Positions 1-64,000 of a stretch of 64,000 nt of DNA are shown here, one piece after another (the stretch's first letter is position 1; each line of letters begins with the position of its first letter). The stretch spans positions 2,684,535 through 2,748,534 of the forward strand of contig JAHRHZ010000054.1 of assembly GCA_024137785.1 (NCBI GenBank), given 5' to 3'. The stretch comes from Ginglymostoma cirratum (Eukaryota). The notes beneath the pieces were generated by a model. That model did no database searches, was not told the DNA's origin, and saw only the letters and a list, made by a program, of their open reading frames with translations. The position numbers and the translations under genes were made by a program.

Positions 1-630
1 TTATATAGACTAGAGAAGTCGTGATTGCTTTCATTAGAGTGGAGAACATTAAAAGGAAATTTAATAAAGGTGACCAAATTTATTAAGGCTTGGTAGGGTT
101 GCTCGTGAAAAATTGTTTCTGTTGCCGGGACAGTCAGAACTAAGGGGATATAAATTATTTTGCATAGGGAGTTATGGGATAGACTTTTTTTTATTCACTC
201 GGGCAATGTGAGCATTACTGACTAGGGCAACGTTTATTACCCATTAGTGTCAATGGTGGAAAGACTAAATATTTGTCAATGTGGTGCAATCAAGGTGGTT
301 GTTTGGTCATAGAACATAGAACATAGAAGAGTACAGCACAGCACAGGCCCTTCGGCCCACAATGTTGTGCCAACCTATTACCCTACTAAGATCAAACTAC
401 CCTGCATACCCTACATTATATCATCATCCATGTGTCCTAGATAATGTCAAATTATCTTGTACTGCATGAAAGAACAGAGGAAGCAGATTCAACAGTAACT
501 TTCAAAATGTAATTATTCATACACTTGAATGGGAAAGAAATTCTAGAATAGTAGAGAAAGAATAGGGGAGTGGGATGAAAGGCAATTAGCTCAGCCAATG
601 AGCTGTCAAATTGTCCCTTCCTTTGCTGTA
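1..630 (+). mobile_element. Decayed CR1 LINE 3' region, interrupted by an opposite-strand CR1 tail (~307-435)
   Basis: CR1-type 3' sequence (aattgtttctgttgccgggacagtcagaactaagggga...gaggaagcagattcaacagtaactttcaaa). The insert starts with (catagaa)n-gagtacagcacagcacaggcccttcggccc, the reverse complement of a CR1 tail. Confidence 0.55.
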
Positions 631-862
631 AGATCCTTTCATGCTAATATTGACTTGCAAGTTAAATTTCTAATTTCTTTCCCAGGCTGGGAATCCGGAG
701 TTCTGCAATGAATCCTCCTTTTTTCCCTCTGTTTAAGGCTGTTATTACATGCCTCTGGGCGCTTTACCCATGTTTCTAATTAAAGGAACAGTTAACAAGC
801 AGTACCCAACAGAATGGTGCAAGAATAATAAATATTGGGCAGTTTAGGGGAGGTTAAAATGA

Positions 863-1048
863 ATAAAAGCAAAATGGTGCAGATACTGGAAATCAGAAAC
901 AAACAGAGAGAATGAGAGAGAAACTCAGCAGGTCTCACAGTATTTGTGGAGAGAGAAACAAGTCCGCTATGACTGCTCTTCACTCAGACTCAAAATTTTA
1001 AGTTTGTTTCTCTACCAGACTTGTTATGTTTCTCCAGTATTCTCTGTG
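863..1048. mobile_element. Old fold-back Penelope-derived non-autonomous element
   Basis: Left arm tgcagatactggaaatc...gagaaactcagcaggtctcacagtatttgtggagagagaaaca and a degenerate inverted arm tgtttctctaccagacttg...tttctccagtattctctgt; same layout as 42786-42945. Confidence 0.5.
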
Positions 1049-1464
1049 TAATTAAAATGGAGTTGGAGGTGGACATAATGCACTCCATGCCCTGTGGTGC
1101 CCATATCGCTGTAAAGGCTTTGAGGGTGTTGGTGGAAAAGTGAATCTCCCTTTAATGCAGATAAAGGGAAAAACAAGCAGTCTATGGCACCATTGAACTC
1201 TTGCACACATTCTCGTTGGAGGAAAATTCTGTTATTCCTCACTAAAGTGGTCAAAAAAGCCTCTATTCTCTTCACCGTGTCCCAGCCAGTGTGTGCTGGG
1301 TTCTGGGATAGGAATGTCGGCTAAATCATCATCCTAAGAGATGTCCCCATCTAATCTTCTTTTCAAAGTTGAGAAGATTTTGGATGAAGGTGCGTTTTTT
1401 GTCATTCTGAGGCCAAGACCAGTCTCAAAGTTTGACTATTGATCTGTATGTGCTTAATTGGCAC

Positions 1465-1867
1465 TACATCCACAAGCATTCACACCCTCCACCACTGACG
1501 CTCAGTAGCAGCAGTGTGTACTATCTAAAAGATGCACTGCAGAAATTTACCAAAGATCCTCAGACAGCACCTTCCAAACACATGACCACTTCCATCTAGA
1601 AGGACAAGGGCAGCAGATATATGGGAGCACCATCTCCAAGTTCCCTTCCAAGCCACTCACCATCCTGACTTGGGAATATACCAGCGTTCCTTCACTGTGG
1701 TTGGGTCAAAATCATGGAATTCCCTCCCTAATGGCATTGTGTGACATCCCACAACAGGAGGAATGCAGCGGTTGAAGAAGGCAGCTCACCACCACCTTCT
1801 CAAGGGCAACTAGGGATGGACAAGAAATGTTGGCCAGCCAGCGATGCCCACATCCCACAAATGAATA
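1465..1867 (+). mobile_element. 3' end of a CR1-group (L2/Crack-like) LINE, ORF2 C-terminus plus tail
   Basis: Reads ...SIHTLHH*RSVAAVCTI*KMHC...RRTRAAD...SWNSLPN...LKKAAHHHLLKGN*, then gggatggacaagaaatgttggccagccagcgatgcccacatcccacaaatgaata. Confidence 0.75.
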
Positions 1868-3723
1868 GAACTGTCACAGTTGGAACATTATGTGAATGTT
1901 ACTAGGCACTTCATTATACAGATGACCATTCTAATCAGTAACCTAAGTAGGAAAGTGCATCCGAGTTGCATAGACATACTAAACAAAAATGGCAGGAAAA
2001 CCCCAATTAGTACCTCAAATCTGCCCACACTGTCATGATTAGGTACTTGCCAAACCTGCCTTTTACCTACCAACTGTCCGACTCCCCATTTCTATCTCCT
2101 CCATGTAATTTCCTCAGAGAAGGAAAAATATTAGAAAGAAAATCCAATGTTACAATGAAGAAAGAATTTCAGATTTTCATTTTCAATACCGTCAATTTGA
2201 GACTACATTGATTGGATGAACATTCCTTGTTCATCCACCTTTCTTCAATTTGATACATCTTGTGACCCAGTCAATAACTGATATTCTTGTTTTTGTTTTC
2301 TGAGCATGTGGAGAGATGGCAGACACTACAAATCTTGGAAGGTTTGCCATTCTCTGGGAAAGGAAGAACCAGCTAATGATTAGCCTACTCCTAGTTTCAG
2401 TGTTTGACTTCCGCCTTCCCAATTCATTAAACCGAAGTGATGATGAAATAGTGGTGCTGCGTTCAGAACATACGGCTCAATATTCCAGCATCGTTTAAGA
2501 CTATGACATTGAACCTGAATATCTAACTGTCGTGTTGATAAGTAATGTGTTTACAATATCTTGTTTTATGTCTGTGGACATTTGCCACAAATCAGTTAGC
2601 AGAGAGGGGCTCGGAATTATAAAACAAATAGTTGAGTAGGGGTGTAATAATTATTGAGACAAAGTTCAGTTAGAAGAGGTCACTGTCAACGGTTTATGAG
2701 TAAATCAGTGCATGCTGTTAATCTGGAAACCTACCTCCTGCTCCAGGCAATCTCATTTTCATTCCAAACCCCAACTTCAAACAACTTGGCGAAAGTAAAA
2801 GCAGGTGTTGATCCAACTAACATCCCATGGGAATTTAGCTCTTTACTTGTAAAATCAAACACATTCCTCACACCTGGCATTTTAGTATTTCAGCTTTAAA
2901 AATATTGGGCTGTATTTTCGGGATTTCCCATCTGGCATTCACAGGATGGCTGCCTTGAAAGGGAGGAGGAAGAGTGGGTGTTGAGGGGGTTGGTAATGAT
3001 TTCCCACCCTGTTCCCATTGCTGCTGAAAACCTGAGTTTGCCACTAGATTACCAGAATGCCCCCTGAATTAGATACTAAGAAGACTGAAAGGCTCAATCC
3101 TGTTCCAATGTTCAATCGAAATTAGAGTCTGGTGATATATAGGGGCTCCCAATTGTCATGTTTGGACTAAACTGAACAGTGTGCATGCCATTCCCATTCT
3201 GATCCATGTTAGGCCATTACCAATCTGGTCTGCTGCTTCACTCCCCCAGTGCTTCCCCTTCCCCTAGACGCCAGACCTTCCCCACAGACTTACAATCTGC
3301 AAGGCCTCCTGACTGGTTCTACATTATGGCCTGAGTCTTGTATCTGATCTTAACAAGGCCTGGTCCTCAAGATGAACTGTGCCTTCTTTCAGACTAGCTG
3401 GTTGACCAGAAAATTATGCGCACTCTGCTCAGGGGTAGATCCACCTCAATGTGTTTTCAGGACATTTATCAAATAAGAGATACTTAAGGATCCACTAGCT
3501 GATTCTTACTGAGCACAGTGTTAACAATTAGCTGCCCAGTTGGAAACACACTGAGCTCAGTCTTATTATTAAGATTTGATTGAGACATGTAAAATTCTAA
3601 AGGGGCTTGAATGGGCAAATACTGAGAGACTGTTTCTGCTGGTCAGGAAGTCTAAAACATGAACGCACGGTCTTAGCATAAAATGGCCAATAATTCGGGA
3701 CTAAAATCATGATAAGTTACCTA

Positions 3724-4255
3724 CTGTGAGCAGTTTTGGTCACTTTATTAAAGGAAAGGTTGGAGGCAGTTCAGAGGAGGTTCGCAAGGATGGTCCCTGG
3801 TATAGAGGGATTGTCTTATGAGTAAAGGCTAAACAGGTTGGAACTCTATCCATTGGAATTTAGAAGAATGAGAGGTGATCTCATTGAAGCATACTTTGGT
3901 TGAAGATATTTGTCAGAGTAAATGCTAAGAGGATCCCTTATGGGAGAGCCCAGGACCAGCAGGCATAATCTCAGAACAAAGAACTAACTCTTAAATGAGG
4001 AGAAATTTCTTCTTACAGAGGTTTGTGAGTCTTTGGAACTCCTTGCCTCAGAGAATTGTGGGGTCAGAGTCCTTGACTATATTTAAGGCAGAGAAAGATA
4101 GATTCTTGATGAGTAAGGGCAACAAGGATTACAGAGTAAATACATGACAGTGATAGTAAGGAATTTCAGATCAGCCACGAACCTAATGAATTGCAGAGGA
4201 GGCTTGAGGTGCCAAATGTTGGACCTCTGTTCCTATTTCTTATGGTCTTATGGTC
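3724..4255 (+). mobile_element. 5'-truncated CR1 LINE nested in the older CR1
   Basis: YCEQFWS...LEAVQRRFARMVPG...LEFRRMRGDLIEAY-type ORF2 end; tail cctatttcttatggtcttatggtc. Confidence 0.8.
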
Positions 4256-4354
4256 ACAGAAAGGTTTGAGAATTTATGGAATTTTCCACCCTATAGGATT
4301 GTGGATGTTCCATCAATGTGTATACTTAAGACTGAGATAGACAGATTTTAGTCT

Positions 4355-4639
4355 TCATAGAATCCCCACAGTGTGGAAACAGGTCATTTGGCCCAACAAG
4401 TCCACACCAACTCTGCAAAGAGCATCCCACCCAGACTCACCCCACCGCACCCTATCCCTGTAACCCTGCATTTCCCATGGCTACTCGACCTAAACTACAC
4501 ATCCCTGAATTCTATGGGCAATTTAGTATGACTAATCCACCTAACCATCACATCTTTAGACTGTGGGAGAAAATCAGAAGACCCGGAGAAAACTTCACAG
4601 AAACGGGGAGGATGTGCAAACTCCACACAGTCACCTGAG
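4355..4639 (-). mobile_element. HE1/V-SINE-like SINE, 5'-truncated
   Basis: CR1-type tail (catagaatccccacagtgtggaaacagg) and V-domain-like body (gggcaatttagtatgactaatccacctaacc...tgtgcaaactccacacag) shared with five other copies in the window. Confidence 0.85.
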
Positions 4640-5764
4640 CTCTCTCAGAGAATCAAGGGTTATGTGAAATGGGCACATATTTGAAGTTAAGCCCAACATC
4701 AGCCATGATCATATTGAGTCGTGAAGCAGGCTCAATGGGCTGAATGGTGTAATCCTACTCCAATTTCTGTGTTCTTGTGTAATAATGCAGCTGAGCAGAT
4801 GCACCATATGGAGAAGTGGTCTAAATAAATGCTTCCACAAACTAAATAGAGGTTAAATTTTGAGAGAGGTTGCTGTAGATTGGAAGCTGCTTGTAAATCT
4901 CTGACTTTGACTGTCGAGAAAGTGGGTTCAGAAAATCGGGAATGCAGCAGGAAATGACAGGCTGCTTCTATTCTGCTTTTAACTTCTGGTATCTGTCTGA
5001 GGCGTGTACAATGCAAAAAATGCATATTAAGTGTAAGAAATAGGTACACAGTGGCTGATTTCCAGTGAACTGATTCATGGTGAGTCAGTGAATCCTCTAA
5101 TGCCATTTGGCGTATTATGCTTGCAGACGACAGGAAAATAAACCTCATATTTAACATAAACGTGTCCAGAGCAAAGCCAGGATCTAGGGTTGGGGAGGGT
5201 GCTGGAGGCAAGCAGTGGATCAGCCTGACTCTGTGTAGAACCAGAACTAATAACATCGGAGAATAGGATGAACATTTTGAATTGATCCAGAAGCCAGGTG
5301 AAACATTTTATTGAATGCTGTGGGTAGTTGTCATATGTTCATGTCGACACCCTTGTAAGTGAACTTTAATAGTGATATTAAACATAAATATGTGCAAAGG
5401 ACATTGAGGGAGGATATCATCTGGAATCCTACAGACTCAGGGTCCCGTTCCATGTGGTTTGACATCAGTATGACGTAGCTCCTTATGTACAAGTTCAGTA
5501 GCCAGTTTCAGGGTAAAGATATTGTTAACCCTTTACACTGCAGTTTTAGCTCTATGATCGAACCCGTCAGCAAATACAGGCCCATGGCAGGCTCACTGTG
5601 GGCTCCAGCTCAGTCCAGGGTGGAGCCAGTGTCAGCAGAGGTGCCAATTTTCAAAGCAATATCTTTATAAATTATATATATATATTTTAAATTTACTGAA
5701 CTGTGTAATACTGAAAGCTATAATGGATGGGGACATCAGACAGCGCAAGTAAATCTTATCACCA

Positions 5765-6118
5765 GGGGAGGCTTTGGCCTAGTGGTATTATCGCTGGACT
5801 GTTCATCCAAAGACCCAGATAACATTCTGGGGACTCGGGCCAGAATCCCACAATGGCAGATGGTAGAATTTGAATTCAATAAAATATCTGGAATTAAGAA
5901 TCTAACGATGACCATGAATCCATTATCAATTGTTGGGAAAACCCATCTGGTTCACTAATGTTCTTTAGGGAAGGAAACTGTCATTTTGACTTGGTCTGGC
6001 CTACATGTGACTGCACACCCACACCAATGTGGTTGACTCTTAACTGCACTCTAGACAATTAAGGATGGGCAATAAATGCTGCCTGGCCAGTGACGCTCTC
6101 ATCCCGTTGATGAATAAA
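5765..6118 (+). mobile_element. tRNA-headed SINE-like element (family B) with the same 3' tail as the LINE at 1465-1867
   Basis: A-box-like tggcctagtgg; body aaaacccatctggttcactaatg...catgtgact; tail gggcaataaatgctgcctggccagtgacgctctcatccc...gaataaa. Confidence 0.8.
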
Positions 6119-6934
6119 CAGAAAAGATTGGATGTTCTGTTACAGTGCCATCTACTGGTGTTAAAGGGAAATGTAACTGGTAAGTGTAACAGGCAACTGT
6201 GGGTATTTTAATATCTTATTTATAAGAAGATATCTATTGCATTTTCCAAAATGACCACTGTTACTGACATCTCATGCTGTTGGCCATTGCTACCAGTATG
6301 TAGCATTGGGTGAGACTTGTTTGAGGTGGTTTTCTGCCATCCATCTCCTTTCTCTTCACTTTGCCTTAGGTTACCTTGTAATTCTTGGTGGAGGATACAC
6401 CACTTTGGAATATCTACAGGACAGACACAGTTCTTGGATAACAGAAAGGTGTATCGCATGTTAGTAATAAGCAAAACTACAACAGACCTGCTTGTGTTCA
6501 CCAGCTGACTGTGTGACATTAATAGAATGGGTGAAGTCAATGTAACATAAAGATTAACCCCTTCATTGCAACTGTCTGGTCCAACTATAGCCGCAGAATG
6601 CGTGCAAGCTTCAACATGTAAACAGGCCATATGTTGTGAAATATGCTCAATTATATTTTCAAATTTTGCTCATCTACCCCTAGTAACTCCTTCTGGGCTC
6701 AGTGACATACTTTATACCACCTCATTTTATTATTTTAAATGCGCTATACATTATGTTGGAATCAGTTGTTAGAGATCATTAGAATAGATTGGTAGTTAGA
6801 TAAATAGATCCATGACCTTAGGCTGTTTTTATTGATAATTTCATATGAAAGAAGACTTGCATATAAAAAAGTTGTTAAATATCATAAGTGATGATCAGTT
6901 AAAGGGTACTTGTGAGAGGTTTGTTCAGAATTAC

Positions 6935-7176
6935 AGGGCAACTTTGTCACGCAGAGTGTAGTGCATGTATGGAATGAGCTGCCACAGGAAGCGGTGGAGG
7001 CTGGTACAATTACAACATTTAAATGTCATCTGAATAGGAACACAAATAGCAAGGGTTTAGAGGGAATATGGGCCAAATGTTGGCAAATGGAATTAGATTA
7101 ATTTAGGATATCTGGTTGGCATGTACGAGTTAGATCGAGGGTTTTGTTCCGTGCTGTACATCTCTATGACTATATG
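6935..7176 (+). mobile_element. CR1 (HER1-like) LINE 3' end
   Basis: gtatggaatgagctgccacaggaagcggtggaggctggtacaattacaacatttaa (WNELP.E.VEA) and tail gtgctgtacatctctatgactatatg. Confidence 0.8.
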
Positions 7177-7344
7177 AGAGTGATAATAGTTGAGAATGAA
7201 GCTGGTAGAATCAGGGAAAAACACTTTTTATGGTTCTAAAGCACTTTCAGATGTTCTGAGATCTGAAGGAGGTGCCATAAAACACAATTTCCCTTTCTCT
7301 TCATTTTATTCATCTTAACAGCAGCTCTCACATTCAGTCTGCTC

Positions 7345-8345
7345 GGCGCTGTTTTAGTCTCACAGCAAGAACTTGTATGAGTGCATCACTTCCCAGGCTG
7401 CTTTAAAGTAGCAATTTTTTTCATTGAACCTGGCTAAGAGATGGTGGCTAAAAGCAAAATTCCTGCTTTGCTTTGAGGAGTATTTCAAGGGAAGAGAAAG
7501 TGCAGTTGGATGGATTGACTAGTGTGGAAACTTCAGAGCTCGGGATCCTGAAATGATAGCTGAAGATATGAACTGAATGGAGGGCACTAAGGAAATGAAC
7601 AATGCACAAGAGGTCGGAGTTGAAGGTACGCTAGCGTTCTGAATGGTTGCATGGCTGGCAGAGATTACAGATTTAGGGAGAGGGGAGACTACAATGGAAT
7701 TTGAACACAAGGTTGAGATTTTTAAGAGTAAGATGTGGTTAGACAAAAGCTAATGTATATTAGCGAGCATAAAGGTGATTTGCTGTAAGTCAGGACATGG
7801 TCAGAAAAGTTTTGCAAGAGGTTAACCTTACACAACAGGTTGCTTTGAAATAGTACTGGTGTCTAGAAGCAATGGTTTTCCATATCATCAATGGCTAGTT
7901 GTTGTGTCTAGACCTGAGTTACCAGGTTCTGGGTTCAAGGTCCACTCCAGGGCTTGCACACAAAAAATAACATTATTGTCATACTGAATTGTCAGAGGGA
8001 TTGTCTTTCAGATGGAATATTAAATCAAGGCTCCATCTGCCTCCTCAAGTGCTTGGAAGAGATCCTTTGTCACTATTTCAAAAGAGTAGGGGCTTATATC
8101 CTGTGGTCTAACCTACATCATTGCTGTTAATGTATTTTGAGATGTTAAGTTTTGTGAAAAGTACCATGTATAAGCAAGCTATTTTTTATGGATGAGAATA
8201 GCAGACATGCTGTGGTAGAGGAACAAACAGGCAGCATTACAAAGGTGGAAATCAGTGGACTTGGCAAAAGAGCAGATATAAGATCGGAAGCTCAGTCCAG
8301 GGTCAAATATGATACCAAGGTTTCAAACAAACTGGTTCAACCTGA
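7345..8345 (-). mobile_element. Ancient L2-like LINE fragments, interrupted by a Deu-SINE
   Basis: Purine-rich degenerate sequence typical of antisense L2 ORF2 (tttaaagtagcaatttt, gtccagggtcaaatatgataccaaggtt); very decayed. Confidence 0.45.
7890..8186 (+). mobile_element. Deu-domain SINE (SacSINE1/AmnSINE1-like)
   Basis: B-box gggttcaaggtccactccag; Deu core gtctttcagatggaatattaaatcaaggctccatctgcc...cactatttcaaaagagtagggg; tail tgtgaaaagtaccatgtataagcaag. Confidence 0.7.
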
Positions 8346-8654
8346 AGCAGCTGTGAATATTTTATTTGGAATTAGTACCTTGAAAATGGAGTTTGTAACA
8401 CTCAACCTCTTTTATTTTATTCCATGTATTTTTATTCATTTATTCTTATAGCCTCATATTCAATATCCTGTGCTCTCTCTATCACACAGTCACATAGTTA
8501 ATCATTTATTCCACTTATCTGTCTAAAACTGTCAATCATTTCATGACATGTTTTGATTTATTATTACTATAGCCCATTCTTAAATTAATTCTAAACATGT
8601 TATTTAATTCAAATTAGTTACTGCTGGGTTCAATTATCAAAGTGGTCTTAACAA

Positions 8655-8860
8655 TGGACTTAGAGGAGTATAGCATGATTAGAACAAATCAAACATAGTT
8701 TTACAAAAGGGAATTCCTGTTTGACAAATTCATTAGTCTGGGAATTTTCAAGTTGTCAGGCTATGATAGATAGAATGTGCAAGGATTGGTGCTAGTACCT
8801 CAGCTTTTTGCAATCTTTATTAATTACTTGAATATGAAAACAGAGGTAATACATTTAAGC
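8655..8860 (+). mobile_element. Short, internally deleted CR1 RT fragment
   Basis: tttacaaaagggaattcctgtttgacaaattcattag (F.KG.SCLTN motif) and gtgctagtacctcagcttttt (VLGPQLF-like). Confidence 0.55.
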
Positions 8861-9134
8861 AGGGAGAGATACTGTTGTAGTGATAACTTCACAGACTAGT
8901 AAGGCAGAGATACAGGCAAATGCTCTGTTATTCCAGCAATCAGCCTGCCTGATTGAAAACATGATTGTTATATACTCACAGTCTAAGTTCATTCTCTTTT
9001 ATTCATTGTTTCCAATGGTTCCAAATCACTCTATCCCATGATGCTACATTCATTCTACTCCACATGTCTCCTTCATTCTTAACCCATTCTAACTCATTTA
9101 CTTAATCTTATATTGTCAGTTTCAAGTGAATGAT

Positions 9135-9845
9135 ATTCTGCCTGAATCCAGCAATCTGTAATGCTCTGTTTCATTCCAACAATTAGCATCTCTGTCTGAT
9201 TCCAGCAAACAGGATCTCTCTATCTGCCTGATTCCAAAATCAGTCCATGACTCCTTGCTCCAGAAACCTTTATTTTCTTCTCAATTTCCAATTCCATATG
9301 AATCTATTGCTCTCTTTCTCATTCCAACTCTCCCTCAGTCTAATTTTGGCTCTCTGTCTGATTCCATAATCCTTTGCAATTTACAATATGCTGTCTTCTC
9401 GGATTCCAGCTCTCACTATTTAATCCAAAGCTTCCCATCAAATTATTTCACCTCTCTCCCTCTCAGTCTAATTCCAAATCTCTTGTGCAATCTAATTACA
9501 ACTCTCTCCCTCTCAATCTAATCGCAACTTTCTTCCTCTCAGTATAATGCCAGTGTCATTTTTTGCAGAATCACTGAATTGTTCTTGTGCAGTAGAGGAT
9601 AGTTGGCCCATTGAGTTTACATCAACTCTCTGAATTAAAAGTTCAGCTAGTGCCATTTCCTGACCACGCTAATACTTTCCCTATCCCTCTCGTTTTAATT
9701 TCAGCTGTTTCTCTCTCTCTTTCTCTCCCTCCTCACACCCCCATCATGTCTAATTCCAGCTCTCTTTCAAACTAATCCCATCTCCCTCTCTGTTTAATTC
9801 CTCTCAGTCTAATTCTAGCTCTTTCCTTTCTGTATAATCCAAGAT
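9135..9845. repeat. Degenerate pyrimidine-rich minisatellite with TCTAATTCCAGCTCTC-like units
   Basis: Recurrent (t/c)tgattccagc, tctaattccagctctc and ctcagtctaatt units; same motif family as 13840-14430. Confidence 0.6.
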
Positions 9846-11106
9846 CTCCATGTAATTTACAATAGGTCCCACCTGCCAACCAAAGAGATGGTATCCTTCT
9901 TCACTACTAACATGAAGATTTCAGTCTCCCATCTTTCCAATATCCACACCCCACCCAACCCCGTGACAAACCATTCCACGACAAGTCTCTATTGTTTGAA
10001 GGGCCATTCTCTTGGTGGGTGTATAGGGCGTTTGTGCTTGCATGTCATTTTATTGGAAGGTAAACACATTGGGGGAGTGGAGTGGCAGTTTCTTAGGATG
10101 GCTTCCTCTTGAGCTGTGATGCTCTCAAATAACTTGAATGCAGCAGCAATGAAGAGGAATCACGGAAAAAAGTGATTCAAAAGGGCATGCTCCAGAACTC
10201 AAACAATTACAGTCCTCTTGAGAATGAACTAGAATTCTCATTTTCCGGTCATTCTGTGATGCTCTATGGCCTAGGGATGAACTTAACAGATGAAAATAAA
10301 ACAAAGGTTCATCCGAGGATCATTTTGGGGGCAAACAAATGAAGACTTCTTCACCACTTCCAGGGTAGGAATTTCTCTTTCTGTAGGTAGTGACATCGTG
10401 TTGATACTTATTGAGGTGTGAGGGCTGCTGAGATGCAGGCATGGGAATTTCATAGGAAGGTAGAACTGAAAATCATGGAGAACAGAATAAATTTCCATAC
10501 GAGCATCATTAGAATTTTCTTCAGAATTCAGAGAGTTGATATAATACCAGCAGACTCACTTGAAAGGTACTGGCTGTGTTGTATTTGCTTTAAATTGGCC
10601 GTTGTGAAGGATTTAAATGTTTCCCTCAATGTGCTAAGCCCATGTTGATATTTCTTGTGTGTGATCGTAAAGATGTAGTATAGACATGCCTCAAGTGATG
10701 GAGATGGCTCAAGTGGGGCATGATCTAACAAGCCTAAAGTTTGAAAGGACAAGAATTAGGTTTGAAGCTCTAAGACGGCTTTCCTGCATGATCGAAGGTC
10801 TGTTTCTAACTCCGTCCTCTTAGATAGCTCAGATTACATGGTCACATTGGGGCCTGTAGAAATGTTTGTAACTTCAATTGCTATCATTAGTAAAATGTTC
10901 TTACTTCTCAGTCATGGTCATTCAGGAGAGAGTAATTTAGCAAGTGCGAGGGAAGGGGTAATAGCAAACTGCTGGAGCTCTGGGCTGACAAATCTCAAGG
11001 TCAGAATTCCTAAATTGCAGAAAGAGGACATTTGGTCCATCAAGTCTGCACTAACCCTCCTAACAGCATCCCATCCAGACCCACCCACCTACCCTATCGA
11101 TGTCAC

Positions 11107-12445
11107 AATCAATCATTAGAGAGATTATAGCCGCACATTTGGAAAAACTCAGGGTAATCAGGAAGAGCCAGCACGGTTTAATCAAAGGGAAATTATGTTT
11201 AACCAATTTATTGGATGTCTTTGAAGGAGTAACACATGCTGTGAATAAAGGGTAGCATGTGAAAGCACTATACTTGGATTTCCAGAAAGCAATTGATTAG
11301 GTATTATATAAAAGGCTGTTGTGGAAAATAAAAGCTATAGTGTAGAGGGTAACATAGTAGCACAAATGAAATATTGCTGGCTGTCTGGCAGAAAACAGAT
11401 ATGTCTAATGAGGATAGGAAAGTGCATTAATGCATCTTTGTCTGATTGGCAGGATGTGATGAGTGCTGTGTTTATACTGGGGCCTCAACTTTCTATAATT
11501 TACATGATTGACTTCGAAGAGGGGCGCAAAGGCCTGATAGCTAAATTCACAGATGACACCAAGACAGTGCGATGTGAAGAAATCATAAGGAAGGTGCAAC
11601 TGGATATTGATAGGTGAAGTGGAGTAGGAAAAAATCCAGCAGTTGGATTGTAATTTGGAAAATATGAAGTGGTTCACTTTGTCAGAAGAATGAAAAAGCA
11701 GAGTATTCCTTCATCAGAGAATGACTGCAGTATTCCAAGGTACAGTGGAATTTCGGTGTTCCAGCGCATGAGTCTCAAAGTTAGTGCGCAGGTATAGTAT
11801 TTAATCAAGAAGGCTAATGAGATGCTATCCATTATTATCAATGGAATTGAACATAAAGCGAGGACACTATGTTTCAGATACACAGGGGATTGGTGAGATT
11901 CACATCTTGAATACAATGCAGTTTTGGTCCCCTTTTTTAAGGAAGGATGAAAATGCTTTGGAGGTGGTTTAGTGGAGGTTTGCTGGATTGATATGAGGGT
12001 GTATCTAATGAGGATAATTTGGGCTTGTTTCCATTGGGGTTTAGAAGAGTGAGAGGAAACTTGATGAAGTGTATAATTCTTGAATCGTCTTGACAAGATG
12101 GATGTGGAAACTATGTTTCTGCTAGTGGGTCAGTCCACAACTTGGGAACACTACTTTGAAATTAAGGATCATCTTTTCAGGACAGGGATATGGAGATTTC
12201 TTTGATCTCTCAGATGATCTTATGGTCTTTGGAAGAAGGGCCTCAGAAGGCTACAGAAGTAGGGGCATTGAATATATGTAAAACTGAGGTGGATAGATTC
12301 TTGTTAGACAAGAGAATCGTGATTTCCAGGGGTTGATTGGAATTCGTACTACAAACACGTCATCTGTAATTTTACTGAATAGCAGAACAGGCTCAAGGGG
12401 CCAAATGGTCTACTTCATAACCTAAATTGTGTCTTCATATGGTCT
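11107..12445 (+). mobile_element. CR1 LINE reverse-transcriptase region and 3' end (pseudogenised)
   Basis: Motifs SQHGL.KGK.CLTNL, YLDFQKA, ILGPQL, KFTDDTK (ORF 11321..11617), with frameshifts and stops; CR1 3' UTR gaacaggctcaaggggccaaatggtctact. Confidence 0.9.
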
Positions 12446-13839
12446 AGCCTTCTAACTGGGAATGACCCTTTCATCTAACTTTGGTTGCAGTTGCTGCATA
12501 TTCTTGGTAAATTCTACAAAATAAGAAGACAAGTTTACTTCTTAATTACTTTCTTCAAGAAAATACTGTTCTCCTCAAAAGATGATAGCTAACTTTTCAG
12601 AAACAGAACCACTCAAATATAAAGGTACAATAAGATCCAATGTCTTGGTTCCCATAAAGGAATGACCAGAGCAGTCATTTCCTTCTCTGTGACGATATGC
12701 TGAAAAAGCAAATCAATATCCAGAATGCTCTCTGGTGGCTGATCACGCTTTCTTTGGCATCTTTTTTCCTCACTGTTTGCAGGCCTGTTTTCAGAGAATT
12801 GAAGAGTCTGCCTCTTGGATAATGCTATTGCTGTAGTATCTGTAATGGAATGTAATTCCTGGCACACTCAACCAATGTCAGCATCTTCAGTAACTGCTGA
12901 ACAATGAAAGCTTTTAGCAGCTCTGCTTAATAAAGAATTATAATGATTAGGAATAATACACAAAGGCTTTGTAAAGCTCTATTCCATTGTAGCAAAGTGT
13001 AACATGCATCTTGCCTTTCATACTGTCTTGTACTTCCCGAGCCCCATAGCTGAATGGAAGATGATCTGAGGATCATCCATTGGGGCAGCAACTGAAAGAA
13101 GTAACAGATCTGCTACTGAATCTAATTTAAAGTGAGCTTTCTTGCCATTTCCTATAATCTCGGCATACTGCAATCTGTCCCATTTGTCTATAATCAGGAG
13201 AATTGAAATCTTGCATTGGGTCTGCCACATTCCTAGGAAGTGTTCATCCTGCCCCTCCACATCCCCTGTTGCTGGATGCAGAACTAGGCAGTGTTTAAAC
13301 TTATGTGCTGCTGTTGCACTACCCAGTTATCTCTCTCTCTTTCTTTGGACTCGCAATCCTTTGTAAAATAGGTTGGATTTAGCTCCCGCTTGTGGGATTC
13401 CTTCATGGCATAGACCACAGCCCATTTCTTCATTCACTTACTATGTGTGTGTTTTGAGTCCTAATTTGTTCCCCATCCTTGTAGAGATCTTCTAGTTTCT
13501 GGAATGTTTTACTTACTGTGGCCTGTTTATTCCTTTCTGTTCCTAAACATATGATCAACAATGGCCCTTTCCCTTACTTTTTCAGCTTCTGTTTGGACTT
13601 TCCATTCAATGGTACAGTCCCTAGGTGAGTGATGGCTAATTTGTCCCGACTGCCACTGATTTTCTCTTCAAGGTTCAGATCACTGGTAAAACAGTCCTAC
13701 AGATACAGGCCGCAGTTCAGTGGGATTTTATGCCACTATGACACAAATCCTTTTGCACATGGTTATATTAGTCATATTTAGAGTATATTTATCAATATTC
13801 CACATCCCTGTTTTAGTCTAAACTCAGTTTTTTCTTCCC

Positions 13840-14430
13840 TCCTAGTCTAATTCCAGTTCTCTTCAGTTTTCTCATCTTAGCTCACTCTCCCTCAGTCTAA
13901 TTCCAACTTCCACTCTGTCTTATCCCAACTCTGTTCCTCAATCTCATTTCAGTTCTCTCCCTCAATCTAATCCCAGCTCTCTCCTTTAAACTAATTCCAG
14001 ATCCCACTCTGTGTAATCCCAACTCTGTCCCTCAATCTAATCCCAGCTCTTTCCTTCAATCTAATTCCAATTTCCACTCTGTCTAATCCCAGCTCTCTCC
14101 AGTCTAATTCCAGTTCCCACTCTGTCTAATTCTCAACTCTCTCCTTGAATCTAATTCTAGATCTCACTCTAATGCCCAGCTCTCTCTCCTTCAATCTAAT
14201 TCCAGCTCCCACTCTATCTAATCCTAGATCACTCCCTCAATCTAATCCCAGCTCTCTGATGCACAATCACTGCCTAATTCTCGATTACTTTTGAATCCAG
14301 CCCTGTAATTCTAGCTGCTTCTCTTTACTTCAGTCCGGATCTCTCCAACCCTCTGTTTAATTCCATACCTTTGCCTAATTTTAACACTCTGTTTAACTGA
14401 AATGTCCTGTGTCTGATTCCAGTTTTTTTT
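13840..14430. repeat. Tandem minisatellite of interspersed ~24-nt (TCTAATCCCAGCTCTCTCCCTCAA) and ~22-nt (TCTAATTCCAGxTCCCACTCTG) units
   Basis: Directly visible units from 13845 to 14258, decaying toward ~14430. Confidence 0.85.
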
Positions 14431-14744
14431 GAGTCTCTCCTGCTTCCAAACCTGTCTCCATCTGCCTATTTCCACTTCGCTCCTTCTGTCCGAGTGAATC
14501 TCTCTCTCTTTCATTCAATCTCTCCCTCTCTTATCTCTAATTTCCGTCCCTTTTTCTAATGCATCCTCATTATAGCACACTCCATCTCTCCACTTTCGGT
14601 TTGTCTGTGTGTCAGACGCCGCAGCCTCGGTTGCAGCTGCCTGTCCCTGTCAGAAGCGGTGCCGGCACTGCCTTTCTCTGGCTCTCCCTCCCTGCTTGCA
14701 GCTCCACCCTGGCCGTGCTCCGCTTGTTGTGGTGCTGGCTGACT

Positions 14745-14825
14745 GAGGAGGGGAGGCGGGCTGGCCAGCGCGCCTGCGCCTGGCTCTCAAGCTCACTATA
14801 AGAAGGCGCCGCGATCGCGAAACTC
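14745..14825 (+). promoter_or_regulatory. Putative wnt9a core promoter: GC box (GGGGAGGCGGGC ~14750-14761) and TATA-like TATAAG (14797-14802) in a local CpG-rich island
   Basis: Sharp rise in CpG density (gcgcgcc, gccgcgatcgcga) against a CpG-depleted window; TATA-like motif ~85 nt upstream of the start ATG. Confidence 0.65.
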
Positions 14826-14883
14826 ACCAGAAACTAACCTCAATACGAAACGAGATGGTCAGCTTTCGAGCCGGTACAGCAAA

Positions 14884-14969
14884 ATGCTGGATGGACACTG
14901 CTCTCTGGGATGGCAACTCTTCGTTGTTATAGTCTTTCTGACCATCGGCAACGCCACTGCCTATTTCGG
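14884..14969 (+). CDS. wnt9a: Wnt9a coding exon 1 (signal peptide), MLDGHCSLGWQLFVVIVFLTIGNATAYF-G; phase-2 donor GG|gtacgt
   Basis: Manual translation from ATG at 14884 (aaaATGC). MLDG...W...AYFG matches the vertebrate Wnt9a N-terminus with a hydrophobic core. 86 nt = 28 codons + GG, completed by the first T of exon 2. Too short for the ORF track. Confidence 0.93.
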
Positions 14970-17399
14970 GTACGTCCTGACAACTTTTGAAACTTTTTAT
15001 CAAACTCCCAACTTTTTGTATGTGATTTCCACGCCACCATAAAACAAAACTTTTTAAAAGCTTTTCTTAGATCTTTGCAAAGTTACAAAACTGCAAACTT
15101 TCGCAGTATTTTTGGAGCGTTCTCTGACAAATTGGTTCTGATTCAAAAGTTTCCAGAATTTTTAAAAATTTTAATGTTTAGTTTTTTTTATTTAGTTTTC
15201 TTGTGTCACTGTTGCAAATCCTAAGTAAGTGTTGAAATTAGCTGGGTGCGCCTCTCTTAGTCTCTGGGATTCTGTACTGGAGCAGATCTACAGTTTCCAG
15301 CTGCAGGTTGTATATTTGGAATTCTAACTTTTACTTTTTTAAAAAAAATCCCGAATGTGGTTTGATCTCTCCTGGGCAGATCACTTACACACTTCAAACT
15401 TGATTCATTTTTTTCTTTGTAGAAAAGTTGCTTCGTGATCCAATCCGACCTTGTCTGTCTCTGCGTCTCTCTCTCATATGTCTCATCGTTTAGTGCAAGA
15501 AATAATAAGTGCAAATTGTAAAATGCAGTGTGGGGAGGAGGCGTATGCTGTCAATTATTGCTCCGGCTTCTCTTACCACTTAAAAAAATTATAATAATCA
15601 GCTACTATTTTAACACTTACTGACTTCTATCTTTTTATTTGGCCCTCGGCTACCAATATTGAAATGCCTGCTCAACGTGTTAAACATGAGAACAGTAAGC
15701 CAAGAGTTGGGAGGGCAGTATTGTGTATGTAAATTAAAGACTAGATCGCGGTTTATATTATTCTCTGGGTTAGAATCCGAGTCTGGAACTCATCTTTTTA
15801 CAGCTCCGAGTTATGTAGACAGTTTTTTCTCCTCCCCTGAAACCTTCCTCCACTTTTAGTGAGACCACCAGATTCATTTTGTATTTTTGAGACTGCTTTA
15901 CAGTTACCAGCTATAACAACACGAGCCAGCACATGCTGTTTCACACAAAAAAACTAAGGAATTTTTAAAAAGTTTTGGGAGCTAATCCCAGGGAATCTTC
16001 CAACCTTCAAAATACACCGGTCTCCCGTGCAGCCGTGTGAAGTGAGGCTGGGACTAGTAGATCGTAACGTGTTAAAGTGCAAAAAGATAGTCCATATCAT
16101 TCTCCTTAGGAAATAACTAAGACAGTCATATTAAAATATTAGCTGTGCTTAAAACAAAAACAATCTCATCCACCTCAAACTTTTTAAAAGTGGAATGGAT
16201 AAAGTTGGAAATTGACTTATGACCCAGACGGTTCGGTCACGTTCCAATTTTAGGTTTTATTTGTAATAAATAATATTGATCAGATGTTTTTATATTCCCC
16301 CGAGTTTAAAAAAAACTCCCATCACTTGATCCAAGCGCCCTGCCTTTCGCAGTTGGTCGCGCAAGTTTTATAAACTAGGAAGCGTCTCTAAATTGTCGTG
16401 CAATAGTAAGGCTAAGGCAAAAGCATCCAGCTGGTTTAATGCTGAACAACTGAAGATGCAGAATCAAAGGTACTTATTGATAAAACTGTACTCGGTCTAA
16501 AGGTGCAGCCCGCTTTTTAAGGAGCACCTGTCTTAAAGGGACAATGTCTCCGGTTTACCAACCCCTCCGCCTGGCAAAACCGAACCACTACTTTGCAGAG
16601 AAAGGTAATTGGAGCGCCTGTTCGACAATGTTACTGTCATGAGGCCAACAGTATAAAGGTGGTGAAACTAGCGGACAGACACTTTTTTGTTTGTTTTTAA
16701 GAAATGGTAGTTTCGAGACATTCCCTAATTTTAATGTCTTGGATTTTCGATGTGTTAGCCTACCCAAAGGGGCTGAGGCGCAAAGGAAGTTCGTGTTGAT
16801 AGTCAGCTGTTATTTTTGTACAAGTGGGAATTCTCAAATGTGTTAATACCTTCAAGCTCAACTAGCTTATCCTTCATTTACTAATATCACCAAGTAAATA
16901 AAACGGAGATCAGTCATAGTCTGACATCAAACCATTGTCGTTATCCAACACCGTTTTATCAATGTCACCAACTGTTATATTCAGATGACCGTTGGTGCCA
17001 CTATAAACCTAGAGAAACATGCTCATAGATTGCCCCTTTTTAATAAAACTGCAAGAAGTTTGGAAACAGACACCCTTAGCTCTTCGTGCTGTCGTATATA
17101 CTGACCAGACGAAATATGCATTCTGAAGTTCTTTTTGTTCAATCGGTAAAGGAATATTCAAGGTTTGCTCCCTTAATGATTAGTAAAGGAGGTTTCAGTG
17201 TTGAGAAATCAATGTCATGGGCAGTGGGTGATTATTGTTTTCTCCCCTCCAAGAATAGCCCATGCAACATGGGTGTCCATTTCTGCTGCCTATGCTAACT
17301 TCCATAGAAGTACATGATATTAACATTAGTCTTTTCTGAATGTTGTTCCCAAATATTAGGACCGAACAGAGTATTAGTTATTGTTGGTGATGAATGTCT

Positions 17400-18010
17400 C
17401 CCTCAAAAGAAGTTAGTGCATTTTGTAACTTTTAGATGTCCTGAGCACTTGACAGTCAATATTGACTTTTGAAACTTGCTCACTATGTAAGATAGGAAAT
17501 GTGGCAGCCAACTTAAGTGAACAAGATCCCCCAAACAGATGTGCTAATGACCAAATACTTCATTTTTAATGGTGTTGGTTGACGAATGAATATTACGCTG
17601 GGAAAACTGCTATTTCATCTTCCAATTGTGTCATGGGACTTTCCTTTTCATCCACTTGAGTGCATTACACTCATCCTGAGTTGAAAGCCTGTGAATTAAA
17701 ATCCCAAAAGGCAGAAGTTCAGGGCACAGTCTGACATGCCAGCACTGTACTGTCAGAGGTTCTGGATTTCAGATAAACTTTTCTGCACTTGGATCTCAAA
17801 GCACTTTAAGAGCAGAGAAAATCTTGTTCTGGTTATTTATCCATCAACCAACATCAAAAACAGATTAGTCAGATCATCTCTCTAGCTTGTGGGAACTTGC
17901 TGTGCATAAAGTAGTTACCATATTTCCAACATGAAATAACTGCACTTCAGATTTACTTTGGCTGTAAATGCATTGGGATTCCATGAAAGGTGCCCACCAA
18001 CAAAACTTTT
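17400..18010. mobile_element. Two adjacent Deu-domain SINE relics in opposite orientation (- ~17400-17670, + ~17690-18010)
   Basis: Minus copy: gtggcagcca...acaagatccccca aacag...ggtgttggttga. Plus copy: tcaaccaacatc...gtgggaacttgctgtgcataaa...ttggctgtaaatgcattggga. Confidence 0.6.
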
Positions 18011-20204
18011 TCTTTCACCGAGGACATTAAGACCACCATCCCGCATAAGCTCAGCAAAGACTAGAGGTCCTTTTTATACTCTACATCCTTATTACCACAA
18101 GGCAGTAAGCTTCCTACTGCAGGGCTGTCTTAACCATTTTCCTCTAAGTCTTAGTGAATTCATTATTATTTAGTAGAAAGTTTTCATGTACTTCTACTTC
18201 TAAATGAGATTGTGCCTGTGACAGGGCATTGCTTCAAACACCATTTATTCAGGTATGTCTTAGCCAAATGGCCACTTTTCACACAGACTCTTGGCAATGG
18301 GCCCATTCAACTACTGGGGTGGTCGGGGTTTGGTTGGGGGGGTGGTGTTGCTGTTCATTGAACTGCTATTGGCCTTGTTCTATATTTCAACACATTCCAA
18401 CAGGACTAACTAGTCAAGAGCAACAGTTCTTATTTTTCTCCACTTTTTCTTTCCTTGGTCTCAAATAAAACTGAGTTTCCTCTTTATCTTTGCCTCAACA
18501 AGAGAAATCTTTCTTTGTAGAATTGGATTATTAATTTAAGCCTTTACTTGAGATGAATGAAGTTTTGGGTCTCTTTTTCAATTGGCCAAGACCAACTACC
18601 GAAGAGGCCCCAAGTTGGCAAATCCCTCTTTGGCTAGGGGAACTATGGGAATGCCATATGATTATGGGTATTCTTGGCAGCCTACCGTTAAATCACAAGG
18701 GCACCCCTGCTGCCATCAAAAGAAAAACTTGTTGTCACAAATAATAGGTATCCATTGAGAGATGCAAAGCAGCATGAATCAAGAAGCATGTTCATACAGA
18801 TGCAGCAAGGTACTCTGTGTCACATACACAAATTGATACATACAACAACATTCAAAGTGAGTAACTCATATCTCACACACTGTCTAGGGTGGTGGCTTTG
18901 GTTTGCAGCTGCAGCAACAATGATGCTGCCTAAAGGTTTAGGTCAACACTCCCTTCCCACAACAGAATAGAGAAATTTCCAGCAGAATATTTGAAAGCTG
19001 GCTTCGGCTTCCACTGAAACTGATCACCAAGGAGCTGCTTTTGCTTTTTTAGGTTCTGTCATCACAATATCCACCATACCCCATCCAACCCTATCTTCCT
19101 GACTTCAAATATGTGAAATGTTTCAGGAATCATTAGCATGGATTCCACAGGCAGATGTCCCCCAAAGGAAATGTGGGAAGGGGAATGTGTAGCAGGGCAC
19201 AATCTGAAGCTGGTACTCATGCCAATCTCCCTCTTATCATAGCTTTCTCAACCAAAGTCTGTGGTTGGAGTGTGAGCATCAGTTTCATGGATGCTGTTAT
19301 TGCTACCTTGTGCTATGTTTGGTTTTCTTAAATAACTTTGAGTGAAGAAGGAAGACAGCCATAATTTTCCCTAACAACTGGCAAGATTAGGTTAGAATTA
19401 ACTGCCTTCACGAGAAGGCAACAAGATGCATTCATGCACTGCGCTGAGTTTTAACATGACGTGTTGAGTACTTACATCAAGGAATGAATTGTTGGGTTAT
19501 TAAGTTTGTTTGGTTTTTTGTTTGCTCTGAATTTGCTATGGTCCCCACCCACACAATGGTGAGGAATAACAATATATTTTTGTCGCCCAGGCTCCCATAC
19601 CTGTAGCCATCCACTTCTAGAAGGCTAGAAATTTGGAGCGAGGGCTGTTTTTTTAAAAAATATCTCCAGTTCATTAGTGCTGAGCCCAATTGAAAGGGAC
19701 ACCAACGTGCAGTTGTATAGTGTCTTTCCTGTGAAGCATCTCAATACAGCAGTGTATTCAGACACCAACCCACAGAAGGGGATGTTGGACAAGTAATCTA
19801 TAGCTACCTTAAAGGTAGGTTTCATAACCTGTCTTGTGGGGGGGTGGGCAGGGTGCAGAGGGGAGGTGGGGAATTCCAGAGACTGGCTAAAAATACAACT
19901 GCCAGTAGCAGGATGAAGGAAGTAGGGCATGCATAAGGTTAGAGGAATGCAAAGATCTCCATTGCAGTTGCAGGAGGAGATTATGTATAGGGAGTCATAG
20001 TGGAGATTTGATCCATAGACTGACTTTAAATAGAAACTGGGACCTTCCTGAAGAAGAGTTTAACCAAGAGTTATAAATAGTTGATGATTTTTAAAAATCT
20101 TGTTTCTTTGATCTGAGTTCAGGTAGAATAGCATCTCCCTGGCTACTGCAAGGAGTGGCATATTTTCCTTAGTTTGAAGGAGTGATGGGTCTCTTGCAAA
20201 CCTA

Positions 20205-20562
20205 GGGGAGACAGTGGCATTGTGGGTAATGTCATTGAGGCAGTAATCCAGGGATTCAGGCTAATGCCCTGGCAGCACAGATTTAAATCCCGCCATAGTT
20301 GGCAGAATTAAAATTCAGACATATTCCATATTCTTATATAAAGCCAATTTCAGTAATAGTGCCATCAAGCTTTCATCAACTGTTCCTATCTCGTTCTCTA
20401 ATCCCTTCAAGGAAAGAAATCTACTGTTCTTACCTGGTCTTGTCTACATGTGACTCCTGATCCACAAGTGTGTTTGACTCTGAGCTGCCCTCTGCCCATC
20501 CCTGATTGTCTTCGACCAACAAATGCCTACTCTGTGATACCCACATCCCATGAAAGAATAAA
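20205..20562 (+). mobile_element. tRNA-headed SINE-like element (family B)
   Basis: ggggagacagtggcattgtgggtaatgtcattgaggcagtaatccag...acatgtgactcc...cccacatcccatgaaagaataaa. Confidence 0.75.
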
Positions 20563-21169
20563 GAAAAAGACTTTTCCTTTTCTTCCCGTTCTATTGGAGA
20601 ACACCGGACATTCATTCAGTGGTTCATGAAAGCTTCCACTTGGGCACAATGTCTCTGACAGTTTATCCCCAGGTGCCACATGGTAAAGCACAGGTTGACA
20701 CTATAATGTTGTGTCTCTGATCAATGGAAAACTGTGATTGTAAGAAGTGGCCCTTTTGGATTAGAATTGTCACAAGGATGAGCATTTTGAACATCTCTCC
20801 ATTTGAGTTGGACTTTTTTCTTTTTGGTCCCTGTTTTTATTCCATATCACTGAATAATTGTGGATGAAAAAGTATTTAACAAGCTTATCTCATGGCTAAA
20901 GTTTTCCCCTTCCTCTTCGTCCCCCACCCCCCATTCTAACAAATGCCATGAGTCATGTCCCAAGTCTTCCTTTATCTTTTGGACTTTGAACTCCAGTTTG
21001 CTGACTGAACCAAGCTGATAAATGCCCTAGCCTGTCCCCACCCAATTCCATATTCACTTTGTTGTCCATAAATCATCACAGAAATGTGGTGTTTCTCTCC
21101 CATACCTCAGTGAGGCCTATTGAGCTCATCATTGGGGCATATTTGGTACTACATTCTTGCTTTGTGTCT

Positions 21170-21560
21170 GAAATGAGTTCAAGGACAAATCCAGGAGTTG
21201 AGCACATTATCCGGGCTACCACTTCTACGTATTAATGAAGAGATGCTGCACTATTGGAGATGGCATAGCTTTGGGGAAACATTAATCCAGGGTCTTGTCT
21301 GCCTCTGAATGGATGTCACACAGCAGGGAATTGTCATGACAAAGGCCACCATGCCTATTGCAACCAATGCCACCCAGAAGAAAGTAACTAGCTCTCAACT
21401 CATTCAGAGATAGTAAGAACTGTAAGAAGCTGGAGTCATAAGTGTGGAGCTGGAGGAACACAGCAGGCCAGGCAGCATCAGAGGAGCAGGAAAGCTGATT
21501 TTTCGGTTTGGGACACTTCATGGTTGATTATGGGATCTTGCTGTGTGCAATGCATCTAAC
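21170..21560 (+). mobile_element. Deu-domain SINE interrupted by a Penelope-derived arm (21407-21520)
   Basis: gagttcaagg...tgagcacattatccgggct...tgctgcactattggaga and tgggatcttgctgtgtgcaa flank gagatagtaagaactg...gctggaggaacacagcaggccaggcagcatcagaggagcaggaaagctga. Confidence 0.65.
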
Positions 21561-22690
21561 TTATTTTCACCAAAAATAAAACATTGTGGGTTGTCTGGGA
21601 GCAGGCTCAACCAATTATGCTAAACCTTACCCAGCTCCACCCTGACTTCACCTCCTAGACTGAGCAACTTACAATCACCAGTGTCACCCCCTCAAATCCT
21701 GAATAAACATTGGTTGTAGGGCTTTTGTTGGATTGTAACCTCAGCAGGAATCATCCCCTTCAGAGGGGAGGAAACAGTTGGCATAAGGTTGATAGAGGGG
21801 CTGGAAATATCACACTTAATACCTAATGACCACTAAGCATCTGGTCTGTTGGGGATCTGTCAGACTTGGGAAGTGGGGCAGGATGATATGGAGTTTTTAA
21901 ACATTCTGCTTGGGTAGAAAGCTGCACTGTGCACAGTGCTGGGGCTCCACAATCACCTGTTAGCGTGCATTTGGCTTGACCCTGTGCTCTACTGGGAACC
22001 TGAGCCAATGAGTTTCTGGCTGTGAGCCTGGCCTGCCTGGGATGAAGTTAGTTCTATCAGCACAATGCAGATCATTCCAATGTGTTTCAGACTTGACTCT
22101 CAGACCCAGGCCTTGCTAGTTTTGGCTGGTAGCTTCAGTTACTGCAAATTGGATGCATGTGGAAGATGATTGGGGTGGGGGAGAGAATAATGTCTTGGGT
22201 TTTTTCTCTTTAACTTAAAGAGCCCATTTCTCTTGGCAGACTCCCATGTGTTGAATGGGTAAACAAACTAAGTGATTTAAAAAAAAATTGGATTTCTAAA
22301 TTTTTTTAAACTTACTTTTCTAATCAACCTGTTCAGAGATGTTATTACACACCTCTGGAGTAGATCGTACTTGAACTGGGACCTCCTACCACTGCCCCAC
22401 AAGAATGCCTATAACATTGCATTTCTTTAGCACCATTCCAACTCGCTTAGCTATCTCTAACACTTCATAAATAGTTAGTTGCATCTCAATGTAATTATGT
22501 TGTAACAGTAAAACATGGCATTTAGCAAACTGCATAGTGTACACAATTTTCCCCCACAACCCTAAGATAATATTGGGATGAATGATTTGTTACTGTTTTG
22601 TTGTATTGATCAAGACTTTTTCTCTTATATTTTCTTTTTTATTTTAAGGGAAAATCTCCTGACAACCTCTTGTCACTGTTTAAAGAAATT

Positions 22691-22984
22691 TCGTAGAATC
22701 AAATCTCCACAGTGTGGAAACAGGCCCTTCAGCCCAGCAAGTCTTCACTGACCCTCAGAGCATCCCACCCAGACCCATCCTGTATAACCCACCTATCTAC
22801 ACATCCTTGAACACTACAGGCAATTTAGCATGGCCAATCCACCTAGCCTGCACATCTTTGGACTGGGAGGAAACCCACACACAGGGAGAATGTGCAAACT
22901 CCACATAGCTGCCTGAGAGTGGAATTGAACCCTGGTGCCTGGTGCTGAGGCAGCAGTGCTAACCACTGAGCCACCATGCTGCCC
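22691..22984 (-). mobile_element. Near full-length HE1/V-SINE-like SINE
   Basis: Minus strand starts GGGCAGCATGGTGGCTCAGTGGTTAGCACTGCTGCCTC with A box TGGCTCAGTGG and B box GGTTCAATTCC; CR1-type tail. Confidence 0.9.
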
Positions 22985-25504
22985 ATCTTCTTGCCATACA
23001 GCCCGCTTCTGGCTAATTTCAGCTCAAATTCAGGATTGAGGCTTGAATCCCAAACCACTTTTTTCAGAATGGAGAAACGCCTCACTTTTAGCACATGTCA
23101 TACCCTCAGGTCATCCTGAAGGTCTTTCAAGTAATGGTGTGTTTCAGAAATTAAGTAACTATCCTAACGTAGGAAATACAACAACAAATTTGTGCTTAGA
23201 AAACAGCAATGCAATAAATGATTAGATATCTCTGGAAGAAGAATAGGTATCAGTTAAAACATCACAAAGGACTGGACTCTCTCTTATTTGAATTCTTATT
23301 ATGGGTTCTCGTCATCTACAGCGAGAGGACAGGTAGGGCCTTGCCATCTCTGACAGTGCAGCATTCCTTTGAAATGGAGTGTCAGTTTGGATGTTCTCAA
23401 ATTTTCAAAAGGAACTTACACCTGTAACTTCACTCTGAAGCAGGAATCTCACCAGTTGGCCCTGGCTGTTGTTGGACACTGCAAACCTGGAGTAGGGAAG
23501 GGAGCAGAGAAAAAAAATCAATGTTGCTGCTTCTCATCAGTGGCTCCTGCTAGAACATAAATTTGCAATTCCCTAAAAATGTTGGAACTCCCTATGTGTT
23601 GAGATATTTTACTTTATATAGAGGTCCTCAGTCCTCATTTTAATCTCTCCCCACTGCACCATTAATAGTACAGTCTCCTTCCAAATGGAATCAGACCAGG
23701 CTCGTGTGCTTATGACTTGAAGTGTGACTTGTATATATGATGCTTTGCAATAGGCAAGTGAGGCAGTTGGGTCTCTTGTCAAACCTCAACACACCATTAA
23801 ATACGATAGTCTAGGGTACATGAAAATAATTGTTACATTAATGGTGGGAAATCATCAAAAGGATGAATGGCTGAGTCACTGTTTCAGTGCTCCATCAAGG
23901 AGCAACACAAGGAATACAAGCTAATCATGTTGGTTATAATGTTAGCCTATCGCTAATAGATGTTCTCCACAACCCACAATGACTAGGAGTGTGGAGTCAC
24001 ACTTTTATTTTTCCACTTTACCCACCCACACTTAACATCAACATAACCTGACCAGTATTGGACACGGAGTAAATATATTCCCGTAATGTATCTTAGCCGC
24101 TTCAACACCACAGTCAATCTTCTGTACCAACCCATCTCATGATCTAGTCATCAACAAGATTTAGCAGCTATTAATTCTGTTATCCTGGCAGGTCTTGGAG
24201 ATTGTACCCTTGGTAGGATCTAGAAAGATTGTAAGAATTTAAGCTGTTAAGACAGTCTGGTGTCTGCTGTCACTTTTTTAACATCTTACTGATATAAGCA
24301 GACTAGTTACATGTATTAACCCTTCAATGCTGAATTATATTAAGAGGAAGTTGAATTGAAGAGCCAAAGACCAGTGTAAGACTTGAGCACCAAGAATGAA
24401 AACCACACTAGTGAAGGTTTAAGAGCTCTAGTTTCCAAAACCTGTATGTTCTCAAAGAAAACAGATCATCTGAGGTGATCTTCAGCAATAGCTTAGCATG
24501 GGCATTGGTAAATGAGTTATCCCCTATTTTTCATCTTAGTTTTCATTTTGTGAAACAAAGATTAATTTTACTTCCACCCCTCTTTCTTCCCTAAAGGACA
24601 TTAGTAAACCTACACGTTGTTTGACCAGTAACAAATCCAGTAAACATCCATACCATACTAATCCTATTGGAGTAAGTTGAATATGCACATTGCACAATAT
24701 GTTGGTTGAGATTTGTGGCTATCTGTCTTCCTCGTCATTTTAGATTATATGATGTAACGGATATCCCTCACTTCCTGTGTGGTGAAAACTTCACAGGGGT
24801 TGATCTGGAGGCAGTGACTAACCCAGAATGCATTGCAGATTGGCCACAAGTAGAATTTGCCAATTCTACTGACCTCAGTTAACAATGTTGGCATCTGTCT
24901 TTGTTCAGCCCACTAGCTTGTACTGGAAGCACAGCCAGTGGTGCCAAACCTCAATGTTTACATATAAGGGTAGGCTCACCAAGAAGTGCAAGCTGGTAAG
25001 CAGCTGCCACCCCGCCCCCAACCCCACCACAATCATCATGAAGAACTTTTAAGTTTTAGAATTTACCCAGAGGTCAGTTCCTCTCCCTTCAATCAGGTTG
25101 AAGGAGTTAGTTTCAATCTTCCAGTAAGCTAAATGGGAAAAGGCTCAAATCGATCTATTTCCCCCATTCTTCACTTCCCCCTCACTGATATAAAATTACC
25201 CTAAAGCTGGAGGCTTTACGGATTTCTGCCATTTGAAGTACTGTACACTACACTGAATGTAATACTGAAGTTGCCTTCCTATTAAAGAACCACCCTCACT
25301 GGGAGCTCACTTGAGAATTCCAGTGTACACTTTAATTTTAAGCAATCAACTGCCACTCCTTTTCCACCTTGCCAAAAAATTTGGCAGAACAGGATACAGT
25401 ATTCCAAATAGGTGGTAACCTTTTGGGCTGAGAGAAGAGCAACCATACTGCCTGAAGAGGATGCAGAAACATGAAGTTGTATGGACCACAATTAGAAAAT
25501 AAAC

Positions 25505-25806
25505 CAGGGAGTTTGATGTTGCTGGACTGTTAATCCAGTAACCAAGGTAATGGTCAAGGGGCCTTGGTTTGAATCCCATGGTGGCATTTGAATTGAATTT
25601 AAAAATCTATTGACTTGTGAATCCATTTTTTGTCAGGAAAAACCCATCTGGTTCACTAATGTCCTTTAGGGAAGGAAATTGCCATCCTTACCTGATCTGG
25701 GCTACATGTGACTCCAGACCCACAGCAACATGGTTGACTCTGAACTGCCCTCTGGGCAGTAAATGCTGGCCTAGTCAGTGATACCCTCATCCCATGAATG
25801 AATAAA
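25505..25806 (+). mobile_element. tRNA-headed SINE-like element (family B)
   Basis: gctggactgttaatccag...ggtttgaatccc...aaaacccatctggttcactaatgtcctttagggaagg...catcccatgaatgaataaa. Confidence 0.85.
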
Positions 25807-25899
25807 CATTATACTTAAGCAAATGGAGTAGATAAACCCAGACTTTTACCTTTGAGCCAGGATAATAGATCAAGAAAAATAAAACCAGGATTTTAACTG

Positions 25900-26336
25900 A
25901 GGTTGTTGACTGCTCGCCGAGAGCTCATTAAGGAGAGCAAAACAACACAATAGACCATCCTTAATATCTCTCCATTCAGACAATGAAGGTCATCAGTTTA
26001 ACTGGGACCAAGGAACCATAGTAGCCCAAGCCAAACATAGACATGCATGGGAATTCCTAGAGGCATGATTCTCCACCCATACTTCAATCAACAAACATCT
26101 AGAAATGGACCCCATGTACGAACCCATACAGATCAAAACCAGAAATGACAGTACTCACCATAACAGACTGGACAGTATAAATTCCAAGCAGACTAGAGTA
26201 ATATTGCTTCAGCAGAGGCTCCACTGATGTCACCTGGCATGGTGACGAAATGTCTGAACAAAAACAAGCCAGCTTGGCGAGCAAGTCAACAAGCGCACCC
26301 ACAACCCGAGCTACAGATCTTTGCAAAGACTTTAAA
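25900..26336 (+). mobile_element. 5'-truncated Penelope-like element: GIY-YIG endonuclease C-terminus, pseudo-LTR with decayed hammerhead, short inverted 5' copy
   Basis: Translates ...SLISLHSDNEGHQFNWDQGTIVAQAKHRHAWEFLEA*FSTHTSINKHLEMDPMY, the PLE GIY-YIG tail pattern H-x-F-x-W...RE-x-LE-x-W...IN. ttgttgactgctcgcc (25903) is inverted relative to ggcgagcaagtcaacaa (~26276). Flanked by aggattttaactg / gggatttcaactg. Confidence 0.8.
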
Positions 26337-28034
26337 GGGATTTCAACTGTTTTGGAATATATGAAGAAGGCACATTTATTTTTCACTCCTAGTTGGCTTC
26401 CAAATGTGTTCTTCACTAGGTTAGCAATGATTTTCACAACTTTACAGGACACAGAACCATATGTGACTGATGCCAATTTGCTCCAAAGCAGGCAGGAGCA
26501 GCTGTTTGCTTTCCTGAAGAGCTTTAAGGAACCACTTAGCATTTTCACTACAAAAAGGCACATTTCCTGGTTTAGTTTCTTTATCTCATGGTGCTATTCC
26601 ATGAAGTTTTAGAATTTTTGACAGCCAGCTGAACTCCTGTTTCAATTCATGGTCAGAGTCACATCTATATTTAGACGTTGCTTTGCTCAACGTCAGTAGA
26701 TGGTTAGAACGATCTCACTGACAGGATCATGGCAATAAAGTTGATGAGGACCTTTTGATGTAGTAGTGAAAGTGTTGGTGTTCTAGAGGCTTTAATAGGC
26801 TGGGACAGACTTTCCCATTACTGGGTTGTAGTAGTTTGTATTACAGGGCTTTGGCTGACTGAAAAAATAGCGTGTGGGAGCTGCAGGATAAAGAGTAGGA
26901 AGATTGTGGGCTAAGTCTCGTCAGTTTGACTTCTGTACCTCGTGGCCTATGAAGCAATCACAGATTCTTTCATTTGTAGCCTGCCCATAGCGTTTGAGTC
27001 CCTTGAGTTATCAATTATAACGTACTGTAGACAACTACTGAACATGTTTTACATTTGCTGGTTTGAAAGATTTATTGTCTTTGGATTGTTTATGTAACAA
27101 TGTGCATTTTTACACAGCAGTTATCTGGATTCTACCAGGATAGCTGGTGAACATCCATTGGTCTGACTCCTAACTTTCAACCTGTCTGACTTGGGATGGG
27201 GGGAGGGGTTGGTGGCGGGAGGGTGTAGTTACATTCCAGCCAATTTTTGGTCTTCCCTTATGGAAACATGTAAGGCTTTCCACGATAGCAGGAGAGGATC
27301 TCTTTGAGGACTGAATTATTGGGAGTAGGTGTGGATGGATGGGGAAAAAAGACTCAACAGTCTTTGCCAAATGATGATAATATAGGACATGTTGCCTTCA
27401 ATGTCATTGATCTTCTCTCTCTAGTAGAAGTCATCTCAAAAGACTTCTTTACTCAATTGCTCAGCTCGGAAGCTGAAGTTCAGTCCTCGTTGCTCTGTAT
27501 TGTTGCCACAGTTTTCATCTTGTATCGCTTCAAAGTATAATTCTCCGCTTTCATCTTCAGGTTCCTATTTGGCTTTGCATAATAAATTAATCACTTAAAG
27601 ATCTTGCTGGTACAGCTGTCTTGATGTAGCTGCCGCATGATTCATAGCAGTAGTACACATGAGGGAATTGCAAGGTAATTCTCTGTATGCTGGGGATGGC
27701 TATACTCATCACCATTCGTGGGATTGAATCTTAATGTTTATTTTGGCTGAGTCCGAGGTGCATCATAGTTTGAGGGATCTCTGACATGAAGCCTGGTGAG
27801 TTCCCTCACCATACCTTAACAACTTGCTCCTTAAGTATCTACCCTGTCTTATGGCATCCCTAGTGTTCAATTGCAGCCTCCTCTTAACATGCACCATGCC
27901 CAGAACAACTTGCCATTCAGCACATTCTGAATTTACCAGCATCCATGGCACTGATGCCATGTTTAAAAGCCAGCTGTGCACCTCGACAAGCATTGTCAGT
28001 CTGAAACTCCGTGAGGTTGCTGAAACTTCCCCAG

Positions 28035-28240
28035 ATAGACAGAAGGGGAAATCGTCCTTGCCTATGGGCAGGGACATAGCAATCCTGCTGTAGAGGTGGC
28101 ATACTCTAACTCCAGGACCAGCAGTGGAGGCAATGACACCAGACCATGCCACCCTAGCCAAGGTTGCAACTTGGACTAAGCAGCTCAGCCTTTTGGAAGA
28201 ATGCACAGGATGTAGGGAGAAAGTCAATGACCTTCCATCT
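28035..28240 (+). pseudogene. Decayed Myb/SANT-like DNA-binding ORF of a PIF/Harbinger transposon
   Basis: Across frameshifts reads ...KGKSSLPMGRDIAILL*...QDQQWRQ*HQTMPP*...KVATW...CREKVNDL, matching the Myb/SANT trihelix pattern (F...L.LL...W..VA...C.KK.NDL). Confidence 0.5.
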
Positions 28241-29090
28241 CCTCCTAATACCTGCCATTAGGAAAATGACTTCAAATTAAAGTAGAAAGAGTCAGGACTT
28301 TTTCTTGTTGGGCTACTTGACATTTGGTTCCTGACCCTCTTTTGAATCTACCTGACTGGTCATTTCCAAAACCCTAGTCTAAAATTGGAGGCTGCCCTTG
28401 ACATACTCTACCAGGACCCACTGAATGAAAGCTATCGCCTTACACTTGGCTGAGGCCTGCTGACAATTGGGCCAGGCTTTCTTTGTGTTTGTACTAAATG
28501 GCAAAGCAAGGACAATTTTTCAGGGTGAGCGGGCAAAGTGCAAAAAGGCAAGGTAATGCAAGACAGGGATTCTGCGAGTATCCAGGTAGGTTCATTGAGT
28601 GAGCACAATGACACAAGTGCAGAGCCTGGGGATTTAGCCCAGTCCACTCCTTGTCCTGGCTGAGTCCCTCAGTGCAGTTTATCCCAGCTGCAGCATTCCA
28701 GTGGTAGTTGCCCATGCAGAAGTCTCAGTGCCATGAGGGCTCCTAGTGCCTGGCACATTGCCAATAACTGTGGCCAAGCAGTGTGTTTGGTTAGTGCCCA
28801 TGGAACATGCTTTGGTATTTGTGCCTGGTGTCCAACACTGAGAGCATTCAGTACTAGCAGTCAGCCTGTGCTCTGCATGTATCCTGGCAAATGCCACAGA
28901 TACGTCAGACTGGAGAAATTGGCACCCCACTTTGCCAATGGGGATAAGATCTTGGGGTATGGGGTTAGTTGCATGCAGTCACTATCCATGGAGCATGCCC
29001 TAAAATCTTGGAACTTGGTGTCCAAGATGCTGCATGAGAGCCAGTGGCATGTCAGAGTCTGGCAGTCAACCATGTGTAGGTCTGGAGTTT

Positions 29091-29323
29091 CCACCTAACT
29101 TTCACATCCCTGGACACTATGGGCAATCAAGCATGGCCAATCCACCTACCCTCCACATCTTTGGATTGTGGGAGGAAACCAGATCACGCAGCAGAAACCT
29201 ATGCGGACGTGGGGAGAATGTACAAACTCCATACAGACAGTCACCTGAGGCTGGGGTTCTGGGATTGAACCCACGTCCCTGCTGCTGAGAGGCAGCAGCG
29301 CTAACCCCTTCGCCACCATACTG
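29091..29323 (-). mobile_element. HE1/V-SINE-like SINE lacking its tail
   Basis: gggcaatcaagcatggccaatccacc...tgtacaaactccatacagacagtcacctgaggc...gggattgaaccc...gctaacccct. Confidence 0.85.
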
Positions 29324-29819
29324 GTCAGTGACAAATGTGATTCCCTAAAAGGTGTTTGTGAACCAGATGGATTTTTACAGCAATTTTTGATTGTTTCATG
29401 ATGCCCATTACCAAGACTAGCTTTGTTCCAGATTTATTCACTGAATCCAGATTTCATGCCTGTGGCAGGCAATCATTCACATGCCCTTTGCCTCAACTAA
29501 GTGCCAAGCTTCAACTTGTGGCCGATAGTATTGGCAGGGCATTTGAACGTGGGAGTATGGAGTTTGCAATAGAACTCATCCAGTCTCGCAACATTAACCA
29601 CAGTCTTGCGATAGGAGAATGATTAGGAAATGAAAACATTAACTTATTTTCATTATAGAAGACTGAGGGCAAATGGCAATAAATGCAGCCAAATGCCAGC
29701 CTAGGCAAAACTCTCTTGTATGGCTTAAAATTACTCCATGCACTGAAACTACCTATTAGCTATAAGGAGGACTGCCATCTCCTCTTCCCCTCCACTTTCT
29801 GGTAAGGAAAGGAGAAAAA

Positions 29820-30175
29820 TACTTGCATTTTATTTGGTACTCTGTGATTACCGGACATCTCAGGGCTTTACACCAACAAATCATTCTGATATGAAGTCAC
29901 TGCTGTAATGTAGGAAATCCAGCCACCAATAAGGCCTACAGCAAACAGTAATGGACTAATAGCCAGATAATCCACTTGATTGCAAGATAAATAGTGATAG
30001 CTCCTCTGCTCTTCTGAAAATAAGTAGAATTCTTTTATTACATCCAGCAGATGAGGTCCCATCTAAAAGAGGGAGTACTTTGAGTATGGCACTCCTTTGC
30101 ACTGCATTGGAGTATAGACCTATTTTATGCTTGAACTCCATAGTGGGACTCAAATTTGAAACCATGTGACTAGAG
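29820..30175 (-). mobile_element. Deu-domain SINE
   Basis: acttgcattttatttggtac...gaagtcactgctgtaatgtaggaaa...ctgctcttctgaaaataagt...catctaaaaga...gtgggactcaaatttgaaacc. Confidence 0.7.
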
Positions 30176-33100
30176 GTGCAGCTGCCAGAAAGGACTGAAC
30201 AGTCAAATGGTAAGAGCTAGGTAGCCCTACAAAAGGATGGATTTGTTAGTTCTAAAAGTCTTTCTACATTCTTGTGGTAGGACAGCACAACTTGTTCACT
30301 TCCTCATGGTAGTAATTTGGAAAATTAGCACAAAACACTATCATAGCTCTCGTGGCTGTTGCTACTGTAAGTGTTAAGAATATTTTAAGCTTATCAATAC
30401 ATTACCAACATGGGAATTTCAAAATGTCAGCACTTGGCTCTGTACCCTTTTGAAGGAGAAGGATGTGGGTTCAAATAATACTCAACAGCCTGAGCAACTA
30501 ACCCCAGGTGTCAACCTGGGGTAGTACTGAGGGAATGCTGCACTGTTGGAGATGCCACCTTTCAGATGAAATTGTAAGCCATTTGAAAAAGAGCAGAGAA
30601 GGTTGCAAACTGACTATTGTATTTCTTAAATTGCATCAGTGACTATTTTAGGTAGTTTTAGAAGATTCTGTACCTTAGATACCCTGAAGTTTTTATAAAA
30701 AGCTGCATGAGAGTCAGTGGCATGTCAGTCTGGCATGAAGTTGTGAAAGGCAGAATTTGCACTTAGTCACTTTCTGGCTCAGTCTTGTCCCAGAGGTGAC
30801 CACCTTTTCTAACCCTAATACCTTCCATGCTCCATTACTGTGTCGTACTTGTGCACTGCCACTTCATTTGGTGAGATCTGTATAAGCCTTTTTATTTCCC
30901 AAGGTGTTTGCTTGCAGTATTAGAAACCTTTCCCCTCCCCAGTCAGCCTAAGGATTCTTGTATTGTATCAGCTGAGGTCAGGGTCAGTCTTGACCAGTGT
31001 TTGTTACTGGACTAGTAATTCAGATATAAACTAGAAACATACTGAACCTCACCTCACTTCACTTCAACTAAATTGAGAATTTAACTTCAGCGCAGGTAAA
31101 ATCTAGGAATAAAACTAAAATGCAGACATCAGTAAAAATGACCAAGAAGCTAACAAATTTTCATTTTAACAAGTACAATTGGTTCACACAAACTTCAGAG
31201 CAAGAAACCTACCATTACAATCCAGTTTAACCAAGTAACTCAAGACCCACTGCATTGTAATTCAAGAAGAGGGCCTACCACCATTCCTTGTTAGGATTTG
31301 GCAATCAATACAGGCCTTTTAAAATGAATTAAGTTCAGCATCCAGAAAAGTGGTCCGAGAGGAATCTGACTGAGGAAGTTTGGGACTCTGTCTTTATCTG
31401 GAAATAAAGGTTTTTGAACCCTTCACTTGTGATTACTGTGTTTAAAACACCTAACTTATTGTAAATTCCTGTCCATGCATCTGGTATCTATTCAGGAACT
31501 GTATATTGGTCAGATAGACGATCCTTTTTCCTTCTGCATTGTGCTAACTGCTTTAGTGTTGGCTTTTTTTATAACATTGCAGTGCAATGATCAAGCTGAT
31601 CACAAGAGGGTGCTACTCAGATCATGCCTTCTAAATAACATGCCTGGCAGAGAGGGTGGAGCTTGGTCATTCATGTTCCCTGGCTGCATGTAAACTGCTC
31701 CACGTTTTTAAATAATTGTGTAACCAAGGAGGAAGTGGATGTTAAAGGACAAAAACATGCACATGCTGGTAATCTGCAATGAAAGTACTGGAGAAACTCG
31801 GCAGTTTCTGTGGAGAGACAATGTTTCAAGTCCAATATGACTACTTCAACCTCCAACATCACACTAATAAGCTCTTCAGTCTGTTTCCTCTTTCTCCTTG
31901 CATTTCACTCTCTCTCTCCTGAGTTTTTTCTTCCCCCCCCCCCCCCCAGCTGTCTGTCTGCTTATGTCACAATGAGTATCTCTTTTTTCCCCATGTGCAA
32001 TGATCCCTGTTTCTATCCTGATCTTTCTCTACAGACTGAACTCCATTCAGCCACTTCTTTTCATCCCATATCCGTCAGTCCCTCTGTCTACCTTCAGATC
32101 ATATTGTACACTTTACTTCCGGACCAATAGTCACTTGTCGCTTGAACCAACTTGTACTGCCTCTTCAGTATCTTTCCAGCTAAATAGTCAAACGTTAATT
32201 AACCCACTCTTTGCCTTGCCATTTCACCTTTACTAAAACTTCTTCTGCTCAAGAACAATTTGTAAACTTGCCAAAGTGGCAAATTTATGTCAGTTTTCTT
32301 GATTTTAAAAATCAGGTCATTACAAAGGTACTGAAAATAAAACATCAGTTTCTTCACAACAGATACCTTTAATCATCATGGACTACTTTCAAGGGGTGTG
32401 GTCTTGCTGGATAAGGTCAGGTGACCATAACTAAGTCCCCTACATGAGGTCATGCTAACACTTTCTACAGCAACAGTGGTCATCTTTTGTCTTTGGTTCT
32501 GATAAGTCAGGAACAGATCTGTCCTCGGACACAATGCTGATGCATGGAATGGAATCTTATAGGGGTTGGAGTAATATGAGCTATGGTGAGATTTACAGTA
32601 GAATCTCATGAGATCTATCAAACCCTATCTCGCCATTGACTCATAGCTATGATTTTAAGTGGTGAGATGAGTTTCTGGTTAGGCAGAGGAGTTACAAATT
32701 AAGGGCACTGCAGCTTATTAATGCAGCATCTGTTCAATATTCAGCTCCTTGTCATGCCAAACAAGCCATACATCAAGAAATTGTATGTGGAAATTAGTGG
32801 CTACCAGGTGACTTCTGCTTGCTACATTCTCTCCAAAGGGCTGACAGTGTTGGACACTGGCACCAGCACCTCACATTTCATAGACATTGGTTCTAACATG
32901 CACCAGTCTAAGAAACATCATGGCACACTTCCAGTCCCCTGACCGTACACTTCTGTGCTTTATGGACCAAGCTGTGTATCAGGCCTATTTGCTTACTGTT
33001 AGGACTTATTTGCTTTGACCCTAACTGAATGCTCAAGCATCCCTGCCCTGCATTGCTTTATCTTGCAATTTCCCTCCCCACCAAAAAAACACACAGGCTT

Positions 33101-34935
33101 GCCACTTGGTGCAGATACAAAGCCAGGGATGTTGTCAGCAAGCTGCAGTCAAGTTAAGGGAGATGGCCTTTGTTTAGGGGATCCTGGCATAGTAAGTCAA
33201 TGGCAGCGTCCAATACCAGTCCAGGGGTTCTGAAACAGTTAGTTACTTGGGGCTGTTGGTCAGGATGTTTCCCATATAAAGGAAAGAACTGAATGTCAAG
33301 CAAAGGCTGCTGAACTGTGTAGCAACTTTCGATCAGGTTGCATGGTCTCCTGTCAAAGCCTGTAATAGTCTGGGGTGAAGAGGACTTCCCACCTGAACAG
33401 TGCCCTGTACAATAGGATCACCATTGTCAGGGTGTACAAACAGCTGTGCTAGGGATACCAGTCAAATCTGTAAAATCCGATGAGTGATGCATTGTTCTGG
33501 GAACAGTATGGTAAGATGAGGCTAGAATTGGGCACGAGGAATGTTATGGAGTAGGGTAGGTAGTTAATGAGGTGAGTTTGGTAAGATGTAGTGAGGCATC
33601 ACTGGGCCTCAGATTTCCAGTGAACACTATGCAACTTGTGCTCAAAGATTCTGTCCACTTTTTTCCCCAGTACATGACTCCACTGCAGCAGTATGATGGA
33701 GCATTGCAGATATTTATTCTTAGCTAATAATTCCTATTTCTTTATGTATGATTACACCAAACCGCTTCTGATTTCTTGACCTGGTTGGATGGGTTCTAGA
33801 GCACTGACAAGGTCAGTGCCTGAATGCACCACATTCCAACAAAGATACGTTAAGTCACTCTTAAAAACCCACCATGCATGGAATAATTTCTCCATTGGAT
33901 AGAGCACAAAGAGTTAAGTGAAATCGAGGACTGGAAAAATGCTTCAGTAAAGCAGCTGTAACTATAATGCTTCCTTATAAAAATAAAATGAGATGGGCCT
34001 GTGCCAACCTGCAATGAGGAGAGCTGTCAAAAATGGTCTATTGCCTTCAACTAAGCCAGTAATGTCATAAGGTAATGATGTCATCAGGGCTGATTCTGAA
34101 GGGGAAATGGGCTTGGTTGGAGTATCTTTGGGACTCCTCTGGAGACTGGAAGGCAGTATATGTTAGAATGTTGGCCTTTCACCTCCTTGATCTGGATCCA
34201 AATCCAGCCTAGACTGATGGGATGGAAAATCCGTGCGGGTTAAAACAGTTTTCATTCTTCCTCTTGACCTAGGTTCAAATTTATATGATACTTAAGGGAT
34301 AAAGAGATCTCCTTCCCTCCCTCTCTGCCTGTCTGTCTCTGGTTTTCTAGCTGTTTGCTGATCTCTGCTTGTCTCAATTTCCCTCTTTTAAAGAAAAGTT
34401 TAATCTTCTTCCTGCATGCATGGTTGGTTGTGACTGGGAGTGGTGTTGGTGTGCCTGAGGGTGGGGGGTGTCCAGAGCAATATGCACAAATTGAACTGCA
34501 GGACCTGGGGGCAATTACACACTCACAACAAGGAGAAACTCTTCTGGGTCCCTGATTTCTCTGTCCACAGCCTTCAACTCCAGCGGACCCTTGAGCTGTT
34601 CTAGAAAGGCCATGCCAAGATACTGGCATGTCCACAACAGTGGGATGGAGGTGGGAAGGAGTCAGCCCGGCACCAACAACTTGCCAGCAACCATTTAAAA
34701 TTGTCTATTATAAATAGGCCCTTTTTAGTCTGCAAACATTCCTCCTTGCAGTAGGTAGCCAAGCTTTCAGACCCAAGTCCCAGCTACCCTTCTGAATCCC
34801 CTGCCTCTGTTCCTACCACCCAGTAGCTAGTTGGAAGGAGCTGTTCTCTATCTCCTATATTCTGTTCTGTGCAGAATTTCTACATATGATTTCTTTTTTC
34901 CATCTCTCTGCCTTTTTATCTTCAATGACCCAAAT

Positions 34936-35450
34936 TATAGTCATACAGCATGGAAACAGGCCCTTTAGTTCAACCAGTCCATGCTGACCATTTTCCTAAA
35001 CTAAACTAGCTCTACCTGCCTGCACTTGGCCCATTTCCCTCAACTCTTCCTATCCATGAGCTTATCCAAATGTTTTCTAAATGTTTCAACTGTACCTGCA
35101 TCCTCCACTTTCTCTGGCAGTTCATTCCCTGCATAAACAACACTGTTTTAGAAAAAAGTTGTCCCTCATGTCCCTTTCTTAAATCTTTCTCCTCTCATCT
35201 TTAATATTCCCCCTAGTTTTGAACTCCCCCACCCTTGCCATTACCCTTCATGGTTTTATAAACCTCAAGGTCACCCATCAACCTCTTACGCTCCAGTGAA
35301 AAGTCCCAGTCTATTTTTTTAATAACTCAAACCCTCCATTCCCAGCAACATCCTGGCAAATCTTTTTAGAACCCTCTCCAATTTAACAATATCCTTCCAA
35401 TAACAGGGCAACCAGATCTGTGCACAATACTCCAGAAGAGGCCTATTAAT
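34936..35450 (-). mobile_element. CR1 LINE 3' end
   Basis: atagtcatacagcatggaaacaggcccttt...ggcagttcattcc...atactccagaagaggcct, the reverse complement of a CR1 ORF2 end and tail. Confidence 0.85.
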
Positions 35451-38400
35451 AACTGGTTCAGGAAGTGAAGTCATATTTAGTTGTAGGTTTATGACAGGTT
35501 TGTTGAAGTTGGTGGGGAAGGGTTATTGTTGGGGTAGGATAGGCAAGACTAGATGTGCTTATGATATCACTGAAGTCAATGTTTTAAATGTTCTTGAAAC
35601 AATAAATAACACTGATAGCTGAGGTCGACAGCACTGAAATAGGGCTTTTTTTTTGGCTGAGTCTGAGTTGCCATGGTTTTCTTAGGCAACAGTGGGGAGC
35701 TAGAGGAGAAACACTCTGACTCCAGCATCTGCAGTTCTTGCATCTCCGAAGTCTGTCTTAATTTTTTTTAGCCATGAGGCCTAGTGAGTTCTGCCCATGT
35801 CATGTGTCAGGGAGATATTAGTACCCCACTTTGTGGGGAGGGATCTAGAGATTCTGCTGGATAAAGTGACACAAGCAGGACTTCCCCTGCCCAGGACCAT
35901 GCCAAACTAGTCTGAGTTTGCCATCCAGGTTAGTCAGTGGCCTTCTAACAGCCCCCATGTGTGCCACCACTCATCTCTATCTCCCACTTAATCTGTATCT
36001 GCTACAGTTCCCACCTCCCACCAAGGCTCCTACTCTATTGATTTTTTTATTGTCTGCAATATCTCTTGCTGGCTCCAGCTCCAACCCCCTGGCAGAAGAC
36101 ATGCAGGGTTGATGGTGTCTACTGTCTCTCCTGGCACAACTCTGTACCTGCACCAACAGTAAAAACTGTGCCACCACTTTCAGCTTTCTCCTGAGGAAAA
36201 CTGGCCATAATAGGGCAGAGAGACTCCTGAGTCTGTCATTCAGCTCCTTACCTTTTTTGAGGAAGAATCCTGATTTATGACCACATCTAGCATGGCCTGG
36301 ACTAGTATCAAAGGCTTAGTTTGCTAGGAAACTAGGCAAAGGCTATCCTCCTCGACTGAGAGCCATTGACCACTGCTGAGCTTCCTGGTGTTGTCCGTAC
36401 TAGACAGCAAGGCAAAATCGGAGTTCTATGAGCCTTTTATTTCTGTCTGAGCAGGGAGAAGTGCAAAAGAGTACAGCAAAACAGAAATCCAGTGAGCTGA
36501 GCCTGGAGATGTATTTAGTTCAGATGGAACCAGGCTGTTTGTCCCAGAGTGCAGTGTCCATGCTACAGCATTACAATGATTGCCAGTGCGGCATTAAATC
36601 GTAGTGTCATCCTGAAAGTGGATCAAACGTGCCATGAGTGTTCTTGGAGCCTGGGGAATGCTCAACGCAGAGTGCATGGGGCCAATGCTAATGGAGTGTT
36701 GGTGCCTTGTGTCCAAGATGAAGGCCCTTGAGAGCATGTGGTGAGCCAAACCTGCCATGGCTTCCTCATTAATTTATTTTTTTCCTTTGACATCTATCTT
36801 TAGTAAGATGGAAGTCTGAATAGTAATGAGGTGGTGTGGCACTAACAAGGCACTTACCAATCAATGACCATCAGGTGACATCTCACAGGTGCCTAGCAAG
36901 AATCTCAACCATTTATGGAGTGACATGATCTCAATTTAGAAATGAGCCTGACCAAGCCTTGTTGTCCAATTCTGCCACACATCTTGCCAGAGGCCCCACA
37001 ACACACATTCCTCCATATTTTTTAAACTCAAAATACTGTACTTCTGGAAATTGGGGTCATACTGGATATATCCTGTCCTCTTTGTTGTTTCAGGGCCAAA
37101 TATTAGTAAACGTAGTACCTGTTCTTTGATGACTCTAGATTCCTCTTATTGTTATGCTCTTCATACATGAGAAGCTTAGGATGGTGTTGCACTGATGCTC
37201 TGTAGCTAAAGCAGTGTTGTAGCTTTAGGAGCACACACCCCACCAAGACTTCCTCCTACCCAGCCCCATGATCAAGCGCCGAGTGCTTTTGCTGAAGGAG
37301 ACCCTTCCTGGAAATTAGTAAGCAAACAATGGGGTTTGCTTATTGTGCTCCTGTTTGCTTCCTGCTGAGTTTATATTGGCAGCAGCAGGGAGTCTTTTTT
37401 GATTATATGGACATTCATTGCCCACTTAAGGGCCTCAACTTCCTTGGAATGGAAACGCCGACCACAAGGCTTGCAGCCATAGTCTTAATTGGGATGGAGG
37501 TGGGAAATACCAGTGTCCAACCATTGCTGTCCCTAACTAAAGGAATTCTGTCTGCCAGCAAACCTGTCTCAAAGCGAGGGTGCAAAATTCCACTCCAGTC
37601 ACAACTTAATATGGGGGCCCAATCCCAATTTGGCTTTCCAATTATCTGGCAGATGATTGGGCTAGACATTTGGCTAAGAGGCTCTATAGTGGTAATTCAG
37701 GTTTGCACCCATTACAGGATAACTCCTGGTCCAATGCAAAGCTGCTTAATGGGTGACAGCAGTCCACTTGACTCCTGACATTAAGTGCCTGAGTGTAATT
37801 CTGCGCATAACCCTGAGGGAAAAGTGAGTGTGGACAGAACCCCTACAGTGTTAGGGGTGAGAAAAATTCTCCATCTGTTTTCACGAGAGTGGAGACTATG
37901 CATAAACAGACGTTCAATTATCTTATCTTTACTTCCCCCTTTGTGGTTTCTGCCAAATTTTGTCTCTCGAAGCGAGTGGGAATCAGAATTTTCCTGAAAT
38001 TCCAGGTGAAAACTTTTTTGCACTTTGTTGCATATGTTGGAGAGTCATCACAAAGACAGGTGATTTTGGCCTAGCCCTGCACCTTTTTTTAAATTCACTT
38101 CTTGGTCTTCCTTTCTACCCTTCCTTCTGCTTTAGTCCTCCGTTCTAAGATGTCTTTCAACAAGAAGGGCTGTGCTGTGGAAACCTAAGCTGTTGCTGTG
38201 GATTCCACTTGGCAACTGCTCACTGCTGCATGTTTCAGATCAGCAGCTCCTCATGTCGGGAAGGCACAGAAGTGTCCATCACTCTGATACAGAAATCCCG
38301 GTAGTGTTCTCAAGAACAAGATATTTGCTTAGGTATTTAAGAACTTTGGATTTAAACCTTTGGTTTAGCCAGCCTTTTCTAATAAGTGCAGGATGTACAC

Positions 38401-38597
38401 TCTCTCTCAGACTAGAGGAGTTGACTTAGTTTGATTAGGTAATCTTTCTCCTCTTTTCTTTTTGCAACTTTATTTTTCTATCCAACTTCTGTTTTACAAA
38501 GCACTAATTAAACTGGGTAAAGGTTCACTGTACTATGTGAATGGGATGACCCATCCCATCCGGAGATATTACTAAGTAATCATGGAATGGCAGTAAT

Positions 38598-38923
38598 TCA
38601 TAGAATCCCTACAGGATGGAAGCAAGCCTTTGGCCCATCAAGTCCACACTGACCCTCCAAGCATGCCACTCAGATGTACCATCCCTGTAAACCTGTATTT
38701 CCCATGTCTAATCCACCTAGCCTGCACACCACAGGAAATTTAGTATAGCCAATCTACCTAACCTGCACATCTTCAGACTGTGGGAGGGAAACCAGAGCAA
38801 TGGAGGAAAACCCATGCAGACACAAGGAGAATGTGCAACTCCACACAGCTGCCTGAGGGTGGAATTGAACATAGGCCCCTGGCTCTGAGGCAGCATGCTA
38901 ACCACTGAACCAAAATGCAGCCC
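38598..38923 (-). mobile_element. HE1/V-SINE-like SINE
   Basis: catagaatccctacag...ggaaatttagtatagccaatctacctaacctgcacatc...ggaattgaac...gctaaccactgaac. Confidence 0.85.
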
Positions 38924-39294
38924 CTCACTTATTCCCATTTCTCATGCTGTGAATACCCTTTGAGTATGGAGTATGATATTGGGACTGCCATGGAACATTT
39001 TACTTTTGTCTAACATTGTTGTCCAACTATTCAATCACCTGACCTCAAATGATTGGTTCCAACACTTTGTATCTGAAATGAAAACTAATCCATTTTGTAG
39101 CACTAACCTCCATATCTTAACAAATAGAATCTTTTACCCACCTTGCCTAAGTCATTTTTTGGTATTTGTGTATGAGTAATGAATGAGATTCCAAACTTGC
39201 TTTTAATTATGTTTCAAAGATTTTTTCCATGACCTTTGGGAAGCATCATTGAAAATATTGGCATAAACTAGGAAGAACTCTTGGAAAAGATGAA

Positions 39295-39540
39295 TCCCGG
39301 GACATCTCAGATGGTTTTACAGCCAATGAATTACTTTTTGAAGTGTTTCATACAATAGTAGCTACAAAGCCACCATTTGCCAGCAGCAATGGGATAATGG
39401 CTATACAATCTCCTTTCTGTGATGTCAATTGATAGTGTCCCAGCTAAAACTAACATGAACATCACTGTTCTTTGAAATAGTGCTATGGGCAACTTTCCTT
39501 CATTTGACAGATGGCAGCTCCAAAAGCCTAATGTGCTTCC
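39295..39540 (-). mobile_element. Deu-domain SINE relic
   Basis: gacatctcagatggttttacagccaatgaattactttttgaagtgt...ctttgaaatagtgctatggg. Confidence 0.55.
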
Positions 39541-41966
39541 AGTGCTGTGAGAGAATTAAGATTGGAACATTGTTCAATTCTCGACAAAAGATCTTGCGCT
39601 TGGACTTTCTAAAGTTTAGGTTGGTGCAAATACTCAGCTGCAGTAAGCCTGCAAGCTGACTTTGCAAAGTGCTTCTCAACCAACTAATGTCCTATATGAA
39701 GTGTCTGTCCCTCTATGGCTGCAGTCAGCTTATTTCTGCTTCTTTCAGTGAAGGTTTTGGTATATTTTGCACTCCTGAACCATTTGAGTGTCAGTTGTCT
39801 AATCAACCATGAATGATGTCCGTCTAGATGGATTGTGGCCTCAGCTGGACTTCACATTTCTAGAAATGAACATCAACAGCAGGAAATCTGAATAATTCTC
39901 CCCTAGTCTTCCACCTTAAACAACAAATAATCCTAGCTTACTCTTCAAATGAAGAATGGACTGTCAGAATTTGGCTTTCTTTATCTCAAGTTGGAGGTAT
40001 GGCTGTGAACTCCTGGGATAAATGGTTTGAGGTTCTGCCGCCTTCTGTTTTTTTTTTTAAATCACTCTTATCTAACTGAAATGTGTAAAACTGCTGTAAC
40101 TGTTGATTACCTGGCATTACTTAGTTGGAAGTCCATGGAACTTTTGACAAAATTTGTTTCTTTGGGGATTTTTACAGATCATCCCCTAAAAATCTCTGGT
40201 AGAAATTCCTTGCCAGATTGGAAACTCCATTGTTTTTCATTTTGGAGTCCTGAACTTTAGTTCACTCTCATTCTACAGACCACAAGGTTTAATTGTGTTG
40301 AACAGCATTTATGAGCAAATTAGGAGCAGAAGTAAGCTACCTGCTTCACGATTTCAAAATATGATTGCTAATGCCGTTGACTTTTCGTGATCAACAGCAT
40401 GAAAAATTAGGGATGGGTGGTAGTGGAAATACAGAAGCTGCTGGAAAAGCTCATCACATCTGATGGCCTCTGAAGAAACGCCAGAGTTAACGTTTCCCAA
40501 TTTACAGCATCCACAGTTCTTTCAGATTTTGTTTAGCACAAAGTTATCTACTTGTGCCTTTTAAGTATTCAAGGACTCTGTTTCGGCTGCCTTTTTGAGG
40601 ATGACACCTGTCAGAAATGATCACGATCACCCCCACTCTCTATGATCTGTCTTCCATGTGACTTACAATGGCCCATAATTAGTGTGTGTATAGTGACCAA
40701 TTCTGTATTTCTCAAGCACCTCACTATTCAAAAACAGGCAGTATTTCTTGAAGGCCTGTTACGGTTACCATACGCAAAATTGGCATCCATTGTGGAACAG
40801 CAGAGTCCCACTACCCATCTATCAGGGGAGTTGGTTTTCACGATAACTAAATGCAAATTATTTCTCCGTGTCTTGACCATAGAACTCTTTGTCTTGACTT
40901 CATAACTGTTCGGATCAGAGTCATTTTTCACTTGTTTAAAAAGTTGATGTCACTGCCAGCTGCTTGGTACCAAGCTCTCAAGAGTTGGCTAGAGGCAAGT
41001 GGTTCTGCAGCTGAGAACTTTGGCTAACATGAAGGAACTATAGAGAGTTGATAGATAGTAAAGCACAGAGTTTAAAGTTTCCATGACACCGCATTGGCTA
41101 TTCCACAACAGTTCATGACCAATGAAATGTGTTTGAGGTGCTCTCACCCTGTTATGTAGACGAAAGCAGCAGCCATTTTTACATCTGGCAAGATCCCAAA
41201 GACAGCAATGAGATGAATTGCCATTTCTGTCTAATGGCAGCCGTTGATGTTGACTGGAGCAACTCCCTTTTTAACATTAGCGTTGTGGCAACAGTAACAT
41301 CAACATAAATTACCAGATACCCAGCTGAGCAGACAGTCAGACAGAGCCTTACTTTAATACTTGACCCAGAAAACAGAAACTTTCATATTTGTTCTTGTAT
41401 TGTGGACATGGACAATGATACCTTCTCCAGGCCAGTAAATGCCGGCAATGGCCAGCTTTCTTGATCCTCTGGTGTAGGTGTTTTGAATGATGCAACATTG
41501 CAATAGGGCATAACATATAAATTTGTGGTCATGACTAGTAGAAAGCAGTGCAAAGCTGTAGCCTATTATGGCTCAAAAGCTAGTGCTCTTCTCTCCGATA
41601 TGAGTAAAGATGGGCAAATAGAGTTGGAGTGTAGACTAACCATGCTCTAACTGAAAGGGTAGAGATCAATGATTATAACCTCCTCCTTTTACTTATTTTC
41701 CTACTAATCTTTGTAGAATGTAATGTGAGCTTCAAACCAGATCTAATGCATTCCTTACCTAACCTGGGAGTGTTTTGATGAAACAAAGTCGAGGGGATTG
41801 ATTATTTAGACCACACTATACTAGACCTGCAGTATGCTAAATTGCATGTTTCATGAGGAATGTTGGTGTGTGAATTATGCTCAAATTCTTTTGAGGAAAA
41901 CCTGCCTTTCCTCTAGTTTCAACACTCATGGCTTTTTCCTTTTTCCCTCTCTCCTTTCCTTCACAG

Positions 41967-42226
41967 TTTAACTGGTAATGAACCACTCACCATCTTGCCT
42001 CTGACTCAAGAAACGGGACAGACACACGGGAAGGCCCACTTCAAGGTCTGTGACCGTCTGAAGCTGGAGCGGAAACAACGGCGAATGTGCCGTCGGGACC
42101 CTGGAGTGGCAGAGACCCTCATGGAAGCAATCAGCATGAGCGCCCTTGAGTGTCAGTACCAGTTCAGGTTTGAGAGGTGGAACTGCACCCTGGAGGGACG
42201 GTACAGGACAAGCCTTCTGAGGAGAG
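41967..42226 (+). CDS. wnt9a: Wnt9a coding exon 2 ([15 protein letters not shown]...[24 protein letters not shown]...[27 protein letters not shown])
   Basis: Long polypyrimidine tract plus cacag acceptor at 41962-41966; donor G|gtcagt at 42227; 260 nt keeps frame. [24 protein letters not shown] is diagnostic of Wnt9a rather than Wnt9b. Overlaps ORF 41995..42303. Confidence 0.97.
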
Positions 42227-42785
42227 GTCAGTTAGAGCTCTTTCTGTACTGTTCACTTCTTAATATCCTGTGTCTCCTTCACTGTATAATTGCTGTACAA
42301 TGAATATATGTTGAAATAAGCAGGGAGAAGGATGTTGACATGCCAACATTGGCTCAAGCAATGACCTAATCCCCAATGGACAATTAGTTTTATGTTTTAA
42401 ATGTAAGAGATTGAAAACAGTGTTGCAAAATGTAGGGCTGAATTTTATTGACAAACAAGTATTTTTGGCCTCTAACTCATTCCTTTGCCATTTTGACTGA
42501 AGCTAGGAAATGTATGTATGACTAAATCAACTCCAAGGAGGCTGTTGGGAGTTTTAAACATGATATTGCTATCCTTCCCTCTTATTCCATTAACTCTGCT
42601 GTCATCTGTCAAATAACACTTTATCAATTGCATTAGGATATGTATATACAATATATCAACAGTCCTTCAAACTCTAGTTATTTAAAATGATTTGCCTTCA
42701 AATCTGTTCTGCCTTTTCTTTTGACCTGCACTTTCCAAAGTGAATATTAACTTAATCCTGAATCATCATTTCTAGAAGCTTCAGT

Positions 42786-42945
42786 AATAAAAACAAATTC
42801 CTAGAAAAAAAACTCAGCAGGTTTGGTAGCATCTGGAGAGAAATCCAAGTTAATCTTTCAGGACTGGACCCAAAGCATAAACTGATTTCTCTCCACTGAT
42901 GCTGCCAGGCTGAGTTTTCCCAGCAATTTCTGTTTTTATTTCTAG
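42786..42945. mobile_element. Fold-back Penelope-derived non-autonomous element
   Basis: aataaaaacaaattcctagaaaaaaactcagcaggtttggtagcatctggagagaaatc versus gatttctctccactgatgctgccaggctgagttttcccagcaatttctgtttttatt (imperfect inverted arms). Confidence 0.65.
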
Positions 42946-45900
42946 AAGCCTTCCTATCAATGGTGAGCAGACTGATTGGCTTTTTTATAGTTGCTTGGTT
43001 TATCTGTTCACCCTTGCTTGAATAAGAGTAATGTTTGATTTTTCCATGTACTCTTACACCACTTCTGAGTCTAAAAGACTGAAAACTTGTGGTCAGTGCC
43101 TCCACAATTTAATAATCTTGGATACATCCCAACCGATCCAGGCTTCTGATACAGACTAAGCATTGATAACCTATCCAATAGCTCTTCAATCCATTTGAAA
43201 CTGAGTCTCTAAGCAACCTCTCTCTCCTTGCACTGGACAACATCTTTCACATCTGAATGCAACAAGTAAATGCAAACTGCTCATCCAATCTGTTCAAAAG
43301 CCTCAAAACAGTGCCCAAAAGCACTAAAATGTGATTCTGATATTGGGCAATAATTACTGAATAATCAGGACTGTGCTATGGAATTAGAGGAAACTAGTTT
43401 AATATTATCAGTCAAACTTGCAAGTATTTTATTAGCATGTGCTAGAAGGTACAAATATTTACAATCAGACCCTGTTGTGAAGGAAGTTTCTGCATAACTT
43501 CTTCTCAATGAAAAACTTAAGTGACAATCTCTGCAGCATTCCCATAGTAAGGTCCTGACTAGTCAGTCTACCCGTCTTATCTAAGCCTAGAGTTGACGAT
43601 TTTTTTTGCTCCTTAGCTATAGTCAAATGTATTCTCTTTTTACCCCTCTGACACATCCTTTCCCTCCAGCAAATCAATGTTCTCTTTAATCAATACTGCC
43701 TCTACTCTACTCTAATTTTCCTATCTTGAGGACTTGGAACCCAGGAATATTTTAATATCCAGTGCTATTCTTCTATGAACCATGCTTCTGTTATAGTTGC
43801 ATCATATTTCCGTATTGTAATCTTCACCTTAAACTTAGCAATCTTATTTATCACATTCTTTGCATTCACATGTACAGGAATCCAGGTTTAGACTTTACTA
43901 ACCCTTCCTCACCCTAACTCAATTCACCTAATTCATTTCCTTCTGCACCACAATCTCTCATCTGTCAGTATCCTGTGCGCCTTGATCTTCCTCTTTTGGA
44001 TATTTGTCTCCTTGTTCCCACACCCCTACTAAGTTGCATTAAACCCACAAGGAAATCGGTCCCAGTTTTTTGTGTGCAACCTGTCTAGCCTAGGTCCCAC
44101 TTCTGCCAGAGCCAGCCCCAATATTCCATGAATCTAAAGTACTTCCTTCTGTTTTATTTACCTGCTCATACATGAGCTTGCATGTGTAACCAAGTAATCC
44201 AACCAATTACTACTTTAAGGCCTGCATGCTGATTTTCTTGCCTAACTCCCTGAATTCTGACTGACCTCGTCCATCTTTCTTCCTATTCCATTTTGTACAA
44301 AGGTGGAACAATGACTATACTCCACCTTAGCTGCCATGATTTCACTGAATGTTGGAACAGGCTTGAGAGGTAGAATGGCCTAAGCACGTTGCTATGGCTT
44401 CAATTTGAAATGCAAATGATCAACTTTGCCCTTTCCCAGTTGACCTCCACTATTGTCACCCCTTCCACTGGCAGCCCCACACTGATCAATACCCCTCCCA
44501 GTGCTGTGTTTGACCTTCCTAAGGTCAAACCTGATATGCTCCCCATACAATTGTTAATTCAGATTGTCAATCACTTACCTTGAGGTATCCAATTGATCAG
44601 TGACATGCTGTGGAGTTAAACTCAGTGTTGGGGAATTTCTAACACCAAGAATTCCACCCCCCCCCCCCCCCCCCCACCTCATGCTTGAACCTGGAAACTT
44701 GTCATAACAGAAAATGCTTGTCCTCACATTTTCCTTTTTTATACAGGCCAGGCGACAAGCTGGAACTCTTTAAAGTTGTTTTTTGTGTTTTTTTTTCTTT
44801 TGTAAAAAGACTGGAATACGCTTGGAGGGTCAGGCTGTCCTGCAACTAAAGTACTATGTAAAATCGTTTTTGTGTCAAATTGGCTCAGCGACTGAATGCT
44901 ATCTCCATTTTTTTAAATAAAAATTTCAAATGGATGAACTAGACAGTTTGTTCCATTTTAATCAGCATTTTTCCCACCATTTCTATAATCCAGTTTCCCT
45001 CCCTAGCAATTGAACAATAAAACAGCAATGAGGTTGTTTATGACAATCTCTATTAATTAATCTCCAACAGACTGACATGACAGGAAGGAAACCTCCAATG
45101 GTGGAAAGCTTTGAGAATCATGGGTCGATCATTTGCTCCTCCTAGGCTTGCGTACTTGGCATGGGTCATGTCTGTAATGACTGTAGGATTCTTAACCCAT
45201 CACATTTTTATTTGCATGAACCAATGCTAACTACTTCCACCATCTCCTTCCTTGCTACATAGGTTGGTCACTCACTTATTGATCTACTCATATCAGAAGG
45301 TAGTGCATCTAGTTGAAAAAAGTTATCTATTTGTCACTTGACTGTCCTTTCCTTTCAGTGATGTGGCTAAAGCAACCAGTCGCTCACCTTATGGTATTCA
45401 TCAAGGCAAAAAAATAGTCTTTCTCAAGAGGTTGTTTTTTCCCCCTGATCGATATTGTGGGTAAACTGGAGGGATGATCTCTGTTCCAATTCTAAATGTG
45501 GTGCAAGCTCAATTAAATGTGCAGTAAATAAACATGAGCCATGGCACTGAGCTGCATTCTAATTCAGTTCAAAACTGAGCAGTCTTGCTCAGAATCCAGG
45601 GTAGATGATGTAGGAAATTAAATATCTCACTGGAGTAATGGATATTTTTCTTGGATTTGATGTTGAGTCACATTTCTGGAACCAGGAAAGATTTTAGCGG
45701 CAGTTGAAGTAAACTGTGCTGCATTTGCACTCCCTATAGGATAAGGAAGCTATTTGGTGTACCATACCAGTGTATTAGCTGACAAAAGGAGGAAGTGTTT
45801 GTCACTGCTAATGCTGATCCCACCTAGCGCACATTCTGTGCATGTAACCCATATGCTTCTTTCTGTCCTTGCTTACTATGATCTGCCTGTACTGATTGTA

Positions 45901-47119
45901 AACAAAGCTTTTCACTGGTACACATGATAGTCAGTCAGTCACTCAATGAATGTTCATTCAAAGCTAGAACAAAGGAATCAAGTGGGAAAGATAAATGAGA
46001 AATGGAAGTAAAATGCACAGGAGAGATTACCTAGGGGAGAAGAAAAGACATATGTGGAAATGATAAAAGGTCAAAGGGAGAGGGATCCAATAGATCAGAG
46101 GTGAAAAACACCAAGTCTGAGAAAGGAGCATGGAAATAAATGGACAAAGAGGGAGAAAAGGCACAAGTGAAATAGAAAGAGGACAGACACACAAAAGGGA
46201 ACTATTACATACACCATATCAATGTAGGAAAAGGTTACAGAAACATGAGAAAATTGTCTTTGTCACTTGGAAGTGTGCCTTGACAGTATAGAACATAAGG
46301 GAGAAGAAATAAAATACAGAATGAGAAGGCAAAAGACTTGGTGAGTAAAGCAGCAGGATGAAAGGGAATAAGAGAACATCAAGAAATGCAGGCCTGTTAT
46401 AAAGCCACTGGGATTTGCACTGCTCAGGTATTTGGTGCACCAGTGCCTAATCAAGCTGACTGTACATGATAACATGAGATCAGCTCATTGTAACATTTTT
46501 ATGGTGGAGCCATAGGGATTTTGCGGCTGAAACACTGGCCAATGACTCCCTGCAGCTGCCTGTAAGTGCTTCACTTAATTTTTGTTCCCATTTTAATACA
46601 AAGACCCCATGCAAAAATTGGCTATATTAGGACATGGGGCAATAGAGCCAATAATGAAGGGTGGTTGCTGTTAACTAAAAGCTTCACCCTCTGAAGTTAA
46701 ACAGCATTGGGTTTCACTGAATTGTGATTTCATTGTCTACAACATTACACAAGGAGTCCAGTAACACTTTATAAAAGTATCTAATTCTGAAAGAAGTTGG
46801 GATCCTGATGAGCACAATTCTGTACAGGATGGAACTATGTTACTTACTGCATTTACCAGCACTTGTTGTCATCTGGTGACTAAAGGTGGCCTCTGGTCAC
46901 CATACGATTATCCTTAAACCTATAAGCATTCTCTGAATGTCTGACTGTGTATACCCTGCCCTGAGAAAAGCAAAACTGAAGTGAGAATCACTAAAGGAGG
47001 TCCATATAGTGAGGGGAATGACAGTGGCAAAAATAACTTGGATGGATAAAATCTACTGTCTACATAAGTAGACAATGTCTGTGCTACTGAACTTTAACCT
47101 GAAGAACTCAGTTCAACAA

Positions 47120-47440
47120 GGCAGTCTGGATATCTTGTATTTTAAAATTCTGGAAATAAAATGTTGATGTCCATAGAAATGGGCCTGTTATAAGTTCTGT
47201 AAAAATCCAATGGGTTCACTAATGTATTTTAGCCCTTCCTAAGTCTGGAATATGTGACTCCAGTACCCTAACAATGTATTGTTTGTTAACTGTGCTCTGA
47301 AGTGGCCTATCAAGCCACTCAGTTGAATTTAAACTATTGCACTGCAGGGATTTCAAAAAGATGGCTTACCATCATCTTAGCCAACCTGTGAAGGACAATA
47401 AGTGCTGGCCCTACACCAGATTACAAGAAATGAAAGAAAC
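47120..47440 (+). mobile_element. Degenerate family-B SINE-like element with extended LINE-derived 3' part
   Basis: aaaatccaatgggttcactaatgtatttt...gtgactccag...caagccactcagttg...actgcagggatttcaaaaagatggcttaccatcatctt (FKK.A.HHL)...gacaataagtgctggcc. Confidence 0.6.
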
Positions 47441-47479
47441 TAATAGATCAGAGCGAGGGGGTTGGAATTTTTCATGTTG

Positions 47480-47815
47480 GGTGGCTCAGTGGTTAGCACT
47501 GTTGCTTCAGTGCCAGGGATCCAGGTTCAATCCAACCCTCTGGCAACTGCCTGTGTGGAGTCTGCACATTCTCCCTGTGTCTGTTCATTTCCTCTGGGTG
47601 CTCTGTTTCCCCTCAGTCCAAAGATGTACAGGTTAGGTGGATTGGCAATGCTAAATTACCCATAGTGTCCAGGGATATACAGGCTAGGTGGATTACCCAT
47701 GGGGAATGCAGGGTTACAGGGATAGGGTGGGGGACAGATTTAGGTGGAATGCTGCTTGGGGGCTTGGTGTGGACTTGATGGGCTCAAAGACCTGCCTCTA
47801 CACTGGAGATTCTAT
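47480..47815 (+). mobile_element. HE1/V-SINE-like SINE (sense orientation in wnt9a intron 2)
   Basis: ggtggctcagtggttagcactgttgcttcagtgccagggatccaggttcaatcc (A and B boxes)...ggtggattggcaatgctaaattaccc...gagattctata. Confidence 0.9.
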
Positions 47816-50800
47816 ACTGACAATTGTAGTGTAAAGCTCACTGACTGGAGTGCTCAAGCTCACTTTGGCAAGATCAATTGGACTTCGAAAGAAAGCCACC
47901 CACGGGGTGAACAGCCACAATGAGAGACAGATAGCGATTACATATATCAGAAAAGGGCAGTCTGACGGGAGTTTGGAGAGGTTGGGGGGGGGGGGGGGGG
48001 TGGTGGGAATTGGTGGGGGAAGGGAGGGTGAAAAGGCAAATGAAGCCTTCCAGACAGGAATTGACAGGCAAATGTGTATCAGGCAGCTTTGGTACTTGAA
48101 GCCATAGTCAAGACGCTAAAGAGCAGACTTCAATTGTTTCAGTGGAAGAAACAATGATTAGATTTAGACTTTTCTTCTCTTTTTAAATGAGAAATTAATA
48201 TAACATTTTTGTCCAAGAAGACAAGTACATTTGACTGTAATTATTTTTTCCATTTTCAATTGCCTTGCCAGCAAAAAAGGTTATGAGTTTATTACTGCAC
48301 ATCTGGCATGCAGCATGCTGATTTATGAGCCTGGGTATGACTTCTGCAAGCTGTTCACTTCAGAAACTCCATATATGCAATATCATGTAATTAAAAATTA
48401 AATTGCACACTTTGCTTTCTCTTTTATAAAACATGTGCAAAGAATAAAAGAATCTCTCTCTCACCACAACTTCTGACTTGTCCAATATCAGATATTAAAC
48501 TGACTAATATTCATGATGTTGCCCACTTGTTGTACAAGTTGTCAGAATCTGGCTCCAGCATTATGGCAGATGCATTAAGCTGTGCATTTTCAATTGGGCA
48601 AATACATCCAGTGAAAAAATGAGGGCTATGTTGATGGTTAGCAATCTTATTGCTTGAACAATGATTATTGTACTTTTAAAAATTTGGGCACAAGTGTATT
48701 GTGAATGAGAAATGAGCACAAGTGGAATAGTGTCCTGCTACATTCAATGTAAGCATTGAGGGCTTAGGCAGGTACAGTACAAGTTAGCTAGGGTTACAAA
48801 AAAGTCCCTTCACACTGTTCTATTAAACACTGGCTAAAAATTTAGCACTTTCCATTTTGGAGTACCTCACCCACAGTATGGTAGCAAACCATTTTCAAGA
48901 GGTTTGAGGACGACAGGATTTTTGGCCTTGACCCTCATTGTCATTGTTGAATATATTTGGCAGGATTCCAGTGGTCTACGAGCTAATGTTCAGGTGGATG
49001 GTTGGGTGTATATTTGTGAGGGGAGGGGAAAGGAATGGTTGGCCTTGTGTGCAATCATTGTGGGGCCAGGAGATCACTAAGGCACACTACAGTAATCCAG
49101 AGAATAGGGCTGGGTCTGGAATGTGACTGGGCTTGGGTGTTTTATCAGGTCCGGTCCCAAGATGGGGGAAGTCAAGGCGAGCAGGATTTGGAATGAATTT
49201 GAACATCCCCTGATTGTGGATAAAAGTGACTAAGATCTCTCTTGTGTATAGCTTAGCATTAGTTTCCTGAGAGGTCGTCAACCCTGGTACTTTCTGGTCA
49301 GAAGCAGGCTTAAAGTCTCCTCTTTGCACGTGATTATAGACTTTTGACTTGGGCAAATGCACCTGTTTGTTTGGCCTGTACCAAAGTAGCCAGAATTTCT
49401 GTTCACATGCCCATTAGACACAAAATGGCATCTTGCAGCACTGGGAACATGGTTTGCCAGATTTCCAGTCTCTTCTCCCACCCCCACCTTTTTAAGGCTT
49501 CCTTACAAGGATCTGCAATTGACAAGGTCACAGATTCAGAAAGCTTGAGGAAATTGTGCTCTTGGGCTCATTGTTTCCTTCTGTGTTTCATGTTACTCCT
49601 TTTTACTTGCAGCAATTTTTGCAGATTGCCGAAAAATATTTAGAAGAAACTAAAGGAGGGAGATCACATGTATCTGAGCACCACTTACCTAGAAAAGGGT
49701 TGTAAAAGGCTGAATCAAGGTGTATCAATGCGTCTTTTCTCAAATCCCACCATTTCACCATTGTAACGGCACAATTTGCCACACAGCTATGTCTTGGTGC
49801 TTCATTTTAATAAGATTGCTAACTTGGTAGAATTCTGGTAATGATTTAGTAACTTTCTACCATGGACTTGTGCCCAACAGCAAGTAGTATACAAACTGTC
49901 CGAGATCCTTGATAAATCAGCAATAAGGAGTAGAGACAGGGGAAAAGGAACTTTCAATCCATCAGTTCTGGCTGTATTAAAACTAAATTTGAGTTGAAAA
50001 TGTTGTAACCAATTAGCCCATTCATTTAACCACCTCCATCCATATCTGTCTGTTCAATGTTACCATGGTATGAGGGTTTGCTTTGCAGATGTAGATTCCT
50101 TGTTGTGTAATTAGGATTTTTTTATCTTCTGATTAGCAATTAGCTGTCTGAACAGGGGGAGCTACCAGAAAGGAACTTACTGGAACAGAATGGCTACTAC
50201 TAGCGGTCCTCTTACCTTGGATCTGTGAAGTGTCATAGGTCACAGCACAGAAGGACATTCAGCCCATCAGCTGCTGACAACTTTTGCAAATGCGGTTTAG
50301 TTAGGCCAGGGATGGAGACTTTTCCCTATGGTTCTGCAAATGTTTTCCTTCAGGGGTTTAATCAGTTTCCTTTCTCAGGCATAATTTTAATTTGTCCTTA
50401 CTACAGTCTTAGGCAGCGTCCTCCAGACCCCTAACAATATACTAACCACAATTTGACCAGAAATCTTCAAGCAGTATCTTACCTCATTCTAAGTACTGAA
50501 TTTCATTAACATGATTCCTCATAGGCTCCTTAACCCATAGCCTTCATAGCCCTGCACTTACCTTCCAGTTTGTCCATGACCTTACCACGTCCTTTTTATT
50601 TATTGTCACATCTTTTTGTTACAATATAGTGAAAAGTGTTGCACAATGTCATCGCTCTCCAGCATCATCAAACACTGAAATAAACCAGACCCAGTATAAA
50701 GGTAGAAAAATAAAGTCAAAAGTACAACATGGTATTCCTTAAGGGCTTAGCCATAGGCCTGGACCTGGGCTCCTCCACATCCACAGAGGATGACATCAGC

Positions 50801-53455
50801 TTGAAGCAGTTGGCCGGCCTTGAGTCTCTTTGACCCACTGCTGCAGAACTGTCACCGTTCTTTGGTGGCATCTTGCCTCTTAGATTCAACCCAAGTGGAA
50901 AATGTTAACTCGATAGTTAATCAGCTGGCCTTTGTGCTCGCTTTACTGTTGGTCTCCTGAGCCTGGTTGACTTTTTCACTTTTCCGAATCAGGTAAGTAC
51001 TGTGAGAGGATGGGGTGAGTTTGGAGTTTGTTGGTTAGGTTAATGTCACTGCCATACAGCATAGACTCCTTCCATACAGCCGGATGGGTGTATGGGAGGG
51101 GGGGAAAATTAATGTGGAGAGCTGCGTGCTGATAGTTCCCAATGTAGCTGTCCTGCTGGGGGAGGTTTCCCCAGTGGTGGGACTAGACATGAATTGGTGA
51201 TCCATTGAATGGAAGTGGGCAGGCAATTATAAAACCAAAAAGACACTATTGAAGAAAATTTGGCTAGGCCACCAATTCACTCAGTGGTGAAGAATCCCCA
51301 CATACCGAATGGGAGGATATCTATTCAATGTGACCGTCCAAGGAGATTGGAGCTGGAAGCCAACACTACCACCACCCCCCCCGCCACCCAAGCATATCAT
51401 GGATGCTTATGAATGTTCCCATCCCCAACCGACAACCAATAAAATACCTATCCTACAATCCATTAGATTGGCTAAGGCATTAAATGTAAACTCTTTGCCT
51501 TCCTCAATTTCCCTGTACCCTAGCCAAGCAACCCTAGAATCCAAGGCCGTGCCTATGCCAGGAGGAATCATCTGTGGCTCAATGGGAGTGCTGTTGGCTC
51601 TTGATTTCTGGAAGATCCAAAATCCATTCCTGGGCCCTAAGGGTATCAAATTTCATTTTATTTCTTTCAACATTACAATGTAAGATCTGACGTTGAGATG
51701 TCAGCTGTAGAGTATTATTTGGGAATTAATGATCTTCCCTGCTGTCTACCGTAAAAGACCTGCCACTGAGACCAAAGATATTTGTTGCCAGATGGAAGTT
51801 AATTATTCCCTTTTATGGAAGGAGCTGCAACAGAAATATACAATTGCACAGATGGATTTGAACATTGGTCCCTGTTTATTTGGAGCGTATTAGAGGAATT
51901 AATGGATTAAAAAGTCATCCAGTTCCTTCTATTCACTGCTAACGGTCTGGTATTAACATGATAATGGAACTGTTGGCTAATCTTAGCAATCAATCTCTAA
52001 ATTACTCCAAAACAGACCCAGACGTGGCATGTGGAAAACCTTTGTGGGTCCTATAGGTTCAAAGTCACTTGTTTCTTATATGAATGCTCTACTGACTACG
52101 TTATGCAGTAAATTACTCAATGTATTGCAAAATGTTTTTTTCTGAAGGAAAAACATCAACTCAATTGTTCACTTGAGTTTCTGATGGCCATTTAGTACTT
52201 GCTGCAGCGCAGACCGAATTTGCACATTGGAACTTTGAAGTCAGGGAAGTTGAAGATTCCTATGGGCAATTTCCCCTACCCCTGGAGCCCTCAAAGTACG
52301 CATTTTAAATTGGGGAATTCAGAAGGTTCCACTGCAATTAAGTGAATAGTTACTGAGAAAAAGTTTGACAATTTAAATACCAAGTCTAACTTCTGGGTGA
52401 CTATTACGCTGACCACACACCACCTCCCCGAACTCCGCCGCACCCCCCCCCCCCCCCCCCCCGGCCAAACAAAAAATTACTACACCCCCTCAATTACATA
52501 AAGCCCAGACTCATTACACTCTCTCTGTCCCAACACCCCATACCCAGAACCTCCATACTCCCTTGCTTGAGACAACACCTAGCATCCCATCCCTACCACA
52601 ACTGCTGAGCAACGTATTCCCCAACCTACTCTGAACACTTAATCACTTGTCAGTGCCCTAACCACTTGACACTCTAACCTTGCACACACTTGGCCTTTCG
52701 CAGGAGCTATAAATGCAGCTGTTTATGCTGCTGGATATTTAAATCACCAGAATGCTGCAACTACAACAGTGAAAAATGGGATGTCATTTGCCTTCTCTTC
52801 TCTTTTCCCCCATCCGTCCAGCCCAACAACAATCTTTGTATAAGAATACAGTTCGATTGGTGGGACAATGTGTTTTTTGTTTGCAAAATGTGTAATTGGA
52901 ATCTCCTGCCGGAAATGTGGAGCTTATTTTTGGTGCAGTAATAAAGGAGCAGAGTAGCAATCTGTCTGACTGCTCCACTCCTTAGAAAATCTGGCCCATA
53001 GATCGTACCCAGGAGTTGATTATTGAGATACACCTGAGGTGGACCATAACAGAAGAAAGTGGATTGTCAACATTAAAAGGACTGATGTGTTGGCACCCCA
53101 ATTTTTGAAAAGGCTGTCAGATGGTGGCCAACCTGTGCCCTGTGGGATTCCACCACCAGCATTTTTCATTGGGTAAAGCCTGTATCTGGTTCTGTTCAGC
53201 ATCTTCCCTGAGAGCTGAGCTGAGACCTATAGCATTATACATGTGGGAATCTGCAACATTTAACAACTTTAATGTACAAAGCAGCCCATGTCATCACGTG
53301 GGCTGCATTAACTAGTGCTGCCTTCATTGTCAACCTCGGGATATTAAGATTCCTCTGGCAGTATAGCTGCTATTGTGGTGTAGAATATCTAGCTGTCAGG
53401 CAGGAACTGACAGCTAAAAGTCCCTCAAAGCAACCAGGTAATCTGTTTTGGTGAT

Positions 53456-54090
53456 AACAAGGTGTGGGGCTGGATGAACACAGCAGGCCAAGCAGCATCA
53501 TAGGAGCAGGAAAGCTTGACGTTTCGGGCCTAGACCCTTCATCATTTCTGANNNNNNNNNNNNNNNNNNNNNNNNNNNNNNNNNNNNNNNNNNNNNNNNN
53601 NNNNNNNNNNNNNNNNNNNNNNNNNNNNNNNNNNNNNNNNNNNNNNNNNNNNNNNNNNNNNNNNNNNNNNNNNNNNNNNNNNNNNNNNNNNNNNNNNNNN
53701 NNNNNNNNNNNNNNNNNNNNNNNNNNNNNNNNNNNNNNNNNNNNNNNNNNNNNNNNNNNNNNNNNNNNNNNNNNNNNNNNNNNNNNNNNNNNNNNNNNNN
53801 NNNNNNNNNNNNNNNNNNNNNNNNNNNNNNNNNNNNNNNNNNNNNNNNNNNNNNNNNNNNNNNNNNNNNNNNNNNNNNNNNNNNNNNNNNNNNNNNNNNN
53901 NNNNNNNNNNNNNNNNNNNNNNNNNNNNNNNNNNNNNNNNNNNNNNNNNNNCCTTCATCAGAAATGATGAAGGGTCTAGGCCCGAAACGTCAAGCTTTCC
54001 TGCTCCTATGATGCTGCTTGGCCTGCTGTGTTCATCCAGCCCCATACCTTGTTATCTCGGATTCTCCAGCATCTGCAGTACCTTTTTATC
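53456..54090. mobile_element. Young palindromic Penelope-derived insertion spanning the assembly gap, 14-bp TSD, inside a minus-strand Deu-SINE
   Basis: 53453-53551 is almost the exact reverse complement of 53958-54056. TCTGTTTTGGTGAT occurs at 53442-53455 and 54091-54104. Confidence 0.85.
53552..53951. other. Assembly gap (400 N)
   Basis: Run of N. Confidence 1.
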
Positions 54091-54525
54091 TCTGTTTTGG
54101 TGATGTTGGTTGATGGATAAGGAAAGTTAGTTTTCCTTTGGCATAGACTCAATAGTCTGGGCCCTTTTTAACTGTAATTCTCTACAACCCTAAGAATTGG
54201 CCAAAACATTGGGTAAACTCCCCTTCGTTAAAATATTTCCACAGAATCCTTCACATGAAGGTATCTGAAAGTTAACACTTCCATCAGTGCAGCTCTTGTT
54301 CCGTGATGTACTGGATTGTCAGCCTTCTTCCTCCTGCTTTGAAATCGAGACTTGCAACACAATTTGAAACCAGCCTCTTCGCCTGTCCTCCTTCCTGCCT
54401 TTAAATCTCTGGCCTTTAAACCCTATGACTGAACCAAAAATTCTGGATGACAAGCAAAAATCTATCATTGCTTTAAAACCTCGACCCACATTTCATGAGT
54501 TCATTGATTTCTGTTTCTCTTGCAG

Positions 54526-54791
54526 GTTTTAAAGAAACTGCCTTCCTATATGCCATCTCTTCTGCTGGATTGACCCATGCCCTTGCCAAGGCTTGCAGCG
54601 CTGGACGAATGGAGCGATGTACCTGTGATGAAGCTCCTGACTTGGAAAACCGGGAAGCTTGGCAGTGGGGAGGCTGTGGTGACAATCTCAAGTACAGCAA
54701 CAAGTTTGTCAAAGAGTTTATGGGGCAAAAGAAATCCAACAAAGATTTACGAGCGCGCGTAGATCTGCACAACACCAACGTTGGTGTCAAG
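54526..54791 (+). CDS. wnt9a: Wnt9a coding exon 3 ([54 protein letters not shown]...[10 protein letters not shown])
   Basis: Acceptor ttctcttgcag| at 54525; phase-0 donor AAG|gtgagt at 54792. Canonical Wnt motifs KETAF, Cx[12 protein letters not shown]. Overlaps ORF 54495..54809. Confidence 0.97.
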
Positions 54792-57489
54792 GTGAGTGAT
54801 CGTCAGTGACCAAGTTGATTTTACTTTTAAAGGGTAATTAAATCAGTATTGTTGTTTGTATCAGTTTGTAGTCATCTTGACTCCAGGGCTTGAGCGAATC
54901 AGCTAGGCTAATATTTCATGCTTAAGGAAACAAATGACCCTGTTCCTGTTCCTATATTCCTTGACACATTTTCTAAGAGTTTGTCTGCACATGCAGTGAA
55001 ATGAGATAATTCCAGGGCTCAGTCTGAAGCCGCAAAAGAACTGCTCCATGAAGGTGCATTTTCCAAGACTTAAATATTTCTGATGTCCATAGTACATACA
55101 TGGTGAATGATGACCTTGTACATTCAGCCTACTTCTGACAACATTTCACAGCCGCAGAGTGCAAAAGAATGCCCGTCCTAGCACTTCAAGGATTTAAGAT
55201 GAAACTTCCCAACACACTATTCACTGGGAATTTGGGAAGTGGGAAGTATTCCTCACCAGTCTAGCTGTAGCCAAATCAACTAAAGTTTCAGCTGTTCAAA
55301 AAGAACTACAACCAGCTTATGGATGGGAAGTAAATGCCGGCCTTGCTAACATCGGCCACATCTCAAACAACAATAATTGCTAAAATGAGTTACTTTAGAA
55401 ACACATGAAAATAAATGCTAGCAGCAACATTCCGCAAACAGTAATCAGGCAAATTTTGAAGAAGCCATTTGCCCTTTGTTTGAGGGAGGAACATTTGCTG
55501 AGACATTAGTAGAACATTCTTCTTCTTTGGTGTCAAGCGATTGTTAAGCTCTATCTAATGCCTCACCCCGCACGACTTGAAAATGTTTAAAGCTTATCAC
55601 TGCAACACTAAAGTGCCTGCCTGGTTCTGATTTGTGATTTGAATTGACGATATTTTCACTCTGGAGGGAAGCCTTCTCCCAATTGACCCCTTTCCTACTT
55701 GTTTCTGATTTGACAATTATGACCCAATTAAAGGGCACAATTGCCATAGCAGATCTTTTTTATTGTCACACTCTAATGTGCCAGAGGAATTAGAAGGTCT
55801 TGTTCACCATTACCCGAAGGGTGGTAAGTTACACATGGCTGTTTTAGCAGTGATTTCGTGTGTAACCAATGGGGTTCTTTGTCAATGAGTTGAGTTGCAC
55901 CATCACATCAGATTGGGGAAAAAAAATAAACTGCCAAATGCTTTCTAGGAAGGTTTTCTTAAAGGCTAACTCCATCTTTAATCAATGGGTGCATGGCCAC
56001 TCCTGGATTTCGATATCACCATCGGACTCTGCAACATGCAGCTGACTTTAATAAAACCCAAGAGTTGCCAAGCTATTTGCCTTTGTAGTAGAGAGAACCT
56101 AATACAGCTTTTAAGTTTGTTTTTTGATGCTAATGTGGGGCTTGTAACGAGACCAATCTAATGTAGAAATACATACAGTTAGGCAGGGGGTGAAAAAAAC
56201 AGAGGGAATGCTTCCAGCTCCCAGTTTGGGAACAAACTACTCTAAGGAATTCATACTAATGTTGTAGGTTCTTTTATTACAACCCCAGCCTTCAGACATG
56301 CAGTTTCCATTCCATTCCTGTGTATTATGTAGACCACCTGTCTAAACTTCTGCAGCCCCTTGTGCTAGAAACCATACAGTTCAATTTCACTCCTTCCTCC
56401 CCTTTTTGTACCAAGCCATCAGCACTGACAGCAACAGGTCAGATATAGTGATACAGGACATGGTGGGGGCAGGTGGTGGTGATGATGAATTTGTGCAAAG
56501 GGTGGGATTTCTCCCACTAAAGTCTTCATGAAGAAGCTGAAGAGCTGTAGGGCTACACAAGGGAAAATTCAGGGTCTAAACCAGTTTGCACTGTCCCATC
56601 ATATCCTACTTTTTTTTCTAAAAGGAGTCTCTCCAAAACTATCCGCTTGTATGGCCACCTCCCATGTTAACACAGCACAAAGCTGTGATTGTTGTTGCCG
56701 CCTAATGGATGAAATCTTTCTAAGGTGGACCCAACCTTCCAAGCATCAACATTGCGTAGTCACAGTGAACGACGTGTGGCTTAGACACTGTAGAGGATTG
56801 CTTGACAGCTGCCTAAAACATGCCTTGCCCTGACCCACCTCACTAATTATAAATACCACTAAGGGCCATAATGCTGTGGTGATAGGCCACCTGCGAAGGT
56901 CTGCACCCTTGTGTCAACAGCTCAATAGTAGCACGCAACAAAACAATTTCTTGCCATTGTTTCATCCAGCACATACAATGGGTACAGCACCTTTCATCCT
57001 ACACCAAATCTGGGTACAATCCAGCTTCCAACCCACCTCTCCTACTCTCAAGACTGAAACTAATTGAAAGACGCATCAATATGGATTACTACCAACCCGC
57101 TAGACAGCTAATGGTGTGTGAATTGTAAACTGACACGTAAAGGTTGGTTAGCAAACAACTCCATTACTTGCAAAATCCTGCAACTACCAGGAGGTAAGAG
57201 GGAATCTAGATGGCTGGTGATCAGTGTTTCATCGAACAATTCCTGTTCCAATTTACATGTGTCATAGCACACTCTGGTGTGTGTATATACTTAAAAACAA
57301 TGTCAGCAACTCAACTGGGTTTCTTGGGTTGGGAGTTGGGCTTTTACGTTCACCTGTTGCTTTTCCAGTTTCCTGTTGTGACAGAGCTTAAATGGTCTCT
57401 GGTCATGCCTGTTAAAATCCATTCATCTTTGTGGCTTTGACAGTGACAGACCTGTTGTCTCTTGGCAGCAGAATGAAAAGCTAGCAATA

Positions 57490-59375
57490 TCAATAAAGGT
57501 GATTTATAAAATTAGCATATTATTTTAAAAAACCCAACTGCTCCTTAACATTTTAGGAAAAAAAGCTGCCTCCTTGCCCTGCCCGGTTTACATATAACTC
57601 CAGACCCAACAGAATGTGGTTTACTCAACTGCTTTCTGACATGACATTGCAAGCCTCTCGGGTGACTAAAATCACTGCTGAACTAATAAGTTAACCGGGC
57701 AGACGACCTGACATCCAACTAGGCACCAGATACACAGCCGTGTCGGACCTGTCAATCCCGAAATCTGGGGTGTTCAGCCAAAATTTGATAAGCTGTTCAT
57801 TAGATTCTATTTTATTTAATCCAACTCCGAGCTATGCATGTCACAGATGTTCCTGACTCCTCCTCCAGCATCTGTAGAAATGTGCTGTCAGGAGGTGTAC
57901 AGCCAAGAGGGCATTGCCTTGGGAGTTCTCAATATTACTGTGGGCCCCATGAAGCCTATGACATTGGGGCAAACATGGACAAGGAGACTTCCCACCCCCA
58001 TGACATCCACCACCCTGCTTCAATGAAAGAGTACATGTGGAACATCCTTTGGAAAAAGCACCATGGACAACAAGAGGAAAGTGTGCAATGTGTGATGGCT
58101 TTCAGCTTTCACCATCGCCAACAGTAGCTCAGCATTGCCATTATCAAACAATTTGACTTGGCCTTGAAAGACACGTCAGGTTGGGTGAGAGAACCAACAT
58201 GAGGCTGGGGGGTAGTGGGGAGCGGGCGGGGAAGTAAAGTAGAAAACTCTCCATCCTTTTCTTGTTGGTCAGTCTACTGTCAATTGGTAGCTTGAGTCCT
58301 TATTTGCCGTCTGGATCAAAACTATCCTTTTGACTGAATGTAACATTGAAGGCCACTGGTAAATTTGAGGTCAGTGAGAACTAGGGTAAAGTCACCACTG
58401 ACTGAAGGAAGATGGTTGTGGTTGCAGACACAATGGGTTGAATAGTCGTCTTCTGTGCCATAACACTTCGATTTGTTGGAGTCAGTCCTCTCGCTCTCGC
58501 TCTCGCTCTCGCTCTCAGGATATCTCTTCAGGAACACCTCAGTAGTGTCCCAGGTCCAATTTTTTTCAGATGCTTTATCAATGATCTTGTCTCCAATGTC
58601 CGATCTGAATTGGGAATGGTTGACTGTGTGCATTGTTCATTTGAAACTCCTCTGATAATGAAGCAGTCTTACCTGCATGAAAACCTGGAAAACTTTCAGA
58701 CTTGGGCTGATACTTGACCAGTAACAACAGAATCTAAACACCTTTCCATCACATTGGCATTACTGAATTGCTTGTCATCAATATCCTGGTCATCGCCATT
58801 AATCAAAAAGGTGACTGACTGACTCAGTCACATCATTGAGGCTACAAGAGTGCATCAGAGGCTAGGAATTCTGCAACACACGGGTCACTTCCTGACTCCT
58901 CAGCTTTTCCATTATCTACAAATCACCCTTCAGGACTGTGACATTCTCCAGGACAAAACCACCTTTTTGTTTTTTTTTTTTTTTTTTGCCACCCAATCTA
59001 ACCCCTGAATAATTTACACCCTCCGTCACTCGTGCTGCGGTGCGAACCAGCTACAAGATGAATTGCAGCCACTTGCCAAGGCTCTCTTCAACAGCACCTC
59101 TCAAACACAACATCTCTATGCCTAGAAGGACAAGGGCAGCAGCTGCATTGGCACAGTTCCCCAACATTTCTCACGCAACATGCTGATTTGGAAATATTTC
59201 ACTGTTCCTTCGCTGCTGTGTCAAAATCCTGGAACTCCATCCATAACAGCACTGAGTATGCTTTCACCACACAACCTGCAGGAAGTCCATTCACCATCCC
59301 CTTCGAGTTCAATTCAGGTTGCACAATAAATTCTAGCCTTGCTAGGGAAATTCACATCCTAGACATGAGTATAAA
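57490..59375 (+). mobile_element. Internally deleted, decayed CR1-group (L2/Crack-like) LINE: family-B-like 5' region, APE endonuclease, RT, tail
   Basis: APE remnants VPDSSSS / VYSQEGIALGVLNI / GPHE (ORFs 57834, 57838); RT remnants RKMVVV...SQDISSGTPQ...CFINDL; C-terminus RRTRAA, SWNSI; tail caataaattctagccttgctagggaaattcacatcc. Confidence 0.7.
58488..58516. repeat. (CTCTCG)n microsatellite, ~5 units
   Basis: ctctcgctctcgctctcgctctcgctctc directly visible. Confidence 0.95.
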
Positions 59376-60760
59376 AATACTGAGCATGCTACACGGTGTA
59401 ACAATCTTGTCCTTATTAAACAGAATATCATAGATTATCCTGAGCAATACCCAGGAGATCCAATGTGGAGGTGCATCAGAGCAGGTAGATCGTGGGTGAA
59501 AGTAACCCATAGGATCAATGGACTGAATGGCCTATTCTCTTTACTGGGACATTCTTTGATCTGTTTTTTTTTTAATGGGCAATAGTTCTAAAGCTGCTTT
59601 TTGGCTATTTTTCAAGAAGACTGGTTCTGATCTGTAGCTTTCTGTTATTCAAGAAATTTGTCTTGTGATGTTTACATTTTTTTAAAATTTTTTTCCTTGA
59701 ATTCCTTTCACATTTTAAAGAGCACATCTGATTCTAATAAAACGTCAGACATGTAATTGTTTTCTTTTTATTATGTGCTGATAAATGGTAATGTATTCCA
59801 GAAATCTTCCTATGGACCACAAGAAGGGAGATGGAGAGGGTGGAGCAGATAATGCCCTTTGGAAAGGGAGGCAGCCCATTTTGAGTCTGCGCCATCAATT
59901 TATTTAGCTGTGCCAGCTCTCTTTTTGAACCTCAGTAATTCTTAAATATTTCAGTTGATGACTGAGTTTAATCTCACTCCAGAACTTTAATCTGTAATCT
60001 AAGACGTTACTTCAGTGCAGTAATGAAGTGCTGCAGTGTCAGAGGTGCCATCCTCCGGCTTTGTATCTCCTTGTTTGATGAGGGATGGGAGGTTTCCCCA
60101 CTCCATAATAAAATTCACCCCTTTGTTTGCTCATGCTGCTTGGGAAGATGTCAAAGTTTCAAAAAATTGCAAACAAAGCAGGAAATCTGCTTGGTATATT
60201 GGTCAAAGGAAATAAGGTTGTTTCCTTGTTTAGTACCTACTCTGCATTGCTGTGAACACTTCTGCTTCACTCACCAGTGTAGACTCATAGTCTCTTTGGA
60301 GCTGCAATCGTTCAACTGCTACACTTGCTGAAGTACAGGTACAATTAGCCCAGAGGAAATTCTCCATCTCGTCACTGCATACCAGTTGGGAAGCTGTTTT
60401 GAAGTGTGATAATGTGATTATATAAATCCCAATTCTTTCTTTTATGTAAAGACTGTTTTGCCTGGAGGCATTTTTAACCAGCTCAGTTTTAACTGTCAGA
60501 TTATGAATTGACAAGTTCAGGAGGGAGCCTGTGATATTTATGCATGAGAAACATGGGTAGACTTTGAACTTGTTTGAGCATAAAACTCAAAATACAGAGT
60601 CCACTTCTTACAAAATCTTTCACCACAGAAGTAACATTTGGTAGCTTTTTTTAACTGGTATTTGATCCACCACCCTTTTTTAATGCCAAATTTAAACTCT
60701 GCTGCATAACATCTGGATTGACCAAATGCTATTGACTTCACTGAGCCTTGGTCCAATAGA

Positions 60761-63545
60761 TCATAAACCATAAGATATAGGAGTGAAACTATGCCATTCG
60801 GTCCATCATCTCTGCTTTGCCATTCAGTCATGGCTAATATGTTTCTCAACCCTATTGCCCTGCATTCTCCCCACAATCCTTGATTTCCCCCTTACCAATC
60901 TGAAACCTATCTGTCTTAAATATACTCAATGACTTGACTTCTCCAGCTCTCTGTGGCAATTAATCCCACAGATTTGTCACCCTCTGGCTGAAGATATTCC
61001 TCCTTGTCTGAGTTCAAAAGCGTCATCCCTTCACTGTGAGTCTGTGCCTTTGGCTCCTACTAGTAGAGACATCTTCTCCACATCCACTTTACCCAGACCT
61101 TTCTTTATTCTATACATTTCTATCAGATCCTCCCTTCAACCTTGACTCCAAGAACAGACCTTTTGACTCCTGAACAGATCCTCATATGACAGGCCCTTCA
61201 CCCTGGGATCATTCTTGTAAACCTTCTCTGGACCCACTCCAAAGCCAGCGTGTTCTTTTCTTAGATATGAGGCCCAAATGCGGTCTGACCGGCATGTCAT
61301 ACAACCTCAGCAGGACATCTCTGCTCTTGTACTCTAGCCCTCTTGAAATGAATGGCAACATTGCATTTGCCTTACTAATTGTGCAGGCTCAGTCAGCATT
61401 CTTAAGAGAATCCTGAACTAGGACTTCCAAGTCCATTTGCACTTCAGACTTCCAAAGCCATTCCCTGTTTAGAAAATAGTCTATGCCTCCATCCTATGTA
61501 CTAAAGTATATAACCTAATACTTTCCCACTTGTATTTCATCTGCCACTACTTTGCCCACTTGCCTAACATGCCCAAGTCCTTCTGCTGCCTTCCTGCTTC
61601 CTCAACACTACTTGCCCCTCCAACTACCTTTTGTGTCATCTGTAAACATGATGACAATGCCCTCTGTTCCTTCATCCAGATCGTTAATGCATCATGTGAA
61701 TAGTTGTGGTTCCAACACTGACCCCTGTGGAATTCCACTAGTCACCGTCTACCATTTGAAAAGGACCGTTTATCCCTACTCTCTGCCTTGTGCCAGTCAG
61801 CCAATCCTCTAGCTGTGTCAGTACTTGCCCCTAACACCAGAGTTCTTATCTCACCTGTGCAGCACCATATCATAGACCTCCTGGAAATCACATACACTGG
61901 CTCTCCTTTCATCTACATTGCTCATTCTGTCCTCAAAGAATTCTAATAGATTTGTCAGGTGTGACTGCCCCTTGATGAGGCCGTCCTGACTCTGCCCTAT
62001 TTTCCTAGTATTCCGCAATCTCATCCTTAATAATGGACTCCGATATCACCAATGGCCAAGGTCAGGGTAACCGGCCTATCGTTTCCTGTCTTCTGCCTCC
62101 CTCCCTCCTTAAATAAGGGTGTTACATTAGCATTTTCCAGTCCTCTGGGACCCTCCCCTGACTCTAGTGAAAGATCACCACTAATGCCTCAACCATCTCC
62201 TCCGATTATTCCCTTCAGAACTCTGAGGTGTAGCCCATCTAGTTGGTTGATTTATCCACCTTCAGACCTTTCAGCATCGCCAGCACTTTCTCCTTACAGA
62301 AGGCCAATAGCCCTGCCCCCTGACTCTTTAAGTTCTGATCTGCTATAGGCATTTTCCACCATGAAGACTGGTACAAAGTACTTATTCAGTTCCTCTGCCA
62401 TTTCTTTGGTCCCTAATTAGTACTTCGCCACCCTCATTTTCCAGCAGTCCAAAGTTCTCCCGCTTTTTTTTTTGATATCTTTAAACTCTTGCAATCTTCT
62501 TTCTTATTGGCTAGCTTACTCTTATTTCACTTGCTTTCCCCCATTGTAGTTATCCTCTGGTTCTTAATTCTTTGGCTTTTTCTTTTGCTTTTGTGCTGTC
62601 CCTGACTTGTGGTCAGCCATGGTTACCATGTGGCCCAGAATCCACAGTATTTTGCCCTTGGCTTGTTGCACGATCCTTCATTTTGCCTTCCTTCCCTTAG
62701 TATGTTTTCCCTACTATGGGATTAAGTTCTTCTGCACCTCCCAAATTACCGTCCAACTCCTGCCATTCCTGCTCCAGTGTCTTCCCTGCTAGGCACCCCT
62801 TCCAATCAACTCTGACCAGCTCCTGCCTTATGTCTTTGTAGTTACGTTTACTCAATTGTAATACTATTGCATCTGATCCCAGTGTCTCCCTATCAAACTG
62901 CAGGGTGAATTCAATCATATCATTAGTCATTGCCACCTAGAAGTTCCTTCACCCTACGCTCCCCTGTCAAGTCTGCCTCATTACACTACACATCACCAAA
63001 TCCAGAACTATCTGTTCCCTAGTGGACTCTACCACAAAATCATAGAAGTTCTACAGTGTGGAAACAGGCACTTCAGCCCAACAAGTCCCTATTGACCCTC
63101 AGCCTCCCACCCAGACCCATTTCCCCATGACCCACCTAATCTGCGCATCCCTGAATGCTGCAGGCAATTTAGCTTGGCCAATCCACCTACCTTGCACATC
63201 TTTGGACTGTGGAAGGAAACCCACACAGACACGGGGAGAATGTAGAAACCCCACAGTGTCCTGAGGGTGGAATTGAGCCCGAGTCCCTGGTGCTGTGAGG
63301 CAGCAGGGCTACCCACTGAGCCACCGTGCTGCCCTGATGCTCAAAAAAAATTGTAGACATTACACAAACTCCTTTTCTTGATCAGCTACCAACCTGATTT
63401 TTCCCAGTCCACTTACACATTGAAGCCCCCTATGATAAATGTAATGGTGCCTTTCTTGTATGCCTGTTTTATCTCCTGACTTACTTTCTATTCCACATGT
63501 TGACCACTGCACTGAGACCTGTCCACAATTCTCACCAGGATTTTT
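60761..63545 (-). mobile_element. Long decayed CR1 LINE (ORF2 endonuclease through 3' tail)
   Basis: Tail cataaaccataagatataggag; minus-strand RT motifs (GIPQGSVLEPQLF, FTDDTK, YRPVTL) and the ETLGS...KRNYKDIRQELVRVDW region (ORF 62697..62936). Confidence 0.9.
63040..63334 (-). mobile_element. HE1/V-SINE-like SINE inserted in the CR1
   Basis: Minus strand starts GGGCAGCACGGTGGCTCAGTGGGTAGC; tail catagaagttctacagtgtggaaacagg. Confidence 0.9.
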
Positions 63546-63621
63546 TTCTGTGCTGATCAGATTTCCTTCCCACACAACCTGGTAATCCCCCACTTTAAGA
63601 AATGATAAGACAATTTCCCAA

Positions 63622-63792
63622 GAGATAATAGGAACTGCAGATGCTAGAGAATCTGAGATAACAAGGTGTAGAGCTGGACGAACACAGCAGGCCAAGCACC
63701 CTGATGAAGGGTCTAGGCCCGAAACATCAAGATTTCCTGCTCCTCTGCTGCTTGGTCTGCTGTGTTCATCCAGCTCTACACCTTGTTATCTC
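63622..63792. mobile_element. 171-bp fold-back Penelope-derived insertion with 14-bp TSD
   Basis: AGACAATTTCCCAA at 63608-63621 and 63793-63806; 47-bp inverted arms 63652-63698 / 63749-63795 with 2 mismatches. Confidence 0.88.
63701..63728 (+). ncRNA. Minimal hammerhead-ribozyme-like core (CUGAUGA-A-GGGU-CUAG-GCCC-GAAAC-AUC)
   Basis: Conserved CUGANGA and GAAA boxes around a short stem II. The sister copy at 53964-53991 keeps the palindromic GAAACGUC of dimeric PLE hammerheads; this copy has a CpG-type G>A change. Confidence 0.55.
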
Positions 63793-64000
63793 AGACAATT
63801 TCCCAAAGTAGTTTTTGACTTTTTTTTTTGGGTTGAGGTAGCAATCTTTTTTTTTTTCAGTCTCCTATGATCTTTTGCTACAGTTCCAAAGAAGGATCAT
63901 TATTGAATTTGGAACATTAACTCTGTTTCTTCATGAATGCTACCAGACCACTTGAATTTCTCCAGCATTTTCTGTTTTTGTGTCTGAGGCCCAGAATCCA

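Follow-up and report, generated by a model that had tools for sequence, protein, structure and literature searches.

An inverted pair of hammerhead-bearing Penelope-like element ends in a Wnt intron of Ginglymostoma cirratum, and the junction footprints of its family

The insertion at 53442..54104 of the 64,000-nucleotide stretch of Ginglymostoma cirratum DNA analysed here (the window) is most likely a head-to-head pair of copies of the hammerhead-bearing pseudo-LTR (pLTR) of an abundant EN+ Penelope-like element (PLE), one arm of which carries a 34-nt tail, flanked by a 14-bp TSD. An RT/GIY-YIG protein is likely to have primed both strands of a staggered cut on uncut RNA, both copies running off a fixed 5' end just upstream of CUGAUGA. 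This reading starts from the identity of the arms with the pLTR of an element encoding RT and GIY-YIG, from two 3' ends, from a rule of one tail per inverted pair, from a pile-up of 5' ends at −7..0 (counted from C3 of the hammerhead core) and from the lack of ends at the ribozyme cut. The insertion is an ordinary, very short PLE-end insertion of a known kind. The only new part is the set of family-level footprints (the 5' boundary by CUGAUGA, no ends at the cut and the one-tail rule), and these junction statistics provide a modest lead on the PLE mechanism.

The 14-bp TSD is an exact direct repeat (53442-53455 = 54091-54104), and the two arms (53453-53551 and 53958-54056) are identical at 98 of 99 positions, in agreement with the near-perfect inverted arms of ~100 bp described in the first-pass annotation of this DNA. 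The motif TGATGA-A-GGGTCTAGGCCC-GAAACGTC was found at 53965-53991 on the plus strand, together with a mirror copy in the other arm, and the minus strand at 53952-53964 reads as had been annotated. With one mismatch in 99 between the arms and a perfect TSD, the window copy ranks among the young ones, and the earlier description of a young retro-insertion with a TSD, forming a long hairpin inside a Wnt intron, holds (Table 1). The insert ends at 53453-53455 and 54091-54094 share 3–4 nt with the continuation of the template, which hints at short target-template pairing at priming.

Table 1. Features of the insertion and of the adjacent Wnt exon. Positions are those of the window.
Feature	Position	Strand	Remarks
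Left TSD, 14 bp	53442..53455	+	Last 3 nt also match the proximal 3' end of the element
Inverted tail-less arm, spanning the pLTR from core U4 as far as its proximal 3' end (roughly +90 to +92, counted from C3)	53456..53544	-	98/99 identical with the right arm; 3' ends in the family have a peak at +92..+94
End of the left contig: the 4-nt loop, seen in one orientation, and 3 nt from the opposite stem	53545..53551	+	
400-N run, most likely an assembly placeholder with a true length near or below zero	53552..53951	.	
Right contig start: stem-end repeat and loop in the other orientation; the minus strand shows an intact CUGAUGA	53952..53964	+	
Minimal type I hammerhead, U4 to C17	53965..53991	+	Descriptor from PMC4209133
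Remaining pLTR to the proximal 3' end	53992..54056	+	
One-sided 34-nt tail, unmirrored in the left arm	54057..54090	+	Family distal 3' ends peak at +127..+130
Right TSD	54091..54104	+	First 4 nt are the next template bases past the tail
Host Wnt exon	54526..54793	+	PF00110

Other repeats were observed in the window. A second copy of the family at 63608-63806 is older and gapless, with a 14-bp TSD; its inverted tailed arm is truncated near +50, and its sense tail-less arm starts at an intact C3 and has its palindromic CG decayed to CA. An older pLTR remnant on the minus strand (21410-21520) and a tail-only fragment (35718-35750) are also present, as is another dispersed repeat of ~300 bp, SINE-like and 66–82% alike (4354-4639, 22702-22997, 29090-29323, 38595-38938, 47480-47815, and 63037-63334). 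Low-complexity tandem repeats occupy 13833-14257, upstream of the putative first Wnt exon.

The locus had been annotated as a 663-nt insertion. The insertion stood but its length did not, as an N run that had gone unmentioned accounts for 400 of the 663 bases. This run (53552-53951) is the only one in the 64-kb window. The left contig runs through the hairpin loop and stops three bases into the opposite stem; the right contig starts nine bases ahead of that loop. The 4-nt loop is shown in opposite orientations by the two contig ends. Since both ends traverse the same hairpin tip, the 663-bp span is not a measured length. Over all fetched loci, internal N runs came in only four sizes (9 of 10 N, 7 of 100, 67 distinct of 400, and 1 of 3000). 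A 400-N run occurs in 13 of the 30 best family loci, the window locus included, and a gap lies within 130 nt in 21 of 30 exact-centre loci. An element word was found at most 30 nt from 53 of the 67 runs of 400 N, in loci that were picked for the element and have no control, and at 10 of these 67 distinct runs the contig ends overlap directly by 11–28 nt. Gapless siblings with both arms near full length measure about 190–256 bp. In raw RNA reads, spacer-less opposite-strand joints of the window type were detected (1431/1435 on L129; 21 reads with 20 starts), which come from other loci; the reads of four runs that could be placed on the window locus were repeat-derived only, and the unique intron flanks were covered by neither read nor contig. 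Structures of this kind in PLEs break short-read assemblies according to Craig et al. (PMC8557442), and palindromes like these leave fixed-size gaps in such assemblies.

Taken as overlapping at this locus, the contig ends give an insert of 89 + 4 + 126 = 219 bp, and it is very probable that the N run hides no real DNA and that the insert measures about 219 bp. It is improbable that the run conceals about 400 bp of real DNA, in the form of longer inverted 3' UTR arms, within an insert of near 635 bp. The assembly does write 400, and long inverted pairs are known at L022, L118, and L178; however, the same hairpin tip is traversed by both contig ends, and 400 is a fixed gap size that was also written at the 10 runs with overlapping ends.

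As annotated, the motif fits the minimal PLE class of hammerheads, both in the window and in 220 family cores. The window hammerhead has an extra A, a 4-bp helix II with a 4-nt loop, GAAA, and a palindromic ACGU, with a predicted cut after 53991; the extra A and the palindromic CG are also present in the family cores. Among the 220 cores, the helix II pairs are kept in 208–220, with one-sided G-U/A-U changes only and no double-sided covariation, while the palindromic 15.2/16.2 is CG in 162, the remainder being mostly CpG decay. Of helix I, for which the class descriptor has 4–5 bp, only about three pairs are well kept (213, 203, and 173 of 220). An Rfam scan of 52500-55500 returned two chance matches and no hammerhead at E ≤ 10, and the folding of single arms was no better than that of shuffles (z −0.04 to −1.45).

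On its own sense strand, each arm as assembled reads A-UGAUGA, with A in place of the core C3. The intact CUGAUGA box is seen only on reading back across the loop, and the state of C3 depends on the loop orientation; at most one arm can have an intact C3. The 92-bp duplex between the arms was computed at −197.7 kcal/mol, and the core is predicted to be either C3-less or sequestered by arm pairing. Because of the head-to-head layout, a transcript would contain one sense hammerhead without a dimer partner in cis, and minimal PLE hammerheads are described in PMC4209133 as inactive as monomers and weak as dimers. With a single sense motif, possibly C3-less, lying within a 92-bp duplex, cleavage in the Wnt pre-mRNA is unlikely, and we consider it highly likely that the ribozyme is silent there. 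No genomic 5' ends or RNA read ends were found at the hammerhead cut.

The host is a Wnt gene on the plus strand (Pfam PF00110, E 6e-28). In agreement with the distance of ~435 nt to exon 3 given previously, the Wnt exon starts at 54526, 435 nt past the element end at 54090, which makes it the third exon provided that two Wnt-like pieces further upstream, near 14960 and at 42050-42226, represent exons 1 and 2. The exon, which is presumably Wnt9a-like, is joined without intron sequence in one transcript contig (X15 record 8, 270 nt, 0 differences). The insertion probably has no consequence for the Wnt gene, given normal splicing of the exon in the single transcript contig observed and a ribozyme predicted to be dead or paired up.

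The autonomous PLE expected to carry this pseudo-LTR was found in the genome, with RT and GIY-YIG ORFs linked to the same pLTR; the first-pass annotation had named the lack of any linked PLE ORF, together with a lack of cleavage of consensus dimers, as grounds for rejecting its proposal, and such an ORF is thus present. At locus L021, the pLTR is joined to a broken ORF with an RT thumb, a cysteine linker, and GIY-YIG, of which the thumb and linker fragments (two of four proteins) were unmatched in Pfam. Several of the 20 long copies fetched have open frames of 700–781 aa, and both ORFs that were submitted (702 and 781 aa) match RVT_1 and GIY-YIG; a PDB search with the 781-aa ORF returned only two weak, unrelated Pex matches (E about 0.009). 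The family ORFs contain DKG, RYIDD, and GxAMG motifs, and the Cx4CxxC linker CNRRKCYTC lies between RT and EN at position 630 of the L195 ORF and 551 of the L194 ORF. The N-terminal part of the ORF is a Thr/Ala/Pro-rich repeat region of variable length (L206 3755-4000, L195 4267-4330). The hammerhead core begins 259–260 nt past the stop of the RT and GIY-YIG ORF in four of five copies checked, the fifth having a variant core, and the window arm matches the 3' ends of these elements at about 92–97%. At the family level, a single ORF (RT with a C-terminal GIY-YIG) is therefore tied to the pLTR, the window copy itself being without an ORF. The element is the pLTR of an autonomous PLE, probably of Neptune type, a placement made on the linker. 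A CX2-5CxxC linker is common to Neptune and Nematis (PMC8557442).

The genome-wide copy count that had been proposed gave 14,994 exact matches for a 32-nt core word and 37,167 for a 26-nt word from the 3' part of the pLTR (reversed controls, 0 in both cases), and 8,069 for a word of the younger variant. Partial-tandem pseudo-LTRs, in which the 3' UTR end is followed by the ORF start, were found at L129, L212, and L219. In tandem copies the tail continues into the 5' UTR and the ORF start, and copies primed further downstream run from the tail through a short UTR to the ORF start (eight exact matches).

The insertion had been assigned to a small non-autonomous family, and this assignment has to be given up: insertion sizes in the family grade continuously from about 60 bp up to >2 kb, of which copies such as that of the window are the shortest class, i.e., 5'-truncated insertions of the autonomous element. 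A distinct ribozyme-driven family, retrozyme-like or a MITE-like palindrome, copied as a unit from a palindromic master, would account for the many copies near-equal in size and centre (146 exact centres), and retrozymes are reported as pLTR-derived in 10.64898/2026.07.22.740005. However, centres differ between copies (loops of 3–5 A, fillers, deletions), arm lengths run as a continuum into the ORF, and the intact core may lie in either arm (6 versus 3 of nine gapless insertions); in addition, head-to-tail pLTR arrays are absent from the sampled loci, as are ends at the cut site. This explanation is largely refuted and, in our opinion, very improbable. The non-LTR retrozyme was also rejected as a classification, the insert being a head-to-head pair and not a head-to-tail unit, and one contig joint in the RNA data that "goes back 41" is not evidence for a small circular RNA. 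As for the inversion point, placed at the CUGAUGA box in the first reading of the sequence, it is a real hot spot of the family, but the exact centre seen here has 146 exact matches versus about 15,000 for the core.

To map the junctions of the family, arms were picked by an anchor located 67 nt downstream of C3, and the sampling is thus unbiased for the 5' junction. One hundred arms on contig C1 and 100 arms of the younger variant on contigs C1–C3 were taken, with all listed places used; both samples are restricted to contigs C1–C3 and include partner arms of the same insertion, and the 39 of 200 arms cut by assembly gaps were censored. Among the 124 arms that reach C3, 61 have their 5' end at −7..0 (31/59 and 30/65 in the two samples), the mode being −3, followed by −4. 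This corresponds to 82 ends per 1000 nt at risk, versus 1–2 upstream and 4.5 downstream, or about 50-fold the upstream rate; outside the hot spot, the counts were 15 ends over 8,909 nt upstream and 52 ends over 11,579 nt downstream. The hot spot was observed in both kinds of arm (tailed, 26/56; tail-less, 35/68), and the hammerhead cut (+27..+30) is the end point of none of 174 arms. Over the 20 nt upstream of the hot-spot ends, the sequence is unlike the parent element (mean 30%, maximum 55%), and what lies upstream of the 61 hot-spot arms is an inverted arm in 18 cases, the TSD in 15, and other sequence in 28. Four to five T precede C3 in 17 of the 61 hot-spot arms versus 0 of 52 read-through arms, as expected for run-off additions.

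A second 5' hot spot at the cut had been suspected from read joints 1463-1466 and a first alignment, and it disappeared with a better reference (the same 0/174 arms); 2,984 loose read ends at 1463 belong to an older subfamily that has an indel. The idea that the copies share a spliced 5' exon upstream of the hot spot was rejected as well, a common upstream sequence and an AG acceptor being both absent. The tailed arm of inverted pairs often stops at +44..+50 (L040, L127, L250, L258, L281, L285, and L299), a possible second preferred junction. Tandem jumps from the hot spot into the ORF start of another copy were seen at L212, L219, and L306, and these loci belong, with L213, L216, and L218, to composite copies in which the pLTR is joined directly to another copy's ORF start, apparently through template jumps, with many exact joints from the hot spot.

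The 3' ends of the arms form two peaks, at +92..+94 and +127..+130, and TSDs in the family run from 8 to 18 bp. Of the 54 inverted insertions whose TSD measures 8 bp or more, a few of which may be chance pairings (e.g., L115 and L243, with 16 and 14 mismatches), 52 have one tail, two have none, and none has two, where one tail was expected in 50%. By hand count, 12 of 32 gapless pairs have at least 5 nt in each arm that the other arm lacks. The arms differ on average by 4.6% within insertions and by 8.2% between insertions. The variable site +31 agrees in 32 of 33 pairs and other sites in 43, 35, and 38 of 47, an agreement that gene conversion between arms, or the activity of one subfamily at a time, could also explain; at +81/+82, one in five pairs disagree.

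According to PMC11167929, both target strands are cut and extended in PLEs, reverse transcription starts at two internal sites bounding the tail, and hammerhead cleavage is not required. In the mechanism that we propose, the protein would bind an uncut RNA on the pLTR at its front, and one target strand would be primed at the proximal site and the other at the distal site. The cDNAs would extend for about 95 and 130 nt until they reach a fixed end just 5' of the core; the joining of their 3' ends would then delete C3 from one arm. Read-through arms, extending into the UTR or ORF, would arise where a long RNA is primed in its 3' pLTR. We somewhat favor the view that both arms derive from one RNA by such twin priming from the two RT start sites, the cDNA ends being joined by 1–2 nt microhomology. 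In vitro, Frangieh et al. found the RT start to be alike on both strands, and this alone does not predict the one-tail rule.

An unlikely alternative source of the arms is self-priming, in which one cDNA (or antisense RNA) would fold back on the junction palindrome and serve as its own template, a route proposed for one strand by Arkhipova et al. 2013 (PMC3846280). The cDNA end at this junction can close a 2-bp stem over a GAAA loop, its arms are 98/99 identical, and the tailed arm is the intact one in six of nine gapless exact centres, as snap-back allows; in the three others, however, the C3-less arm bears a tail that the other arm lacks. The mutually absent sequence in 12 of 32 gapless pairs excludes the snap-back of one cDNA for those pairs, and the 15 of 61 hot-spot arms that abut the TSD with no inverted arm indicate that the stop is independent of fold-back. 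Self-priming fits some centres, but not the pairs with mutually exclusive sequence. Turning to the 5' hot spot, we lean slightly towards the RNA's own 5' end, probably a start site, as the cause of the pile-up. A stall of the RT, at the edge of the folded hammerhead or in the C-rich tract just upstream, seems rather unlikely, although this tract starts 5 nt upstream of C3, roughly half of the arms are of the read-through kind, and no read starts were seen at the hot spot. The stop precedes the copying of the C tract, the extra T's and the jumps to a second RNA are typical of run-off, and the read-through arms are accounted for by long RNAs primed within their 3' pLTR. Moreover, an initiator-like CCATTTC sits exactly at the hot spot. 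In the RNA reads, no pile-up of starts was seen at −4 or elsewhere, but the library looked unstranded and 93% of placed reads ran into the host, and these reads are therefore unfit to test the start site.

Put together, these elements suggest a tentative scheme, to which we give somewhat less than an even chance, in which the element RNA starts 3–4 nt upstream of the hammerhead core, so that the ribozyme caps the transcript's 5' end and is uncut before copying, and a protein dimer uses the two RT start sites of a single RNA to prime both target strands. An RNA start at the hammerhead edge combined with twin priming would produce inverted pLTRs, one-sided tails, and thousands of 100–250-bp stubs.

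Most of this architecture is already described for PLEs. Inverted 5'-truncated pLTRs, TSDs of 8–10 bp or more, a 30–40-nt tail at one end only, a palindrome at the inverted junction, a pLTR and tail running into the ORF start, and assembly breaks are shared with EN+ PLEs (Pen2a_Av of Adineta vaga, PMC3846280; the scheme of PMC8557442; Penelope of D. virilis, PMC2377424), whereas here only two pLTR ends are inserted, TSDs are of 8–18 bp, and the junction clusters at the hammerhead 5' edge. The RT followed by a Cx4CxxC linker, with GIY-YIG at the C terminus, the DKG motif, and a hammerhead near the 3' end are those of the Neptune clade (PMC8557442); in contrast to that clade, no microsatellite targeting is evident in the TSD-flanked copies. 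Poseidon of Anolis (PAc, PMC11167929) likewise has two RT start sites bounding the tail, an unprocessed RNA template, and no reads ending at the cut, but its ORF starts inside the hammerhead instead of about 45 nt after the tail, and short target-template matches (3 and 4 nt) flank the insert studied here. The core boxes, the extra nucleotide after A9, G10.1-C11.1, and the palindromic 15.2/16.2 are found in metazoan PLE minimal hammerheads, which occur singly or, as here, as opposite-strand pairs 100–700 bp apart (PMC4209133); compared with the Schistosoma examples, both helices are shorter, helix II measuring just 4 bp and helix I about 3 bp. Non-LTR retrozymes are also non-coding, hammerhead-bearing, and PLE-related (PMC7229834; 10.64898/2026.07.22.740005), but they form head-to-tail arrays with a hammerhead per unit (also PMC6155905), whereas the present insert is head-to-head with one sense motif per strand. 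A search of the openly accessible literature returned no paper on this family or on a 5' boundary fixed at the edge of the hammerhead, which is weak evidence of absence, and the supplements of PMC4209133 and 10.64898/2026.07.22.740005 may list the motif of the family.

The family constitutes a large natural data set on an unsolved step of PLE biology, i.e., the origin of inverted pLTRs and one-sided tails and the purpose of the hammerhead. The sharp 5' boundary, the lack of cut-site ends, and the one-tail rule yield predictions that the existing in vitro PLE system could test directly. If the proposed scheme is true, genomic junctions would resolve both the start site and the geometry of insertion to the single base.
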